Shown: positions 1 through 64,000, numbered from the stretch's first letter. The stretch is DNA of 64,000 nt from Candidatus Bathyarchaeota archaeon (GCA_963826715.1 CAWGYA010000008.1:640001-704000); one strand, 5' to 3'. Notes: a model not told the origin generated them from the letters alone. Made by a program: numbers and translations.

Positions 1-105
1 TTGCCCTTTACTAATTAGGGTTTTTATTACGTTGTGGCAAACGCGTTCACCGCCACCATAGATATCCAAGTATGGGTGGACAACAAGGAAAGTTGCCATA
101 GTCAT
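1..105 (-). CDS. GT4-family glycosyltransferase, N-terminal fragment (runs off window edge)
   Basis: Manual translation MTMATFLVVHPYLDIYGGGERVCHNVIKTLISKGQ; HP...GGGER motif typical of GT4/ALG11-like enzymes; not in ORF track. Confidence 0.75.
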   Translation of the reverse strand, partial: MTMATFLVVHPYLDIYGGGERVCHNVIKTLISKGQ

Positions 106-238
106 AACCTCTAGTTTATTATATAATGCATGTTATCAATTTTTAGAAATAAAAGCGTGTTGTGTGTGAATAAATATCAAATTAAATACAGAAGGCTTAC
201 ATATAGAACCCTTTGGAGAATAACTTAAAGGTGCCGTC

Positions 239-1207
239 TTGCAAGACCAAAAAAGTGTAACAATAATCATTGTTAACTGGAATCAAAAAAAGTGTTTAGA
301 CACCTGTCTGACCTCAATAAAGAGCAAAACAAACTACAAAAAATTTCATACAGTTGTAATTGATAATGGTAGCACTGACGGTTCTCCTCAGATGGTTAGA
401 GAAAAATTTGCTCGGGATCATTTGGTTGTTTTCGATAAAAACTATGGTTTCTCTATCGGCAACAACAATGGCATAATTTATGCGCTTAAAAAGTTCAATC
501 CCGACTATTTGTTGCTTCTAAATAATGATACGGAGATAATTCAGTCAGATTGGCTAAACAAACTGGTTCTTGCTGTGGAGTCCACTCCAAATGTGGGAAT
601 TGTAGGCTGTAAACTCGTTTACCCTAATGGAAAAACACAATACATAGGCACGGAAATGACCGTTCAAGGCTTGTCATGGATTAACCCAGAAACCGAATGT
701 AAATACCCCCGGGCTTTTGACGTTACTGCGGTTCTTGGCGCTTGTTTCTTAATCAAAAGAGAAGTTATCGAAAAAATAGGTTTTTTAGATATCGGGTTTT
801 CTCCTTTTGTACATGAAGAATCAGACTATTGTATCAGAGCTAGGAAGGCAGGTTACCGTATTCGTATAATACTCGATGCTGTTGTGATTCATCAGTGGAA
901 AACGTCAATCGCAACAGTAAACTCAGCACGGTTACAATACATTGTCAGGCGGAATTTTCTCAGGTTTATGCTGCTAAACTTCCCTCTCACTTGGCTTGTT
1001 CGGCGAACAAAGACTGAGGCTAGAATTCTAATTGGATGTTTTATAACGAGAAATAAAGGAGGAGTTGCTCCTGTCAAACTACGAAGTGGCAAAGATTTTC
1101 TTGAAAGGTTAAAAATTAATTCTTACAGTTGGTTGTACAATCTGAAGCGGTTACGTGAGATAATATCAAAACGTCGAAATAGAACAAAAAAACTGCCTCC
1201 GGTATAA
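239..1207 (+). CDS. GT2-family glycosyltransferase
   Basis: IIIVNWN, VIDNGSTDGS, LLLNND, GACFLI and EESDYC motifs. Confidence 0.9.
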   Translation: MQDQKSVTIIIVNWNQKKCLDTCLTSIKSKTNYKKFHTVVIDNGSTDGSPQMVREKFARDHLVVFDKNYGFSIGNNNGIIYALKKFNPDYLLLLNNDTEIIQSDWLNKLVLAVESTPNVGIVGCKLVYPNGKTQYIGTEMTVQGLSWINPETECKYPRAFDVTAVLGACFLIKREVIEKIGFLDIGFSPFVHEESDYCIRARKAGYRIRIILDAVVIHQWKTSIATVNSARLQYIVRRNFLRFMLLNFPLTWLVRRTKTEARILIGCFITRNKGGVAPVKLRSGKDFLERLKINSYSWLYNLKRLREIISKRRNRTKKLPPV

Positions 1208-1289
1208 CATCAAAAATTTAGACAAGTTCTCCTGTAATCTTTTTGCGGGTAGCAAGATATATACGGCTGCAAGAAAAGTGGTACTATAA

Positions 1290-2705
1290 TTGGTTTCAGG
1301 AACGCAGAAAAACATGGTGCCCAAAGAAAGAAAGCTTAAAGTGGTTTTTGCTGACCCGCCGTTTGACAGGACATCTAAAGGGGAAGCGGTGACAGAATCA
1401 CCGAATTTGGGCATCCTCTACCTCATCAGCTACGTCAAACCTCGACTTCAAAATATAGAGTACGTTTACTTGGAGCCGTTCCTCTCGATGGAAGAGCATA
1501 TCGCGAAGATTCGAGAAATTCAGCCTGATGTGTATGCTATTTCATTTACTACTCCGCGGCGCAACCTTGCATTTGAGACAATAGCGAAGGTTAAAGCCTT
1601 AGGTTTACCAATGCTTTTGGTTGCGGGCGGAGCTCATCCGACAATCGATCCCCAAGATGTTCTTAAAAACACACCTATTGAAGTTTGTATTTTAGGTGAG
1701 GGGGAAGATACCTTAAATGAACTTCTCGAGGCGGTCCAAGCTGGGGAATCCATACTTGACATAAATGGAACAGTCAACAAGCGCAAAAACAATGGTATCC
1801 GACCGCTTCTAAAAGATATCGACTTTTTTCCAGCATGGGAAATGATTGACTTCAAAAACTATGACATTGCAGTCAGCAAAAAGCGACGCATGGCATATCT
1901 ACTTCCAATACGTGGCTGTCCCAATTATTGCACCTACTGCAGCAATCCCGTATGGAAACTCGAAAAACCTTGGATGCGGAAACGATCACCGAAAAACATC
2001 GCTGAAGAAGTCGCTTATTTATACGATCGGGGAATTCGCGAAATTTACTTGCGTTCTGACACCTTTAACGTGGATATCAAATGGTGTCTACAGGTATGTG
2101 ACGAAATCGAGAAACTTCAACTTAAAGAAATGGTATTCCAATGTAACCTCCGAGCTGACAAACTCAACGACGAGCTTGCCCATAGGCTTAATGACATTCA
2201 TGTGTGGCTTGTTCACATAGGTCTAGAATCCGCAAATGATCGCGTCCTCAAAGGTATCGGCAAGAATGCCACACAAGCTGACAACCTTTGCACACTCCAA
2301 CTGCTGAAAAAGCACAAAATCAAAGTCTACGGTTTTTTGATGCTCTACAACGCATGGGAAGTCAATGGCAAACTCGAACACGAAACCCCAGAGGAAGTCA
2401 ACAACACTTTAGAGTTCGCGCGCACTTGCCTACGCGATAACTTGATAGAGTTCATTTCCTGGTCCATCACTAATCCCATTATTGGCTCTAAACTCCATGA
2501 TATTGCCAAACGCCACAACATCGCGACTCACAACGTAAAAATCGGCAACTGCATGCGCTTTCCAGATGTAAATGAGGAGCAGATGGTTGAGCACGTCAAG
2601 CAAGGCATGGTATTACAGCTACTCAACGGCATACAAAAAGGCATGATAACCAAGAAAAACTACAAACGCGCCGCTCAGAAAGCCACCAAAATCCTCAACT
2701 TGTAG
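1290..2705 (+). CDS. Cobalamin-binding radical SAM protein
   Basis: N-terminal B12-binding region (PNLGILYL, VAGGAHPT, GEGE) and RGCPNYCTYC CxxxCxxC motif; start may be ATG 1314. Confidence 0.9.
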   Translation: MVSGTQKNMVPKERKLKVVFADPPFDRTSKGEAVTESPNLGILYLISYVKPRLQNIEYVYLEPFLSMEEHIAKIREIQPDVYAISFTTPRRNLAFETIAKVKALGLPMLLVAGGAHPTIDPQDVLKNTPIEVCILGEGEDTLNELLEAVQAGESILDINGTVNKRKNNGIRPLLKDIDFFPAWEMIDFKNYDIAVSKKRRMAYLLPIRGCPNYCTYCSNPVWKLEKPWMRKRSPKNIAEEVAYLYDRGIREIYLRSDTFNVDIKWCLQVCDEIEKLQLKEMVFQCNLRADKLNDELAHRLNDIHVWLVHIGLESANDRVLKGIGKNATQADNLCTLQLLKKHKIKVYGFLMLYNAWEVNGKLEHETPEEVNNTLEFARTCLRDNLIEFISWSITNPIIGSKLHDIAKRHNIATHNVKIGNCMRFPDVNEEQMVEHVKQGMVLQLLNGIQKGMITKKNYKRAAQKATKILNL

Positions 2706-2710
2706 TTGTC

Positions 2711-3478
2711 GTGGCAAACTTTTTAACTTTAGAGGAAAACATAACCACTATGCCATCCTGCCCTGACTCTGATTTCAAAGTTGATTTTGTGATTCCTTCC
2801 CGGAATATTGCAAACCAGACCTTGCTTAACCAAATCAAGCAAATGCCATGCGCAGGAGATATCATAAACATCCATGAGAAGCCGCTGTCCGTGGCCCGCA
2901 AACACGGAGTTCTGGCAGCACAAACGGAGTGGGTTGCGATGGTAGACGACGATATGCTTCTGCCCAGTGACTGGCTTTTGAAAGTTACCAAAGCGATCGA
3001 GCCCAAGGTAGGCGCAATCGGTACCGTGGCAGTACACAAAAATCCACACGCTGCAGCATATGAACGGGTAGTTGGCACCATCTATAACCTAAGCAAACTC
3101 GACACTAATCCCCACATAAATAACATCATCATCCGCCGCAAACTCATGGAAAACTACAATCCACCCCCATTGTTCTTCGGTGAAGACCAAGTCTTCAAAC
3201 GATACGTCCAAAAAACAGGCTATCATTGGAAAGTTCTGCCATTTCTGGGCGCAACACATCTGGGCACATCTAAAAACTACGTAACCATTGGCATATCGTA
3301 TCGTCGCTATGGGCACTTCAGTCTCTTAAAATTATTTAGGCGGATTGTTGCCAGATTCATTTTTACTCCGTATGCCGCGATTTCTAATATGAGCCTCAAA
3401 ACTTTTATCTACCTGACGAAACTCAACATCGAATTCATCGCAGGCTGGACAAAAGAACTTACGATAGAAAAACAGTAG
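2711..3478 (+). CDS. GT2-like glycosyltransferase
   Basis: FVIPS, AR..GV..A, WVAMVDDD (DxD) and GED motifs. Confidence 0.75.
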   Translation: MANFLTLEENITTMPSCPDSDFKVDFVIPSRNIANQTLLNQIKQMPCAGDIINIHEKPLSVARKHGVLAAQTEWVAMVDDDMLLPSDWLLKVTKAIEPKVGAIGTVAVHKNPHAAAYERVVGTIYNLSKLDTNPHINNIIIRRKLMENYNPPPLFFGEDQVFKRYVQKTGYHWKVLPFLGATHLGTSKNYVTIGISYRRYGHFSLLKLFRRIVARFIFTPYAAISNMSLKTFIYLTKLNIEFIAGWTKELTIEKQ

Positions 3479-3505
3479 CGAAAACAAATCGCCACTTTGT
3501 TTTCG
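3479..3505. terminator. Hairpin between convergent genes, possible bidirectional terminator
   Basis: Perfect 10-bp stem CGAAAACAAA / TTTGTTTTCG with a 7-nt loop directly after the GT2 stop; T-run nearby. Confidence 0.4.
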
Positions 3506-3558
3506 GTGGTTTAATGTTCCTCGCTAAATAAGGAAGTTCGTTTTTTTTAAGCGACAGG

Positions 3559-4905
3559 TTACCGCATTTTCATTAGAACCATTTCAGCCGCCAAAACCAT
3601 GGGTTCCCATGTTTCGCAGAGTGGCGGAGCGTATGCGGTGTCGGCTTTAGCGAGTTCGCGCACGGTCATACCTTTTTGGATGGCAAAGCTAAGGCAATTG
3701 ATGCGTTGGGTAACTTCTTCGCCTCCAACAACTTGCGCACCAATGATGCGTTGGCTTTCTTTTTCGACGATAAGTTTGATTTTGATGGGTTTGGCGCCTG
3801 GGAAGTAATCAGCTTTGGTTTTGCTGCTGATAGCGCCTGTCAACACTTCAAGTTGGTTGCGATTCGCAGCGTTTTCTGTTAAGCCCGTGTTGCCTGCTTC
3901 AATTTCAAAGAGCCTTGTGACTGCCGAGGCTAAAACGCCGCTGAAAAGAGAGTAGCCGCCTGCCGCATTTGCGCCTGCCACCTTTCCTTCGCGAACCGCG
4001 ACAGTGCCAAGTTGGGCACAGGTGGTACGGTGGGTGATAATACTTGGGGCTTCAGCGCAGTCACCCACAGCATAGATATCTTTGACTTCGGTTTCCATGC
4101 GGCTGTTAGTCTTAATTGATCGGGTTTCACCAAGGGGGATACCGGCATCCGCTGCGAGTTTTGTTGATGCGCGCACACCAAATGCGCTGATGAAAAGATC
4201 TGCATTAATAACTTCGCCACCTGCAACTACTGCAGTGACTCTATCAGTTCCCAAGAACTCTTCAACTCCTTTTCCGAGCATTATCTTCATTCCTTTCTCT
4301 TCGAGGTGCTGCTGCACAAGCTTAGCCATATCCGGGTCAAGTAATTGTGGTAGAATCTGGGGCATAAGTTCCACCATGGTAACATTTAAACCCCGCTCCA
4401 TTAAGCCAACGCCAACTTCAAGCCCAATTAAGCCTGCTCCCATGATTATAGCAGATTTGGCGCCCGCTTTTATGGCAGCATCAATTTTTTCTCCGTCATC
4501 GATTCCTCGCAGGCTTAGTATACCCGGTTTCTCTCTACCCTTAATGGGAGGCATGAATGAATCGGCGCCTGTTGCAATTATGAGACTGTCGTAGGACAGA
4601 GTTTCGGTTGCACCCCGACAGGATTGGATAGTGACGGTTTTCTCTTTGATATTTATGGCAGTGGCAAGGGTTTGGGTACACAAATTTAATTTGAGCATCT
4701 GGAAGTAAGCGGGTGGATAAACGATCAGGTTAGAAAAGTTAGCGATGTGCCCACCAATAACAAAGGGCAAGCCGCATCGACTGTATCCCGCGTTTTTCTC
4801 TTGTGTAATGAGGGTGATTTCAGCGACTCGGTCTTTTTTACGTGCAGCAGAAGCTGCCTCTACGCCAGAAGCATTTGCGCCGATGATAAGTATACGCCTA
4901 GCCAT
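3559..4905 (-). CDS. FAD-dependent NADH oxidase / CoA-disulfide reductase family protein
   Basis: IIGANASG FAD motif, YSRCGLP redox Cys, GAGLIG NAD motif, YAVGD, C-terminal AYAPP. Confidence 0.9.
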   Translation of the reverse strand: MARRILIIGANASGVEAASAARKKDRVAEITLITQEKNAGYSRCGLPFVIGGHIANFSNLIVYPPAYFQMLKLNLCTQTLATAINIKEKTVTIQSCRGATETLSYDSLIIATGADSFMPPIKGREKPGILSLRGIDDGEKIDAAIKAGAKSAIIMGAGLIGLEVGVGLMERGLNVTMVELMPQILPQLLDPDMAKLVQQHLEEKGMKIMLGKGVEEFLGTDRVTAVVAGGEVINADLFISAFGVRASTKLAADAGIPLGETRSIKTNSRMETEVKDIYAVGDCAEAPSIITHRTTCAQLGTVAVREGKVAGANAAGGYSLFSGVLASAVTRLFEIEAGNTGLTENAANRNQLEVLTGAISSKTKADYFPGAKPIKIKLIVEKESQRIIGAQVVGGEEVTQRINCLSFAIQKGMTVRELAKADTAYAPPLCETWEPMVLAAEMVLMKMR

Positions 4906-4920
4906 CCCACTTCGCCTAAT

Positions 4921-5340
4921 TCAGCACTTGTCTGTCGATTGGGATTTATGCCACTCAACAGCAGTTTCAAAATTCATCAGGTTAGCGAGGTCGGCTTGTA
5001 GATTAGGAGATTTAATTACGAGGAGCCAACCTTTGCCGTAGGGGTCTTCGTTTAAGGTTTCAGGTTTAGATTGAACTTCTTCGTTGACTTCCTCTATGGT
5101 ACCCGTAACGGCAGAGATGAGGTCAGATACGGCTTTAACTGATTCGAGTGTCCCATAAGGCTCGTTTTGTTTGACTTGTGATCCAATAGAAGGCAATTCA
5201 GCATAGACAATTTCCCGTAGTGATTTCTGCGCATAATCAGTTATGCCTACGCGGACTTTGTCCCCTTCAATTTTTACCCATTCAAAATCCTTGGAGAAGT
5301 AGAGCCCTTCAGGCACTTCATATTGTTCAACTTTAACCAT
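4921..5340 (-). CDS. gcvH: Glycine cleavage system H (lipoyl carrier) protein
   Basis: VGITDYAQ, ESVKAVSD lipoyl-Lys, NEDPYGKGWL. Confidence 0.95.
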   Translation of the reverse strand: MVKVEQYEVPEGLYFSKDFEWVKIEGDKVRVGITDYAQKSLREIVYAELPSIGSQVKQNEPYGTLESVKAVSDLISAVTGTIEEVNEEVQSKPETLNEDPYGKGWLLVIKSPNLQADLANLMNFETAVEWHKSQSTDKC

Positions 5341-5420
5341 GCACCGTACCTTCTGTATATTCTTGAAAAAGAAGTAGTAGAAATAACCTATAAAAGGTTA
5401 TATTAGGAGAAGATTGGCTG

Positions 5421-6506
5421 TTAACGTTCCCGTTTGCCTGTAATCCATTCTTCTGTCCACTGCTTTGCCTGCGAGTCAGGAATTTGCATTGGCGGATGCT
5501 TAAAAGCGTATGAGGGCATGCTGATTAGTGCTCCACTAATTTTGCGATCTAATGCAATTTTGGCCGCTCGGATGAGATCAATGACCACTCCTCCACTGTT
5601 GGGTGAGTCTTCGACTTCGAGTTTAACACTAATATTAATGGGGCGGTCACCGAATTTTCGTCCCTTAAGCGATATGTAACATATTTTCTTGTTCTTTAGA
5701 AATGGCACGTAATCGCTAGGTCCAATACGCGTGGGTAAGGCATAGGGGACTAGGCTTGTTACAGCTTCAGTTTTACTTATCCGCTTGGATTTAAGTCGTC
5801 CTTCTACAGTCATGTTTTGGAAGTCTGTGTCTCCGCCGAGGTTCAGCTGATAAGTTTCGTCTACGATAACGCCACGATCAAGGCAGAGCCGAACAAGATT
5901 ACGATGTAGAATTGTGGCTCCGACTTGGCTTTTGATGTCGTCACCTAAGACAGGCAATCCCACTTCTTCGAATTTTTTAGGCCACTCTTTTGAGGAGTCT
6001 GAGGCGATGAATTCGGGCATGCAGTTCACAAAAGCACATCCTGCATCTAAGGCGCATTGAGCGTAGTAGCGAACTGCATCGTGGCTGCCCACTGGAAGGT
6101 AGTTAACTAGGACTTGGGCTTTTGATTCTTCTAGGATTTTCACGACACTATCTTTGCTTGTATTGCTATCGTCGTATACGTTGAAGGTTTCCCGCATGTG
6201 AGGTGCCACACCGTCAAGGATGGGGGCTGGGGAGACTTTAACGTCTAGGTTTGGAACATCCGCGAATTTTTCACAGCAGTTTGGCTTGGTGAAAATTGCC
6301 TCTGAAAGGTCTTGGCCGATTTTAGCTTTATTAACTTCGAAAGCGGCAACGAATTTAATATCGGATATATGATAGCCGCCGTAGTTCACGTGCATAAGGC
6401 CGGGCACAGTTTCGTTTTCTTTTGCGTCCTTATAGTACTGAGTTCCCTGAACGAGGGCACATGCGCTATTGCCAACACCGACGATTGCTACACGAATTTC
6501 CGGCAT
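5421..6506 (-). CDS. ino1: myo-inositol-1-phosphate synthase
   Basis: VGVGNSA, NYLPVGS, GDDIKSQVGAT, DSPNSGG. Confidence 0.95.
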   Translation of the reverse strand: MPEIRVAIVGVGNSACALVQGTQYYKDAKENETVPGLMHVNYGGYHISDIKFVAAFEVNKAKIGQDLSEAIFTKPNCCEKFADVPNLDVKVSPAPILDGVAPHMRETFNVYDDSNTSKDSVVKILEESKAQVLVNYLPVGSHDAVRYYAQCALDAGCAFVNCMPEFIASDSSKEWPKKFEEVGLPVLGDDIKSQVGATILHRNLVRLCLDRGVIVDETYQLNLGGDTDFQNMTVEGRLKSKRISKTEAVTSLVPYALPTRIGPSDYVPFLKNKKICYISLKGRKFGDRPINISVKLEVEDSPNSGGVVIDLIRAAKIALDRKISGALISMPSYAFKHPPMQIPDSQAKQWTEEWITGKRER

Positions 6507-6773
6507 AGATAATCATTCCAATTTAGAGTTGATTGTAGGCTTAATGTCCACGTGCGCTATAACTTTTTCCTATCAAAGGAGACTTGTTTCGTTTCAGATC
6601 AGTGAATCTGAGAGCTGGCTTCCCGAAGTATATCCTCTTCCGACAATAGCAGCCTAAAGGTCAAATATCATTTAACCCCAAAACCCAACCCAAAAACTAA
6701 ACATTTTATAGAACCAAACTCATGCTAAGATGCGCCCTTCTGCTTATATACGATTCAGTTCAATTCCATAATC

Positions 6774-8018
6774 ATGAATACCCAGCACCCAAAATCCGAA
6801 AATACAGATGTTGCCATAATCGGTGCTGGACCAGTTGGCTCTTACGCTGCACTAAATTTAGCAAAGTTAGGCGTGGACACTACTGTCTTTGAGGAACACT
6901 CACAAATCGGTCTACCATCTCATTGCGCAGGGCACATCAGTATCCGGAGCCTCAAAAACTTCAATCTCTACCCTTTGCCCACCGGCATTATTGAGAACAC
7001 CTTCTGTGCCGCCAACTTTAACTCACCCCAAGGCACCAAATTCACACTTCATCTCTCCTGTCCCGTAACCTTGAGCCTTGATAGGACACGTTTTGATCAG
7101 TATCTCGCTGGTAAGGCGCAGGCAGCTGGCACACGATTAGTTTTGGGCTCCCGTGTGTTATCGCTTCTGAAACAAGGAGGTTGCGTAGAGGGTCTAACAA
7201 TCATGCGAGAAAACGGCGCCCAACAAAAGATGAAGTCTAAGATCGTTTTGGATGCCGAAGGAATTTCATCCCGACTATTACGGCAAGCTGGGTTATCCAC
7301 AATTAAAAACAGAAATTTAGTCTATGCAGTGGAAACGGAAATCGAAAATGCACAAGACATCGAAGAAAATACGGTGGAGGTATATTTTGGCAAATCTTAC
7401 GCACCCGGATTTTATGGTTGGCTCATCCCAAAATCCGACGGCAGAGCCAAATTGGGTTTAGCCACCAACCAAGGCAATCCCAAAACTTTCCTAAACCGCC
7501 TAATAACAAAACACCCAATAGCATCGAAACAACTCGCCAATGCAAAATTCGTCAAAACAAGTTACCACGCAATCAGCTTAGGTGGACCCATCGAGAAAGT
7601 CTACACTGATGGTTTCTTGGCAATGGGCGATTGTGCCTCTCAGGTGAAGCCGACGACTGGAGGCGGAGTCATCTTCGGGATAACCTGCGCAAGAGAGGCA
7701 GCAGAAGTAGCAAATATTGCACTTAGGGAAAATGATTTTTCAGCCAGGGTCTTGCAGACTTACCAGAAACGCTGCGAGAGAAAGCTAAACTTTGACTTTT
7801 ATGTAATGTTGCGGATGAGACACTTCCTTGATTCCCTTTCGGATGAGCGTATTGATGAGATGCTACGTGTCTGTGGCAAACTCGGCCTAGATAAAGTTAT
7901 GCGAGATGTTGATGAAATCGATTATCAAGGCAGGTTACTTCTTACTGCACTTGGCAAACCTCAGATGCTAGCGGCATTCGCTTATTTTGGATTGCTTTAT
8001 CTATCTGCAAACCCTTAA
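6774..8018 (+). CDS. Geranylgeranyl reductase family FAD oxidoreductase
   Basis: IIGAGPVG, HCAG, YGWLIPK, GDCASQVKPTTGGG. Confidence 0.85.
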   Translation: MNTQHPKSENTDVAIIGAGPVGSYAALNLAKLGVDTTVFEEHSQIGLPSHCAGHISIRSLKNFNLYPLPTGIIENTFCAANFNSPQGTKFTLHLSCPVTLSLDRTRFDQYLAGKAQAAGTRLVLGSRVLSLLKQGGCVEGLTIMRENGAQQKMKSKIVLDAEGISSRLLRQAGLSTIKNRNLVYAVETEIENAQDIEENTVEVYFGKSYAPGFYGWLIPKSDGRAKLGLATNQGNPKTFLNRLITKHPIASKQLANAKFVKTSYHAISLGGPIEKVYTDGFLAMGDCASQVKPTTGGGVIFGITCAREAAEVANIALRENDFSARVLQTYQKRCERKLNFDFYVMLRMRHFLDSLSDERIDEMLRVCGKLGLDKVMRDVDEIDYQGRLLLTALGKPQMLAAFAYFGLLYLSANP

Positions 8019-8054
8019 AATCTCTGACACTAACATAGATGCTGGAAAGTAGCT

Positions 8055-8417
8055 ATGAACGAATTTGAATATAAGCAGGTTCTAGTCTTCAGAACGGATT
8101 TGCAGATGGGTAAAGGCAAAATCGCGGCACAAGCAGGGCACGCCGCCATTTCTGCAGCACAAGACGCCTTCATTCATCACAAGAAGTGGTGGGATTCATG
8201 GATATATGAAGGACAAAAGAAAGTTGCTTTAAAGGTTCAAACAGAAAAGGAACTTTGCGAACTTGAGGAAGCAGCGGAAGATTTGGGATTACCGCATGCT
8301 TTGATTGTTGACCGAGGATTAACACAGATTCCAGAAGGTTCCATCACATGCCTCGGCATCGGACCAGCACCAGCGGAGAGAATAGACCGCTTAACGAACA
8401 AACTCAAGTTGTTGTAG
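8055..8417 (+). CDS. pth2: Peptidyl-tRNA hydrolase Pth2
   Basis: KQVLVFRTDLQMGKGKIAAQAGHA; DRGLTQI; GIGPA. Confidence 0.95.
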   Translation: MNEFEYKQVLVFRTDLQMGKGKIAAQAGHAAISAAQDAFIHHKKWWDSWIYEGQKKVALKVQTEKELCELEEAAEDLGLPHALIVDRGLTQIPEGSITCLGIGPAPAERIDRLTNKLKLL

Positions 8418-8426
8418 GCGTTTTTT

Positions 8427-9770
8427 TTGCAGGTCCCCAACATTGACAAATTACTCGGTATGGAAGTCTACGCCACTAATACTGCAGGGATAGGCGGAGT
8501 AATCAAGGCGGAAACGGATGATTTTGTGGTTGAAGAAATACTTGTTGATGGTTCTAAAGCATCCGTAAAGGGTACGGTTCCAAGTAGTGTTTTAAGCTCA
8601 ACATCAAGATGGCAACGGTACTTGCTATGTGTGGTTGTAAAACGCAACTGGGACACTTTTATCGCTACCAAAAACGTCACAAAAGCATTAGGCATCGAAC
8701 AACGCCGGCTCCAGTTTGCGGGAATAAAAGACGCCAAAGCCCTAACTGCACAATTCATCACATTAGAAAGGGTTTCCGTTGAAGAAGCCATGAAAGTTGA
8801 GGTAACCGGCGTACAGGTTTATCCAGTAGGTTATGTGCGGGAAATGCTCTCGCTATTTTATCTTCTAGGCAACCACTTCAATATTACCATCAAAAACATA
8901 GGTGTAACAACAGATCAGATAACTCACACTATCCAAGAAATCAGAGAAATTGGATTTATCCCAAACTTCTTTGGGCACCAACGCTTCGGCTCCACTCGCC
9001 CCATTACCCACCACGTCGGAAAAGCCCTCATCAACAATTGCTTTGAGGAGGCAGCTATGTTGTTTCTAGCTAACCCCAGCCAATATGAGCATCCAGAGTC
9101 ACAGCAAGCACGACAAGAACTACAAGATTCCCACGACTTTAAGAAAGCTTTAGAAAACTTTCCAAGGCAACTCCGTTTTGAACGCTTAATGCTTGGTCAC
9201 CTAGCCCAAAACCCAACAGATTACATTGGTGCCTTTCAACGACTCCCCCCTAAGTTACAGGCACTCTTCGTCCAAGCACACCAATCCTATCTATTTAACC
9301 GCTTTCTAAGCAAGCGAATTAAGTGCGGGTTACCATTAAACTTGGCAGTTGAGGGTGATTTTTTGGTTGGAGTTGAGCGGACAGGGTTGCCTTTGATGAG
9401 TACAGTCAAAATTGTCTCACCCCAAAATATCACTGAAGTGAATAACTCCCTTAAATTAGGTAAAATGCGAGTTGCGCTACCTATATTTGGTGTCAAACAG
9501 AAACTCTCAACCGGTGTAATGGGCAAGATCGAATTAGAAGTCTTAGCTGAGGAAGGAGTAGAGATTGAGGGGCTGCGATTTAATGTGCTCTCTCGAGTTG
9601 GAGGCAAGGGGGGCTTACGCACAGCGACTACGCCAGTAAAGGATTTTACCTTCCAGGAAATTTCTGGAGCCTCAATACGAGTAAGTTTTATGCTTCTACG
9701 AGGCTGCTATGCCACCGTGCTTCTACGCGAATTAATCAAGCCGTCTAATCCTGTAGTTTCAGGGTTCTGA
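8427..9770 (+). CDS. truD: tRNA pseudouridine(13) synthase TruD
   Basis: DFVVEE, FAGIKDAKA.T.Q, GNHFNI, PNFFGHQRFG, GCYATVLLREL. Confidence 0.95.
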   Translation: MQVPNIDKLLGMEVYATNTAGIGGVIKAETDDFVVEEILVDGSKASVKGTVPSSVLSSTSRWQRYLLCVVVKRNWDTFIATKNVTKALGIEQRRLQFAGIKDAKALTAQFITLERVSVEEAMKVEVTGVQVYPVGYVREMLSLFYLLGNHFNITIKNIGVTTDQITHTIQEIREIGFIPNFFGHQRFGSTRPITHHVGKALINNCFEEAAMLFLANPSQYEHPESQQARQELQDSHDFKKALENFPRQLRFERLMLGHLAQNPTDYIGAFQRLPPKLQALFVQAHQSYLFNRFLSKRIKCGLPLNLAVEGDFLVGVERTGLPLMSTVKIVSPQNITEVNNSLKLGKMRVALPIFGVKQKLSTGVMGKIELEVLAEEGVEIEGLRFNVLSRVGGKGGLRTATTPVKDFTFQEISGASIRVSFMLLRGCYATVLLRELIKPSNPVVSGF

Positions 9771-9831
9771 GGTCAGAGCATAAACGCTGATAAATGAGAA
9801 GATACTTCAGTGATTTTAGGAGAAGCTTTTA

Positions 9832-10392
9832 ATGGAGAGCAATCATCAGAAATCTCAGTGCATCATTCCAATACATAAACCAAGCCTAAGAGAATATGCC
9901 TTCTTTTTTGTGTCAGGTATAATCGTCAGTATTCCATTTGCTGCTTTCTTTGAAAGTCTTTACCCCTTTACTGCTGCAATCTTGATTGTTATTGTGGCAC
10001 CCTTCATCGAGGAACTCGCAAAGGTGTTCCCACTCTTTTACCGTCATGGAGAAACCGAACGTTCCCTACTTACTCTTGGATTACTGATCGGATTGGGCTT
10101 TGGCATCGCAGAACTCGTCGAGTACACAGTCATCGGCGGAGTACCTTTCTTCATACGCATACCTGGAGTTATTTTCCACGCCTCAAGTGCAACCATAACC
10201 GCCTATGGAATCTCAAAAAAGAATCCGCTCCCTTACTATCTAATAGCAGTCTCGCTTCATGTCATCAACAATTTTTTCGCCTTAACTACTAACATTTTCA
10301 CCGTGCCTGTACAGCTATTGGTTTTAATAACTGTTTATTGGCTGGCTTGGCGCTACTGGCACAAAGCCCATGCTAATGTAACAGTTGTCTAG
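9832..10392 (+). CDS. PrsW-family intramembrane glutamic protease
   Basis: APFIEELAK, GLGFGIAE and His motifs in TM helices. Confidence 0.8.
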   Translation: MESNHQKSQCIIPIHKPSLREYAFFFVSGIIVSIPFAAFFESLYPFTAAILIVIVAPFIEELAKVFPLFYRHGETERSLLTLGLLIGLGFGIAELVEYTVIGGVPFFIRIPGVIFHASSATITAYGISKKNPLPYYLIAVSLHVINNFFALTTNIFTVPVQLLVLITVYWLAWRYWHKAHANVTVV

Positions 10393-10919
10393 ACGATTCG
10401 GTCGGTGCGCGCTAAATCCTTAACCCGATTTACTCCGTCTATCTCCAAAATAAAGTCAGCGACACTTCGGGGAACAAGGTCTATCCATCCTGCATCGCCT
10501 TGAACCATTTTTTCCCGTACAAGCGTGGACATGTAAACTTTCCTGTCAAATAGGGGAATATCCCACACTGAATAGCCTGCCTCCTTAAACAACCTGCGCG
10601 TCATTGGTTCATTGGAGAAAACTTCGCTGAATTTGGGAGTGTATCCTTCCACTGCGCTGACCCACAGCATATGAAGATGCACATCGGGCACAGGAATAAT
10701 CCACAGCCGCCCAATGTCCACACCTGCTTCCTGCAACGCTTGCCTTACCATAACCAATCGTTCTCCCGCTGTGAACGGATTATAACTGGTGTGACTATAT
10801 TGGGCACTGCCTACGACAACAATTAACTCATCCATATTTCCAAGAGCATATTTGATGGCGTCTTTGTGTCCATTATGAAAAGGCTGGAACCTACCAACGT
10901 AGAGACCACGAGTAAACAA
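10389..10919 (-). CDS. nadM: Nicotinamide-nucleotide adenylyltransferase
   Basis: GRFQPFHNGH, NPFTAGER, STLVR. Confidence 0.95.
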   Translation of the reverse strand: MFTRGLYVGRFQPFHNGHKDAIKYALGNMDELIVVVGSAQYSHTSYNPFTAGERLVMVRQALQEAGVDIGRLWIIPVPDVHLHMLWVSAVEGYTPKFSEVFSNEPMTRRLFKEAGYSVWDIPLFDRKVYMSTLVREKMVQGDAGWIDLVPRSVADFILEIDGVNRVKDLARTDRIV

Positions 10920-10975
10920 GTGTATTCCCTGGAGTCAGGTTGCGTTTGGCTGCTTTTATGATTTGCGTAGGACTT

Positions 10976-11563
10976 TCAAGTGAACTTTTTTAGAACATTC
11001 TCAACTGGAAAAACTCTTAGGATAGAGCCGTCAACTTCGATCTCTTTTGGCTCACTGAAACCTCTCTTTTCTCGCGCCAAAAAATCCAATTTTACCCTCA
11101 ACCCACCAGGTCCATAACCAGCCAAACCAAAATCGGACTTTACCACCCGATGGCAAGGAACAAATGGCGGAAATTTGTTGCATGCCATAGCGTTTCCCAC
11201 GGCTCTGGCTCCTCCGCCAACGACCTCTGCGATTGCACCATACGAGGTAACGTAGCCTAAAGGGATAGCAATTGTTGCTTTAATCACTTTTTTTGTGTAA
11301 ACTGATAGACCGACAGTTGCCAAATAAAATTTTGAGCCAACATCTTCTCCGTCGTAGATAGATTTAAATTTTAATAGGAGTTTTTTTGCTCCTGGTGTGG
11401 GTTCATGAAAAACTTGAAAAGATTCATTAAAAGGTAAATAAAAAAGGATACTTTTAAGCGCCTTTTTCTGACTTCGACTAAATGTGGAAACAACTATTTT
11501 ATTCTGGTTTAGAGCAAATGCAAAATGAGTGCCACCTATGTTTTGGCAATAAATCTCGATCAA
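10976..11563 (-). CDS. ogt: Methylated-DNA--protein-cysteine methyltransferase
   Basis: SYGAIA, RAVGNAM, PCHRVV. Confidence 0.9.
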   Translation of the reverse strand: MIEIYCQNIGGTHFAFALNQNKIVVSTFSRSQKKALKSILFYLPFNESFQVFHEPTPGAKKLLLKFKSIYDGEDVGSKFYLATVGLSVYTKKVIKATIAIPLGYVTSYGAIAEVVGGGARAVGNAMACNKFPPFVPCHRVVKSDFGLAGYGPGGLRVKLDFLAREKRGFSEPKEIEVDGSILRVFPVENVLKKFT

Positions 11564-11851
11564 ATTTTAATCCCAAAATAATGTTTCTGACCGGTTCATG
11601 TTAAAAGTTTCCGTGGCAAGAAAGGCTCCCCAACAATCCATGTATATCACAACCAACAAAACATTTTGTGACCTATCTCTCTCCTTGAGCTCACTTTTTA
11701 TCGTTAGATTTATGCAGAATATATTTTCTCTACGGCATTCGTATCTAAACCATCTTTTTTCAAACACAAAAGCTTAATGTGTCCTTGTATAATGGTTATA
11801 AGTAACCTTAATAGATTGTTTTGTATATATCAAACCGAAAAGGTGAAAATT

Positions 11852-12562
11852 ATGGAAGGTTATGGACCACAACTCCCTCAGTTACCTCAAATTCCACAAA
11901 TTCCACTTATGCCGCAAGCACAGATGCCAGAGCAACAGCAAACACAAAGTCAACAAGCCCAAGGCGGTATGGGTTGGATGCCTGGCGCCACAACCGTCGG
12001 GGTCGTCTTCCAAGACGGAGTGCTCCTAGCTGCTGAGAAAAGAGTTACTTACGGCTACTTCATTATGAGCAGAGGCGGCAAAAAAGTCTTCAAAGTTACA
12101 GATCGCATAGGGGTCGCCTGCGCGGGTCTGGTTGGTGACATGCAAATTCTTGCAAGGGAAATGGAAGCACAAGCTAACCTCTACAGTATGGACGTAGGCA
12201 GATCCATAAGTGTGCATTCAGCCGCGAAACTCATGGCAAATGTTCTTTTCAATCGCCGCTATGCACCTCTAATCACCCAAACCATAGTCGGCGGCTTAGA
12301 TGAGGATGGACCCTCACTCTATGTACTCGATGTTCTCGGCTCACTCATCCCAGATAAGTACGCTGCAGTCGGCTCAGGAACTGAACTAGCTATCGGAGTC
12401 ATCGAAGAAGGCTACAAAGAAAATCTAACCCTTGCGGAAACCAAAGAACTGGTTAAACGAGCTATCAAAGCCGCCATCTCACGCGACGCCACAAGCGGCG
12501 ACGGTGTAGATTTCCTCATTATAACCAAAGACGGCATCACCGAAGATTCTACAAAATTCTAA
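11852..12562 (+). CDS. psmB: 20S proteasome beta subunit (Ala at the Thr1 position, probably non-catalytic)
   Basis: GATTVG...AAEKRVT, AGLVGD, GSG, RDATSGDG; ATG 11852 preceded by AGGTGA SD-like site. Confidence 0.92.
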   Translation: MEGYGPQLPQLPQIPQIPLMPQAQMPEQQQTQSQQAQGGMGWMPGATTVGVVFQDGVLLAAEKRVTYGYFIMSRGGKKVFKVTDRIGVACAGLVGDMQILAREMEAQANLYSMDVGRSISVHSAAKLMANVLFNRRYAPLITQTIVGGLDEDGPSLYVLDVLGSLIPDKYAAVGSGTELAIGVIEEGYKENLTLAETKELVKRAIKAAISRDATSGDGVDFLIITKDGITEDSTKF

Positions 12563-12627
12563 ACCCATTTTCTCTTCCATATTTTAGTAAGCATTAAGTG
12601 AAAAAGTAAATGCTTAAGGTGTAAAAT

Positions 12628-13251
12628 ATGTTCTTTGAGTTAACTCACCAAGAAGGAGAGTTTCTAATCAAACTTGCACGAGATACAGTGAAGGTTTATC
12701 TCGAAAAAGGCACAAAAATCCAGCCGCCAAAAGGTACCGCTAAAAAGCTCTTTGAGAAATGTGGTGTATTTGTAACCATAAATACGATAGTAAAGGATAA
12801 AAAAGAGCTACGCGGGTGTATCGGTTACCCTTACCCAACCAGCCCATTGATTGAAGCTGTAATTGACTCTGCCCTAAACGCGGCCACACAAGACCCCCGG
12901 TTTGAACCCGTCTCATGTGAAGAACTCGAAAGAGTAGTTTTTGAAATAAGCATATTAACCCCACCTGAAAAAATCGAAGTCGACAATCCTTACACTTACG
13001 TGAAAAAAATCAAAGTCGGTGAAGATGGATTAATCATCGAACACGGCTACTCCAAAGGTCTGCTGTTGCCTCAAGTTCCCATAGATTGGGGCTGGTGTGA
13101 AGAAGAGTTCCTTTGCCAATGCTGCATTAAAGCTGGGTTGTCGCCTGACACCTGGTTAACACCGGACGCAAAAATCTACAAGTTCCACGCTATCATATTC
13201 GAAGAACAAAAACCAAATGGCATTGTAAAACGCTTAAGCCTTAAAAATTAG
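12628..13251 (+). CDS. AMMECR1-domain protein
   Basis: GVFVT, LRGCIG, DPRF, GLLLPQV, CIKAG. Confidence 0.92.
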   Translation: MFFELTHQEGEFLIKLARDTVKVYLEKGTKIQPPKGTAKKLFEKCGVFVTINTIVKDKKELRGCIGYPYPTSPLIEAVIDSALNAATQDPRFEPVSCEELERVVFEISILTPPEKIEVDNPYTYVKKIKVGEDGLIIEHGYSKGLLLPQVPIDWGWCEEEFLCQCCIKAGLSPDTWLTPDAKIYKFHAIIFEEQKPNGIVKRLSLKN

Positions 13252-13252
13252 T

Positions 13253-14392
13253 TCAGTTCTGTAGTGACTCGATGATTTCAACTGTCCGCGGCAGACCCTG
13301 ATATTTGCCTGAGACCAGAGAAAGAGCAGTCACATTTCGACTGTAGTTGTCAAAGTTTGCTTCCATCTTTTTCACGGCTTTTTCAAGTTGCTTTCCATTT
13401 TTTGCAACTATTGAACAATTAAGGGCTTCAAGTTTCGCAGCGTTGCCAAGCTGCTCGGGTTGAGTTGGAAGGCATATACTAGGTTTGCTGTATTTGATAG
13501 TTTCAAAGCAAGTAGCATGTCCGCCGCTGAAAATAACAAACTTCGCATTCTTCATGGCTTCTTGGCGCTCCTCTACAGTAAGCCATGTGTGTATCTGGTA
13601 ATTGGCGGTTGAAACCGACGACTTTTTGCCTGGCACACCTAAGCTTACGATCCATTTATCCCTAGTTTTCTCAAGCACGGGCAAAATCGTTTTGAGCAAA
13701 TGCGCTTGGGAACCGACGGGACCGCTGATAGCTGCAAAAATATGGTCTCCTGACCCGCTTTCTGGTTTGGTATCTATGAAGCTACCCACATATTCAGATC
13801 GGTCAGCTATTCCTATGTGATTTATGTTACCGATGCTATATTCTGAAATAGTGAAGGGTGGCGGATTGTCAGGTATCACTATTTTTGTAGATGATTTATA
13901 GTAGCGTTCTATGAACCGTTCACCAGGGCTAAGCAACAATGAGAAGCCGTAGCTTGGTCGAATCATATTTTCAACATAAACCGAGGGAATTTTCCACCTG
14001 CCAGCTAACCGAAGAGCGTTTATGTCGCCATCTGCTATAAGGACATCGGGTGCAATGTCACGGATGTTCTGACGGAGGTCGTAGTAGCGATGTATGGTTT
14101 CATATGCGTTAGAGTTTTTAATTTCAATGCGGTTCTTCTGTACGTTAAAGAGCGGTAGCGGAAAAAAAAGGTTCAGAAGTGAAACCGAGGTAAGGATACC
14201 ATGTGAATTCTCATACCATGAAATCGGAGTGCAAGGGTAAACCTGCTTGAATTCTTTTTTTAGGAGCTCATATGCTTTTCCGCCGGAGAAAAAGAACAGT
14301 TCGTGCCCATGTTTCGCGAGACTTTTCCCTAGCGGAATGAGCCTTGAAACGTGTCCTAAGCCTAGTTCAGAGCAACTAAGTAGTAGTCGCAT
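13253..14392 (-). CDS. GT-B glycosyltransferase (GT28/MJ1255-like)
   Basis: GLGHVSR, GGHATCFE, PTQPEQLGNA. Confidence 0.8.
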   Translation of the reverse strand: MRLLLSCSELGLGHVSRLIPLGKSLAKHGHELFFFSGGKAYELLKKEFKQVYPCTPISWYENSHGILTSVSLLNLFFPLPLFNVQKNRIEIKNSNAYETIHRYYDLRQNIRDIAPDVLIADGDINALRLAGRWKIPSVYVENMIRPSYGFSLLLSPGERFIERYYKSSTKIVIPDNPPPFTISEYSIGNINHIGIADRSEYVGSFIDTKPESGSGDHIFAAISGPVGSQAHLLKTILPVLEKTRDKWIVSLGVPGKKSSVSTANYQIHTWLTVEERQEAMKNAKFVIFSGGHATCFETIKYSKPSICLPTQPEQLGNAAKLEALNCSIVAKNGKQLEKAVKKMEANFDNYSRNVTALSLVSGKYQGLPRTVEIIESLQN

Positions 14393-14488
14393 ACATTGTA
14401 TTGATGAGTGAACAAGGTTATTTGAACTATAGCTATCTTTAGCTGAGGAAGGGAAGTGTTTTAAGTGTTATTTGCAAGATTAGAAAGT

Positions 14489-15343
14489 ATGTTTATTCCA
14501 AGACGAATTGTAGAGGAAAAACTCAAAAGCCTCCTTACCGATGACCTCGGACAAGGTGATGTAACGTCAGCAGTGATAATTCCTGCAGGCAAGGGGGTAG
14601 AGGCCGAGATTGTTGCTAAAGAAGACGGCGTCGTAGCAGGGATAGAAGAGTCTATCATACTCGCAGAGTATTTGGGGCTCAGTGCGCAAGCTATGGTTAT
14701 AGACGGAGAAAAAATCACTAACAAACAAGTCCTCATCCAACTCTCGGGTGACGCTCAAAGTTTGTTTTCTGGGGAACGAACTCTTTTAAACCTGCTCTCA
14801 CGCATGAGCGGCATCGCAACTCAAACGCGTCATCTAAGTCAAAAAATAGCAAATGCCCAAATAAAAACAAAAATAGCAGCCACTCGCAAGTCCGCGCCAG
14901 GACTGCTCTATTTTGATAAAAAAGCCGTAGTTCTTGGAGGCGGTGACCCACATAGGTTACACCTCGATGATATGGTGCTAATCAAAGACAATCATATAGC
15001 TATCATTGGAACCGTAGAGGAGGCTGTTAAACTCGCTAAATCCAGAGTTTCTTTCTCTAAAAAAATCGAGGTTGAAGTCACCAGCTCATCAGATGCACTT
15101 TTAGCGGCTAAGGCAGGTGCGGATATCGTTATGCTGGATAATTTCTTGCCCGACGAAGTTGAGGAAGCCAGCAAAAAGCTACGTGCCTCGGGGTTCGGTG
15201 ATGTGTTGCTTGAAGTCAGCGGCAACATAACCCCCGAGAACTTGCTTGACTATGCGACGGCACAGGTTGACATAATTAGCATTGGAGCATTAACGCACAG
15301 CGTCAAAGCTTTGGATATAAGTTTGGAAATTTTAAAAAAATAG
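14489..15343 (+). CDS. nadC: Nicotinate-nucleotide diphosphorylase (quinolinate phosphoribosyltransferase)
   Basis: GDVTS, ERTLLN, TRKSAPG, HRLHLDD, IKDNH, MLDN, SIGALTHS. Confidence 0.95.
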   Translation: MFIPRRIVEEKLKSLLTDDLGQGDVTSAVIIPAGKGVEAEIVAKEDGVVAGIEESIILAEYLGLSAQAMVIDGEKITNKQVLIQLSGDAQSLFSGERTLLNLLSRMSGIATQTRHLSQKIANAQIKTKIAATRKSAPGLLYFDKKAVVLGGGDPHRLHLDDMVLIKDNHIAIIGTVEEAVKLAKSRVSFSKKIEVEVTSSSDALLAAKAGADIVMLDNFLPDEVEEASKKLRASGFGDVLLEVSGNITPENLLDYATAQVDIISIGALTHSVKALDISLEILKK

Positions 15344-15350
15344 TTCGATC

Positions 15351-15935
15351 TTATATCCCGATAGATAGCGTATAAGTTTCTACCACAGCGCCAATTATAA
15401 GTAAAAGCGCGACGAGTCCAATGAACATGGCAAGATACTTGAGTTCGCTTTTCCAGCGATTCTGCAGTATTCTGCGAAATAACCAAATGCTCTCCGTCAT
15501 TCCAATTGAATAAGAAACATATTCCAGTAGAAACACCACTCCAATCAGCCCCAAAGCTAAAAAAGCCGTTGCTCCAGATACTTCGGGATTGGTTGTTGCT
15601 ACTCCGCTGGCAGCTTGGATTTCAAAAACAGCCCGAAACGCTTGACCTGTGCTAAACAGAATGAACAATCCTATTCCTGCTCCTGCAAGAGGAATAAACA
15701 TGAGCAAGGAAAGCAAAAAGTTGTTTGTGAATATATCGGGAATCAATGTGCCATTGGCGGTGCCATGGGTAACAGTTTGGTTAAGCTGGTCGCTTATCAA
15801 CTGTGCATCGGTTGGGCTCACGGGCACTAACATACCGATCAGGGTAGCTAACACGGCAAGAATAAAAAGGAAGATAGCTGAGTAAATGCGCTTGCGACTA
15901 GGAGAGGTATTAACCCAGAACAATGGATAATTCAT
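15351..15935 (-). CDS. SpoIIM-like membrane protein
   Basis: Multi-TM; IFTNN and terminal LLIIGAVVE motifs. Confidence 0.65.
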   Translation of the reverse strand: MNYPLFWVNTSPSRKRIYSAIFLFILAVLATLIGMLVPVSPTDAQLISDQLNQTVTHGTANGTLIPDIFTNNFLLSLLMFIPLAGAGIGLFILFSTGQAFRAVFEIQAASGVATTNPEVSGATAFLALGLIGVVFLLEYVSYSIGMTESIWLFRRILQNRWKSELKYLAMFIGLVALLLIIGAVVETYTLSIGI

Positions 15936-16062
15936 TTTTTTGACCTTCCAAGATTATTAAGGAGTAAAATTTTTGTTCAAATCCTCGATATAGGGTTTAA
16001 CATTTCTGACAATTTAACCTTTCTTAACGGTTATAGATATTCAGGTTGAGTGCATGCTAAAA

Positions 16063-16695
16063 TTAGATGTCTGTTTGACAACCGCAGACTGGTTTGAGCC
16101 CCAGCGCTAAAATATACATTTCTGAACTTTTCATCCGACTTGCTTTCGGCTTTACAAGCTGAACCGACTCAAAGTTGTTTTTTACTTGCTGGATGAAATC
16201 GTTGATAAGATCACCTTCAAATACTTTGACGAAAAAGTTCCCGTTTGGTTTAAGCAGGCACCTTGCGATTTCCATGGCTTTTGTAGCTAAATCAATCTGC
16301 CGTGCATGGTCCAATTCCCAGACGCCTGTGACATTGGGCGCCGCGTCGGATATAACTACGTCGGGTCTATGGGGAAGAAAAGATAGAATCTGTTCATTGA
16401 TGTCAGGTTCAGTTAAATCAGCAACTATTGTTCGGATGTATTCTTGGGTAAAGGGCTCAATGGGTTTCAAATCCACCCCTAAAACGTAGCCATGCTTACC
16501 CGTCATTTTCCGAGCTGCTTGAATCCATCCGCCTGGCGCTGCACCTAAATCCACAACTATATCACGAAATTTGATGAAGCTGTATTTAGTGTTAGCTTGA
16601 ACCAATTTGTATGTTGAACGGCTACGATAATTTTCCTCTTTAGCTTTCTTATAATAAAACTCGTTTTTCCTTTCACGTATCCAAGCTTTCGGCAT
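16063..16695 (-). CDS. rlmE: 23S rRNA 2'-O-methyltransferase RlmE/FtsJ
   Basis: YRSRSTYKL, DLGAAPGGW, SDAAPN, KPKASR..SSEMY. Confidence 0.95.
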   Translation of the reverse strand: MPKAWIRERKNEFYYKKAKEENYRSRSTYKLVQANTKYSFIKFRDIVVDLGAAPGGWIQAARKMTGKHGYVLGVDLKPIEPFTQEYIRTIVADLTEPDINEQILSFLPHRPDVVISDAAPNVTGVWELDHARQIDLATKAMEIARCLLKPNGNFFVKVFEGDLINDFIQQVKNNFESVQLVKPKASRMKSSEMYILALGLKPVCGCQTDI

Positions 16696-17104
16696 CTATA
16701 TCATCCCCAACCATAATGGATTCCACTGGTGAGCTTGGACCATCAGGTTTGTTTTCGTTTCCAAGGTTAAGTATCCAGTCCGTAAGACGTTGGCAACTTT
16801 TAGGAGAAATTGCGGTTGTGGGATCGCATCTTGCATTGTCTGGACATAGCAGGCATGGACAATCAATTATAGTTTCAATAGATGCAGGAAGTCTTTTGGG
16901 GTAAAGGCGATAAGTCCACCGACCCTCTTGGAGCTCTTTTTCTCGACGGATAAGCCCTTTCTCTTCAAGTTTAATTGATACGCGGCTGCCTTCGCGACTA
17001 CTTGCGCCCAGCTCCCGCCATAAATCTGATTGAAGCACTCCTTGATAGCCTGTACCGACAACATAGTGAAGTGCTTTCTGCTCGAGGTCATTACGCTTTG
17101 GCAT
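16673..17104 (-). CDS. Transcription factor E beta (RPC34-like winged helix + Fe-S domain)
   Basis: wHTH (GVLQSDLWRELG...KLEEKGLIRRE) followed by PCLLCP...C...ISPKSC...W Cys cluster of the RPC34/TFE-beta type. Confidence 0.8.
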   Translation of the reverse strand: MPKRNDLEQKALHYVVGTGYQGVLQSDLWRELGASSREGSRVSIKLEEKGLIRREKELQEGRWTYRLYPKRLPASIETIIDCPCLLCPDNARCDPTTAISPKSCQRLTDWILNLGNENKPDGPSSPVESIMVGDDIDAESLDT

Positions 17105-17187
17105 GTTATGGTCAATTCCAAATAATACAGTAATATAAGCGTTGGATTCACATAAAAATATGTATCCCTGAATAAACGTGGAACCAC

Positions 17188-18213
17188 ATGAATAACATTG
17201 AACATGATTTAGACAAAATATGCTTGGGAATAGAATCTTCAGCAGACGACTTCGGCGTTGGCATCACCCGATTCAATGGCGAAATCTTAGCTAACCAATC
17301 CGATAGCTACATCCCAGCCGAAGGCGGCATTCACCCAAGGGAAGCTGCACGACACCATGCAGATGTCGCAGATAAAGTATTAAGTGAGGCTCTAAAAAAA
17401 GCAGGCATCAAATCCTCGGATTTAACCTGCATCGCCTTCTCTCAGGGACCTGGCTTAGGACCATGCCTCAGAACGGGAGCTACTGCCGCCCGTGCTTTAT
17501 CATCTTACCTGGAGTTGCCGCTGGTAGGTGTCAACCATTCGGTCGCCCATATCGAAATCGGGAAATTAAAAACAGGCGCCAAAGACCCCGTCACGCTTTA
17601 TGTTTCTGGCGGTAACACCATGGTAACTGCCTACGAGTCAGGGCACTACCGTGTCTTTGGTGAAACTCTCGACATTGCATTGGGCAACTGTCTCGATGTT
17701 TTCGCACGAGCAGCGGGGCTACATCACAAAAAAGGTTTGCCGCTGGGCGCCGCCATTGAACAAATAGCACTAAAAAGCACAAGACTAGTTCCCTTGCCTT
17801 ATGTGGTGAAAGGGATGGATATTTCACTTAGCGGCTTGTTGACAGCAGCTACGACTGCTCTGAAAAAAGGTAACTGGAATCTGGAAGATGTGTGTTACAG
17901 TTTACAGGAACACTCGTTTTCGATGGTAACTGAGGTAACTGAACGAGCGTTAGCTCACACTGAGAAAAAAGAGATCCTGCTCACGGGCGGTGTGGCAGCA
18001 AATAAGCGGCTGCAATTGATGTTAGATGTAATAGCGCAGGAACACAACGCTAAATTCAACGTGGTTCCACTCCAGTACGCCACAGACAACGGCGCGATGA
18101 TAGCCTGGGCAGGGACACTGGCATATAAGCATGGATTAACTATCCCAATTGAAGAGAGCAGGGTGCGGCTGCGTTGGCGAATCGACAAAGTGGATGTGCC
18201 ATGGATACAATAG
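17188..18213 (+). CDS. kae1: KEOPS tRNA N6-threonylcarbamoyltransferase Kae1
   Basis: LGIESSA, GGIHP, SQGPGLG, VNHSVAH, VSGGNT, DNGAMIA. Confidence 0.97.
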   Translation: MNNIEHDLDKICLGIESSADDFGVGITRFNGEILANQSDSYIPAEGGIHPREAARHHADVADKVLSEALKKAGIKSSDLTCIAFSQGPGLGPCLRTGATAARALSSYLELPLVGVNHSVAHIEIGKLKTGAKDPVTLYVSGGNTMVTAYESGHYRVFGETLDIALGNCLDVFARAAGLHHKKGLPLGAAIEQIALKSTRLVPLPYVVKGMDISLSGLLTAATTALKKGNWNLEDVCYSLQEHSFSMVTEVTERALAHTEKKEILLTGGVAANKRLQLMLDVIAQEHNAKFNVVPLQYATDNGAMIAWAGTLAYKHGLTIPIEESRVRLRWRIDKVDVPWIQ

Positions 18214-18869
18214 ACAAAACGTCGGAAGCGCGACTGATCAAAAAGGGCGCGGAAGCCAATCTATTCCTAACCAACTGGAAGGGTAGAAAAACTATCATTA
18301 AAGTACGAAGCCCTAAACGTTACCGCCCCGCCGAACTGGATAGACAAATCCGAAGCTACCGTACCATTCACGAACCACAGCTTATGCATGAAGCCAAAGC
18401 CGCCGGTGTTCATACGCCGCTAATTTACATGGTAAACGTCCCCCAATCAACAATAGTTATGGAATACATTGAGGGGCAGCAGGTCAAACAAATCTTAAAC
18501 CAAGCTACCAATTCTGAGCGTAAAAAGATCAGCGTCCAAATTGGTAAAAATACGGCGTCTCTCCATATATCCGGCTTAGTCCATGGCGACCTCACAACCT
18601 CCAACATGATCAGGGCAGATGACGGCATACTTTATTTTTTGGATTTTGGGCTTGGTGAAAAAAACTTTGAAAAAGAAGCGCGAGGCGTGGATTTACATCT
18701 GCTCAAGAGGGCATTACAGAGCACTCACTATCAGCATTGGGAAGACTGCTTCCAAGATGTAATGGTTGGCTACAACTCCGTTTGCGGAGTCGAGTTTGCG
18801 GAAAAGATTTATGAGAAAATCCATGAGATAGAGAGGCGTGGACGATATATCGATGAACGCAGGCAGTAA
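18201..18869 (+). CDS. bud32: KEOPS kinase/ATPase Bud32
   Basis: KGAEA, HGDLTTSN, DFGLG, VDLHLL; follows kae1. Confidence 0.95.
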   Translation: MDTIDKTSEARLIKKGAEANLFLTNWKGRKTIIKVRSPKRYRPAELDRQIRSYRTIHEPQLMHEAKAAGVHTPLIYMVNVPQSTIVMEYIEGQQVKQILNQATNSERKKISVQIGKNTASLHISGLVHGDLTTSNMIRADDGILYFLDFGLGEKNFEKEARGVDLHLLKRALQSTHYQHWEDCFQDVMVGYNSVCGVEFAEKIYEKIHEIERRGRYIDERRQ

Positions 18870-19458
18870 GTCCCCAGTAAAAGGCAAGGTTGTTTTTTTT
18901 GCAACAGCTAACATAAATAAATTCAATGAAGCTAGAGCAATCTTGGGTAAATACGGCGTTTCAGTTGGCATGCTAAGGATTAAAGGAGATGAAATCCAAA
19001 GCGAGAGCTTAAAAGAAATCGCCGAGAAAAGCGTACTCTATGCCAGTAGGCAGTGCAGTTTACCTATTTTTGTGGAGGACGCAGGTCTATTCATTAACGC
19101 CCTTTTAGGGTTTCCTGGTCCTTACGCTGCTTACGTCTACAAAACTATCCACAATAAAGGCATTCTAAAACTCATGAAGAACATAGATGACCGAAGCGCC
19201 ACTTTTAAGTCAGTTATCTCTTATTGCGATAGCCAAAATCCCTATCAACCAATAAGCTTCTTAGGAGAATCGTTTGGCGAAATCACCCAGACCGAGCGTA
19301 ATGAGTGTGGTAAATCAGGTTTCGGTTTTGACCCCATCTTCCAGCCAGCAGACAATAGAAAAACCTTCGCTGAGATGACAATAGAGGAGAAGAATTGTAA
19401 CTCACATCGGGCAATTGCTATTCACAGGTTTGCCGAGTGGTATGTTAAGCATCAATAA
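18853..19458 (+). CDS. rdgB: Non-canonical purine NTP pyrophosphatase (RdgB/HAM1)
   Basis: FATANINK, EDAGL, GFPGPY, GFGFDPIF, SHR. Confidence 0.93.
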   Translation: MNAGSKSPVKGKVVFFATANINKFNEARAILGKYGVSVGMLRIKGDEIQSESLKEIAEKSVLYASRQCSLPIFVEDAGLFINALLGFPGPYAAYVYKTIHNKGILKLMKNIDDRSATFKSVISYCDSQNPYQPISFLGESFGEITQTERNECGKSGFGFDPIFQPADNRKTFAEMTIEEKNCNSHRAIAIHRFAEWYVKHQ

Positions 19459-19505
19459 AAAATGTCATATTGATAGGGCTGAATAATCAAAAGTTGGGTA
19501 AAGTA

Positions 19506-20000
19506 ATGAGTGATTATGCACGTAAAGGCAATCCATTGCAAGAAGGCTTAATTACAGCATTAACTATAGGCGGCTTTCTCATAATCTTAGGGGCTACCTT
19601 TGGCTTAACACCGGAAATTCCGGGAAAAACCATTGTGTTCTTCAGCGATATTACCACCTACCCCATGAGGCAGCAGCATCATTTTACCTGCACCTAGCTC
19701 GCCTGCAGCGCACCTCGATTTCTTCGCCGCCATATTTAACTTTATGTTAGGCATAGACATTCTACAAATTACCCTCCTGGCTCTACAGTTTTGGATACAT
19801 TCTTCATTAGGCGCATTTCAGAAGCCATCGGAAACGTGGTTTTCTGGCTCGGCGGGGCAATAGTAGCAAATGTTTACTTATTGTCAGGCACAATTACCGG
19901 CTGGTTTGCATTTTGGACAAACATGGTCATAATCCTCGGCTTATCCTTGATAGTGAGAGGAATTATTCAATTCGGAAAAGATGACAATCGCAACTACTAA
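19506..20000 (+). pseudogene. Multi-TM membrane protein disrupted by two frameshifts
   Basis: Hydrophobic reading continues frame 0 -> +1 (near 19668; GSSIILPAPSSPAAHLDFFAAIFNFMLG...FWIHSS) -> back to frame 0 (near 19807; RRISEAIGNVVFWLGG...). Confidence 0.6.
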
Positions 20001-20109
20001 ACCCTCCAAAAAGATTTGAATAATATCAGATTTTATTTTTTTTCTGAATTAGCCTAGCTACTTTTAAATATCGGTGCGGTGTGATTTAGGTGCACAATAA
20101 GGTGTAACG

Positions 20110-20550
20110 ATGCCAAAGCAAGAAAAAGGAAAATCCCATTCAACTCGCCCAGTCAGTAGACGTCCACCCAGTTGGTGCAAATACCAACCTGAAGAAGTAG
20201 AAGCTTTCATAATAAAACTTGCCAAAGAAGGTCACAACATGAGCAGTATAGGCACCATCCTACGCGATCAATATGCCATCCCCTTGGTTAAACCAATCAC
20301 GGGCAAAAGCATAAGCGATACTCTCAAATCTTCAAACTTAGCGTCACCTATGCCTGAAGACTTATCGAACTTAATGAAGAAAGCTCAAGGCTTAGCGGTC
20401 CATATGGATAAAAACAAGAAGGACCTACATAACAAACGTAACATGCAAATCATCGAAGCTCGCATTCATAAACTATCTCGGTACTACAAGCGCGAAGGCG
20501 TCATAGATAAGAGCTTCAAGTATAAGGCAAAAATTGCCTCCGTAACCTAA
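20110..20550 (+). CDS. rps15: 30S ribosomal protein S15 (uS15)
   Basis: GKSHSTRP, IGTILRDQYAIP, PEDL, IEARIHKLSRYYK. Confidence 0.97.
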   Translation: MPKQEKGKSHSTRPVSRRPPSWCKYQPEEVEAFIIKLAKEGHNMSSIGTILRDQYAIPLVKPITGKSISDTLKSSNLASPMPEDLSNLMKKAQGLAVHMDKNKKDLHNKRNMQIIEARIHKLSRYYKREGVIDKSFKYKAKIASVT

Positions 20551-20649
20551 AATATTTATTCCCCCAAAATTTAGGGGCACATAGGTTCTTTTCACTTCAT
20601 ACACCAGGCTTTAAATCCTTTTAAAACATCAACTAAAGAAGTGAACATC

Positions 20650-22113
20650 ATGGCACAGCAGGAAAGTATCGAAAAATTCTTAGCACAAGCCAAAGAAGCA
20701 GCCAAAGTAATCAAAGAAACTGTAGATAAAGACGGTTTTATCAGCTGTTTTTCTCACCTCGACGCTGATGGAGTAGCCGCAGCAGGGATCATAGGCAAAA
20801 TGCTTAGCAGATTAGAGGCTCGGTTTCGTATCCGTGTAATGCAATGGGTAGACGAAAAAATCATAACAGAAGTCACCGGCGATAAACCCCAACTCGTAAT
20901 AATGACGGATTTCGGTAGTGGCTACCTTGACTTACTAAACGAGAAAATCCCCAAAAACAAAATCCTCATCCTTGACCACCATCAAATCACGGGTAACCCA
21001 ACCAACCCTAACTTCACTATGCTCAACCCCCACGTCTACGACATTGACGGGGCAAATCAAGTCAGCGGTTCAGGAGTGGCTTATTTCGCAGCTAAGGCAG
21101 TGAACATCGCAAACATAGACACTGCACCAATAGCAATCGTCGGCGCTCTAGGCGACATGCAAGACAAATATGAACAGCGCAGCCTTCGCGGCCTAAACGA
21201 ATTGATCGTCAACGATGCCGTCGAAGCTGGGCTAATGAAAGTTGAAAAGGACCTCACCTTCTTCGGCAGAGAGACCCGTCCCATCTACAAAATGCTGGCA
21301 ATTACAACTAACCCCTTTATCCCCGGCTTGAGTGGGCAGGAGACGACAGCACTAAATTTCGTAGCAAACCTGGGTATTCCACTCAAAGAAGGAGATAGGT
21401 TGCGTTCGCTTTGCGACTTGACAACTGAAGAACGCAAAACGCTTTGTTCTGCTTTAGCGGATTATCTGCTTTCCAAGGGCTTGCATTTGGAAGTTGAAAA
21501 CCTCATCGGCTACATCTACATCTTAACCAAAGAGTTACCCAACACTTCATTGCGTGATGGAAGAGAGTTTTCGGTATTACTTAATTCGACGGGACGAATG
21601 GATCGCCCCAGCCTTGGCATCGCCATTTGTATGGGGGATCGAAAAGCGGGCCTTGAAGAATCCAACAAAATTCTAGAGGACTACCGAAAAGACATTAACA
21701 AATACCTCGGCTGGGTCAATGATAAACCTGAGCGCATGCAAGAGCTTCAAAATGTGTACGTGATATACGGTGAGAACTTTATCAACGAAAAAATCATTGG
21801 CACCGTCTCCAGCATCGTTGTCTCGAACCTTACCAACAATGAAAAACCTCTGTTAGCCTTCGCTAACATCGAAGCAGAAAACGCAGCCAAATTTTCAGGA
21901 CGCACAACCGAAGCGGCCTTGAGAAAAGGCATCAACTTAGGCGATGTGATGCGGATTGCCTCAGAACAGAACTGCGGCAGAGGCGGTGGACACAATATTG
22001 CGGCGGGTGCGCAGGTACCCCTTGAAAAAGTGGAGGCATTCATTAAAACTGCAGATGAATTGGTGGGACGGCAACTTAAGGGTGAAAAGCTTGGAAGCTA
22101 CAGTCACACTTGA
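20650..22113 (+). CDS. RecJ-like DHH/DHHA1 phosphoesterase
   Basis: SHLDADG, TDFGSG, LDHH, GGGHNIAAG; typical rps15-recJ-pcc1 order. Confidence 0.9.
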   Translation: MAQQESIEKFLAQAKEAAKVIKETVDKDGFISCFSHLDADGVAAAGIIGKMLSRLEARFRIRVMQWVDEKIITEVTGDKPQLVIMTDFGSGYLDLLNEKIPKNKILILDHHQITGNPTNPNFTMLNPHVYDIDGANQVSGSGVAYFAAKAVNIANIDTAPIAIVGALGDMQDKYEQRSLRGLNELIVNDAVEAGLMKVEKDLTFFGRETRPIYKMLAITTNPFIPGLSGQETTALNFVANLGIPLKEGDRLRSLCDLTTEERKTLCSALADYLLSKGLHLEVENLIGYIYILTKELPNTSLRDGREFSVLLNSTGRMDRPSLGIAICMGDRKAGLEESNKILEDYRKDINKYLGWVNDKPERMQELQNVYVIYGENFINEKIIGTVSSIVVSNLTNNEKPLLAFANIEAENAAKFSGRTTEAALRKGINLGDVMRIASEQNCGRGGGHNIAAGAQVPLEKVEAFIKTADELVGRQLKGEKLGSYSHT

Positions 22114-22339
22114 ATACTGCGATTTCAAGACGGCGCAAGCAATTGCCAAGGCGGTTTTTCCCGACAACCTCAAAGCCCCCCCTGGATTACAGATAGAAAC
22201 ATTCTATAAAGAAAACAAAGTTATAACCCAAATTAGTTTCAACGGCAAACTCACCACCTTCGCCTCAACCATCGACGATTTACTCTTTAGTACCTCAACT
22301 GCAGAAAAAGCTCTTAATGCAATATCAAGAAAAGCTTAA
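22082..22339 (+). CDS. pcc1: KEOPS subunit Pcc1
   Basis: A.AIAKAVFPDN and STIDDLL pattern, size about 85 aa, position after the DHH gene; GTG start chosen. Confidence 0.75.
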   Translation: MKSLEATVTLEYCDFKTAQAIAKAVFPDNLKAPPGLQIETFYKENKVITQISFNGKLTTFASTIDDLLFSTSTAEKALNAISRKA

Positions 22340-22447
22340 GGCCATATCCTATTTGTATGATAACCTATTAAAGTCGATACAGGAAAACTAAGAAGAATAA
22401 AAATGGGAATTGATTCAAAAATAAGCAGGCATATTCCTAAACAGAAG

Positions 22448-22777
22448 TTACTTTACGAATGGAATCACAATCCATTTGACATTATCAAATCCAAACTTTT
22501 CGATAAGTGGATCCAGAAAGTTAGGGGCCAACTCGTCTTCGATTTCCGCGAAGACCACTGCATCACCAATACGATAAACGAGACCTATTTCAGTGAGGTC
22601 TTTGAGCGCCGAATATTTACCACGGATTTCCCAGTATCCCGGCTCATCTCTTCCCTCCTGTAAAATCCATGAGTACTTGTCTTCGGGATGCTTGCCTTCA
22701 GTGTAGTTGAAAACACACACTACTTCCCCAACGGCTTTAGCGTCGTTTTCTGTTTTAACGTAAAACCAAATCGTCAT
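22448..22777 (-). CDS. Hypothetical protein
   Basis: 109-aa ORF with protein-like composition and own upstream gap; no motif recognised. Confidence 0.6.
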   Translation of the reverse strand: MTIWFYVKTENDAKAVGEVVCVFNYTEGKHPEDKYSWILQEGRDEPGYWEIRGKYSALKDLTEIGLVYRIGDAVVFAEIEDELAPNFLDPLIEKFGFDNVKWIVIPFVK

Positions 22778-22832
22778 ACTATAACACCAAAGTTAAAGTA
22801 TCGGATTCTAGCTTAAAGCGTTTATTACAAAG

Positions 22833-23447
22833 TTAGTGCCTGGCCTCTATAAGCGTAAGGGTTTCAAAAAAAGGCAGCTTGAGATCGGCTATAATTTTAG
22901 CGTTAAGGTTCTGCATTACAAAACTGTGGATTGTTTCATCAATGCCCGTTAGTGTAGATTGCATCAATAAAACCGTCCCTTTTGGCTTGAGATATGCTGA
23001 CACATTGGAAATGAATCTGTCAATTACTGCACGCCCACCAACACCTCCTGCCCAAGACCGCCCTATCCAAGTTTCCTGCTCACTTGACTCGGAAGGCAAA
23101 TATGGTGCATTAAACAAAATCAAATCAAACATCACCCCATGTTTGAATGCAGAGAGGAGGTCGCCTTGAATAAAACAGATTCTTCCGGAGACATCATTTA
23201 ATTTTGCGTTTGCTTTAGCACAATGAAGGGCAAATGGATTAAGGTCTATTGCGGTAACTGCTGCACCTTTTTTTGCACCCAACACTGCTAGTATACCACA
23301 ACCTGTGCCTACATCCAAGACGGCCTCGGCCGCTGCGGGATTAAAGTTTTCGGCTAACAAAAAGGAGTCCTCGGCTGGCTCATACACTTCACTTTCTACA
23401 TCAAAAATACATTCACCAAAATAGATGCGTCTAACTCGGCAGGGCAT
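22833..23447 (-). CDS. HemK2/PrmC-family protein methyltransferase
   Basis: VYEPAEDSFLL, DVGTGCG, FNAPYLP, WAGG. Confidence 0.9.
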   Translation of the reverse strand: MPCRVRRIYFGECIFDVESEVYEPAEDSFLLAENFNPAAAEAVLDVGTGCGILAVLGAKKGAAVTAIDLNPFALHCAKANAKLNDVSGRICFIQGDLLSAFKHGVMFDLILFNAPYLPSESSEQETWIGRSWAGGVGGRAVIDRFISNVSAYLKPKGTVLLMQSTLTGIDETIHSFVMQNLNAKIIADLKLPFFETLTLIEARH

Positions 23448-24249
23448 CTGCGATTGCTCCGAAATCTTTAGGTGCAAGTTCTCTTACACGGCGCTCCCGC
23501 TGTGTTAGGTTATTGGTAAGTTTTTCTGCGCATTCTTTACTCAGTCGGTAGTTGATTCTGAGGTAGGGCGCAAGCGCCTTTGCAAGTTTTTTATTGCGCT
23601 GTGTAAAGAGCCATTTGGTTAACCGCAAAAAGGAGTCATGATCACTAACTTGGAAGGCCTGAGAGCGGCAAGGCTTAAGGCGCAAAATAGTTGAATCAAC
23701 TTCAGGCGAAGGGTAGAACATAGTTTTGGGCACGGAATCCAACACGTCTACCTTAGCCTGTAGCTTCGTCACTACAGTCAACCATCCATATTCCTCGCTA
23801 CCCACAGATGCTATTATTCGCTTAACAAATTCTTTCTGCAAAATCAACACCGCACAATCCACATTACGCTCAAGCAACCAAACTACAAGATGTGACGACA
23901 AATAATAGGGCGGAATTGCGATGGCTTTGTTGAAAAGCGGTAACTTCGATTTGAGCACATCACCCTCCATTACATTAACATTCGTCATACTGCGAAAGCG
24001 TTCACGCAAAAAAGAGGCTAGCCGCGGATCCTTCTCGATTGCAAATACGTATTTACATCGCTGAGAGAGAAAAGTCGTAAGAAAACCAAAACCAGCGCCA
24101 GCATCTAACACAACATCTGAAAGGCATAGAGCTGCATATTCCGCGAGTTTGGAGTATAAGCTGGTTTCAACCATAAAGTTTTGTCCCAGCAACTTGTTTG
24201 GTTTAACGTTTTGAGTTAATAGCAGATGTTCTATTTGCTCTTGGCTCAT
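23431..24249 (-). CDS. rsmA: 16S rRNA dimethyladenosine transferase RsmA/KsgA
   Basis: LGQNF, GAGFGFLT, IEKD, LQKEF, FYPSPEVDS, FTQRNK. Confidence 0.93.
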   Translation of the reverse strand: MSQEQIEHLLLTQNVKPNKLLGQNFMVETSLYSKLAEYAALCLSDVVLDAGAGFGFLTTFLSQRCKYVFAIEKDPRLASFLRERFRSMTNVNVMEGDVLKSKLPLFNKAIAIPPYYLSSHLVVWLLERNVDCAVLILQKEFVKRIIASVGSEEYGWLTVVTKLQAKVDVLDSVPKTMFYPSPEVDSTILRLKPCRSQAFQVSDHDSFLRLTKWLFTQRNKKLAKALAPYLRINYRLSKECAEKLTNNLTQRERRVRELAPKDFGAIADALPS

Positions 24250-24260
24250 TATCTATTGCC

Positions 24261-24836
24261 TTACTGTGCTCGGGTGAAGAGTTGATATTTGCTGTCACCT
24301 TCAAGCTCCTCCATAACACGCTTAGTTATTAGTTTAATCGGATTAGGTAATTCAGTGCGTTTTTGAAGGTCCTCAAAGCTCTCAAACGGTTTACGTTGAC
24401 GTTCGTTGATGACTTGCCACATGTACTTTTTGCCAATACCTGGCACAAGCTCCAGCGCATGCATGCGGGGGGTTACGGCACGGGCGTTATTGAAGAAGGT
24501 AACAAACCATTTCTCCCGGTTCGCAATAATCTTATTTATTACGCTTGGAAGCTCGGCTTTTGCAGAAGCAGTTAATTCATCATATCCGATACGACCAATG
24601 ATATAGGTGACCTCTTCCCGACTGTCTTTGCCCACGTAAACACGGTCACCGGGTTTAAGCATCAGACCCTCTCTTACGAGAGCTTCGAGAACAGTAAAGA
24701 AGTCTTCGCCGACGCATTGAATAAGAGCGCCTGCACGGTAGCCTGCCCGTCCAGTGGGGCGAACCCCAGGTTTTCCGTGTGGAAGGAAGTCTAACACGTA
24801 AGCGTTTTCTTCATACCGTTTTTCCATAACAGTCAC
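24261..24836 (-). CDS. DUF655 family putative RNA-binding protein
   Basis: AYVLDFLP, RMHALELVPGIGKK HhH; adjacent to rpo4. Confidence 0.88.
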   Translation of the reverse strand: MTVMEKRYEENAYVLDFLPHGKPGVRPTGRAGYRAGALIQCVGEDFFTVLEALVREGLMLKPGDRVYVGKDSREEVTYIIGRIGYDELTASAKAELPSVINKIIANREKWFVTFFNNARAVTPRMHALELVPGIGKKYMWQVINERQRKPFESFEDLQKRTELPNPIKLITKRVMEELEGDSKYQLFTRAQ

Positions 24837-24889
24837 TGTGCCTCTAGTGTATTCTCGCTAACTACTTAAAAACACTTTAGCCAAATAAG

Positions 24890-25228
24890 TTATTTGAGCA
24901 GACGGCTCTCGTTCAAAAGTTCAACTATTTGATTGAGTTTCTGGGTTTCGATAATTTTGCGCCCACCTGCTAAGAAAACACGAAGTTCATCCACTGTTTC
25001 AGGCATACAATTTATAATTTGAACAGCTTCTGCTTCATCAAGTTCGTATTCTTTAACAAGAGTTTGCAAGAGCTCTTCAGCTTTTTCGGGTTCAACTTTG
25101 CTAAATTTACTTACGTAGTCAAGTGTACGACGCTGGAACTGATCAAGGTTTTCCCCACCTATATCTTCCAGAAGTTTTTTTACTTGAGGCAGACTTAGCC
25201 GATTTTCGCTTACTTCCCTTTTGCTCAT
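24890..25228 (-). CDS. rpo4: RNA polymerase subunit Rpo4 (F)
   Basis: QRRTLDYVSKFSK, QIINCMPETVDELR; rpl21e-rpo4-DUF655-rsmA order. Confidence 0.92.
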   Translation of the reverse strand: MSKREVSENRLSLPQVKKLLEDIGGENLDQFQRRTLDYVSKFSKVEPEKAEELLQTLVKEYELDEAEAVQIINCMPETVDELRVFLAGGRKIIETQKLNQIVELLNESRLLK

Positions 25229-25235
25229 TTTACTC

Positions 25236-25532
25236 TCACGTACCTGTATAGGGCTCAAGATGTTCCGTGCGAACAATAATTTGTTTCACAGCTTCACCCT
25301 GTGGAACACTAACCACATAACCTCTGCCCCGTTTCTCAACTATAAAACCGATTTTTCCGTGGAAACGTTTGTGAGGCATACTTTTCTGTACGCTAGAATC
25401 CATCTTAATGATAACTTGGTTACCTGCCTCATATTGATGCAGTATCTTGCTTATTTGGGGTTTACCTTTAGCACGGGTTGGTTTTCGTAACAAACTACGA
25501 GTGCCAGAGTAGTAGCCTTTTGAACCTTTCAT
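25236..25532 (-). CDS. rpl21e: 50S ribosomal protein L21e
   Basis: GTRSLL, MPHKRFHGKIG, IVRTEHL. Confidence 0.96.
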   Translation of the reverse strand: MKGSKGYYSGTRSLLRKPTRAKGKPQISKILHQYEAGNQVIIKMDSSVQKSMPHKRFHGKIGFIVEKRGRGYVVSVPQGEAVKQIIVRTEHLEPYTGT

Positions 25533-25545
25533 CCTGTTTCACCAA

Positions 25546-26880
25546 TTAATCCATTATTACATTGAGAACATCGAGCTTAAGCGTCTTCGCTGAGTTATCA
25601 AGCAAAGCCGACACGTTAGGTACTGTACGTCCTTCATCTCCAGACACCAATTCTTTCACATAAAGCCCACCCTGACATTTGATATAGAGGAGAGCTTTCT
25701 TAAGCGTCACCTTCTTAACTTCAAGCTTATATATGTACCTTTCTCGGACAATATCGGCGCGGCGATGCACAACACGTAATGGAGTTTGCTGCTTAATCAT
25801 TGTACCGGAGAGCTTTTCTTCTAAAATACTCAAGTCTTCGTCGGTTAAATCTTTCACGAATTCAGCGAGCAACTGATACTCCTTCTGGGCACTTTCGCCT
25901 TTCTTGAGGTGACGTACATCATCTTTGGATGCAAAATACAAATCTGAAACTTCAACTTTATCGATGCCTCCTGCATTTATAGTTTCTTTTATCAGTTTTA
26001 AGTTAACAGATCGTTTCTTGGGTTTAGAGACTTCTACTATAAAAGGCCGTCCAGTTCCCAGCATTCGAGCATCGATGTCTTCTCTTCCTGAGGCATGAAA
26101 AAACGATTCCGTGCCACCAGTAGCATCAATAAGCGGTTTTGAAGTGTGCGCTTCAACGGAGTCAGGGTACAATTTGCCTGTACCACTACATCGCTCACAG
26201 CCTCGACCTCTACAAATAGAGCAGAACCACTCAGACTGAGGGATATCTCTGACCAATTTGCGGTATCGTCCACCAACGAATAATGGGTTAACTTGAAGGT
26301 GAACTTTCGATAGGAAAGGGTTGAACACAACAACTAGGTCAGGTTTTAGGTACTCGGCATCTTTGCCTGTTGCCTTAGCCAAAGCTTTGCCCAGCAATCT
26401 GCCGAATTCATGGCGGATACTCTCGGCATAGGCAATGTTGAAAGAGGCTTTAAATTCATCTTCTCGTTCCTCCACCGTAGTGGGCAACTCGATACCGACG
26501 AGAAAAGTGTTAAATTCTAATCCTTCTAGGTTACTTTGAGCAGTTTGTATCAAATCATTAATGAGTTTAAACTTGTTCTCACATAAAAAGCATTTAACTT
26601 CTGGATCCTGTTTAGGTATGCGTTTCTTTAGGTGCCTCAGAGTTTCCTGCGCAGTTGCTGAGAAACCTGAGGTTGCTAAAACTCTTAGCTGTTTTATACC
26701 TTGTGATTCTTTTTCTGTCGCTATCAAATCGTTAGCCTGTAGTGTTAAGCTAACTTTCAAGGCTGCACCGCGGACGTTGTTTTCCATACAATAACCCAAT
26801 TGCGCAAATTGCCTGCCGAGACAATTGTCGCAAAGGGGATATTTGTTAAGCAATTCATAGGCTTTCTCTAAAACATCCAT
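25546..26880 (-). CDS. pus10: tRNA pseudouridine(54/55) synthase Pus10
   Basis: CDNCLGR, GRYRKL, SGREDIDARMLG.GRPF, QQTPLRV, GGLYVKELVSGD.GRT. Confidence 0.95.
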   Translation of the reverse strand: MDVLEKAYELLNKYPLCDNCLGRQFAQLGYCMENNVRGAALKVSLTLQANDLIATEKESQGIKQLRVLATSGFSATAQETLRHLKKRIPKQDPEVKCFLCENKFKLINDLIQTAQSNLEGLEFNTFLVGIELPTTVEEREDEFKASFNIAYAESIRHEFGRLLGKALAKATGKDAEYLKPDLVVVFNPFLSKVHLQVNPLFVGGRYRKLVRDIPQSEWFCSICRGRGCERCSGTGKLYPDSVEAHTSKPLIDATGGTESFFHASGREDIDARMLGTGRPFIVEVSKPKKRSVNLKLIKETINAGGIDKVEVSDLYFASKDDVRHLKKGESAQKEYQLLAEFVKDLTDEDLSILEEKLSGTMIKQQTPLRVVHRRADIVRERYIYKLEVKKVTLKKALLYIKCQGGLYVKELVSGDEGRTVPNVSALLDNSAKTLKLDVLNVIMD

Positions 26881-26890
26881 CTGTTTTGAC

Positions 26891-28234
26891 CTACTTAAAA
26901 CCCATCTGTGGCATACCTTTACCACCCAACCCAAACGGTAGTTTCTTTTTGCGTTTAAACATCTTAAGCATCTTTTTCATCATAAGATACTGTTTGAGAA
27001 GCTCTTTGACTTCTTTCTCGCTTGTTCCGCTACCCCGAGCGATGCGTCGTGCACGCGAAGAATTCAGGAGTTTAGGGTTCTCTTTCTCTTGGGGCGTCAT
27101 AGATTGGATGATTACTCGCCAAGTATCAAGCCGACCCTCCGCCGAGTTAAGCATCTCGTCAGGAACATTAGCTGACATTCCAGGCAACATCTTCATAACT
27201 TTGCTGAATGGACCCATGTTTTTGACTGCTGAAAACTGCTCATACATGTCAGTTAAGGTAAAGTTTCCGCTGAGAATTTCCTTAGCTTTTTTCTGGGGCA
27301 CTCTAATTTCGGCGTCATGAACCTTCTCAAGCAGCGTCTCTAAGTCTCCCATACCCAGGAGTCGCCCGACAAACCGACTGGGAATGAAGGGTTCGATGTC
27401 TTCGATTTTTTCGCCTGTACCGATAAATTTGATTGGTGCACCTGTGGCCGCAACTGCTGAAAGGGCACCACCTCCGCGTGAGGATCCATCAAGTTTGGTG
27501 ACGATGATAGCGCCAATGGGTGTGGCTTCATGGAAAGTTTTAGCTTGGATAAGCGCCTGTTGCCCAATAGTACCGTCAATAACCATAATGACCTCGTCGG
27601 GGTGAATATGCTTCTCAAGGTCTTTCATTTCTTTTATTAGATCCTTCTCTTCTTTGTGGCGCCCGGCGGTGTCGACAATGATTAGATCACGGTCGCTGAA
27701 ATGTTTTAGACCCTCCTTGACGATTTTAATAGGGTCTTTAGCTTTAGCCTCGCCATAAATTGGAGCGTTAATTCTTGTTGCGAGTTGTTGAAGTTGCGCG
27801 TAGGCGCCTGGGCGGTAAGTGTCACCAGCGATTAAGCCGATTTTTAAGCCCCGTTTCTGGAAGTAGCGCGCGAGCTTGGCGGCGTGAGTAGTTTTACCTG
27901 AGCCCTGAATCCCCACAAGCATTATGATTTTCTTCTTGCCTGGCTCTACTTTTAGAGCTACAGGTTTGTCTCCGATGAAACGTGTGAGTTCTTCGTAAAC
28001 AACTTTAATAACATGTTCACGTCTCGAAACCCCCGGTGGAACTTTCTCTTTGAGGGCGCGTTCCTCAATATTTTTGCTGATTTGCAAAACTAGTTGTACA
28101 TTTACGTCTGATTGGAGTAGCGCTCGCTGGATGTCGCGAACTAGTTCCTTCACTGTTGCTTCGTCTACGACACCTGCTTTGAAGAGTTTTTTTATGGCGT
28201 CAGTTAGCGAGGAACTTAACTTATCTAGTGCCAT
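26891..28234 (-). CDS. srp54: Signal recognition particle protein SRP54
   Basis: GIQGSGKTT, DTAGRH, TKLD, Met-rich M domain with SRARRIARGSG. Confidence 0.97.
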   Translation of the reverse strand: MALDKLSSSLTDAIKKLFKAGVVDEATVKELVRDIQRALLQSDVNVQLVLQISKNIEERALKEKVPPGVSRREHVIKVVYEELTRFIGDKPVALKVEPGKKKIIMLVGIQGSGKTTHAAKLARYFQKRGLKIGLIAGDTYRPGAYAQLQQLATRINAPIYGEAKAKDPIKIVKEGLKHFSDRDLIIVDTAGRHKEEKDLIKEMKDLEKHIHPDEVIMVIDGTIGQQALIQAKTFHEATPIGAIIVTKLDGSSRGGGALSAVAATGAPIKFIGTGEKIEDIEPFIPSRFVGRLLGMGDLETLLEKVHDAEIRVPQKKAKEILSGNFTLTDMYEQFSAVKNMGPFSKVMKMLPGMSANVPDEMLNSAEGRLDTWRVIIQSMTPQEKENPKLLNSSRARRIARGSGTSEKEVKELLKQYLMMKKMLKMFKRKKKLPFGLGGKGMPQMGFK

Positions 28235-28737
28235 GTAAGTCTCCGCCTATCATTCTCTTGTTCTTTTAAATAAAGATTACATAAAAAAAACACGATAAGC
28301 CTGGAGTTTGTTGAGTTCTTGAAGCCTCAGTTTTTAGTTTCCCCATTAAGTATTCTTCACAATTCAGACGGCTCTTCATGCATCATTGGCTTCACAAGGA
28401 AACTGCCAAGCTAGAACATAAACTTTAACGGAAAATCTTAAAACAAAACCAAAACAATCTCATCTTAATGTGAACGACATGTCTGTTGAACGGGTAATCC
28501 TCACAGCAATATTTGTACTTTTACTAGTGGGGCTATCAACATTGAGCCTGTGGGCTATTTGGACTTATGTAACACTTAATAACTTCATCTTGATGATCGC
28601 CAGTATTCCTCTTAGCTGGGGATAATTCTCTTAGCGCTTTATCTTATTTTTCGCAAAGTCAAGTGGGAATGGTGGAGCTAAAAAATAAAGGGTAAACAGA
28701 CAAATATCAAAAAAGGAAACATAGAAAAACGCGCAGC

Positions 28738-29130
28738 TTACTTTGCTCGCACAATTTTTACTTTACCGAGAATCTTCCAATACTCTATTTCAGTACCCGG
28801 AATAAGTTTTGCTTTTAGCTCTTCCTCTTCGGGGAAAGGGCCATCAAGATATTCATATGTTTCTAAGTCCATGATCTGGACGCCGGTTGGGTTAACTGCG
28901 AAGACTTGACCGGGGCGTTTATCAATAATTGGAATTTCTGCGCTTGCATCAACGGGTTTAACAAATTGTCTTTTTTGGTTATCAAATACGCCTATAGCTA
29001 CGATACGGGCTTTAGCCGCCCCGTGTTTGCCAGGTTTAGATTTGGCGATGTCGACAATGCGGCAAGGTTCGCCTTCAATCATCATATAACCACCAACACG
29101 TAATTCTCCAACATCTACTGGTTTGCTCAT
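28738..29130 (-). CDS. eif5a: Translation initiation/elongation factor aIF5A
   Basis: KSKPGKHGAAK hypusine motif. Confidence 0.97.
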   Translation of the reverse strand: MSKPVDVGELRVGGYMMIEGEPCRIVDIAKSKPGKHGAAKARIVAIGVFDNQKRQFVKPVDASAEIPIIDKRPGQVFAVNPTGVQIMDLETYEYLDGPFPEEEELKAKLIPGTEIEYWKILGKVKIVRAK

Positions 29131-29223
29131 ACACTCACCACAGTAAGGGTTCTATTCAATGCAATTCCCTACAACACCAATATATAGATTAAGGTTTACG
29201 ATAGATAACACAAAGGTGGAATC

Positions 29224-30063
29224 TTGTTTAAAACAGTGGGATTAGTTGCCCGCTATGACAAAAAAGCTGCCCTAAACCTAGCCGAAGAGCTAGCTGAGTA
29301 CCTCTCCAAACAAGGATTGGAGGTTTATATAGAGGAATCGCTTAAAGGAAAAATCAACTTTCAAAAAAAGTTTGTACCCCTTGAAGCAATGAAAACTGAT
29401 TTTATAATTACTTTAGGCGGCGACGGCACCATCTTGCGGACAGCCATAACCGCACCCAAACCCGAACCTCCCCTCTTAGCAATAAACATGGGGGTTCGCG
29501 GTTTTTTGACCGAGGTAGAGCCAAAAGGAGCCTGTGAAGCAGTAGAGCGAATCTTGAACGGTGATTTTCATGTTGAAAAATCCACCAAAATGTCGGTCTG
29601 TGCTGGGAAAGAGCAGCTGCCCGATGCCTTAAATGATGTAGTTATATCTACAGGGGAGCCCTCGAAAATTTTATATGCGGAAATCTGTAAAGACGGCAAA
29701 TCGATTTTGAGGTGTCAAGCCGACGGGTTAATCATCGGCACCCAAACAGGATCCACGGGGTATTCCCTGTCGGCTGGGGGACCTGTTTTAGATCCACAGG
29801 TAGATGCTTTTGTGTTAACTCCAATTTGCTCGCTAACTGTATTTCATTCTCTGGTGTTCCCCGCTAATTCCATGTTGACGTTTAATGTTCTACGCCCCGA
29901 GAGAATGTTGGTTATGATTGACGGTAGCTTTCGAAAAACTGTGAGTACTGAAGAGCTAATAGTTAAAGTTACACGCTCAGAAAACGTGACCTCGTTTATT
30001 CGGTTTGAAGCTAACTTTTATGATAGACTCCGCAATAGACTTCTCTTTAAGGGAACCGAATGA
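29224..30063 (+). CDS. nadK: NAD kinase
   Basis: LGGDGTIL, GFL, ALND, ADG, TGSTGYSLSAGG. Confidence 0.95.
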   Translation: MFKTVGLVARYDKKAALNLAEELAEYLSKQGLEVYIEESLKGKINFQKKFVPLEAMKTDFIITLGGDGTILRTAITAPKPEPPLLAINMGVRGFLTEVEPKGACEAVERILNGDFHVEKSTKMSVCAGKEQLPDALNDVVISTGEPSKILYAEICKDGKSILRCQADGLIIGTQTGSTGYSLSAGGPVLDPQVDAFVLTPICSLTVFHSLVFPANSMLTFNVLRPERMLVMIDGSFRKTVSTEELIVKVTRSENVTSFIRFEANFYDRLRNRLLFKGTE

Positions 30064-30596
30064 CGAGTCAAAGCCCTAACCATCGCCGCGTAGTTGTATT
30101 GGATACCTCTGCCTTCGTCGCAGGTTTTGACCCCTTCAGCTCTAGTGACGAACAGGTTACAGCACCAGCGGTGGAAACGGAAATCAGACGTAACTCGATG
30201 ATAAAGATGCGCTTTGAAATCGCTCTTGAAAGCGGAAAAGTCAAAATTAAGACACCCAACCCCCAATCTATGGATAAAGCTCAAAGTTCGGCTATCAAAG
30301 TCGGTGACGCCCACAACCTATCAGAGGCGGATATTCAGCTGTTGGCATTGGCAGTTCAGCTTAAATCAGAAGGTTACAAGCCGCAAATCATAACTGATGA
30401 TTACTCAATCCAAAACGTCGCCAAGCAACTTGGAATAGAGTTTGTCGCACTTACCACCTTTGGTATAAAACGCCTACTAGAGTGGATACGTTATTGTCCT
30501 GCTTGCCACAAACACTACTCCACAGATAGCAAATTTATGAATTGCCAAATCTGCGGCACAGAACTCAAACGTAAACCGCAGCGGCAGCCCAAATAG
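30060..30596 (+). CDS. nob1: Nob1 PIN-domain rRNA endonuclease
   Basis: VLDTSAF, LSEAD, TDDYSIQN, C-terminal CxxC...CxxC zinc ribbon. Confidence 0.92.
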   Translation: MTSQSPNHRRVVVLDTSAFVAGFDPFSSSDEQVTAPAVETEIRRNSMIKMRFEIALESGKVKIKTPNPQSMDKAQSSAIKVGDAHNLSEADIQLLALAVQLKSEGYKPQIITDDYSIQNVAKQLGIEFVALTTFGIKRLLEWIRYCPACHKHYSTDSKFMNCQICGTELKRKPQRQPK

Positions 30597-32417
30597 TTAA
30601 ATGAGCAGCAAAAGCGAAATCAAGATAATCCCCTCCATGCCGAAGATTGGCACAATGATGTGTTTTGCTTTTTGGATGGCTTTGTCGATGAGGAGGGTTA
30701 TTGATTTTAGGCGTTCTTCGCCTATGACTATTACAGATGGCACAGTGAACTGTATGCATCCGGCTTTGGCAGCTTCAAGATTAGAGGCTGCTTTTTTTGC
30801 TGCTTTTTCAATGTACACCATGAGGGCGTCATGGCTGATTGCTTCACCGATTGGGCAGTAACCACGGGTGCTCGTAACTAATGCGCTAACGGCGTGGGTA
30901 TCGGTTGTGAAAACTTCACAGTCATCAAATCCCAAAAGAGATATGAATTCTAGAATTTTTTCTCGTAGAAACGGAACCATGTTGTTACCATCTATAACTA
31001 TGTAAACAGTTTTCTGCCCCTCGACCTCAACGACGATAGCTGTTATTCCGCCCGTCCCCATACCTTGTTTAAGCGTGAAATCTGATGGAAACACTGAGGC
31101 TGATCCCACTGAGAAGGCTTTTTTGGGTTTTCCAATGGCTTTCAACATACATTTGAAGGCCGCCCGTTTTAGTTCGTCCACATGTTCATTGGTGTCGTCC
31201 ACGGCACCTAGGCAATTGTGGGCGTTAACAACAATTACATGTTCGAAACCATATCGTTTGGCTTCTTCGCTGACCATGCGTCTCAGTTCTTGCGGGAGAT
31301 CTTCGGTAGTTTTGGGTGCGAGAGAGAACGCCAAAAAGAGTGTGTCTCCGAAGATTTGGCAGGATGCTGTCGCTGTCCCTTCGATTATTTTAACGAATGG
31401 CGACGCTATATCTGAGTTGGCGTCAAATATTGCTGAAGAAATCACTTTGGCTACAATTTTTTGATTTTGGGCTTGGGAGGCTAAGTCGAGTTCATGCCCT
31501 AAAATGCCCAGTGGTGTGCAGGCACTACACCCATAATGGCTTTCGTAGGCGTGTTTTAGGAGGGAGGGCAGAAGGCTGCTGCCGATGTTTTTGAAAGGTC
31601 CTGGATGTACAAGGGGAACAATCACTGCGGCTTTGGGTTTTGAGGCATCGAATTTTAGTAGGCTTACTTCTATATCGGCGTTTTCACCCATTTCTTCAAG
31701 ATAAGTCTCCAGAGGAGCGTTTGCATCTGTAACCCAGTTGAGGAGAAAAGCTTTGAAAAGCGGCATCGAAGGTAAACCATATGTATCTTGTCCCAAGCGG
31801 TCAATTGTGTGAAGCAGAAGGTAAACTGCGGCGTAGCCAATTATTGGGACAAAAACAATGAAGATTAAAACTTGCTGGTTGATGGTGGCTGAGTGGTTTA
31901 ACCAGAAAAGCGAAAACATGACAATACAAAGGATAGGCTGTAGCAGAGCAGACGTGATTTGTCGCCAGTTTGATCCATTAGAGGTTGCGGATAAAACAAG
32001 TATTCGTAATGTAGATACAGCCCCAAAGCCAAGGAGGGTAAGTTTTACCCATAATAGCCACGATCCAAAAATGTAGGTCAAGAGTACGCCTAGCCCTATA
32101 AAGCCGATCCAAATGAGCCAACAATAAAATGTCATGCCTGATGTTCGTCGTGCATTAAAAATTGGGTCGTTTTTGAGTACAACCTTACTTACCAAGGCAT
32201 CTGATAGGATGGAAATTACGAAAACCGTTATGCCTAATACGGATACATTTAGTATCTGGGTCAGGGTTGTTGAATAGGCGGCTAAACTGACTCCTATAAG
32301 GCAAATTAGGGCTACATAAAACAGACTGTGTTTATAGGATGGAAGCAAAAATAAAGATGAGTAATGCTTCTTTGCACTATCCATAGAATGACTTAGAGAA
32401 TGGTCAGGCTCCTCCAT
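30597..32417 (-). CDS. DUF2070 family membrane protein
   Basis: N-terminal TMs; VHPGPF..GSS, NAHN, DGNNM, TTDTH motifs; next to Sec61beta. Confidence 0.85.
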   Translation of the reverse strand: MEEPDHSLSHSMDSAKKHYSSLFLLPSYKHSLFYVALICLIGVSLAAYSTTLTQILNVSVLGITVFVISILSDALVSKVVLKNDPIFNARRTSGMTFYCWLIWIGFIGLGVLLTYIFGSWLLWVKLTLLGFGAVSTLRILVLSATSNGSNWRQITSALLQPILCIVMFSLFWLNHSATINQQVLIFIVFVPIIGYAAVYLLLHTIDRLGQDTYGLPSMPLFKAFLLNWVTDANAPLETYLEEMGENADIEVSLLKFDASKPKAAVIVPLVHPGPFKNIGSSLLPSLLKHAYESHYGCSACTPLGILGHELDLASQAQNQKIVAKVISSAIFDANSDIASPFVKIIEGTATASCQIFGDTLFLAFSLAPKTTEDLPQELRRMVSEEAKRYGFEHVIVVNAHNCLGAVDDTNEHVDELKRAAFKCMLKAIGKPKKAFSVGSASVFPSDFTLKQGMGTGGITAIVVEVEGQKTVYIVIDGNNMVPFLREKILEFISLLGFDDCEVFTTDTHAVSALVTSTRGYCPIGEAISHDALMVYIEKAAKKAASNLEAAKAGCIQFTVPSVIVIGEERLKSITLLIDKAIQKAKHIIVPIFGMEGIILISLLLLI

Positions 32418-32650
32418 TTTGCGTCTCTTCTATGGAAGAGAATTGCCTTATTAATATTTAGCTAAAAAAAGCTTGCTATAAAATACAGAATTTTCTATAA
32501 CCCCGAAGAGAAAGTACCCTGTTTTAGCAGAAATAAAGCAATTAAAAGGGCAAAACAACAATCAGGTATGTCTAAATTGAAGAATTCAACATACTTTAGA
32601 AAGGGAATTGTTTTATCGCCATAAGTCCAATCATAATAGTTTGCGAGACT

Positions 32651-32953
32651 ATGCCAGACAGAGAATTGCCACCTTCAATCTTTCATATGCTTGAACGCAA
32701 CGTGGGCAAAAAGATCCGAGTTGTCATAGATCCAGCCTACGGGTTTGAAGGTACATTAGCTGCAGTGACACACGAACCGTCGGGGATATGGCTTTCCGAC
32801 GCAGAAGCTGTTGTGCTTCGTTCGACTATAGCGCAGCCTATTCCGCAGGTGGCTAGCCGAGAAGAAAGAAGCGAACTTTTCTTGCACCTAAACTCAGTTC
32901 AGAGGTTAGAAGTGCTCCATTTAACGCCGTCTAGAAGACAAAGCGACGTTTAA
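32651..32953 (+). CDS. Sm/LSm-like fold protein
   Basis: Helix + GKKIRVV...FEGTL...IWLSDAE...LFLHLNSV pattern resembling Sm1/Sm2. Confidence 0.55.
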   Translation: MPDRELPPSIFHMLERNVGKKIRVVIDPAYGFEGTLAAVTHEPSGIWLSDAEAVVLRSTIAQPIPQVASREERSELFLHLNSVQRLEVLHLTPSRRQSDV

Positions 32954-33120
32954 AAGAAGATTTTAGCCAGCGCGGAAACAACAATCAAAGTCACAGCTAA
33001 CCCAACAAGGAGTTCAGGTCGGACTTTGATACCTTCGGTTTCTTCCTCGAAGAACCTCAGTAACCCAGCGCTTGCAGCGGGCATTGGACCAGTATCTTTT
33101 TTTCGTTTTCTCATACCCAT
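32950..33120 (-). CDS. Preprotein translocase subunit Sec61beta
   Basis: SAGLLRFFEEE..GIKVRP followed by a single C-terminal TM. Confidence 0.9.
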   Translation of the reverse strand: MGMRKRKKDTGPMPAASAGLLRFFEEETEGIKVRPELLVGLAVTLIVVSALAKIFF

Positions 33121-33518
33121 AAAGGTCGTATCCAAAGATGTTAATGAAGCCTAATACGGGCTTAAACTAATTAATGTTATGCCAAAACTAAGGCGCCCTT
33201 TTAGAATATATGCGAAAAATAGAGGTCCTATTTATTCATGAGAGACGAAAGATAAGAACAAAAGTCACTAGAGATATCTAACAACTCTCTGGGTATAAAA
33301 ACCATCATAAAGAGAACCTGTTAATGTGAACTCAGCAGAAACTAAAACGCATATTAGAAGGTTGATGCTTTGCCTACTCTCGATCGACATACCAAATTTT
33401 TCCAATGATAAGAAATAGTTATTCCTAAGCTACATTTTTTGTATACAAAAGCATCAACCAAAACATAGAAAAACATTGATTACAGCCTTTAATACTTCTA
33501 AAGAATGTGGTGAATTCA

Positions 33519-33806
33519 GTGCAGATAAGGGATTTCCAAGATATGATGAAGAAGCTTTACTTTAAGCGTGACATCGAACGCGGAATCGAAGGCACCTTCA
33601 ATTGGCTGGTTGACGAAGTAGCAGAACTTGGTGAGGAACTTAAAGGTAACGACCGCAGGGCAACCGAAGCAGAATTTGCTGACATCATCGCCTGGCTTGC
33701 ATCATTGGCTAATATCATAGGAATCGATTTGGAGAAAGCTGCACTCGCAAAATACCCCAATAGATGCCCCAAGTGCCAGCAAAATCCTTGTTATTGTTCC
33801 TTTTAG
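33519..33806 (+). CDS. MazG-like nucleotide pyrophosphohydrolase
   Basis: WLVDEVAEL, EFADIIAWL, C-terminal CPKC...C; GGTGA SD before GTG 33519. Confidence 0.85.
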   Translation: MQIRDFQDMMKKLYFKRDIERGIEGTFNWLVDEVAELGEELKGNDRRATEAEFADIIAWLASLANIIGIDLEKAALAKYPNRCPKCQQNPCYCSF

Positions 33807-34063
33807 TTCAAACGCTTCTGCCCCAACCCTGTAGAAAGCCAAATGTAACGGTATTTACCCTTACGCTCAATAAGTCCTTCACAACACAGAAGCCGCAGAT
33901 GATGCATCGCCACCCCATAGGATAAACCGCATTGTGCCGCAAGCTTGGCAGCATTGAAAGCCTGTACATCAAGTAACGACAGAATTTTGGTTCGAGTCGA
34001 GAGTCCACTATATACGTTACGAATACTTTTCAGGTAAGCATTGGGGTGCCAAGTTTCCTTTAT
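33803..34063 (-). CDS. ArsR-like winged-helix protein with ATA as apparent start codon (86 aa)
   Basis: Manual translation (I)KETWHPNAYL...TRTKILSLL...AAKLAAQCGLSYGVAMHHLRLLCCEGLIERKG..YIW; GGGTGA SD 6 nt upstream; missed by ORF track. Confidence 0.7.
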   Translation of the reverse strand: MKETWHPNAYLKSIRNVYSGLSTRTKILSLLDVQAFNAAKLAAQCGLSYGVAMHHLRLLCCEGLIERKGKYRYIWLSTGLGQKRLN

Positions 34064-34111
34064 TTTTATTCACCCAATAGATGTTTGTGTAGTTAAGGTA
34101 GAAATAGTTAG

Positions 34112-37100
34112 CTATTTAAAATCCAAAAGAGTTGACTGTTTAGGTTTTTTGTTGTCAAACATTAATGTGAGTTCTTCCTTTATTAGATCCATACGCTGGG
34201 TGTAATATTTGGGCAAACCGTACTTGTCAACTAGCTGCTGAGCCGCTACCAGATACTTCTCAATTCCACCGCGATAAACGGTCAAAGAAAGTTTGCCGCT
34301 GCATGAAGGACATTTCCCCACAAGAGGCAGCCGACGAAATTTTCTATTACAAGCTTTACATCGAAACCCCTGCGTAGAAAAAGCACGCATGTTTCCTGCA
34401 ATGTCACGCATGAAGTGAGTATTGAGAACTTTAAGCGCTACACTTTTTGCGCTTACGGCATCGATTTTTTCTCCTAACTCCAATTGCATGTGAAGCTTGT
34501 CTATCATGGATTTGAATTCTTTGTAGCTGCTGTTAGCGTTACCCAAATTAATGTTGGTACAAGGCGTAGTATATTGAAAACCTTCAAATTGCGCCTCCGT
34601 TCCCAAACGATGACTGATGGTATCCATAAATGCACTCACTGGTCTGGCTTCGCCTTTATCCCAGGTTTTGAGGAAGAATTCAAGAGGGTAACTGCTACTG
34701 ACGTCAAAGTCATGAGCTTGCCGCTGAACCTCTTTAGTGTTACAGACCGGAATCAACAAAATCGGCGCATCCATAATACCACCAATCTGGGCTGGCAAAA
34801 AAACCCGGGAAAAATTAAGCAAAGTATCGAGCCCAAGCATAATGGCATCTTCGTCCCCGTCACAGTCCCTTCGCTTGGCAGAGTGCCAAACAGGATGTGC
34901 GTAAATGACGTTTCGGTCAGTATAACCCACGACACGACCAAGAATACAAGCACAGGTGTGTGGAGCCAAACCAAAAATAAGATGTCCAACGAGGTCATCA
35001 GCTTTTTTGAAGCTGTAATAGGGTTGTTGTTTGTAAACGCGAGTTAGTAGATCATCGATGAAAGCAGCTATTTGTAAAAAATACTCGCCAGCGGTCCAGG
35101 GAATAACAACGTCTTGGATTTTAAGTTCGCAAACCTGGTTGGGATCAGTTAATGGCAAACCATGTGTATCGGCTATGTAACCCATCTGATGCATCTTTTC
35201 GATCGAGACACCGATTTCTGCTGGCGTAATGTGAGTGAGCGGAGCATTTGTGGCATCAAAACGTATTGTGCCGTCCTTGTAAACGGATAAACCATACTTA
35301 GCACGCAAGATACCTTTCTCTAACATTTCAGGGGTCTTGTCAAGATTAGTTAAGCCCTTAACACCCCGCAGCATCTTAGGCGCGGAGTAACCCACCGAAA
35401 TGCTGGCGTTATTAATTAGCTCCTTGAAGTTAACGGGTTGACGTTGATATAATACAGCGTTTGATTTACAAGAGCCACAGTAAGCATCTTTAAGAGTTCT
35501 ACCGCATCGAGGGCAAACTTTCTCAGGAAATGTCGGTCCCCCGCAGATTTCACATAGGACTTTCCGAGTATAAGTTTTACACTCTTGGCACTTACGTTTA
35601 ACCATCTCCACAAAAACTGGACCTTTCTTGACCGCTTCCATAAGGTCACGGTGAGAACCTCCAGCTAAACTAACGGGAAAAAGAACGTGCACATTAGGTT
35701 TCATTTCTCTATGCTTAGCCTTTTCAGGCCTACCCATTCGTCCACCAATGTAGGTTGGTGCTTTATCTTTAATCACTACACCCGACAACACACTAAGAAG
35801 CTCCAAAACGGATGTTACCTGCATAGGCTGAGTAAAACGTGTTGTACCATAACCTAATGTGAACGCTAACGCAGTTGCTTCTGGGTCCACCAAAACAGCT
35901 TTGCCTTCAACTATTTTATGGGGAACAAAAATCTTGCGCAGAACCTTCACCGCTTCGCCGTTAGCTTCACCTATAATTTTAGAAACATACCCCTCCTGCA
36001 AAGTCACATCACAGCAACCCAGCCACTTCTGCAGGCATTCAATATCCTCAAAGGTAGGTGTTCCCGTCCAGAAGAACGTGCTACTAGGCGCTAGGGGTAT
36101 TTTCAAGGTTTGGCTAAGAACTGCGGCTTCTTTAGTTGTAGGTTTGTTTTTGAAAGGGTCACAGATAAATCCCTCGAGTTTGTCATATGGAAGATTGCAT
36201 GCTTCCGCAGCTTTTTGAGTATCACCACTGAACTTGGCTAAAACGGCGTTTTGAAGATCTTTACTCCACCATTCCTCCACGTATCCAGAGGGCGGAAGCG
36301 CCTTGTTACTGTAAAGGAAATCGCCGAAGTCAATCAAAATGTCACCTAAGAATAGGATTTTCTGGATTTTGCCCTTAACTTCTGAAAAATTTTCCAAAGA
36401 AACCCGAACCACTGAACCATCCTTGAGCAATACCACGGGTTTCTCAATGCTATCGACGGGCATGGTGACGCCGCCTTTGCCAGGCAACTCAAGACGCATT
36501 TGGGTACCTGCGGCTAGAAAATTCTCCACCACAAGCATGGTGGCTGGGTGTATGCCCACTGCGGAAAGCCCTGTGTTGCGAGATCTGCCGTATCTGAGTC
36601 GGAAACCACCACGGGTTGAGGGAAACGCGAAAATGGGGCGTCCAGCAATAACGTCATCCATGAATCCGCCTGATTTCTTCTCTGATTTTTTCTTAAAACT
36701 CTTGAGCCATTCCCAACCAGAAAAGCCCAGTTTATCAATTATCACATAAACTTTTTGTGCCCGTCCAACAATCCCGTCATTAATAACTCGCAAAGCGCCG
36801 CCACGAACACGGTTTGTTTCCACCCTCTCCAAGTTGCGGTATGAGGAAACCTCAACTGGGTCAGATTCAGTACCTGTACACTCTACGGGCACCAAATTGA
36901 GTGCTTTACGTAGTTCCACATCTGGGATGTGATATTGAAAGCGTCCTACAGAGCGTTCATATAGCCTTAGTTCTTCTACAAAACGGGAGATTTCCTCCTC
37001 TGTGGGCTTGTATACATCTAAACCTAATTCACGACGGACATAGTCGCCGACGACCAATGTTAAGGCTTGGTCAGTTCCACCTGCGGAGCGAATTGGACCA

Positions 37101-37534
37101 GCGAAGTAAACCCCCAGATAGCATGTTTGATCAGCGTTCTTTTTGATTTTGACTTGTGCTATGCCCTGGATTGGTGCGGCAGTTAAACCTTCAGTAAAGA
37201 TAGCCAATGCCGTGCGAATAGCCTGCTCGGCTAGCTTCTCTGGATCTTTCTCTTCTTCAGTTTGAGCAAATTTACCTTGAGCAATTTCCTGTGCTGCTTT
37301 AAAGGCGATCTCTTCACGTGGCAGCATCTTGCTTAATTCTCTGATGCTGACTGCGACGCCTTTGGGTCCAACTAATCCTTCTACCAAATCAGCAATGTCC
37401 TTTGCAATAATGCATTCAGTTTTAAGAGACGGATCTAAGCCATTAGATCTAGCGCTATCGCTGATTTCGTAGATTTGTTTCAACTGGTTGTTTAAGGTAT
37501 CAATGTAGTTTTGGTAACCCTTACTGATGCTCAA
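34112..37534 (-). CDS. polC: DNA polymerase D large subunit DP2
   Basis: AGPIRSAGGT, GGFRLRYGRSR, GRMGRPEKA, KRRDCDGDED, Zn fingers, C-terminal PIP box QSTLLDF; no intein seen. Confidence 0.98.
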   Translation of the reverse strand: MSISKGYQNYIDTLNNQLKQIYEISDSARSNGLDPSLKTECIIAKDIADLVEGLVGPKGVAVSIRELSKMLPREEIAFKAAQEIAQGKFAQTEEEKDPEKLAEQAIRTALAIFTEGLTAAPIQGIAQVKIKKNADQTCYLGVYFAGPIRSAGGTDQALTLVVGDYVRRELGLDVYKPTEEEISRFVEELRLYERSVGRFQYHIPDVELRKALNLVPVECTGTESDPVEVSSYRNLERVETNRVRGGALRVINDGIVGRAQKVYVIIDKLGFSGWEWLKSFKKKSEKKSGGFMDDVIAGRPIFAFPSTRGGFRLRYGRSRNTGLSAVGIHPATMLVVENFLAAGTQMRLELPGKGGVTMPVDSIEKPVVLLKDGSVVRVSLENFSEVKGKIQKILFLGDILIDFGDFLYSNKALPPSGYVEEWWSKDLQNAVLAKFSGDTQKAAEACNLPYDKLEGFICDPFKNKPTTKEAAVLSQTLKIPLAPSSTFFWTGTPTFEDIECLQKWLGCCDVTLQEGYVSKIIGEANGEAVKVLRKIFVPHKIVEGKAVLVDPEATALAFTLGYGTTRFTQPMQVTSVLELLSVLSGVVIKDKAPTYIGGRMGRPEKAKHREMKPNVHVLFPVSLAGGSHRDLMEAVKKGPVFVEMVKRKCQECKTYTRKVLCEICGGPTFPEKVCPRCGRTLKDAYCGSCKSNAVLYQRQPVNFKELINNASISVGYSAPKMLRGVKGLTNLDKTPEMLEKGILRAKYGLSVYKDGTIRFDATNAPLTHITPAEIGVSIEKMHQMGYIADTHGLPLTDPNQVCELKIQDVVIPWTAGEYFLQIAAFIDDLLTRVYKQQPYYSFKKADDLVGHLIFGLAPHTCACILGRVVGYTDRNVIYAHPVWHSAKRRDCDGDEDAIMLGLDTLLNFSRVFLPAQIGGIMDAPILLIPVCNTKEVQRQAHDFDVSSSYPLEFFLKTWDKGEARPVSAFMDTISHRLGTEAQFEGFQYTTPCTNINLGNANSSYKEFKSMIDKLHMQLELGEKIDAVSAKSVALKVLNTHFMRDIAGNMRAFSTQGFRCKACNRKFRRLPLVGKCPSCSGKLSLTVYRGGIEKYLVAAQQLVDKYGLPKYYTQRMDLIKEELTLMFDNKKPKQSTLLDFK

Positions 37535-37657
37535 AGCGACCTTTCACAGCCATGATATTCGGTATAGGGTTATTTTGGTTTTCCTTAAATCAAATGAAAA
37601 TACTACGAGAACCCCAAGAACAGATGTTTTTAGACAATAAAATAGTAGCCTTTTTGC

Positions 37658-37921
37658 TTATTCGGGCTTGGTTACAGGTGTTCTTTTCTGGCTGCCATAA
37701 ACACTGTCAGTGAGCATGCAATAAACGTCCACTTCGCCCTGCGCAGATCGAATCGTGAATTCTTCTTTGAGCCCACAACTGCTGCATTGAGCAACGGAGC
37801 GTCCTCCTTCTTCACGGAATATTTCCACGCGCACAGTTTCTTTTCCGCATGTCGGGCAAGAGAAGAATTTAGGTAAACGCTTCTTTGGAATATGAACAAC
37901 TTTTTTCCTTCTTCGCCCCAT
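37658..37921 (-). CDS. elf1: Transcription elongation factor Elf1
   Basis: MGRRRKK...FSCPTCG...CSSCG...VDVY. Confidence 0.9.
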   Translation of the reverse strand: MGRRRKKVVHIPKKRLPKFFSCPTCGKETVRVEIFREEGGRSVAQCSSCGLKEEFTIRSAQGEVDVYCMLTDSVYGSQKRTPVTKPE

Positions 37922-38000
37922 ACAATAACCTTCTAAAGTGTCCCGTAACGGTGATTAATATTTATACTTGTCCTTAAATACTTGCCTACCAACGTTGACA

Positions 38001-38861
38001 ATGAGGCTGCGTAAAACTGTGAAGTTAACGCCCACTGTATTAGATATGGATTTTTCGATGATAGAAAAAAGAATCTGCCGTTTCATAAAAGAATATGTTG
38101 AAAACGCAGGCGCCAGCGGGATTGTTTTAGGGCTCAGTGGGGGGGTGGACAGCGCAACCATAGCGGCACTGTCAAGCAAAGCCCTCAACGGCAACCATGT
38201 TATTGCACTTATGCTTCCCGAAAATGAAACCCAAAAACAAAAAGACATCGAAGATGCCAAAACAGTCGCTGACCTATTTGGAATACAAACTCAGGTCTGT
38301 GACATGACTGCTGCGGTTGAAAATATCTACGAAAGCATCCCTATCTTCGACTCTACAGATAGGCTTTGCAAAGGAAACATCAAAGCGCGAACCCGCATGA
38401 TTTTCCTCTACTACTACTCCAACAAACAAAACTGCATAGTCTGCGGCAGCTCCGACAAATCCGAAACCATGATGGGTTACTTTACCAAGTGGGGTGACGC
38501 TGCAGCCGATATCGCTCCAATCATTGACCTTTACAAAAGTCAAGTTCGCATGCTAGCCGTGCATATGGGCATACCTAAGGAGATAGCCTACAAACCTTCC
38601 ACGCCCGGGCTTTGGCCCGGCCAGCTAGCGGAGTCGGAGTTGCAAATAAAATATGAAACCCTCGATCTGATTCTCTTTGGGTTAGAACACTTTCTGTCAC
38701 CAGAGGATATTGCCGAGCAACTCGGCATAGAACAAACAGTCGTGAACCGAATTAGGAGCCGCTGGTTAGCTCAAGAACACAAACGCCGTCTTCCACTGGC
38801 ATCGAAACTAGGGTTTCGAACGGTCACAAACGATTTTAGACTCCCAAGACACACCTACTAG
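38001..38861 (+). CDS. nadE: NAD+ synthetase (NH3-dependent synthetase domain)
   Basis: GLSGGVDS, GNIKARTRM, GYFTKWGD, KPSTPGLW, HKR. Confidence 0.95.
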   Translation: MRLRKTVKLTPTVLDMDFSMIEKRICRFIKEYVENAGASGIVLGLSGGVDSATIAALSSKALNGNHVIALMLPENETQKQKDIEDAKTVADLFGIQTQVCDMTAAVENIYESIPIFDSTDRLCKGNIKARTRMIFLYYYSNKQNCIVCGSSDKSETMMGYFTKWGDAAADIAPIIDLYKSQVRMLAVHMGIPKEIAYKPSTPGLWPGQLAESELQIKYETLDLILFGLEHFLSPEDIAEQLGIEQTVVNRIRSRWLAQEHKRRLPLASKLGFRTVTNDFRLPRHTY

Positions 38862-38870
38862 GTGGACACC

Positions 38871-39704
38871 ATGAAGGACAAAGTTAAGTTGGCACTTTGC
38901 CAAATTAGTAGCGACCGAGAAAACAAAGAAGCGAACCTCCAAAAAATTGAGGCTTTAACTCGACGCGCTGAGCAGGAGGGGGCGGAAATTGCGATTTTTC
39001 CAGAAATGTCGCTTACTGGCTATGTACTCCATGACCAAGTTTACGAGCTATCTGAACCCATCCCAGGACCATCCGTTCAGCGGATAGAGGAATTGGCGAA
39101 AGATACAAAGCTACATATTATTTTTGGCATGCCAGAGCTCTCCGAAAAAGCCCAAGCCACCATATTTAATACCGCAGTATTAGTGGGTCCTGAAGGTTTC
39201 ATCGGCAAATACCGCAAAATGTATCTACCAACCCACAGTGTCTTTGAGGAAAAACGCTACTTCCGACCCGGCTACAAACCTGCCGCGTTCCAAACCAAAT
39301 TAGGAAATATTGGTCTAACAATTTGTTATGATGTGTTCTTCCCTGAGGTATTTCGGCTGCCTCGACTGATGGGCGCCCAACTAATTGTCTGCATTTCTGC
39401 GTCGCCAGCGGTGCGACGAGCTTATTTTGAAATCCTCACAGCTGCCCGTGCTTTGGAGAATACGGCGTATTTGGCTTATGTGAACCTTGCTGGAGTGCAA
39501 GATGGTTTGCAGTTTTGGGGCGGAAGCCGCCTAATCAACGCAACAGGGGATGTTTTAGCTCGAGCAAAATATGATGAGGAAGATTTTGTGGTTTGCGAAG
39601 CGGATTTTTCGGATTTACGGGCTTCTGAAGCCTTTATTCCGACGCTGCGGGATTTGCGCCCTGAGCTTTATCGAAAGCTTAGAAAGCTTTCAGAGAAATT
39701 TTAG
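38871..39704 (+). CDS. Carbon-nitrogen hydrolase (nitrilase superfamily)
   Basis: E-K-C triad in FPEMS, YRKMYL, ICYD; ARALEN. Confidence 0.92.
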   Translation: MKDKVKLALCQISSDRENKEANLQKIEALTRRAEQEGAEIAIFPEMSLTGYVLHDQVYELSEPIPGPSVQRIEELAKDTKLHIIFGMPELSEKAQATIFNTAVLVGPEGFIGKYRKMYLPTHSVFEEKRYFRPGYKPAAFQTKLGNIGLTICYDVFFPEVFRLPRLMGAQLIVCISASPAVRRAYFEILTAARALENTAYLAYVNLAGVQDGLQFWGGSRLINATGDVLARAKYDEEDFVVCEADFSDLRASEAFIPTLRDLRPELYRKLRKLSEKF

Positions 39705-39708
39705 AAGT

Positions 39709-39843
39709 ATCACATATAAACTTGGCTATTGGTGTTTGATGTCACAGGTGCATCACAAAGCTGTGATACTGATAGATTTATTGAAAATCACGGTGATTTG
39801 ACTGTGAGGAGTGACGTCACGGATCGTTTTTTTATGTCTCACA
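39709..39843. repeat. GTGA/TCAC array A
   Basis: 10 cores in 135 bp, including palindromes ATCACA-AAGC-TGTGAT (39752-39767), AAATCAC-G-GTGATTT (39785-39799) and GTGACGTCAC (39811-39820). Confidence 0.8.
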
Positions 39844-40189
39844 GATTTTTTTAAAAGTTTATGTTGCTTTGAAGCGGGTTTGCCGCTAAAAAAATGTGTT
39901 TTATTTACATAAGGTTGTAAAAAGTGCGCGTTTGCCTTTTTGACTGTTTTAAAAAAGAGCATTATTCGTGTAAAGTTAATAATATTACTCCTTTGATTAA
40001 TCGTAGAATTTAGCGTTTTTTGTGTTAATCGCATCTAATTTTTGTCTAAATAGTAAATTAACGATTTTTCAGGTTTATTTTTATTTTTAGAGGTTAGATA
40101 AGAGCTTTATTTGGTAAGCATATTAGCTTTTTGAGGTCTGTAAAGGTTAAAAAGCTGAGTTAGTATACAAAAGTGTATCCATTTAATCT

Positions 40190-40687
40190 ATGGGAGAAAG
40201 CATAAGTTTGAAGCTAAAAGACGGTGTAACAGCATGGTTAAACGGGGCATTAAACGACCCTATTGTCAAAATTCTGGCTAAAAACAGCCAATTAACAAAA
40301 ACGCAGCTTGAAACACTGCTTATTGATGTTTTGGCCGAAAATATATCGGGTAAACAGCTAAAGTACGATGATAAAGCCGCTTTAAGGTTAACAAGGGCTA
40401 AAATAAGTCGCGGTTCGTTTAATAGGACTTTAAAACAGTCCCGTGAAAACGTCATTAAGTCCATCTACACGGTGCTACTTTTGGGATATTTGGGAGTTTT
40501 TGAGACTACAACTCTTGACCCGTACCTCGAAATAGCAAATAAACTGCACGAGTATGTGGAAGCACACCAGGATCTGCCTAACAAGGAGGAGGAGCTAAAA
40601 GACCACCTAAAAGTTATAGAAATCATCCGAGAAGAGCTAGAAACGAGCCTAAAGCGACTTTCTAGTCCCTCAGAAAAGCTTTTGTGA
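40190..40687 (+). CDS. Hypothetical protein with Tfx/sigma-region-4-like HTH pattern
   Basis: SQLTKTQLETL...ISRGSFNRTLKQSRENVIKS resembles Tfx-type HTH spacing; helical C-terminus. Confidence 0.6.
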   Translation: MGESISLKLKDGVTAWLNGALNDPIVKILAKNSQLTKTQLETLLIDVLAENISGKQLKYDDKAALRLTRAKISRGSFNRTLKQSRENVIKSIYTVLLLGYLGVFETTTLDPYLEIANKLHEYVEAHQDLPNKEEELKDHLKVIEIIREELETSLKRLSSPSEKLL

Positions 40688-40974
40688 CGTCACAAGTCAC
40701 AGTTTTTGCCATCATTTTTTACCTATTTTATGATGTTAAAAGCGCTCCTATAAAGCCTACAATTATCAAATATTTCTACAAAATAAGCTCTAATTGACGT
40801 TATTTTCCTCTTGGACAGGCAAGCATTAATGGGTAAGCGTTAAGATTGTGATGTGTGATGTCATGTTTGGATGTGATAATATCACCGTAAACCTTAAAAA
40901 TCCATGGGAATTATTGTGATGTGTGATGTAACCTTTAAAATCACGGTTAAGTCACAACTGAATCACATGGTGAT
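40682..40974. repeat. GTGA/TCAC array B
   Basis: 13 cores; TTGTGACGTCACAA palindrome (40682-40695); 17-bp direct repeat ATTGTGATGTGTGATGT (40845-40861, 40913-40929); GTGATA-A-TATCAC (40873-40885). Confidence 0.85.
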
Positions 40975-40980
40975 GAGATC

Positions 40981-41757
40981 ATGGCTGACCTTACATGGGT
41001 AATCTTGGGGGTTTTGGTGGCTGTAACAGCGGTAGCTGCCTACGAATACTACAGGCAAATCCGTATGGCCCACAAAGAATACAGCAAAGCTCGCGATTTT
41101 ATTCAAGATATAGTGCTAAGTTTCAACCGTGAACTCAAACGAGAATCTAACCGCTTTGAATCCATGGTCGCGAAAGTCGATGGAAGCTACGTGTCAGCAG
41201 AATCCAGCTACAGAAAAGTCGAAAGCTTGGAGAAAAAAGTTGAACCCCTACAAGAGCAACTTAGCGTCCTAACCCAATCCTATCAGTCCTTGTCACAGAA
41301 CAGCTCAGAAACCAGCCAAAATAGCACCACCATACTCTCTGGGATAGAGGGGCTTGAATCCAAGCTTAAAGACATCGAAGCTACCCAAGAAACGTTGAGG
41401 AACAGAATCACCGGTTTCGAGGAGCAAATACAGAAACTCTCCATGGCTCAGCCTTCTGTTAAGCAGGCCGAATTGGAAGTTGTGCTGCCACCTATTCCCA
41501 TTAAACGAGATAAAGCCCTAGCCGCACTTACTGAAACGGAGATTGTGGTTTTGGAGATGCTCGTAAAAGAAGGCGCTAAAACAGCCCCTGAAATTAAAGA
41601 GCGGGTTAAGCTTAGTAGGGAACATACTGCTCGTCTTATGAAAAAGCTCTATGAGGAGGGCTACTTGGAGCGGGAAATTGGTAAGATTCCGTTCCGATAT
41701 AGCCTTAAAAAGGAAATGGAGTCCCTGCTTCAGAAAATCGAACCCTCAGTCGCATAA
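40981..41757 (+). CDS. Membrane-anchored coiled-coil winged-helix protein
   Basis: N-terminal TM (WVILGVLVAVTAVAAY), about 130-aa heptad-rich region, Pro linker, C-terminal wHTH (LTETEIVVLEML...SREHTARLMKKLYEEGYLER). Confidence 0.8.
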   Translation: MADLTWVILGVLVAVTAVAAYEYYRQIRMAHKEYSKARDFIQDIVLSFNRELKRESNRFESMVAKVDGSYVSAESSYRKVESLEKKVEPLQEQLSVLTQSYQSLSQNSSETSQNSTTILSGIEGLESKLKDIEATQETLRNRITGFEEQIQKLSMAQPSVKQAELEVVLPPIPIKRDKALAALTETEIVVLEMLVKEGAKTAPEIKERVKLSREHTARLMKKLYEEGYLEREIGKIPFRYSLKKEMESLLQKIEPSVA

Positions 41758-41796
41758 AAATAGGTTGATTTTCACATTTTATGAAGAGTTGAGAAC

Positions 41797-42228
41797 TTAC
41801 TTTATGCGTGACTTTATTGTTGCCGCTGGAATGTTAGACACTGTTTTGTATTTGAGGTTGTTTGATGTACCAGTGCGCATCAACAAGCCCTTTGTAGTCA
41901 TTCTTGAAAGGTACGTGGATATTGTACTTAGGCTAACGGGTTCTTTGAGTTCCTGTTCATAAATTGATTGAATATCTTTGGAGGAGAACCAGATTAGGGG
42001 AAAGTTTTTCTGGATAACTAATTGTACCTTTTCAAAACGAGAAAGATTCCGGTTGGATATTGTAGGGCTCGAAGAGACATTGGGACTTTCAGTCGGCGCG
42101 CTACCTAGCAATTCGACAAGATCCAGTAGGCGCAGAGCTTTATCGCGGGTAACTTGACCTTCAAAAGCAATAGTATAACGATTACCATCACTATCGAACA
42201 GCTCAACGCGCATTTTGCGAGCCGGCAT
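41797..42228 (-). CDS. Two-domain winged-helix protein transcribed away from oriC
   Basis: Small N-terminal beta/alpha domain, S/P linker, C-terminal wHTH (FSSKDIQSIY...SLSTISTYLSRMTTKGLLMR). Confidence 0.75.
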   Translation of the reverse strand: MPARKMRVELFDSDGNRYTIAFEGQVTRDKALRLLDLVELLGSAPTESPNVSSSPTISNRNLSRFEKVQLVIQKNFPLIWFSSKDIQSIYEQELKEPVSLSTISTYLSRMTTKGLLMRTGTSNNLKYKTVSNIPAATIKSRIK

Positions 42229-42244
42229 CTAATTTACACCTAGG

Positions 42245-42604
42245 TTGTTCACAAAATCTACACTTCACGGCATATAACTGTGATGGTGAACAAAGAGAAA
42301 TAGACGGGGTTATTTTAGGCTTTGAATTTATTTTTATCCATATTTTAGACTTTTTACAGGATAACAAGCTTCACATGTTAACAGAACTACAAAATGATTT
42401 CAGTTCAAGCTTAGTTCGCTTTTTCCAGTAGAAGCAGAGGGGTGGCTGCTTCACAGTAAAGAGACAGAATTAGAGTAAATTAACAAAAAACAAGTCTTTT
42501 AAAGCAACAGTTTTTTGGTATTTAATATGGATTCACAAATCTGTGAACGGTAAAGATGAAAAAAATCAACTAAAAAATATTTTTAGCAGCCAGGATCAGG
42601 TGAT
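42245..42604. repeat. TTCAC/GTGAA array C
   Basis: 9 cores, 7 of them TTCAC/GTGAA; inverted pair TTGTTCAC/GTGAACAA (42245-42252, 42286-42293); TTCACA-AATC-TGTGAA (42532-42547). Confidence 0.7.
42423..42443 (+). promoter_or_regulatory. ORB-like element
   Basis: TTCCAGTAGAAGCAGAGGGGT resembles the ORB consensus TTCCAGTGGAAAC...GGGG. Confidence 0.65.
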
Positions 42605-42677
42605 TAGTATGTCATGACTAATTTACTACCTGTTATTGTGTTTTTAGCTATTTTTTATTGGTTTTTGAAGCTAAACG

Positions 42678-42701
42678 CACACCCCTATGTTTCCGCTCGA
42701 A
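42678..42701 (-). promoter_or_regulatory. ORB element
   Basis: Minus strand TTCGAGCGGAAACATAGGGGTGTG with G-string. Confidence 0.8.
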
Positions 42702-42779
42702 GTTTTACGGGTAAAAAAGAAGTTTGGCAAGGCTGAAAAAAAATTCGCATAAGTTTTGTTTAGGATTTTAGACAGATAT

Positions 42780-42865
42780 CATTAATATATAAAAATCCTA
42801 TTAGAACTTAGAGTATAGTTCTATATATATATATAATAATAATAATAATATGAATTTTAAAATAA
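42780..42865. other. AT-rich DNA unwinding element
   Basis: Very AT-rich tract with (TA)n then (AAT)n run at about 42822-42851, between inverted ORBs. Confidence 0.75.
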
Positions 42866-42877
42866 CTCACTGATTTT

Positions 42878-42901
42878 TTCCAATAGAAACATTGGGGTGT
42901 G
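42878..42901 (+). promoter_or_regulatory. ORB element
   Basis: TTCCAATAGAAACATTGGGGTGTG, inverted relative to the 42678-42701 box. Confidence 0.85.
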
Positions 42902-43048
42902 TGTTCTTCCCTTTTTGTTTAATTGTTATAGCCTTTAACCATCCTTTTGTAGGAATATGTTGTGCCAAAACCAGTTTTTTGTACTGATTCATTTATCTGT
43001 TCCACTCGAAGTAACGGTTCTACCTGTGTAACAGATAGCGTGGACAAC

Positions 43049-44284
43049 ATGGGAAATTCAAGCATATTAGATGACGTATTTGATAATTTCGTTAACGGGA
43101 CAAAACTTTTCAAAGATCGAGAAGTTCTACGTCATGACTACTTACCTGATAAACTACCCCATAGAGAAGATCAAATTCGCCTTTTAGGTGCTACTGTGGC
43201 TCCCGTGCTAAAAAATGCTCGATGCTCAAACATCTTCATTTATGGTAAAACTGGGACCGGGAAAACTGCCGTTGCAAAATATGTTCTCAGTCATTTAGAG
43301 TCAAAAGCTAAAGAATACGGTGCACAAATCAAATTTTGTTATATTAATTGCCGCATGACAGGTTCAGAATATCGTGTTTTTGCTAATCTTAGCCAAAGCT
43401 TAGGCTTAACAATTCCATTTACTGGGCTCTCTGTTGGAGAAGTTTTTGACAGATTTCGCTCAGGTCTTGATCAATCCAGAATAATATTCATTATTGTTCT
43501 CGATGAGGTGGATGCCCTAATTAAGGATCGTGGCGACGCCTTCATGTACGAACTTACTCGAATAAATGAAACACTGAGTAAAAGTAAGGTTTCTATAATC
43601 GGCATATCAAATGATTTACGCCTTAAAGAATTTCTTGATCCAAGAGTATTCAGTTCGCTTAGTGAAGAAGAATTAGTTTTTCGACCTTATGATGCAGCGG
43701 AACTTCGTAACATATTACTTGAACGTTCAAAGTTAGCTTTCCAAGATAACGTTTTATCAGATTCTGCTCTGAGTATTTCATCTGCTTTAGCTGCAGCGGA
43801 ACATGGTGATGCACGACGTGCTCTGGATTTGCTGCGTGTAGCAGGTGAAGTAGCGGAGCGCGAGAATGCAAAATCTGTTACTGAGGAGCATGTTCGGCAA
43901 GCCGAAAAGCACATTGAGCATAATCGGGTTGTTGAAGCCCTCAACAATCTTACCCTTCATTCCAAATTGGTGCTACTCAGTGTCTATCACTTAAACAAGT
44001 CAAATTCAACCACAGGTGAAATCTATGATGTTTATAATGAACTCTGTTGTGAGATGGGTTCGGGACTGCTAACTCAGCGACGCTTGGGCACATTGGTGAA
44101 TGAGCTTGATTCAATGGGACTTGTCAACGCCAAAGTGGTAAGTATGGGTAGATACGGCAGAACTAAAAAAATCCGTCTTGAAATCTCCAGAGGCTTAATC
44201 CGTGATGTTTTTGGTGGTGATGCCCGTTTCAGTCAAATCATTAGCTATAAGACTAAGGGTATGCATAAACCCATTGATAGCTAA
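43049..44284 (+). CDS. cdc6: Orc1/Cdc6 replication initiator
   Basis: LPHRE, YGKTGTGKT, VLDEVD, F.PY, HGDARRALDLLR, C-terminal wHTH GRYGRTK; ATG 43049 preferred over GTG 42962. Confidence 0.97.
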   Translation: MGNSSILDDVFDNFVNGTKLFKDREVLRHDYLPDKLPHREDQIRLLGATVAPVLKNARCSNIFIYGKTGTGKTAVAKYVLSHLESKAKEYGAQIKFCYINCRMTGSEYRVFANLSQSLGLTIPFTGLSVGEVFDRFRSGLDQSRIIFIIVLDEVDALIKDRGDAFMYELTRINETLSKSKVSIIGISNDLRLKEFLDPRVFSSLSEEELVFRPYDAAELRNILLERSKLAFQDNVLSDSALSISSALAAAEHGDARRALDLLRVAGEVAERENAKSVTEEHVRQAEKHIEHNRVVEALNNLTLHSKLVLLSVYHLNKSNSTTGEIYDVYNELCCEMGSGLLTQRRLGTLVNELDSMGLVNAKVVSMGRYGRTKKIRLEISRGLIRDVFGGDARFSQIISYKTKGMHKPIDS

Positions 44285-44285
44285 T

Positions 44286-45866
44286 TTAAAGAAAAGAAAG
44301 CACAGTTGTCTCCAATGTTTGAAGATTCACCACCGGCACCTTGCCTGGTGTTGGGACTAGCCCTAGCTTTTCCATATAGTCAGTTTGTTCTTGCCACCCA
44401 CCTGAATTAACAACTAACACTCCTCGGTAATTACAAAAGCCTAAAACGTGGATGTGCCCTGCGTGGAAGATGTCCGGAACTTTGTCGACAACTAGGAAAT
44501 CTCGATTTTCTGGTGAAAGCATTGTTTTTCCACCATAGACAGGAGCAAGGTGCCGACCTTGCAAAAGCAGTTTCATTGATTTTTCAGGGTGGTCATTATC
44601 CATTCCCGGAACAACTCCGATTATATCATTTAGGCTTACGCCATGAAACATCAAAACCTCAACTCCATGTATACTGAGGTAGCATGGACTGCCGACAGAA
44701 TGAATGTTATTTTTCCCTTTAATTCCATTTAGATAGCCCTCAGGAATAGCGGGTTGAGGCTGGGATTTACGTGCGGCATCATGATTGCCTGGAGAAATTA
44801 CAATTTCAATATAGTCAGGAATTTTACTAAGGTATTTTGCGGCAAAATTATACTGTTTGTGGATATTGCGGATGGTTAGCTCTTTCTGTTGATCAGGATA
44901 GATACCGATACCATCCACGATGTCCCCTGCAACTAATACGTATTTTACTCTACCAGCGATTTCCTGCATGGACGGTGAGCCGTATTTCCCTCGAAGCCAT
45001 TGTATAAAGTTTTTAAAAGCCTTTTTGTTAAATTTAGTGCTTCCCACATGAATGTCTGATGTTAAAACTGCGTAAATGGGCTCATTTGCTCGATTTGGTG
45101 GTTTTCTGCCTACTTCTGGAAGAATTATATCCTCTGCCATTAATAGGTCGGAGCGAGTTTTAATAACGGCTGCACAGAAAATCGTGTCGGGCAAAATCAT
45201 AAGTGCCTTCTTCTTTACTTCTTCTGGTGCCTTCTGCGGAACCATAATAGTTGCATTTCCTTGAAGATCCTCTACAGAGAGAATAATATTGTTTTTTGCA
45301 TCACGCTTCTCAGTTAGCATGCAGATGATTTTGAGCTTGGTTTTGGGCTGAGATTTTAGTGCTTCCGCAATAGGTGTGGCGGCTCTAACATCCATTCTTT
45401 GGCGAAGCACTCTTTCTATGCGTTTAAAACGGTCTTGGAAGTAGCTGCTATATTCGTTGAGGGTCCCGTTGGAGGTCAATTCTCCCGTATGGTCTTGGAG
45501 GATGACTAGTTCTGAGGGAATGTATTTGGCGTAAGGATAAAACTCGTTTGCATCTTCGCCTTGTATTGTTATTGCAGGCTTGGGGGCCCTTGGTGTTTCC
45601 GTTGTGGGGTAGCTTACTTGAGGAAGTTCAACTATAACTTCAGGGATTGTCGTTGTCTGCTGCATAATCGCTTCCAAAAAGCTACGTTCGATAAACATGG
45701 GTTTTTCCTGCAGTGCCTCTAATCTCTGCAAAGCCATGTTCATTATCAAGGCGGGGTCGTGTTGTGAGTTTTGGATGAGAAACTCGAAAGCTTCACTATT
45801 CAACTGATAACCTGCAGCAATAGTAGCCTCGATTGCATTTTGGAGTTTCTCTTCTACACTTATCAC
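44286..45866 (-). CDS. polB: DNA polymerase D small subunit DP1
   Basis: YFQDRF, SDIHVGS, AGDIVDG, PGNHD, HLAP, GHIH, NSGGWQEQT. Confidence 0.96.
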   Translation of the reverse strand: MISVEEKLQNAIEATIAAGYQLNSEAFEFLIQNSQHDPALIMNMALQRLEALQEKPMFIERSFLEAIMQQTTTIPEVIVELPQVSYPTTETPRAPKPAITIQGEDANEFYPYAKYIPSELVILQDHTGELTSNGTLNEYSSYFQDRFKRIERVLRQRMDVRAATPIAEALKSQPKTKLKIICMLTEKRDAKNNIILSVEDLQGNATIMVPQKAPEEVKKKALMILPDTIFCAAVIKTRSDLLMAEDIILPEVGRKPPNRANEPIYAVLTSDIHVGSTKFNKKAFKNFIQWLRGKYGSPSMQEIAGRVKYVLVAGDIVDGIGIYPDQQKELTIRNIHKQYNFAAKYLSKIPDYIEIVISPGNHDAARKSQPQPAIPEGYLNGIKGKNNIHSVGSPCYLSIHGVEVLMFHGVSLNDIIGVVPGMDNDHPEKSMKLLLQGRHLAPVYGGKTMLSPENRDFLVVDKVPDIFHAGHIHVLGFCNYRGVLVVNSGGWQEQTDYMEKLGLVPTPGKVPVVNLQTLETTVLSFL

Positions 45867-46088
45867 TTTTTAGACCTTTATTCCCTTTTTTTATACCGTG
45901 TATTTGTTAGGCTCTATGGCTTTTGGGTTATTTACTGTTTTTTGTTTTTATAGTTCCCCCTGATTAAAACTCTTTTTCAAACTTTTAACCCATAGCTTGA
46001 AAAATAGTTCTTTGATTGATAATGACGGGGTTTAAGCAATTTATATAAGCTGTGTAATGTTTAGATTTGTTATATCTTGGTGTGCTTT

Positions 46089-47060
46089 ATGGGTGATTTG
46101 CGTAAAATTCAACAGACGCCAACCGGAACCTTCTTTGTTTGTTTACCTCGCGAATGGGCGAGAGAGAATGGTCTGCAGAAGGGAATCTTGGTTGATCTAG
46201 ATGTAACTGCTGACGGCAAACTTTTGGTTGACTCCAAATACGATGTTGAACAGCTGCCCAAAGTGGCATCGCTTAAGGTTGGACCATTTTTGAACCGCGA
46301 AATTGTTGGACGGTATCTATTAGGATATGATGTTATTCGTGTTGAAGCCAAGGATCGTATTGACTCAAGCGTGCGAACCTTGATTAAATCAACGGCTAAC
46401 TCTTTGGCGGGCTTGATGATTGTTGAGGAAACAACCTCTATGATGTCGCTTCAGTGTCTTATGCAGCAACCTTTCACGTCACCCGAGAAGATTTTGCAGC
46501 GCAATAATGCAAGCGCAGCGAGGATGATTCGTGATGCAGCAAACTCATTTGTTAACTTAGACATGGATCTTGCTAAAAATGTGATTGAGCGGGATGTTGA
46601 GAACAACAAGTTTTATTTTTTACTTGTCAGAATTTTGAGAACCATTATCCAAAATCCTCGGCTAAGCGAAAAACTTGCCATATCTCCCATTGAATGTCTT
46701 GATTATCGTTTAGCTTCAAGCCTTATTGAAGGCATAGGAGATGCATGTGTGCAGATGGCATCGACTACCTTGGCACTCAACGGAACCAAACTTTCGGAGG
46801 ACCTACGCAAACTGTTGCTGGATTTGCAGTTAACCTGTTGCGAAGCAAATGAGCAAGCCTTCAAAGCATTCCTTGGTAAAGACATTTCACTAGCTGAAAA
46901 TGTTCGAAGCTTGAAAGCTAAAATCGAGGTTAACTCGTCTAAAATCGAATCTGTAGCAAAGGACTCCTCGGTGGATTTAATGCCGCAGATTCTTTCAGCA
47001 GTGTCCTTTTTACGGCAGATTTACGAACGCAGCGTTGATATGGCAGATTTAGTTGTTTAG
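46089..47060 (+). CDS. AbrB-PhoU phosphate uptake regulator
   Basis: RKIQQT..TFFVCLPREW AbrB domain, YLLGYD, two PhoU-like helical repeats. Confidence 0.85.
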   Translation: MGDLRKIQQTPTGTFFVCLPREWARENGLQKGILVDLDVTADGKLLVDSKYDVEQLPKVASLKVGPFLNREIVGRYLLGYDVIRVEAKDRIDSSVRTLIKSTANSLAGLMIVEETTSMMSLQCLMQQPFTSPEKILQRNNASAARMIRDAANSFVNLDMDLAKNVIERDVENNKFYFLLVRILRTIIQNPRLSEKLAISPIECLDYRLASSLIEGIGDACVQMASTTLALNGTKLSEDLRKLLLDLQLTCCEANEQAFKAFLGKDISLAENVRSLKAKIEVNSSKIESVAKDSSVDLMPQILSAVSFLRQIYERSVDMADLVV

Positions 47061-47175
47061 GTTTCTTAAATAATCGTATTGATGTGTTGGCTCAGAAATT
47101 TAAAGTGCAGTAGTATGTTGGTTCACTATTGCTAAAGGGTTAAATCTACAGGTCACTATTCACAATGAGATATCT

Positions 47176-47799
47176 ATGTCCTCAGTTACTGATAAAATCG
47201 CTAATGCTCTCTTTATCTCTGAGTGCCTGCGGTTTGACAGCTTCAAAATCAAGTCAGGAGCGACCAGCCCCTACTACATCGATTTAGCGCGTGTTCTTTC
47301 GGCACCAATGCAGATGGATGCTATAGCAGAGTCTGCGGCAGAGAAAATACGGCAAATCCAAGAAGGAGAATGCATAAACAAGTTAGCGTCAATCGAGCTT
47401 AAAGGCGCTTTAATTGTCCCCAGCATAGCTCTGAAGCTCAACATGCCTTGCATAATTGTTCGAAAAGAAGCGAAAGCGTATGGTATTACGGGTCGAATTG
47501 CTGGCGCTGATGTTAACAAAGGTGATAACATTCTTTTTTTTGACGATGTTATCAGCGAAGGCTTATCAAAGGTCGAAGGAATTAAAACACTTTTGGATTT
47601 AGGGGCAAACGTGAAGCATATTTTAGTTGTAGTTAATCGCGAACACGGTGGCAAAGAGCATCTAGAAAAACTCGGCTACCGTGTTCATGCTTTAGCTAAA
47701 ATCTCCGACGTAGTTACGTCGCTATCCGACAGAGGTTATATTTCAAAGGAGCAGGCTGCTAGAGTCTTAGATTATATCGTACAGTTCAAACTCGAATAA
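47176..47799 (+). CDS. pyrE: Orotate phosphoribosyltransferase
   Basis: KSGATSPYYID, RKEAKAYG, FDDVISEGLS. Confidence 0.85.
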   Translation: MSSVTDKIANALFISECLRFDSFKIKSGATSPYYIDLARVLSAPMQMDAIAESAAEKIRQIQEGECINKLASIELKGALIVPSIALKLNMPCIIVRKEAKAYGITGRIAGADVNKGDNILFFDDVISEGLSKVEGIKTLLDLGANVKHILVVVNREHGGKEHLEKLGYRVHALAKISDVVTSLSDRGYISKEQAARVLDYIVQFKLE

Positions 47800-47977
47800 T
47801 GTATACTTCTATTGATCAATGGTGTGTTACCTTGTGGGTATTTAGCTTTCCTAAAAGGGGCCTTATCAAGATACGTAATTAGGCAATTCATTGACTAACC
47901 TATAACCTATCTACAAAAGCAATCCATATTCTTTATTGCTTACTCGCCCCAAGAATAGCTGCAAGGAAGTTACAAAA

Positions 47978-48982
47978 ATGCCCAGCGAAATCGTTCAAGC
48001 ACTTCTTAACCCAGAAACTTACCCCGAAGAATCAGGCGAAATTCAACTTATACAAACCCATATCTCGTTTGTTTTTGTAACCAAAAATTACGTCTACAAA
48101 GTCAAAAAGTCAGTAAACTTTGGTTTTCTAGATTTCTCCACACTCGAAAAAAGGCATGTCTTCTGCGATAAAGAACTCCAACTAAACAGGCGGCTTTGTC
48201 CAGAAATCTACTTATCCGTAGTTCCCATAAACAAAGTTGACGCTATCATAAAGATAGATGGTGTGGGCGAAACAATCGAGTACGCAGTTAAAATGAAGAG
48301 ACTGCCCCAAGAATGCATAATGACCACCCTTCTGCAAGAGAGCAAAGTGGGTAAGAAAACCATAGATGAAATCGCATCTATAGTCGCCAAATTCCACGAA
48401 AAGGCTCAAACCAACAAAACCATTAGCAACTTTGGCTCCCTTGACATTGTGAAAGCCAATTGGAATGAAAACTTTTCTCAGACCCAAAAATACATAGGAC
48501 AAACCATAACCAAAGCCCACTTTGAATTCATCAAGAATAAAATAGATCACTTCATAACTCAAAACAAACCTCTTTTTGAAGAGCGCATCACTCACGGATG
48601 CATCCGTGACTGCCATGGTGACTTACACTCGGGGAACATTTTTGTAACAGACAAAATATGCATTTTTGATGCCATCGAATTCAATGATCGCTTCCGATAC
48701 AGCGACGTAGCCGCAGATGTAGCGTTTTTAGCTATGGATCTCGACTACCAAAACCAAAGGGACTTGGCCAACTACTTCATTTCGCAATACCTTGCTTACT
48801 CCAAGGATACTAAACTAAAACGGGTTTTATCCTTCTATAAGTGCTATCGTGCTTATGTGCGGGGAAAAGTGGTTAGTTTCCGACTTGACGATTCAAACAT
48901 AAAAGCGGAGGAAAAATCTGTCGCAACTAAGGAAGCCTCAGCATATCTACAGCTATCCTTTGAGTACGCTGTAACTCTTTGA
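47978..48982 (+). CDS. COG2187-type aminoglycoside-phosphotransferase-like kinase
   Basis: QTHIS, YKVKK.VNFGFLDFSTLEKR, CHGDLH, DAIEFN, YRAYVRGKV. Confidence 0.85.
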   Translation: MPSEIVQALLNPETYPEESGEIQLIQTHISFVFVTKNYVYKVKKSVNFGFLDFSTLEKRHVFCDKELQLNRRLCPEIYLSVVPINKVDAIIKIDGVGETIEYAVKMKRLPQECIMTTLLQESKVGKKTIDEIASIVAKFHEKAQTNKTISNFGSLDIVKANWNENFSQTQKYIGQTITKAHFEFIKNKIDHFITQNKPLFEERITHGCIRDCHGDLHSGNIFVTDKICIFDAIEFNDRFRYSDVAADVAFLAMDLDYQNQRDLANYFISQYLAYSKDTKLKRVLSFYKCYRAYVRGKVVSFRLDDSNIKAEEKSVATKEASAYLQLSFEYAVTL

Positions 48983-48986
48983 TCTC

Positions 48987-49856
48987 TCATTTTTTGAATT
49001 GGTCTGCTACCCAAACAGGCACTGCAACTGTGCCCATTATGATGGGTTTCTGGTGGCAGTCGCTCCCCCCAGTCAAAATCAAACCTTGTTCTTTGGCGAA
49101 CGTGCTATATTGGTTGGTGGTTTCTGCAGTGAGGCGACTATGCCAGCATTCTAATCCATCAATATAGGGTAATATGCAATTTTGGATTATCTCCGTTTGC
49201 TCGGTTATATTTTTAGTTAGGGCAACAAGGGATGTGCCGTGAGGATCATTGCCATGTGCAAATACCAGTAAACCGCCTGCGTTTCTGATAAGTTTTGAGG
49301 CTTCCTTGAGATAGAGTGGGTATTTGGGTACGTCACATTTTACAAGATATTTGTCAAAAGCTTCTTGTCGGCTAGTCACGATTTTCTTCTTGATAAGGTA
49401 GTCCGCGATGTGTGGTCTACCCAAAGTACCCTCAATAGATTCCTCGATTTGCCGAAAATCATTATTAGTTAGGGGTGGAATGTTTTCTTTTTGGAATTCC
49501 TTGTTGAGATTCCCCAGGATTTTTGCTGCCCGTTCCTGTCGGTAATTCGCGATAGTTGATAGCTTTTTTTGAAGCCCCTCGTTATCTTGATTATATTGGT
49601 ATCCTAGAAAATCTAGCGAAACGGCTTTGCCCTCTCGATATTTGGGATGAGTGAAAGTGACGTTTAATTCCACGCCTGTGATGTATCGGATGCCAGTTGC
49701 CTTTGCCTGTTCGATAGCTGTAGATTGGCAGTTAATATTGTCATGGTCGGTTATTGCTAAAAAGTTGATGTTTCGGGTCTTGGCTTCTAACATGATTTCT
49801 TTGACGGTGAATTTTCCGTCGGAGGCTGAGGAATGGATATGCAAGTCAATAGTCAT
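48987..49856 (-). CDS. PHP-domain phosphoesterase (TrpH/YciV-like)
   Basis: DLHIHS..SDG, ITDHD, GVEL, GRPHIA, GGSDCH. Confidence 0.9.
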   Translation of the reverse strand: MTIDLHIHSSASDGKFTVKEIMLEAKTRNINFLAITDHDNINCQSTAIEQAKATGIRYITGVELNVTFTHPKYREGKAVSLDFLGYQYNQDNEGLQKKLSTIANYRQERAAKILGNLNKEFQKENIPPLTNNDFRQIEESIEGTLGRPHIADYLIKKKIVTSRQEAFDKYLVKCDVPKYPLYLKEASKLIRNAGGLLVFAHGNDPHGTSLVALTKNITEQTEIIQNCILPYIDGLECWHSRLTAETTNQYSTFAKEQGLILTGGSDCHQKPIIMGTVAVPVWVADQFKK

Positions 49857-49868
49857 GTGTTTTGTCTA

Positions 49869-50480
49869 TTACCTCTCCATTTCGCCTACTATTTGCCATT
49901 GGTCTTTTTTGTCGTGACAGGTATCAACTATTAGCTGGATGATTTTCAGTGCAGGATATTTCTCTTTGAGGGCGTCTATATTTACGGGTTCAAATTTGTT
50001 TTTATTGGCTAAGTAGGCTTCAGGTGTAAGGGCGTTGGATTCGTATTTTTCTTTGGTTCGCCTACTTATTCTTGTTAGGGACACTTCTTGTGGGCAACTC
50101 GTTTCCAAAATAACAAAGGTCATGTTGTTTTTTGCAGCAATCTCAGCTGCTCTAATACGGAGATCATGGGTGACGAAGGTTGCATCCAGAATCATGCTGC
50201 CTTGCTTGTCCTTAGAAGCTAACTCGTCTGCGCGTTTGAAAAGTTCATCATAAACTGATAAGCGCTTGTTCATGTTCCCCGCGACTTTTGTGTCGAAAAT
50301 ATCCTCATTCTTAAGTACTTCCCGTCGAATTAAGTCGCTACGGAGTATGGGGTAGCCCTTGATTTTGGCAATTTCCTCTGAGGTTTCGGTTTTGTAGCTT
50401 GCAGGTAACCCGCAGGTTATCAAAAGTGTTCTGGACCCAAGTTTTGCTTTAATATATTCCCCAAAAGGTTCCTTCATCAT
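49869..50480 (-). CDS. AAA_33/COG0645-type P-loop kinase
   Basis: CGLPASYKT variant Walker A, RSDLIRR, ILDATF. Confidence 0.8.
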   Translation of the reverse strand: MMKEPFGEYIKAKLGSRTLLITCGLPASYKTETSEEIAKIKGYPILRSDLIRREVLKNEDIFDTKVAGNMNKRLSVYDELFKRADELASKDKQGSMILDATFVTHDLRIRAAEIAAKNNMTFVILETSCPQEVSLTRISRRTKEKYESNALTPEAYLANKNKFEPVNIDALKEKYPALKIIQLIVDTCHDKKDQWQIVGEMER

Positions 50481-50629
50481 CGTACACCCTGATTGCAGTT
50501 AGTTTTGATGTAGAAGGACTTAAACTTTTCCAGCATTATGCCTCTAGCCCTACCTTACACCTGATGAAATGTAGGTAAATTCTAAATAAGGAGTAGCGCA
50601 CACAATCTCGTAAAAGAAGGAACTGGTCC

Positions 50630-51886
50630 ATGGAAGAATTCCAAATTAAAGATAAAAGTCTCGCGCCGCAAGGTCATTTACAGATTGAATGGGCAGCCAA
50701 ACATATGCCTGTTCTAAATATAATTAAAACACGATTTGAGACAGAAAAACCGCTCAAGGGTCAAACTATAGCCGCATGCCTCCACGTTACCAAAGAAACC
50801 GCAGTTCTCATTAACGTGCTTATTGCAGGAGGTGCCAACGTGGCACTTTGTGGCTCAAATCCTCTTTCAACCCAAGATGATGTGGCAGCCGCTTTATCAG
50901 ACAGTGGTGTGCATGTTTTCGCTTGGAGAGGTCAGAATACCGAGGATTACTATACATGTATCGAGAAAGTTCTCGATTTCAAACCTACAATCACCATGGA
51001 CGATGGAGCGGACGTCGTTGGTATGCTTCATAGTAAACGGAAAAACCAAATCCCCGATATCAAAGGCGGAACTGAGGAAACAACAACTGGCGTGGTTCGC
51101 TTAAAAGCTATGGAACAAGATGGGAGCCTTAAATATCCTATCGTATCCGTTAATGATGCCTACACCAAATATCTTTTCGACAATCGGTATGGCACGGGAC
51201 AGAGCACCATGGATGGTATCTTACGTGCTACCTCCGTCTTAATTGCAGGCAAAAACTTTGTGGTTGGTGGATACGGTTGGTGTAGCCGCGGCATAGCCAT
51301 GCGCGCCCAAGGCATGGGTGCAAACGTAATAGTTACCGAAGTGCAACCTATCCGCGCATTGGAAGCAGTTATGAATGGTTTGCGGGTTATGCCCATGTCT
51401 GAAGCAGCGTCTATAGGTGATATCTTCGTTACAGCTACGGGAGACATTAATGTCATTCGTAAAGAGCACATGCAGAAGATGAAAGATGGCGCCATTATAT
51501 GCAACAGCGGTCACTTTAACGTAGAAATCAGTATAACCGACCTAGAGGCGCTCTCTAAATCCAAACGAATGATGCGACCCAATATGGAAGAATATACTCT
51601 CAAAGATGGTAGACACTTATATTTGCTTGCGGAGGGTCGGCTTGTCAACTTATCTGCCGCAGAAGGGCACCCCTCGGAAGTGATGGACATGTCTTTTGCA
51701 AACCAAGCGTTATGTGCTGAATTCGTTGCTAAATCCAGCAAGTTGGATACTAAAGTTTACGTAGTGCCAAAAGAAATCGATGAGAGAGTCGCGGAGCTTA
51801 AGTTATTGGCTATGGGTATTAAAATCGACGAATTAACTGATGAGCAGAAAAAGTACCTTTCAACTTGGGAAATGGGAACAACCTAA
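50630..51886 (+). CDS. ahcY: Adenosylhomocysteinase
   Basis: [42 protein letters not shown]. Confidence 0.97.
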
Positions 51887-51963
51887 TAAGTCGAGTCATA
51901 AAAACATGACAAACTTTAAATTGATTAGTCGAATACATGGCTACTAAAGTGGTGAATCACTAA

Positions 51964-52272
51964 ATGGTAAGCAAAGATCAAGGAATAGGTGGAGCAATAC
52001 TCGCAGTCTGCGTTATCATTGCAATAGGTTATATTATTACTCTGTTCTGGCCCAGCTGGCTAGGCTACATTGGATTGAACTTTAGCGTCGATGCTGTTCG
52101 TTTCTGGGTTATCGCAATACCGGTCTTCATTGCTTTCGTCGCAATCCTTTTCATAGGTGCATGGATCGGCTGGACAATGGCAACAACACCTCCTCCAAAA
52201 CCAATCGAAGAAATCACAACTGAAATCGAAGACAAAAAAGAAGAGTCAGAAACAACTGCTGAAAAGAAATAA
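51964..52272 (+). CDS. Small two-TM membrane protein
   Basis: Two hydrophobic helices, WIGWTMATTPPPKP and acidic tail; GGTGA SD. Confidence 0.75.
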   Translation: MVSKDQGIGGAILAVCVIIAIGYIITLFWPSWLGYIGLNFSVDAVRFWVIAIPVFIAFVAILFIGAWIGWTMATTPPPKPIEEITTEIEDKKEESETTAEKK

Positions 52273-52349
52273 CCCTTCCTTTTCACATTTTAATTTTTTT
52301 CCTTTAGTTTTTAATAAATATACGCAAACAAATTTCCTATTCCAATGAA

Positions 52350-52706
52350 TTAAGAGTCATCCCGCATTTTCTTCAGCATACATTCAATGATACTTTTGCA
52401 AAGAACGCACTCGTCGGGGATTTGCTCCTTCTGTGTTCTTTCGCTAAGATATCCCAAATGGAACTGACATGCTGGTGTTGGTTTCTCGTTAAGGTATTTA
52501 CTTGCCTTTTTTTGTGGGATACTTTCTTTAACTTGGCCTTCTTGAATTTTCAGTTTGGGATCTTGAACCTTCGTCAAACAGTATGGACAAGCAAAATAAG
52601 GTTCAGTTGGGTTCGCTTGAAGGTTTAGTGTTTTTAGCGGAACTGTGAAGGTTTGTTGACAAGAAGGATTCTGACAATTGAAAGTTTTCTTCTCGCCCAA
52701 ACTCAT
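52350..52706 (-). CDS. Cys-rich putative zinc-binding protein
   Basis: CQNPSC...CPYC and CQFHLGYL...CVLC..IIEC. Confidence 0.7.
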   Translation of the reverse strand: MSLGEKKTFNCQNPSCQQTFTVPLKTLNLQANPTEPYFACPYCLTKVQDPKLKIQEGQVKESIPQKKASKYLNEKPTPACQFHLGYLSERTQKEQIPDECVLCKSIIECMLKKMRDDS

Positions 52707-52763
52707 TAAACATACCTTTCCATGTGCTTGAGAAGCGCTGTGAAGTTTATAGTTTTGATGAAG

Positions 52764-53978
52764 CTAAAATATGAATTCTTCATCTTCAACATCACAGGTC
52801 TGATTAGGGGAAGCCAGCTTATGTAATGCATTTGCTCCTTCTGCATAGCCGCTTGCAACGAGCACATCACCGACCTGAATTTTGGTATCCTTGCGAGGGC
52901 GAATGCAACGGTTATCGCGTTTTATAACTAAAACCCACATGCCTGTTTCATCATGTACTCTGACTTCCCGTAGACTCTTGCCGACCAGAGCCGAATCCGC
53001 AGCTACACAAGCTTGCTCAACTGTTTCTTCTGCCTCTTCTATAGCTAACTTTAAAATGGGATGCGGCTCCACGCCACGCAAAACCACTTCTGCCATGTCA
53101 GCTGCGGCGTCCGCAATTTTTTCTGTAGCAATGCCCAAGCGGATTAATCCCAGAAAACCTGATGCTTCTTCCCTTTTGAAACCGCTTGTTAAGGCCAGCA
53201 GTTCAAAGTGGGTATGTAACTTATCCATGCGTTCCTCCAGTTGCTCGACTTCTTCAGCTAGCTCTTTGCTGTTTAGAATCAATGCCGAGTAGGCTAAATC
53301 AATCATCAACTCTGAGGTGTCCTTCAACTCCACAAACTCAGAGACTATTTCTTCGAATTTGGCACGTTTCTCAGTGTCTATGGTGGCAAGTTTGCCTTCA
53401 GCTAAATCTTTGAATTCTTCAACTCCTGACTGTGCGCCACGGGTGATTAGGATGTCACCCTGGAAGACGCTTTCGTTTTTGTTAGGGTTTAATATCCAGT
53501 CGTGATTCCGACGGATAGCTATTATGTCAACGCCCATACTTGCTGCCAAGTCTAGTTCACTGATTTTTTTGTTGACCAAACTTGAGTCTGGTTTAACAGT
53601 TACTTTCATTAACCGCTCTTCAACTTTCTCAAAGATCTCTCCGACAATAGGGTGAATGCCGATGTTATGGGTTACTATACCGGCAATATCAGCTGCAGCA
53701 TCGGAAATTTTGTCAGTTGATGCTGCGACGGTGGAGACACCTATAAGTTGCTCGGCGTCTTTGGGATCTCTCGCAGCAACCATGATTTCCATGTCAAGTA
53801 GATATGATAAATTATCAACGCGGTCTTCCAGTGCCAAAACATCTTCGGCTAGATCTTTATCGTTGTATAGGGCCGAGGAGTATGCGAGATCAATCATTAG
53901 TTCTGAGAGGTTTTTCATTTCCAGCAATAATTGCCTGACGGGAATAGGTTTGTACTCTAATTTTTCGAATTTATGCAA
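52764..53978 (-). CDS. Duplicated PhoU-TrkA_C (RCK-C) regulatory protein
   Basis: Two repeats of K..SELMIDLAYSA + KIxDAAAD + G..(I/V)(I/L).I.R RCK-C. Confidence 0.85.
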   Translation of the reverse strand: MHKFEKLEYKPIPVRQLLLEMKNLSELMIDLAYSSALYNDKDLAEDVLALEDRVDNLSYLLDMEIMVAARDPKDAEQLIGVSTVAASTDKISDAAADIAGIVTHNIGIHPIVGEIFEKVEERLMKVTVKPDSSLVNKKISELDLAASMGVDIIAIRRNHDWILNPNKNESVFQGDILITRGAQSGVEEFKDLAEGKLATIDTEKRAKFEEIVSEFVELKDTSELMIDLAYSALILNSKELAEEVEQLEERMDKLHTHFELLALTSGFKREEASGFLGLIRLGIATEKIADAAADMAEVVLRGVEPHPILKLAIEEAEETVEQACVAADSALVGKSLREVRVHDETGMWVLVIKRDNRCIRPRKDTKIQVGDVLVASGYAEGANALHKLASPNQTCDVEDEEFIF

Positions 53979-54041
53979 TTTTGAAAGAGCGCTCCAGACC
54001 TAAAAGATACCTTATTCTAGCATATTTTAATTATGCTTTTT

Positions 54042-55205
54042 CTAAATCAATAAGAGGATTGTTATAAACAACGCTATGGTTGTGAAGGCATCTGCTAAAG
54101 AGCTTCCAACGGGGATAACGAAATTGTCAGGGTCCAACCCACGTTTAAATGTTAAAATCGAAATTGCGTAGGAAATTAAGGCAACAGCCGCGAAGGCAAT
54201 CAAATTGGAGATCAAAAGAATTGGCATCAGCCCCAAAATATTATTGACATTGAGTGATCCATTTATTGCCAACGCCAAAAAACCAACGACAATAAAGAGA
54301 AGAAACGTTGCTGCCCATGCGCTAAAGATGTTTTTGGCATGGTTCTTTATTGATGAGAAAGTTGGCGCTAGAATTCCTAGCGTTAACTTAACAGTGGCAA
54401 TGGAACTCACAACTAACCCTGCATCGCCTATCATATCAATCATTGCGGGATAAACAGTGTAGATCGTCTGTTGACCTCCGACGATGTCACTTATTCCTTT
54501 GAGAAATGTGCCGGTAATGTTAACCAAGAACGCTACCAAAAGCATAGTTGGGAGGGCCTCTTTGATTATTTGGCGAAAATCTGCGTCCCGAATATTTAAT
54601 GGTACAATAAAGAGAACCAATAACACATTGATGAGTCCAAATAGTATAATAGCCCATCTGCCGAAACCGCCTGAGAAGTACAGATTGAGCATTGCAATAT
54701 AGAGGAAGGTTATTATTATATTGGCAACGGTTGAAGTGAGAGGGTATCCAATGGTGTCGGGATCTAAGCTTCTTTTGAAAGAGATAAAGGTGACTTTTAC
54801 GGTTGTCAAGGTGATTAAAAGTCCCAGGGAAAGTGTTGCCAACATAACCGAGAGAATAGCGGGGAACTCGTTGATGTTGACTCCCCAAAAGAGGTTTCCA
54901 AAAAGAATTGCTATGACACTGATTGTAGCGCTTGTCGCCAAGGTCAAAACAACCATGGCGCCAATGAGTTTATAGAAGCTTTTGGTGTTGCCCAAAAACT
55001 TTGGGTGAATTGTTCCCAGATGCAGGGCGGTGCTTAAGCGACCAGTTAGCAATCCGGTGATGACGCTTTTCACGCTAATTACTGCAGGGTAAAGCGCAAT
55101 AGCCCATGGGGCCATGTTGAAGACGCCCAGTTGTAAGGCAATCATGAAACCGGCTACTAAGCCGCCGATATCAAAGAGGCATGCCAGCGAGGTCTCTTTA
55201 AACAT
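54042..55205 (-). CDS. MgtE/SLC41-family divalent cation transporter
   Basis: Two MgtE repeats (GRLSTALHLG, LDPDTIGYP, GLDPDNFVIP); start may extend to ATC 55241. Confidence 0.88.
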   Translation of the reverse strand: MFKETSLACLFDIGGLVAGFMIALQLGVFNMAPWAIALYPAVISVKSVITGLLTGRLSTALHLGTIHPKFLGNTKSFYKLIGAMVVLTLATSATISVIAILFGNLFWGVNINEFPAILSVMLATLSLGLLITLTTVKVTFISFKRSLDPDTIGYPLTSTVANIIITFLYIAMLNLYFSGGFGRWAIILFGLINVLLVLFIVPLNIRDADFRQIIKEALPTMLLVAFLVNITGTFLKGISDIVGGQQTIYTVYPAMIDMIGDAGLVVSSIATVKLTLGILAPTFSSIKNHAKNIFSAWAATFLLFIVVGFLALAINGSLNVNNILGLMPILLISNLIAFAAVALISYAISILTFKRGLDPDNFVIPVGSSLADAFTTIALFITILLLI

Positions 55206-55782
55206 GCCAAAGAAACCTTTTGAGATGCCAGCATGTGAGATGTTGGCGACCTCCTAGTATCCATTATTTTTTAATAAATAAAAGTCATAAGCCACTTTTC
55301 TGATGCTTTGGTCCTGAAGATTGGGTGTTGCTTTTTGTTCTTCAGTTTGTTGGGTGTTGTGGACATTTATCATGTTTTCGCCTCTTTCTGTTTGGCGGTC
55401 CACACTTCACTTACGCGCCGTGTTTGGGCTGCCAAGCCTCAATTAATTGATTGTTGAAGTTTGTGAAAGACAGCTTTAGCTTAAATAGATTATGTATTGG
55501 GTTGTTTGAGTTTTGGATTAGTTGGATTTATGCCCAAAACTGGTGTTAGATAAATAAGGATACTGTAAGTTTGCTGCTGTTTCATTTTCTTAGATCCAAT
55601 TTTTGTTATAGATTATGCTTTGTACTTCTTTATGTTGATGTTATTTCGACTGATAGCTGGGGTTTATTGGGTGTATTTATGATTTTGATTTTTTTCTAGG
55701 CTTATACTGGCAAGCAAATCTGCTTTTCTTAGCTTTGAAAGAGGAAAAGGATCAACATGACGTTAACTGCCTCATATTTGTT

Positions 55783-57855
55783 TTATCTTTTTTTGGGTTG
55801 ATAAACACACCAAGGGTCTTCGGATAGGTAATCACTTCTCTGTTCTGAAGGTACGTGGAGGTCTCCGCAGTAATCGATGAAGTCACTTGATAGTCCGTAG
55901 GCGCGGGCTCGGCATCCGCCACAGATGGTTTTGTGTTCGCATATGCCACATTTACCCTTAAGACAATTTGGGTTACGAAGGTTTTTGAGCACTGGCGAGT
56001 TAAACCAGATTTCTTTGAAGCTTTGTTCTCTAACGTTGCCTAATTTAATTGGTAAGTACGGGCAGGGAGTTACGTCGCCGTTGGGGTAAATGCGGCAGTA
56101 ATGCATTCCTGCGATGCAGCCACGAATCCATTGTCGCATGTCCAAACCCATTCCCTGAGCAATTCTCATAAATTGAGGTGCACAGGATGGACGCACGTTT
56201 AGGCGATGCTTGTGGGCTTTGGCAAATGTTTTGGTTATCATCTCTTCGTACTTCTGAGGTGATATATCAGTGAGTTTGGTTGCGCGCCCAGTGGGGACAA
56301 GGAAGAAGAGGTGGAAGTTCTCTACGCCGATTGATTCTGCAAGCGTCAGGATATCATCTATTTGATCATAGTTTTCATGTGTAAGGGTTGTGTTGACTTG
56401 GACAAGTACGTTGTTTTTGCGTAATGCTTTGCATGCATTGACCGCTCTTTCCCAAGCATTTGTTACCCCTCGGAAATCGTCATGCTGCGCTGGAATATGA
56501 GAATCAAGGCTGATTGAAACTGTTGCAATTCCTGCCGCCTTGAGCTTTTTAGCTACTTTGTCGTCGATGAGATATCCATTGCTTCCCAATCCCATCTTCA
56601 GTCCTTTCGATGATCCGTATTCTATGAGTTCAAAGATGTCTGATCGTAGAAGTGGTTCGCCTCCACTAAGCACTAATAGTGGTCTGCTTACTTCGTAAAT
56701 TTGGTCCATAAGCAGTTTGCCTTCTCTGGTGGAAAGTTCGTTTATTTGTTTCTTATCGTTGGCGTTGATGTAGCAATGGTGGCATTTCATGTTGCATTCT
56801 CGTGTGACGTTCCAAGATAGGATTAGTGGCACAAACTGATTTTTAGTCTGGGCTTGTGGTGTATAAGCGAGTTTTAGGTAGAATTCGCAGTTGCCATGTG
56901 TAGCGATGAGTTTGGGTTGCCATAGCGTGAAAGGAAACGGAAGCACTGTATTGAGCATGGCTTTAGCGTGAGCGAAACAGAAATGCGTGCAGAATAACGC
57001 TGACACTTTTGGGTCAACTCCATATTTTTCTTGACCGACTTTATGGCTGCCATGTATAGGGCAATTCAGGAACTCCATGTGCCCGTCTAGTCCCTCCATA
57101 TCCATGCTCATTTTGATGTAGTGATCGCTGAGCATCACTGATTGTAGTTTTTCCCGTCGCATTCCTACTTTAAGCGTTACGTCAAGGGCGATGTTGACTG
57201 TTTCCTCCCCAAACTTATCCTGTACATTAGCCATCACCGCTTCAACTTTTTCAAACCCAAAAGCTTTTACAAGCTTTGTCAAAACCAGCAATCCAATGAT
57301 GGTTTCATTTTCTTGCAAAAGGCGCATCAGAATAACATTCTGTGTCCAGTCGTCAAACAACTTTTCAAGTGCTTCCGCTGCACTTGGGTCGCTATTGGTT
57401 AGCTTTGCTTCTACTTGCATAGTTTGTTGTTTGAGCTTGGTGAACAGAGAGATTTTCTCTTGTGAGTTCAGATGTTTGGTTTTAGTGATTATATCTGCGC
57501 CATAGTTTAGGACGGTGATTTTTTTTGTGAGTTCTTGGGCGTCGGCGTAGAATTCTCCGTAAAATTGGTTTAGGTCGGCTTCAACGTCAGGTGGCTCAAT
57601 GGCTAGTTCGCTAAGGAGCACTTGAGTTTCTGACTCCATCTTGGTTACCATAGCCATATGGTAGAGTAGTGAACCCATCATGCCTGGATCTGCTTTTTTG
57701 CCTCCTTGGACACCGGTGAAGATTTGATTGCTCAGCTGATTTGCTAGCTCAAAATCTTTTCCCTTTATTGCGGCTACTGCCTGGTCAAGCTTGACTTTCC
57801 TTTCAACAAGTAGCTGCGCCCATTTATGACATTGTCTAACGTCAAAGTTTGTCAT
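55783..57855 (-). CDS. Radical SAM/SPASM protein (AhbD/NirJ-like) with about 340-aa N-terminal extension
   Basis: WNVTRECNMKCHHC, SGGEPLLR, GCIAG...PCPY, CGICE...CGGCRARAY, DPWC. Confidence 0.9.
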   Translation of the reverse strand: MTNFDVRQCHKWAQLLVERKVKLDQAVAAIKGKDFELANQLSNQIFTGVQGGKKADPGMMGSLLYHMAMVTKMESETQVLLSELAIEPPDVEADLNQFYGEFYADAQELTKKITVLNYGADIITKTKHLNSQEKISLFTKLKQQTMQVEAKLTNSDPSAAEALEKLFDDWTQNVILMRLLQENETIIGLLVLTKLVKAFGFEKVEAVMANVQDKFGEETVNIALDVTLKVGMRREKLQSVMLSDHYIKMSMDMEGLDGHMEFLNCPIHGSHKVGQEKYGVDPKVSALFCTHFCFAHAKAMLNTVLPFPFTLWQPKLIATHGNCEFYLKLAYTPQAQTKNQFVPLILSWNVTRECNMKCHHCYINANDKKQINELSTREGKLLMDQIYEVSRPLLVLSGGEPLLRSDIFELIEYGSSKGLKMGLGSNGYLIDDKVAKKLKAAGIATVSISLDSHIPAQHDDFRGVTNAWERAVNACKALRKNNVLVQVNTTLTHENYDQIDDILTLAESIGVENFHLFFLVPTGRATKLTDISPQKYEEMITKTFAKAHKHRLNVRPSCAPQFMRIAQGMGLDMRQWIRGCIAGMHYCRIYPNGDVTPCPYLPIKLGNVREQSFKEIWFNSPVLKNLRNPNCLKGKCGICEHKTICGGCRARAYGLSSDFIDYCGDLHVPSEQRSDYLSEDPWCVYQPKKR

Positions 57856-58002
57856 GTGTCCAACCCCTAAAGCATTAGAGTCACCTTATAGGGTAAAAAA
57901 AGATAGCGGTGTCTTACTTACTATAGGCTTATTCATCTAAATGCTGCAGTGAGACTTCGATAAGCTAATTAACTCCGAGGGAAACATAGCCACATAAGAA
58001 GG

Positions 58003-58332
58003 ATGAACCGTTTGAATTTAGACGCAAACATGATTAATCTACTTCTTGCTTTAGTCGGTTTCCTCGTTATGTTCGGTTATCTTGGTGGTATTGGCATTAA
58101 CAAACCCCGCGGCATGAGCATGAAAACGTGGTGCGCTGGCTATCTTGCTATCGCAATAGTTTTTGATGTCTTAGCCATCATCGGTATGGTTTTTGGCTAT
58201 ACCTGGTTAACGTACTTGCTGGTTGGTCTAGCTGCAGGTGCCTCAACTGGGTTAGCACTGCATGTTGCCCACCATATAAGTGAGGAAAACGAACATGAAC
58301 ATGGCGAGAACATTTCTATCATGGGGATTTAA
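58003..58332 (+). CDS. Small three-TM membrane protein with His/Glu-rich tail
   Basis: Three hydrophobic segments, HVAHHISEENEHEH. Confidence 0.7.
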   Translation: MNRLNLDANMINLLLALVGFLVMFGYLGGIGINKPRGMSMKTWCAGYLAIAIVFDVLAIIGMVFGYTWLTYLLVGLAAGASTGLALHVAHHISEENEHEHGENISIMGI

Positions 58333-58598
58333 CCCCGCTTCAACCCTTTTCGTTTTCTTCTTATCTACTTTGCCTACCTTTGCAATCGACATCATAGACG
58401 CGGACCGTGAATTGATAACTCCAACACTGCGCTATCTCTTTTGCATTGGAGGAGGCAAGTTATAGTTAGAGCTGGAAAGGGTTAGATTGAATGGTTTGGA
58501 TATAACAGTCAAGTATTGCAAAAAATATTTTATTTGGGGTTGTGAAGCGAAGGTGCTAAATAGTCATTTAGCGATACCTAACCTTTAGGGCAAAAAAT

Positions 58599-59324
58599 AT
58601 GCGCAAATTCATCATGGTAGTTTTGATTGCATTGATATTTGTCTTTGTCTTCAGTGGTATACTCGCGTGGACTTATCGCGGAAGTCTAAGCCCCAAAGCT
58701 GACCTTGAAGCTATTCAGCAAATCAGAGACGAAACCATACTCTATATATCCGCAAACCATACTGAAACATCTCCACTATTAAATAATCTCTCTTGGAGCG
58801 GCGGCAACTTAAATCATGGTGTTTTAGCCACTGAAACTTATCTTTTTATAAGTGGCAATTGGGAAATTAAAATCTCTTACCCCGTTGTTACTAATCCCAT
58901 ATACAGCGTTTGCGCCAACTACACTTCGCAGGAAGCAAGAGTAATCTGGAAAGGCGATTGCCAGGATGGCATACTAAAAGAGGTAAGTAGTGATATAACC
59001 TTGAATAATTCAGGTTTAATGACTCAGCCGCAAATCCGTGATTTAGCCATGAACTACATCAAAATATTCCACAATGAAACAGCTTCCTATATGTCGAGTC
59101 TCAATTGGGCGGGTGGAAGAGTTACTGTTAATGGTTTATTTGGCTCAGAAACTTATACTTACCTTAGTACTGGTTGGAATGTAACCCTAAAGTACCCAGT
59201 TGTTCCTAATCCCATTTACACAATAACTGTTCAGTACGTATCTTCAGGTTTATCATTGATTAACTGGCAGGGTACGTTGCAGGATGGCCTCATAATCGAA
59301 ACAGCCTACGATTACACCCAATAA
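58599..59324 (+). CDS. Membrane-anchored/secreted protein with two tandem ~100-aa domains
   Basis: N-terminal hydrophobic helix; repeated QIRD...W.GG...ETY...W...YPVV.NPIY...W.G..QDG. Confidence 0.8.
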   Translation: MRKFIMVVLIALIFVFVFSGILAWTYRGSLSPKADLEAIQQIRDETILYISANHTETSPLLNNLSWSGGNLNHGVLATETYLFISGNWEIKISYPVVTNPIYSVCANYTSQEARVIWKGDCQDGILKEVSSDITLNNSGLMTQPQIRDLAMNYIKIFHNETASYMSSLNWAGGRVTVNGLFGSETYTYLSTGWNVTLKYPVVPNPIYTITVQYVSSGLSLINWQGTLQDGLIIETAYDYTQ

Positions 59325-59707
59325 CCTCTCTTTCTGTTTGCTGTTATCTAGAATTATAGTAATTTTTTTAGCTGTCTTAAGTAAAAGAATTTCTATTAGG
59401 ATAAAAAAATTGTTTTCTTTTCAATAGAAGAAAAGTATCTGTGGGGGTTGTTTCTTCTTCTTTATTTTATGTCGTATTGTATAGTAAGATGTGACTCGTC
59501 TTGCTCTAAACTGTAAACTATGTATGAAGTTTAGGTATTTTACTCTTAAGGCTTCACCTAATTGGCGAGACATTTACAAGTGGGCAGACAAATCCACACT
59601 GATGGATCTTAGCAAAATGGATTGTATTTTTCGAACTTTCAAAGGATTCAACTTCGTTAATATGTAATTTAATAGATCTGCTAAATTCGATGAGGGTGAA
59701 AAACCTG

Positions 59708-60286
59708 CTACATTTTTGGGTGTTTATTAATGAGTTGCAGAAGCCTCTCAAAACCATTCATATACGTGAATAATTCTTGGACAGGTGCGTCCTCTATGAC
59801 CAATATTTCGCTGGTTGAATATATGCAGCCATCAACCATCAAGTTATCTGTCAACTCTAATTCTTCAATGAACATGCCCTTTTCATCCCACAACCTTCCC
59901 CCTTCGCCTCGTTTGACTTGATTATTTAGGGCTTCTATAGTGCGCTGGGAAAACTGTATCGTAACGTTCGTGTAGGCAAAAACTTTTTTGCCGAGGCCAT
60001 GTGCAAACCCAATTTCATAAACTGTTCCTACGTCTGCGCTTGGACCACGAAACGGTGTTATGTTGGCAACTACGATTTCACAACTACGAATCAAATCCTC
60101 ATTTACTCTGCTAATAGCTAACCCCAGTTCTCTTGGGTTCTTATCCTTCCCACTAACTTCAACATCTAAGGGAAAAACACCTTCAAACCCGTGTTTTTTG
60201 CATAACGCTTTTTTGCGTTCAGAAATTTTTTTTGCGTTGAATAGGAACACTTCAGGTCCAGCGAGGTAAACCCTTTTGGTAGTCAC
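59708..60286 (-). CDS. Nucleoside 2-deoxyribosyltransferase family protein
   Basis: VYLAGPEVF, PFRGPSADVGTVYEIGFA, NLMV. Confidence 0.88.
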   Translation of the reverse strand: MTTKRVYLAGPEVFLFNAKKISERKKALCKKHGFEGVFPLDVEVSGKDKNPRELGLAISRVNEDLIRSCEIVVANITPFRGPSADVGTVYEIGFAHGLGKKVFAYTNVTIQFSQRTIEALNNQVKRGEGGRLWDEKGMFIEELELTDNLMVDGCIYSTSEILVIEDAPVQELFTYMNGFERLLQLINKHPKM

Positions 60287-60840
60287 GCGTTTTTGCCTCG
60301 AGATAACTTTAGCCGTGTTGTTATTAAAGAATTTTAAGCGCGGTCTCAGGAAAGGCTCGAACGAATATATATAACTTACAATTTAATGAGGTGATTAGAG
60401 TTGAATGCTAAACTCTTTTTTTATATGCTTTTGTCTATGCTGTTTGAATTCTGTTTGTATTTTGTTTAGTGTTTCACAACTTTTATGAACAAATCTTAAC
60501 TAAATTTATATTTGCCTAAACATGTTAATTGTGTTAGACCAATAGGGGATTAATCAAAATGCAAACTGAACTGAGTTATAGACTCTTAGAAGGCATTAAA
60601 AAGACTGGAATCCGGATGACAGTAATACTTGAGGAGATTGAAAAGATCGTATTACTGACTGCCTTTAAAGTAATTTTTACATGTACTTCCTTGGCTCTTG
60701 ATAGGTTTTCCCAAGATGGTAAGCCGCTAAATAATTAAATAACTTAAACAATTTCCTACAACAGGAACAACGAAATCTCCTTTTAAAATGAAAGAAAGCC
60801 CAAAAAGAAGCTAGTAGGGTTTTGTCCTAAGGTATGTTGT

Positions 60841-60962
60841 TGGCGCCGGGGAAGGGATTCGAACCCCTGCGAGCACGAAGCCCACCAGCTATCTTGCCGT
60901 TTGATCTGGCTGCCCATTTTTAGATCTCGAGGCTGGCGCGATAACCACTCCGCCACCCCGGC
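60841..60962 (-). tRNA. tRNA-Ser(CGA) with 35-nt intron at 37/38 (60891-60925) and encoded CCA
   Basis: Acceptor GCCGGGG/CCCCGGC, anticodon stem CCAGC/GCTGG with CTCGAG|A loop, long variable arm, GTTCGAATCC T-loop, G discriminator; 87 nt after intron removal. Confidence 0.93.
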
Positions 60963-61274
60963 TCCAGCCATTAAAGTGGGGTTCCCTCTAAAAGAGTTTT
61001 TCAATGCCTGAGGGGGTCTAAAGTCCCCGTTTTTTTAGGAAGGCTTAAGTTGTTTGAACCCACGATTGATTATACCAGGGTACTTTGGAAAATAAGCGCG
61101 GTTAAAAACTAACTTTAAACAAGGGTGTTTGTCTAATAGTTGAACAGATTTATCCGCAATTACCTTTGAAAGTGCGTTTTTGCTTTCTGCGCGGTTTAAT
61201 CATGCTTTTGCGTTTTTAATGGCAACGTTTATAACTATAATTACTATTTGCTAAAGGCGCGAAGCTGAAGTACA

Positions 61275-62288
61275 ATGGGACATCGTAAACATCATGCTCC
61301 AAAACATGGTTCACTAGCTTATTTACCTAGGAAACGCGCTAAGAGTCCAGTAGCACGTATACGCTATTGGCCAAAAATTAATGCGGATTCTCCTAGATTA
61401 TTAGGATTCTCAGCCTACAAGGCAGGCATGACCTACATTTTTACAATCGAAGACCGGAAACGTTCACCGAACTTCGGTAAAGAAGTTATGCGTGCAGCAA
61501 CAGTTTTAGAAACACCGCCTATCCTTGTATGTGGCATACGAACTTATGGTAAAACACCTTATGGACTGCAAAACCTCACTGAAGCTTGGATGAAGGAACC
61601 TCCAGCCAGCCTTGATCGTCTATTGGTTTTGCCTGAAAACTTTGAGACAGAGGTAATGTTAGATAAAATACAGCAGCGCCTAGAACAAACCGATATAGTT
61701 CGAGTAATCACAGCCACCCAACCCAGTCAAACAAGTCTTTCTAAGAAGAAACCAGAAACTTGCGAAATCCAAATCGGTGGCGGAACTATCGAGCAACAAT
61801 TCGAGTATGCTAAACAACTGCTCGGGAAAACCGTTACGCCCGAAGAAGTTTTCAAAGATGGGCAATATATCGACATTGCCGGTGTAACCGTGGGTAAAGG
61901 CTACCAAGGTCCCGTTAAACGTTGGGGAGTAACATGTCTGCAGCACAAAGGCAGAAAAACTAAACGTGGAATAGCTACCTTGGGTCCATGGAATCCCCAC
62001 CATCTTATGTACAGCATACCTCGTGCGGGTCAAATGGGATATCATCAACGTATCGAATTTAACAAACGTATCCTCAAAATTGGTAAGGATGGCAAAGAAG
62101 TCACCGTTAAAGGTGGATATGTTCGCTACGGCGAAGTCAACGGACCCTACATGGTACTTGAAGGTAGCATCCCTGGAACAGAAAAGCGTCAAATCCGCCT
62201 CCGGGTACCAGCGCGTCCACCAACAGAAGTTCCTGATGTTCCACCACAAGTAACATATATTTCACTGGAGTCTCCACAAGGGAAATAG
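61275..62288 (+). CDS. rpl3: 50S ribosomal protein L3
   Basis: HGSLAYLPRKRA, YKAGMT, GKGYQGPVKRWG, RAGQMGYHQR. Confidence 0.98.
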   Translation: MGHRKHHAPKHGSLAYLPRKRAKSPVARIRYWPKINADSPRLLGFSAYKAGMTYIFTIEDRKRSPNFGKEVMRAATVLETPPILVCGIRTYGKTPYGLQNLTEAWMKEPPASLDRLLVLPENFETEVMLDKIQQRLEQTDIVRVITATQPSQTSLSKKKPETCEIQIGGGTIEQQFEYAKQLLGKTVTPEEVFKDGQYIDIAGVTVGKGYQGPVKRWGVTCLQHKGRKTKRGIATLGPWNPHHLMYSIPRAGQMGYHQRIEFNKRILKIGKDGKEVTVKGGYVRYGEVNGPYMVLEGSIPGTEKRQIRLRVPARPPTEVPDVPPQVTYISLESPQGK

Positions 62289-62299
62289 GTTGAATAGTC

Positions 62300-63085
62300 A
62301 TGGCACAGAAAACCGCAGAAATCTTTGACTTACAAGGAAAGTCCACTGGGAAAATCAATCTCCCAGCTGTTTTCTCAACACCGCTAAGACCGGATGTAAT
62401 TAAACGTGCAGTCTTAGCCATACAATCAAACCGTCTTCAGCCTCAGGGCAGAGACCCAATGGCAGGCAAAAAAACCACTGCTGAATCACGTGGCACAGGC
62501 AGTGGTATCTCAAGAGTTCCGAGAATGAAAAGCGGAGCCGGTAGAGCTGCGTTTGCTCCCAGCACCGTCAAAGGCAGACAACCTCATCCACCTCGTGCAG
62601 AAAAAATTATAGTTAAAAACATTCCTAAAAAGGAAGCTAAACTCGCCTTGATATCCGCTATTGCAGCAACAGCAGAAAAAGATGTTGTTGTAGCACGAGG
62701 ACATAAAATCGAAAATGTTATCGCAATACCTTTGGTTATAGATAACGCCTTTGAAAATTTAACAAAGGTCAAAGAAGTTGAAGCTGTCTTTACAAGCCTC
62801 GGGTTCGCCGCAGAGCTCACACGAGTTAGAGATAGTCGTAAGATTCGCGCAGGAAAAGGTAAACATCGCGGCAGAAAAATGAAGCAGGCTGTAGGTCCGC
62901 TTATCGTGGTTGTTGAAGGTAAGAGTCTCTCGAAAGCAGCAAGTAATATTCCAGGTGTTGAAGTCTCCACTGTTGTTAATCTAAACACTGAAATGCTAGC
63001 GCCTGGTACTCATCCTGGCAGGTTAACGGTTTGGAGCAGCGGTGCCATTGAAAAATTATCATCTCTTTACGGAGAAACCCAATAA
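62300..63085 (+). CDS. rpl4: 50S ribosomal protein L4
   Basis: RPDVIKRA, AESRGTG, RAGKGKHRGR, LAPGTHPGRL. Confidence 0.98.
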   Translation: MAQKTAEIFDLQGKSTGKINLPAVFSTPLRPDVIKRAVLAIQSNRLQPQGRDPMAGKKTTAESRGTGSGISRVPRMKSGAGRAAFAPSTVKGRQPHPPRAEKIIVKNIPKKEAKLALISAIAATAEKDVVVARGHKIENVIAIPLVIDNAFENLTKVKEVEAVFTSLGFAAELTRVRDSRKIRAGKGKHRGRKMKQAVGPLIVVVEGKSLSKAASNIPGVEVSTVVNLNTEMLAPGTHPGRLTVWSSGAIEKLSSLYGETQ

Positions 63086-63345
63086 TGAAAATTGAAGAAA
63101 TAATCTTTTATCCTTTGATGACTGAATCAGCTAGCTTAATGGTAGAAAAAGACAACAAACTGATCTTCATCGTCAACTTCAAAGCAGGCAAAGCCGACAT
63201 TAAACGCGCCGTCGAAACCATGTATGAAGTGAAGGTTAAACGGGTAACTTTGCTTGTAACTCCACAGGGTCAAAAGAAAGCTTTTGTGAAGTTAATGCCA
63301 GAATTTCGAGCATCAGATGTTGCAATTAAACTTGGAATCCTCTAA
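63085..63345 (+). CDS. rpl23: 50S ribosomal protein L23
   Basis: PLMTE, NKLIFIV, KKAFVKL. Confidence 0.97.
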   Translation: MKIEEIIFYPLMTESASLMVEKDNKLIFIVNFKAGKADIKRAVETMYEVKVKRVTLLVTPQGQKKAFVKLMPEFRASDVAIKLGIL

Positions 63346-63363
63346 TAATTGAAGGCTTGACTT

Positions 63364-64000
63364 ATGGGAAAACGTATCCGTGTTCAAAGAAGAGGGCGTG
63401 GCGGACAAAACTTCCGCGCTTCGACTCATAAACGTGTAGCTCCAGCAAAATATCCAGCTATTGCTCCGAAAGAATCTTTCGAAGCTGAACTTCTCGGTAC
63501 AATAGTAGATTTAGTTCACGACCCAGGTCGCGGTTCTCCCCTGACCCTTATCGAATTCGAAGATGGCTCATCAGTTTATAACATCACCCCTGAAAGCGTC
63601 TTTGTAGGGCAAGAAATCGTATACGGCGGAAAAGCTCCCGCTGAAATCGGTAATATCTTGCCTTTGGGTAAGATGCCTGAAGGAACATTGGTCTGCGACC
63701 TTGAACTTCGCCCTGGTGACGGAGGAAAAATGGCTCGCAGCTCAGGTGCTTATGCAACCGTAGTAGGTCACACTCCACAGGGCACCATGATTCGGCTACC
63801 TTCTGGTAGAACTCGCTACGTTAACGATTACTGCTTAGCCACTGTCGGAGTAATTGCCGCTGCTGGACGAATTGAGAAACCTTTCTTGAAAGCAGGTGAG
63901 AAATATCATCAGATGAAGGCGAAAGGTCACAAGTACCCAAGAACAAGCGGCAGAAAAATGGTTCCCGCAGTTCACCCCTATGGCAGTAGCAAACGAAGTG
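63364..64000 (+). CDS. rpl2: 50S ribosomal protein L2 (partial, runs off window)
   Basis: Manual translation MGKRIRVQRRGRG...HDPGRG...PGDGGKMARSSG...HPYG. Confidence 0.97.
   Translation, partial: MGKRIRVQRRGRGGQNFRASTHKRVAPAKYPAIAPKESFEAELLGTIVDLVHDPGRGSPLTLIEFEDGSSVYNITPESVFVGQEIVYGGKAPAEIGNILPLGKMPEGTLVCDLELRPGDGGKMARSSGAYATVVGHTPQGTMIRLPSGRTRYVNDYCLATVGVIAAAGRIEKPFLKAGEKYHQMKAKGHKYPRTSGRKMVPAVHPYGSSKRS

Follow-up and report, generated by a model that had tools for sequence, protein, structure and literature searches.

In a window of 64,000 nucleotides from a Candidatus Bathyarchaeota archaeon (GCA_963826715.1), a single gene beside the predicted replication origin encodes a protein with a predicted transmembrane (TM) helix, a long helical stalk, a flexible linker and a winged helix-turn-helix (wHTH). 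We see in this protein, the target of the analysis, a good candidate for a connection, hitherto unknown in archaea, of the origin region with the cell membrane. The reading that we prefer, and to which we give a probability of roughly 0.4, is that it is a site-specific, membrane-anchored DNA binder, which would assemble on the TGTGAY repeat arrays of its own locus, repress itself and hold the origin-proximal region at the membrane. To our knowledge, chromosome positioning and separation in archaea beyond the Sulfolobus and haloarchaeal models are largely unknown, and neither membrane attachment of an archaeal origin nor a membrane-anchored wHTH at such an origin was found in the literature searched. 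The locus offers a testable candidate that comes down to a single protein, a single DNA motif and a single place, and the target is present both in the cultured ammonia oxidiser Nitrosopumilus maritimus (homologue of strain SCM1, ABX13693.1 / WP_012216179.1) and in uncultured Bathyarchaeia. The features of the locus are collected in Table 1.

Table 1. Features of the window around the target gene and the predicted origin (residue numbers are those of the target protein).
Feature	Position	Strand	Remarks
Large ORF read as PolD large subunit (DP2), 1140 aa	34112-37534	-	Read by eye from the translation; homologues in related loci
TGTGAY array, 8 matches, including one GTGACGTCAC palindrome	39709-39816		Upstream of ORF165
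ORF165, 165 aa, triad member	40190-40687	+	Conserved, all-helical, no known family
GTGACGTCAC palindrome plus GTCAC	40684-40700		At the ORF165 stop codon
Target-promoter TGTGAY array, 10 GTGAY matches	40848-40974		Covers the target promoter
Target gene, 258 codons (258 aa)	40981-41757	+	ORF with ATG start; GGTGAT just before the start
N-terminal TM helix (predicted), residues ~4-22	40990-41046	+	Hydropathy and charge bias over 40 members; AF2 helix, pLDDT >94
Long cytoplasmic helix (predicted), residues 23-156 (~134 aa)	41047-41448	+	Variable in sequence and length; break at 107-113
Juxtamembrane motif, residues 32-55	41074-41145	+	A1 consensus EYxxAKxxVxDIVxSFNRxL; Y34 nearly invariant
Flexible Pro-rich linker, residues 157-173, with VVLPPIPIK	41449-41499	+	pLDDT <50 at 161-172
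Winged helix-turn-helix, residues 174-250	41500-41730	+	Pfam, family alignment, AF2, Foldseek
Third helix of the winged helix, residues 213-225, REHTARLMKKLYE			R213, H215 and R218 invariant in A1
ORF143, 143 aa, triad member	41797-42228	-	Small N-terminal domain and C-terminal winged helix; reads away from oriC
Predicted oriC	42420-42899		Three ORB-like repeats and an AT-rich stretch at ~42780-42870
ORB-like repeats	42420-42444, 42680-42701, 42875-42899	+, -, +	Direct, inverted, direct
orc1/cdc6 initiator gene	42962-44284	+	NCBIfam ORC1-type model, 1.6e-148
PolD small subunit (DP1)	44286-45866	-	Pfam; place conserved

The build of the protein had been read from the sequence as a membrane helix, about 130 aa of heptad-rich sequence, a VVLPPIPIK linker and a C-terminal wHTH, and this order was confirmed by hydropathy over 40 family members, Pfam and AF2. 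The AF2 model of the target, for which an alignment of 40 family members (A1) was the input, had a mean pLDDT of 87 and was formed by helices at residues 2-106 and 114-156, separated by a break at 107-113 (an S/T/N/Q-rich stretch), a disordered segment at 161-172 that takes in VVLPPIPIK, the winged helix at 174-250 and a short helix at 244-250. Between the TM helix and the linker there are thus ~134 helical residues, whose heptad character was judged by a crude a/d count only. The TM helix and the juxtamembrane motif are conserved in A1, the stalk is variable in sequence and length, and the C-terminal block is strongly conserved (IPIxRxKALAxLTxTELxVLExL...TREHTARLMKKLYxxGYLER..KIPYxY), with R213, H215, R218, M220, L223, R231, P237 and Y240 invariant. 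The matches of the long helix in Pfam, NCBIfam and the PDB were solely of coiled-coil type; those that the family profile gave among PDB sequences (chemoreceptors, tropomyosin) were rejected as coiled-coil look-alikes matching by composition, and residues 1-170 had no usable match in the ESM Atlas. A homodimer prediction with two copies and A1 scored 0.08, against a mark of 0.42, a value that counts neither for nor against dimerisation.

An identical protein of 258 aa was already recorded (P0487), and the possibility of a spurious ORF was rejected in view of thousands of homologues. The gene has one copy in its own genome. The public gene call P0001 (246 aa) has its start at 41017, the GTG codon of residue 13, which lies within the TM helix; the ATG at 40981 gives back the N-terminus seen across the family. 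Truncated calls such as P0003 and P0108 conceal the TM helix in some database entries.

With respect to the membrane topology, the 19-residue Kyte-Doolittle mean was ≥1.6 in 37 of the 40 A1 members, and two of the three exceptions were truncated gene calls. Only three residues (MAD) precede the TM helix of the target on the outside; the corresponding stretch was 0-4 residues long in 39 of the 40 A1 rows and 13 in the other. Over all 40 rows this short tail carried on average 0.05 K+R and 0.93 D+E, and the 15 residues C-terminal of the TM helix carried on average 4.9 K+R (n=40). Since basic residues follow the TM helix and an acidic tail precedes it, the positive-inside rule predicts an N-out/C-in topology, in which the protein would insert into the membrane with its bulk in the cytoplasm. 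A cleaved Sec signal peptide, which would have contradicted the anchor proposed from the sequence, was rejected on the charge pattern alone: there is no basic n-region, the tail of 0-4 residues is acidic and the C-terminal flank is basic, which is the reverse of such a peptide. The remark that the protein has almost no extracellular portion and no obvious sensor also stood, as no sensor domain was matched; with this predicted topology there is no room for one outside the membrane.

The anchor is not common to all relatives. In Nitrosopumilus the TM helix is kept and the stalk is shorter, giving proteins of ~200 aa. Versions with coiled coil and winged helix that lack the TM helix were found in 8 of 20 phylum loci, including those of Methanomethylicaceae type, and therefore a membrane anchor cannot be essential to the core function of the wider family. 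In two phylum loci there were short versions of 143-146 aa, made of a TM helix and a winged helix with no stalk. In L164:4521-5314 and L165:4594-5411 (phylum families f40 and f45) the stalkless gene shares its strand with the ORF165 homologue and either overlaps the end of that homologue or adjoins it, and this arrangement suggests that the pair is co-translated there.

Regarding the winged helix, its core scored above the Pfam cut-offs for both MarR (PF01047, 30.0 bits, cut-off 24.6, residues 183-232) and TrmB (PF01978, 29.8 bits, cut-off 25.6, residues 183-241), in the latter case at the C-terminus of the protein and not at its N-terminus. Together with the AF2 fold, these scores bore out the wHTH. 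The remaining Pfam and NCBIfam matches of the target were coiled-coil look-alikes below their cut-offs; Lrs14 (NF040939) reached 28.8 bits against an NCBIfam cut-off of 90, and EzrA (PF06160), a match of coiled-coil type, 19.2 bits against 39.6. Regulators of the MarR family are soluble proteins of ~140-150 aa that dimerise through helices N- and C-terminal to the wHTH, and the TrmB family is defined by a C-terminal sugar- or effector-binding domain. The dimer helices were not found in the AF2 model of the target, which has the TM helix and a 134-residue helix before the wHTH and one short helix after it; the effector domain is absent too, as the protein stops 8 residues past the wHTH fold. 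By model score the winged helix is thus MarR/TrmB-like, but the protein as modelled has neither the helices for dimerisation nor the effector domain by which those families are defined. A Foldseek search matched the winged helix to repressors of MarR type and to AspA, a centromere-binding protein of archaea, with TM-scores of 0.65-0.69 on the target chain; the AspA match is that of a generic winged helix (67-69 aligned columns). Source databases label members of the family as MarR family regulators.

The protein belongs to a large family. A word-indexed protein search gave 3850 matches at E ≤0.001, the best 120 of them 61-100% identical, and an exhaustive search of 1.84 billion cluster representatives gave 530 at E ≤0.001 and 47 at E ≤1e-30. 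The nearest named relatives are from Candidatus Bathyarchaeota/Bathyarchaeia, including Bathycorpusculum, and the family also reaches Nitrosopumilaceae and Methanomethylicia. Of the genomes sampled, 101 of 151 in the class carry a member, and 270 of 401 in the phylum gave a match to the target profile; the weakest matches in the phylum (E ~1e-6) are probably generic winged helices. In family f32 of the phylum sample the target was present in all 56 genomes; proteins identical or nearly identical to those of the f32 loci are listed at NCBI under Nitrosopumilus adriaticus, N. zosterae and N. maritimus, as 'winged helix DNA-binding protein' or 'MarR family'. Literature on the family or its accession numbers was not found; the supplementary gene-context tables of PMC3914693 and PMC2643942, which lie outside the accessible part of these papers, might list neighbours. 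Three loci filed as MAGs of Methanocella sp., Limnocylindrales bacterium and Nanoarchaeia (L118, L128 and L148) carry homologues 49-57% identical to the target, as Bathyarchaeia ones do, and are probably mis-binned Bathyarchaeia contigs.

The order of genes in the window is PolD large subunit, a small zinc-ribbon ORF, NAD synthetase-like, nitrilase-like, ORF165, target and ORF143, followed by a gene-free stretch of 730 bp, orc1, the PolD small subunit and a PhoU-like gene. An origin beside the initiator gene with repeats of this kind is the usual archaeal layout, as described in the accessible part of PMC4010727. The distance from the stop codon of the target to the first ORB is 663 bp, in agreement with the sequence-only reading, which had put the gene under 1 kb from the origin. 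ORB-like elements occurred at 2.17/kb in the 900 bp upstream of orc1 and at 0.036/kb elsewhere in the fetched loci; half-sites with a G-run were 60 times denser upstream of orc1, with at least two there in 36 of 47 loci. Because ORB-like half-sites concentrate upstream of orc1, we take the spacer between ORF143 and orc1 as a conserved origin.

The target is the middle gene of the triad ORF165-target-ORF143. The model of ORF165 (pLDDT 86.8, pTM 0.75) is all-helical, and the protein had no Pfam family, no PDB sequence match and no Foldseek match at E ≤0.001; a likeness to Sigma70_r4 (14% of one Atlas cluster, TM-score 0.55-0.58 on short chains) is a weak lead only. Among the members of ORF143, 24 of 36 gave weak matches to Penicillinase_R.

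To follow this position across genomes, the coordinates of the target and of the main-type orc1 (a match at E ≤1e-100) were compared in the same 151 genomes of the class. A main-type orc1 was present in 73 of the 101 target-bearing genomes, on the same contig in 62 and on a different one in 11. The distance between the two genes was below 5 kb in 61 of these 62 genomes (<2 kb in 42, 2-5 kb in 19), the sole exception lying at 17.5 kb, and in 55 of the 62 the target was upstream of orc1 on the same strand. Homologues scattered in unrelated metabolic operons would have spoken against a role at the origin; what was found instead is this linkage and the same cluster in Nitrosopumilaceae. In all five complete genomes of that group that were tested the gap between the homologue and orc1 is 1.15-1.22 kb, or the two adjoin across the record start, and the full order PolD-L, ORF165, target, ORF143, orc1, PolD-S is seen in loci L152-L155 and L169. 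The linkage of target and orc1 spans at least two classes, within which related genomes are not independent.

From the class, 40 loci were fetched, picked for the presence of the target and most also with orc1 on the same contig; within this selection ORF165 was found in 38, ORF143 in 34, orc1 in 37 and PolD-small in 34, in the order PolD-L, Elf1-like, (NadE, nitrilase), ORF165, target, ORF143, orc1, PolD-S. The triad was intact even where it is rearranged relative to orc1 (L057, L058, L068) or 17 kb away from it (L067). No partition NTPase (ParA/ParM/TubZ) was found in the conserved cluster, which holds just ORF165, the target, ORF143, orc1 and the PolD genes. A distant orc1 paralogue was the only orc1 match in 28 target-bearing genomes, mostly of family f18. 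In this family (for example L069-L071), 24 of 27 genomes have the target and just that paralogue (E ~1e-45), and in the three loci fetched from it the target adjoins PolD-small with no orc1 or ORF143 between; the main initiator of f18 may have been lost or replaced.

The promoter of the target and both flanks of ORF165 carry repeats of the motif TGTGAY. The interval 40751-41000 contains 10 GTGAY pentamers, where the average over the window is 0.77 per 250 bp. The promoter array includes a pair of GTGATGTGTGATGT tandems at a distance of 68 bp, and a TATA-like element (TTTAAAA or TTAAAAA) comes after each of them; the TTTAAAA ~40 bp before the ATG of the target has tandem repeats just upstream and three ATCAC copies just downstream. 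Each end of ORF165 carries one GTGACGTCAC palindrome. In the whole assembly of 2.64 Mb just two clusters of at least six matches per 150 bp were detected, both at the target locus; by our own estimate the seven GTGAYRTCAC palindromes counted genome-wide are about the number expected by chance. An ORF of 93 aa (39753-40034, minus strand) overlaps the upstream array and the AT-rich spacer before ORF165, and is probably no gene. The arrays lie 1.5-2.7 kb away from the ORBs of oriC, and the idea that they are ORB elements themselves was rejected on the difference in motif and in place. A known RNA gene was rejected as well, because Rfam gave no match at E ≤1 in 39500-43100 and the tRNA search of 36000-48000 was empty.

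The arrays are conserved with the locus. Where ORF165 immediately precedes the target (36 loci), 7-19 matches were counted in the ~330 bp ahead of the target, with 0.3-1.5 expected, a comparison that is biased, as are the neighbourhood counts, by the choice of loci for holding the target and by related genomes that are not independent. In the same loci TGTGAT was enriched 27-fold (present in 34 of the 36) and TGTGATGT 83-fold; the preferred spacings of the motif were 7 and 10-11 bp, and a 10-bp palindromic form exists. Nitrosopumilus loci carry the same arrays. A strict search for TGTGAT x3 in five Nitrosopumilaceae genomes matched the target locus in three: the locus alone in two complete genomes, and the locus with unrelated tandem repeats in G372; in G499 and G151 the matches were elsewhere only and the locus was missed.

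It was also possible to ask which of the neighbours goes with the arrays, as the locus encodes three wHTH/HTH candidates for their binding. The arrays upstream of the target persist where ORF143 was not found locally (L055, L064, L065) and where ORF165 was not found locally (L163, L168, L170), and all eight non-Bathyarchaeia loci without ORF165 (within L160-L171) have 4-7 matches. This persistence, seen at loci selected for the target, fits with the target as the putative binder. Where a HypF- or XRE-type gene is inserted, the arrays remain beside ORF165 and not beside the target, so ORF165 is an equally good candidate binder.

Taking these results together, we propose the following mechanism. 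The N-terminal helix would insert into the membrane, leaving three residues outside, and the helix of ~134 residues would serve as a stalk, presumably oligomerising. The flexible linker would carry the winged helix, with its almost invariant third helix (REHTARLMKKL), whose most likely DNA target is the TGTGAY array at its own promoter and flanking ORF165. [quoted passage not shown] ORF165 and ORF143, small predicted DNA binders encoded beside the target, would probably take part in the same assembly. We infer, then, that the target inserts into the membrane, oligomerises and is the binder of the arrays, and that it may act on the position of the origin, on segregation or on initiation. The lack of a sensor, the predicted integral anchor with its long stalk, a DNA-reading helix that hardly varies, an array that is unique in the genome and greatly exceeds a simple operator in size, and a place at the side of oriC that is fixed across classes are hallmarks of a positional DNA-binding system.

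The main competing explanation is that the protein acts only as a membrane-bound local transcription regulator, which with or without ORF165 and ORF143 would bind the TGTGAY operators and control its own operon and perhaps the expression of orc1 or PolD; attachment to the membrane would then limit or gate its activity, for example through the state of the membrane, with no mechanical role in holding DNA. We consider this nearly as likely as the tether. The MarR/TrmB-type winged helix above the Pfam cut-offs, the MarR repressors among the best structural matches, the 'MarR family' annotation and the existence of TM-less relatives all agree with a regulator, and repeats straddling a TATA-like box before the start codon are the usual layout of an archaeal autoregulated repressor. 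However, a regulator held at the membrane with 0-4 residues outside in 39 of 40 members has no sensor domain, and at least 18 copies of the motif in two arrays, with no comparable cluster elsewhere in 2.64 Mb, leave its own locus as the sole visible target, which is unusual unless the locus itself is the point; a position beside oriC kept across classes also stands against it. The proposal of the sequence-only reading, a mechanical tether in preference to a one-component sensor, hence stood in part: the missing room for a sensor, the linkage to orc1 and the genome-unique promoter array argue for it, and the TM-less relatives and the standing of the local regulator argue against.

Two other explanations appear improbable to us. 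The protein could be a latent transcription factor, parked at the membrane by its TM helix and stalk until proteolysis of the linker frees the winged helix, as in membrane-tethered factors elsewhere. A disordered linker (157-173) that separates the stalk from the winged helix, with the conserved IPIKR segment at its end, would suit such a release, but the conserved cluster contains no protease gene, the long helix of variable length is left without a role, and the genome shows no further target sites. Alternatively, the winged helix might bind protein, as certain winged helices of archaea do, and the target would then be a membrane scaffold for replication or division factors such as Orc1, PolD or Cdv/ESCRT parts; we give this equally little weight. 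The gene does lie between PolD and orc1, and the build recalls membrane-anchored coiled-coil scaffolds like EzrA, though the Pfam EzrA score is far below its cut-off as given above. Against a scaffold stand the invariant Arg/His/Arg of the third helix, the closest folds, which are the DNA-binding MarR proteins and AspA, and the conserved repeat arrays at the locus, which call for a DNA binder.

Returning to the tether, its counterparts are bacterial. RacA of Bacillus subtilis, a sporulation-specific protein, has an N-terminal HTH and a long coiled coil, no TM helix, and is anchored via DivIVA; its binding sites form a cluster close to the origin, and it fixes this part of the chromosome at the cell envelope. 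The target shares with it a DNA-binding domain joined to a long coiled coil, but in reversed domain order and with no sequence match. RocS of Streptococcus pneumoniae bridges a specific origin-proximal DNA motif and the membrane. RicO of Staphylococcus aureus is described, in the accessible part of the report, as a bridge between an origin-proximal DNA motif and the membrane whose loss misplaces origins (bioRxiv 10.64898/2026.03.06.710092). RicO and RocS have an N-terminal DNA-binding domain and a C-terminal amphipathic helix with no long stalk, in contrast with the predicted integral TM helix and stalk of the target, and no homology of these bacterial proteins to it was detected. The clustered sites of these three origin tethers could have a parallel in the genome-unique conserved arrays, for which the target is a candidate binder only, and their membrane attachment in the predicted TM helix with positive-inside bias of 37 of 40 family members. 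From these comparisons the target appears homologous to no known tether.

The centromere binders ParR, with its site parC, and archaeal AspA of pNOB8 (PDB 4rs8, 5k5q) are small DNA binders, each encoded beside short repeats arrayed over its own promoter. The winged-helix fold match of AspA to the target was mentioned above; ParR and AspA are soluble, and the target cluster has no partner ATPase or motor gene. The MarR/TrmB regulators share the winged-helix core and are the best Foldseek type, but in the target the TM helix and the 134-residue helix replace their dimerisation helices or sugar-binding domain. Proteins of the ToxR/CadC type and archaeal ArnR combine a DNA-binding domain held by a TM segment with an extracytoplasmic or HAMP-type sensor part. 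The target would be held at the membrane in the same way, but without the sensor domain.

A wider idea is that ORF165, the target, ORF143 and the arrays form an ancient chromosomal, centromere-like module for origin anchoring, common to Bathyarchaeia and Nitrososphaeria and with TM-less derivatives in other Thermoproteota, that would fix oriC to the membrane and be coupled to the start of replication or to segregation. We regard it as tentative and rather doubtful. If it were true, the module would be the first case in archaea of DNA tethered to the membrane at an origin, and a working counterpart of RacA, RocS and RicO made from unrelated parts. Should the tether idea fail, two findings would still be unreported in the literature searched: the conserved triad of small predicted DNA-binding proteins, and the repeat array, unique in the genome, next to oriC, orc1 and PolD. 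Both probably bear on how replication genes are controlled.

Some lineages carry further genes within the locus. In 8 of the 40 class loci (L035:5643-8184; L036-L038, L043, L044, L046, L047) there is an insert of 2.6 kb between the target and ORF143, which in L035 contains a gene for a HerA-like ATPase of 516 aa (DUF87, E 2.9e-9) and an ORF of 340 aa without Pfam match; this could be a HerA-NurA-type pair beside the origin. A gene of ~775 aa lies between ORF165 and the target, in either orientation, in L050, L053, L061, L066, L069 and L071, and its N-terminus (VQGVGFRPF...) was judged HypF-like from the sequence only. Directly upstream of the target and on the same strand, a protein of 190-208 aa whose N-terminus was read, again from the sequence only, as an XRE-like HTH is encoded in L050:3473-4045, L051:4991-5590, L054:5227-5805 and L059:3506-4132; with it, the small DNA-binding proteins of the locus would number four in some lineages.
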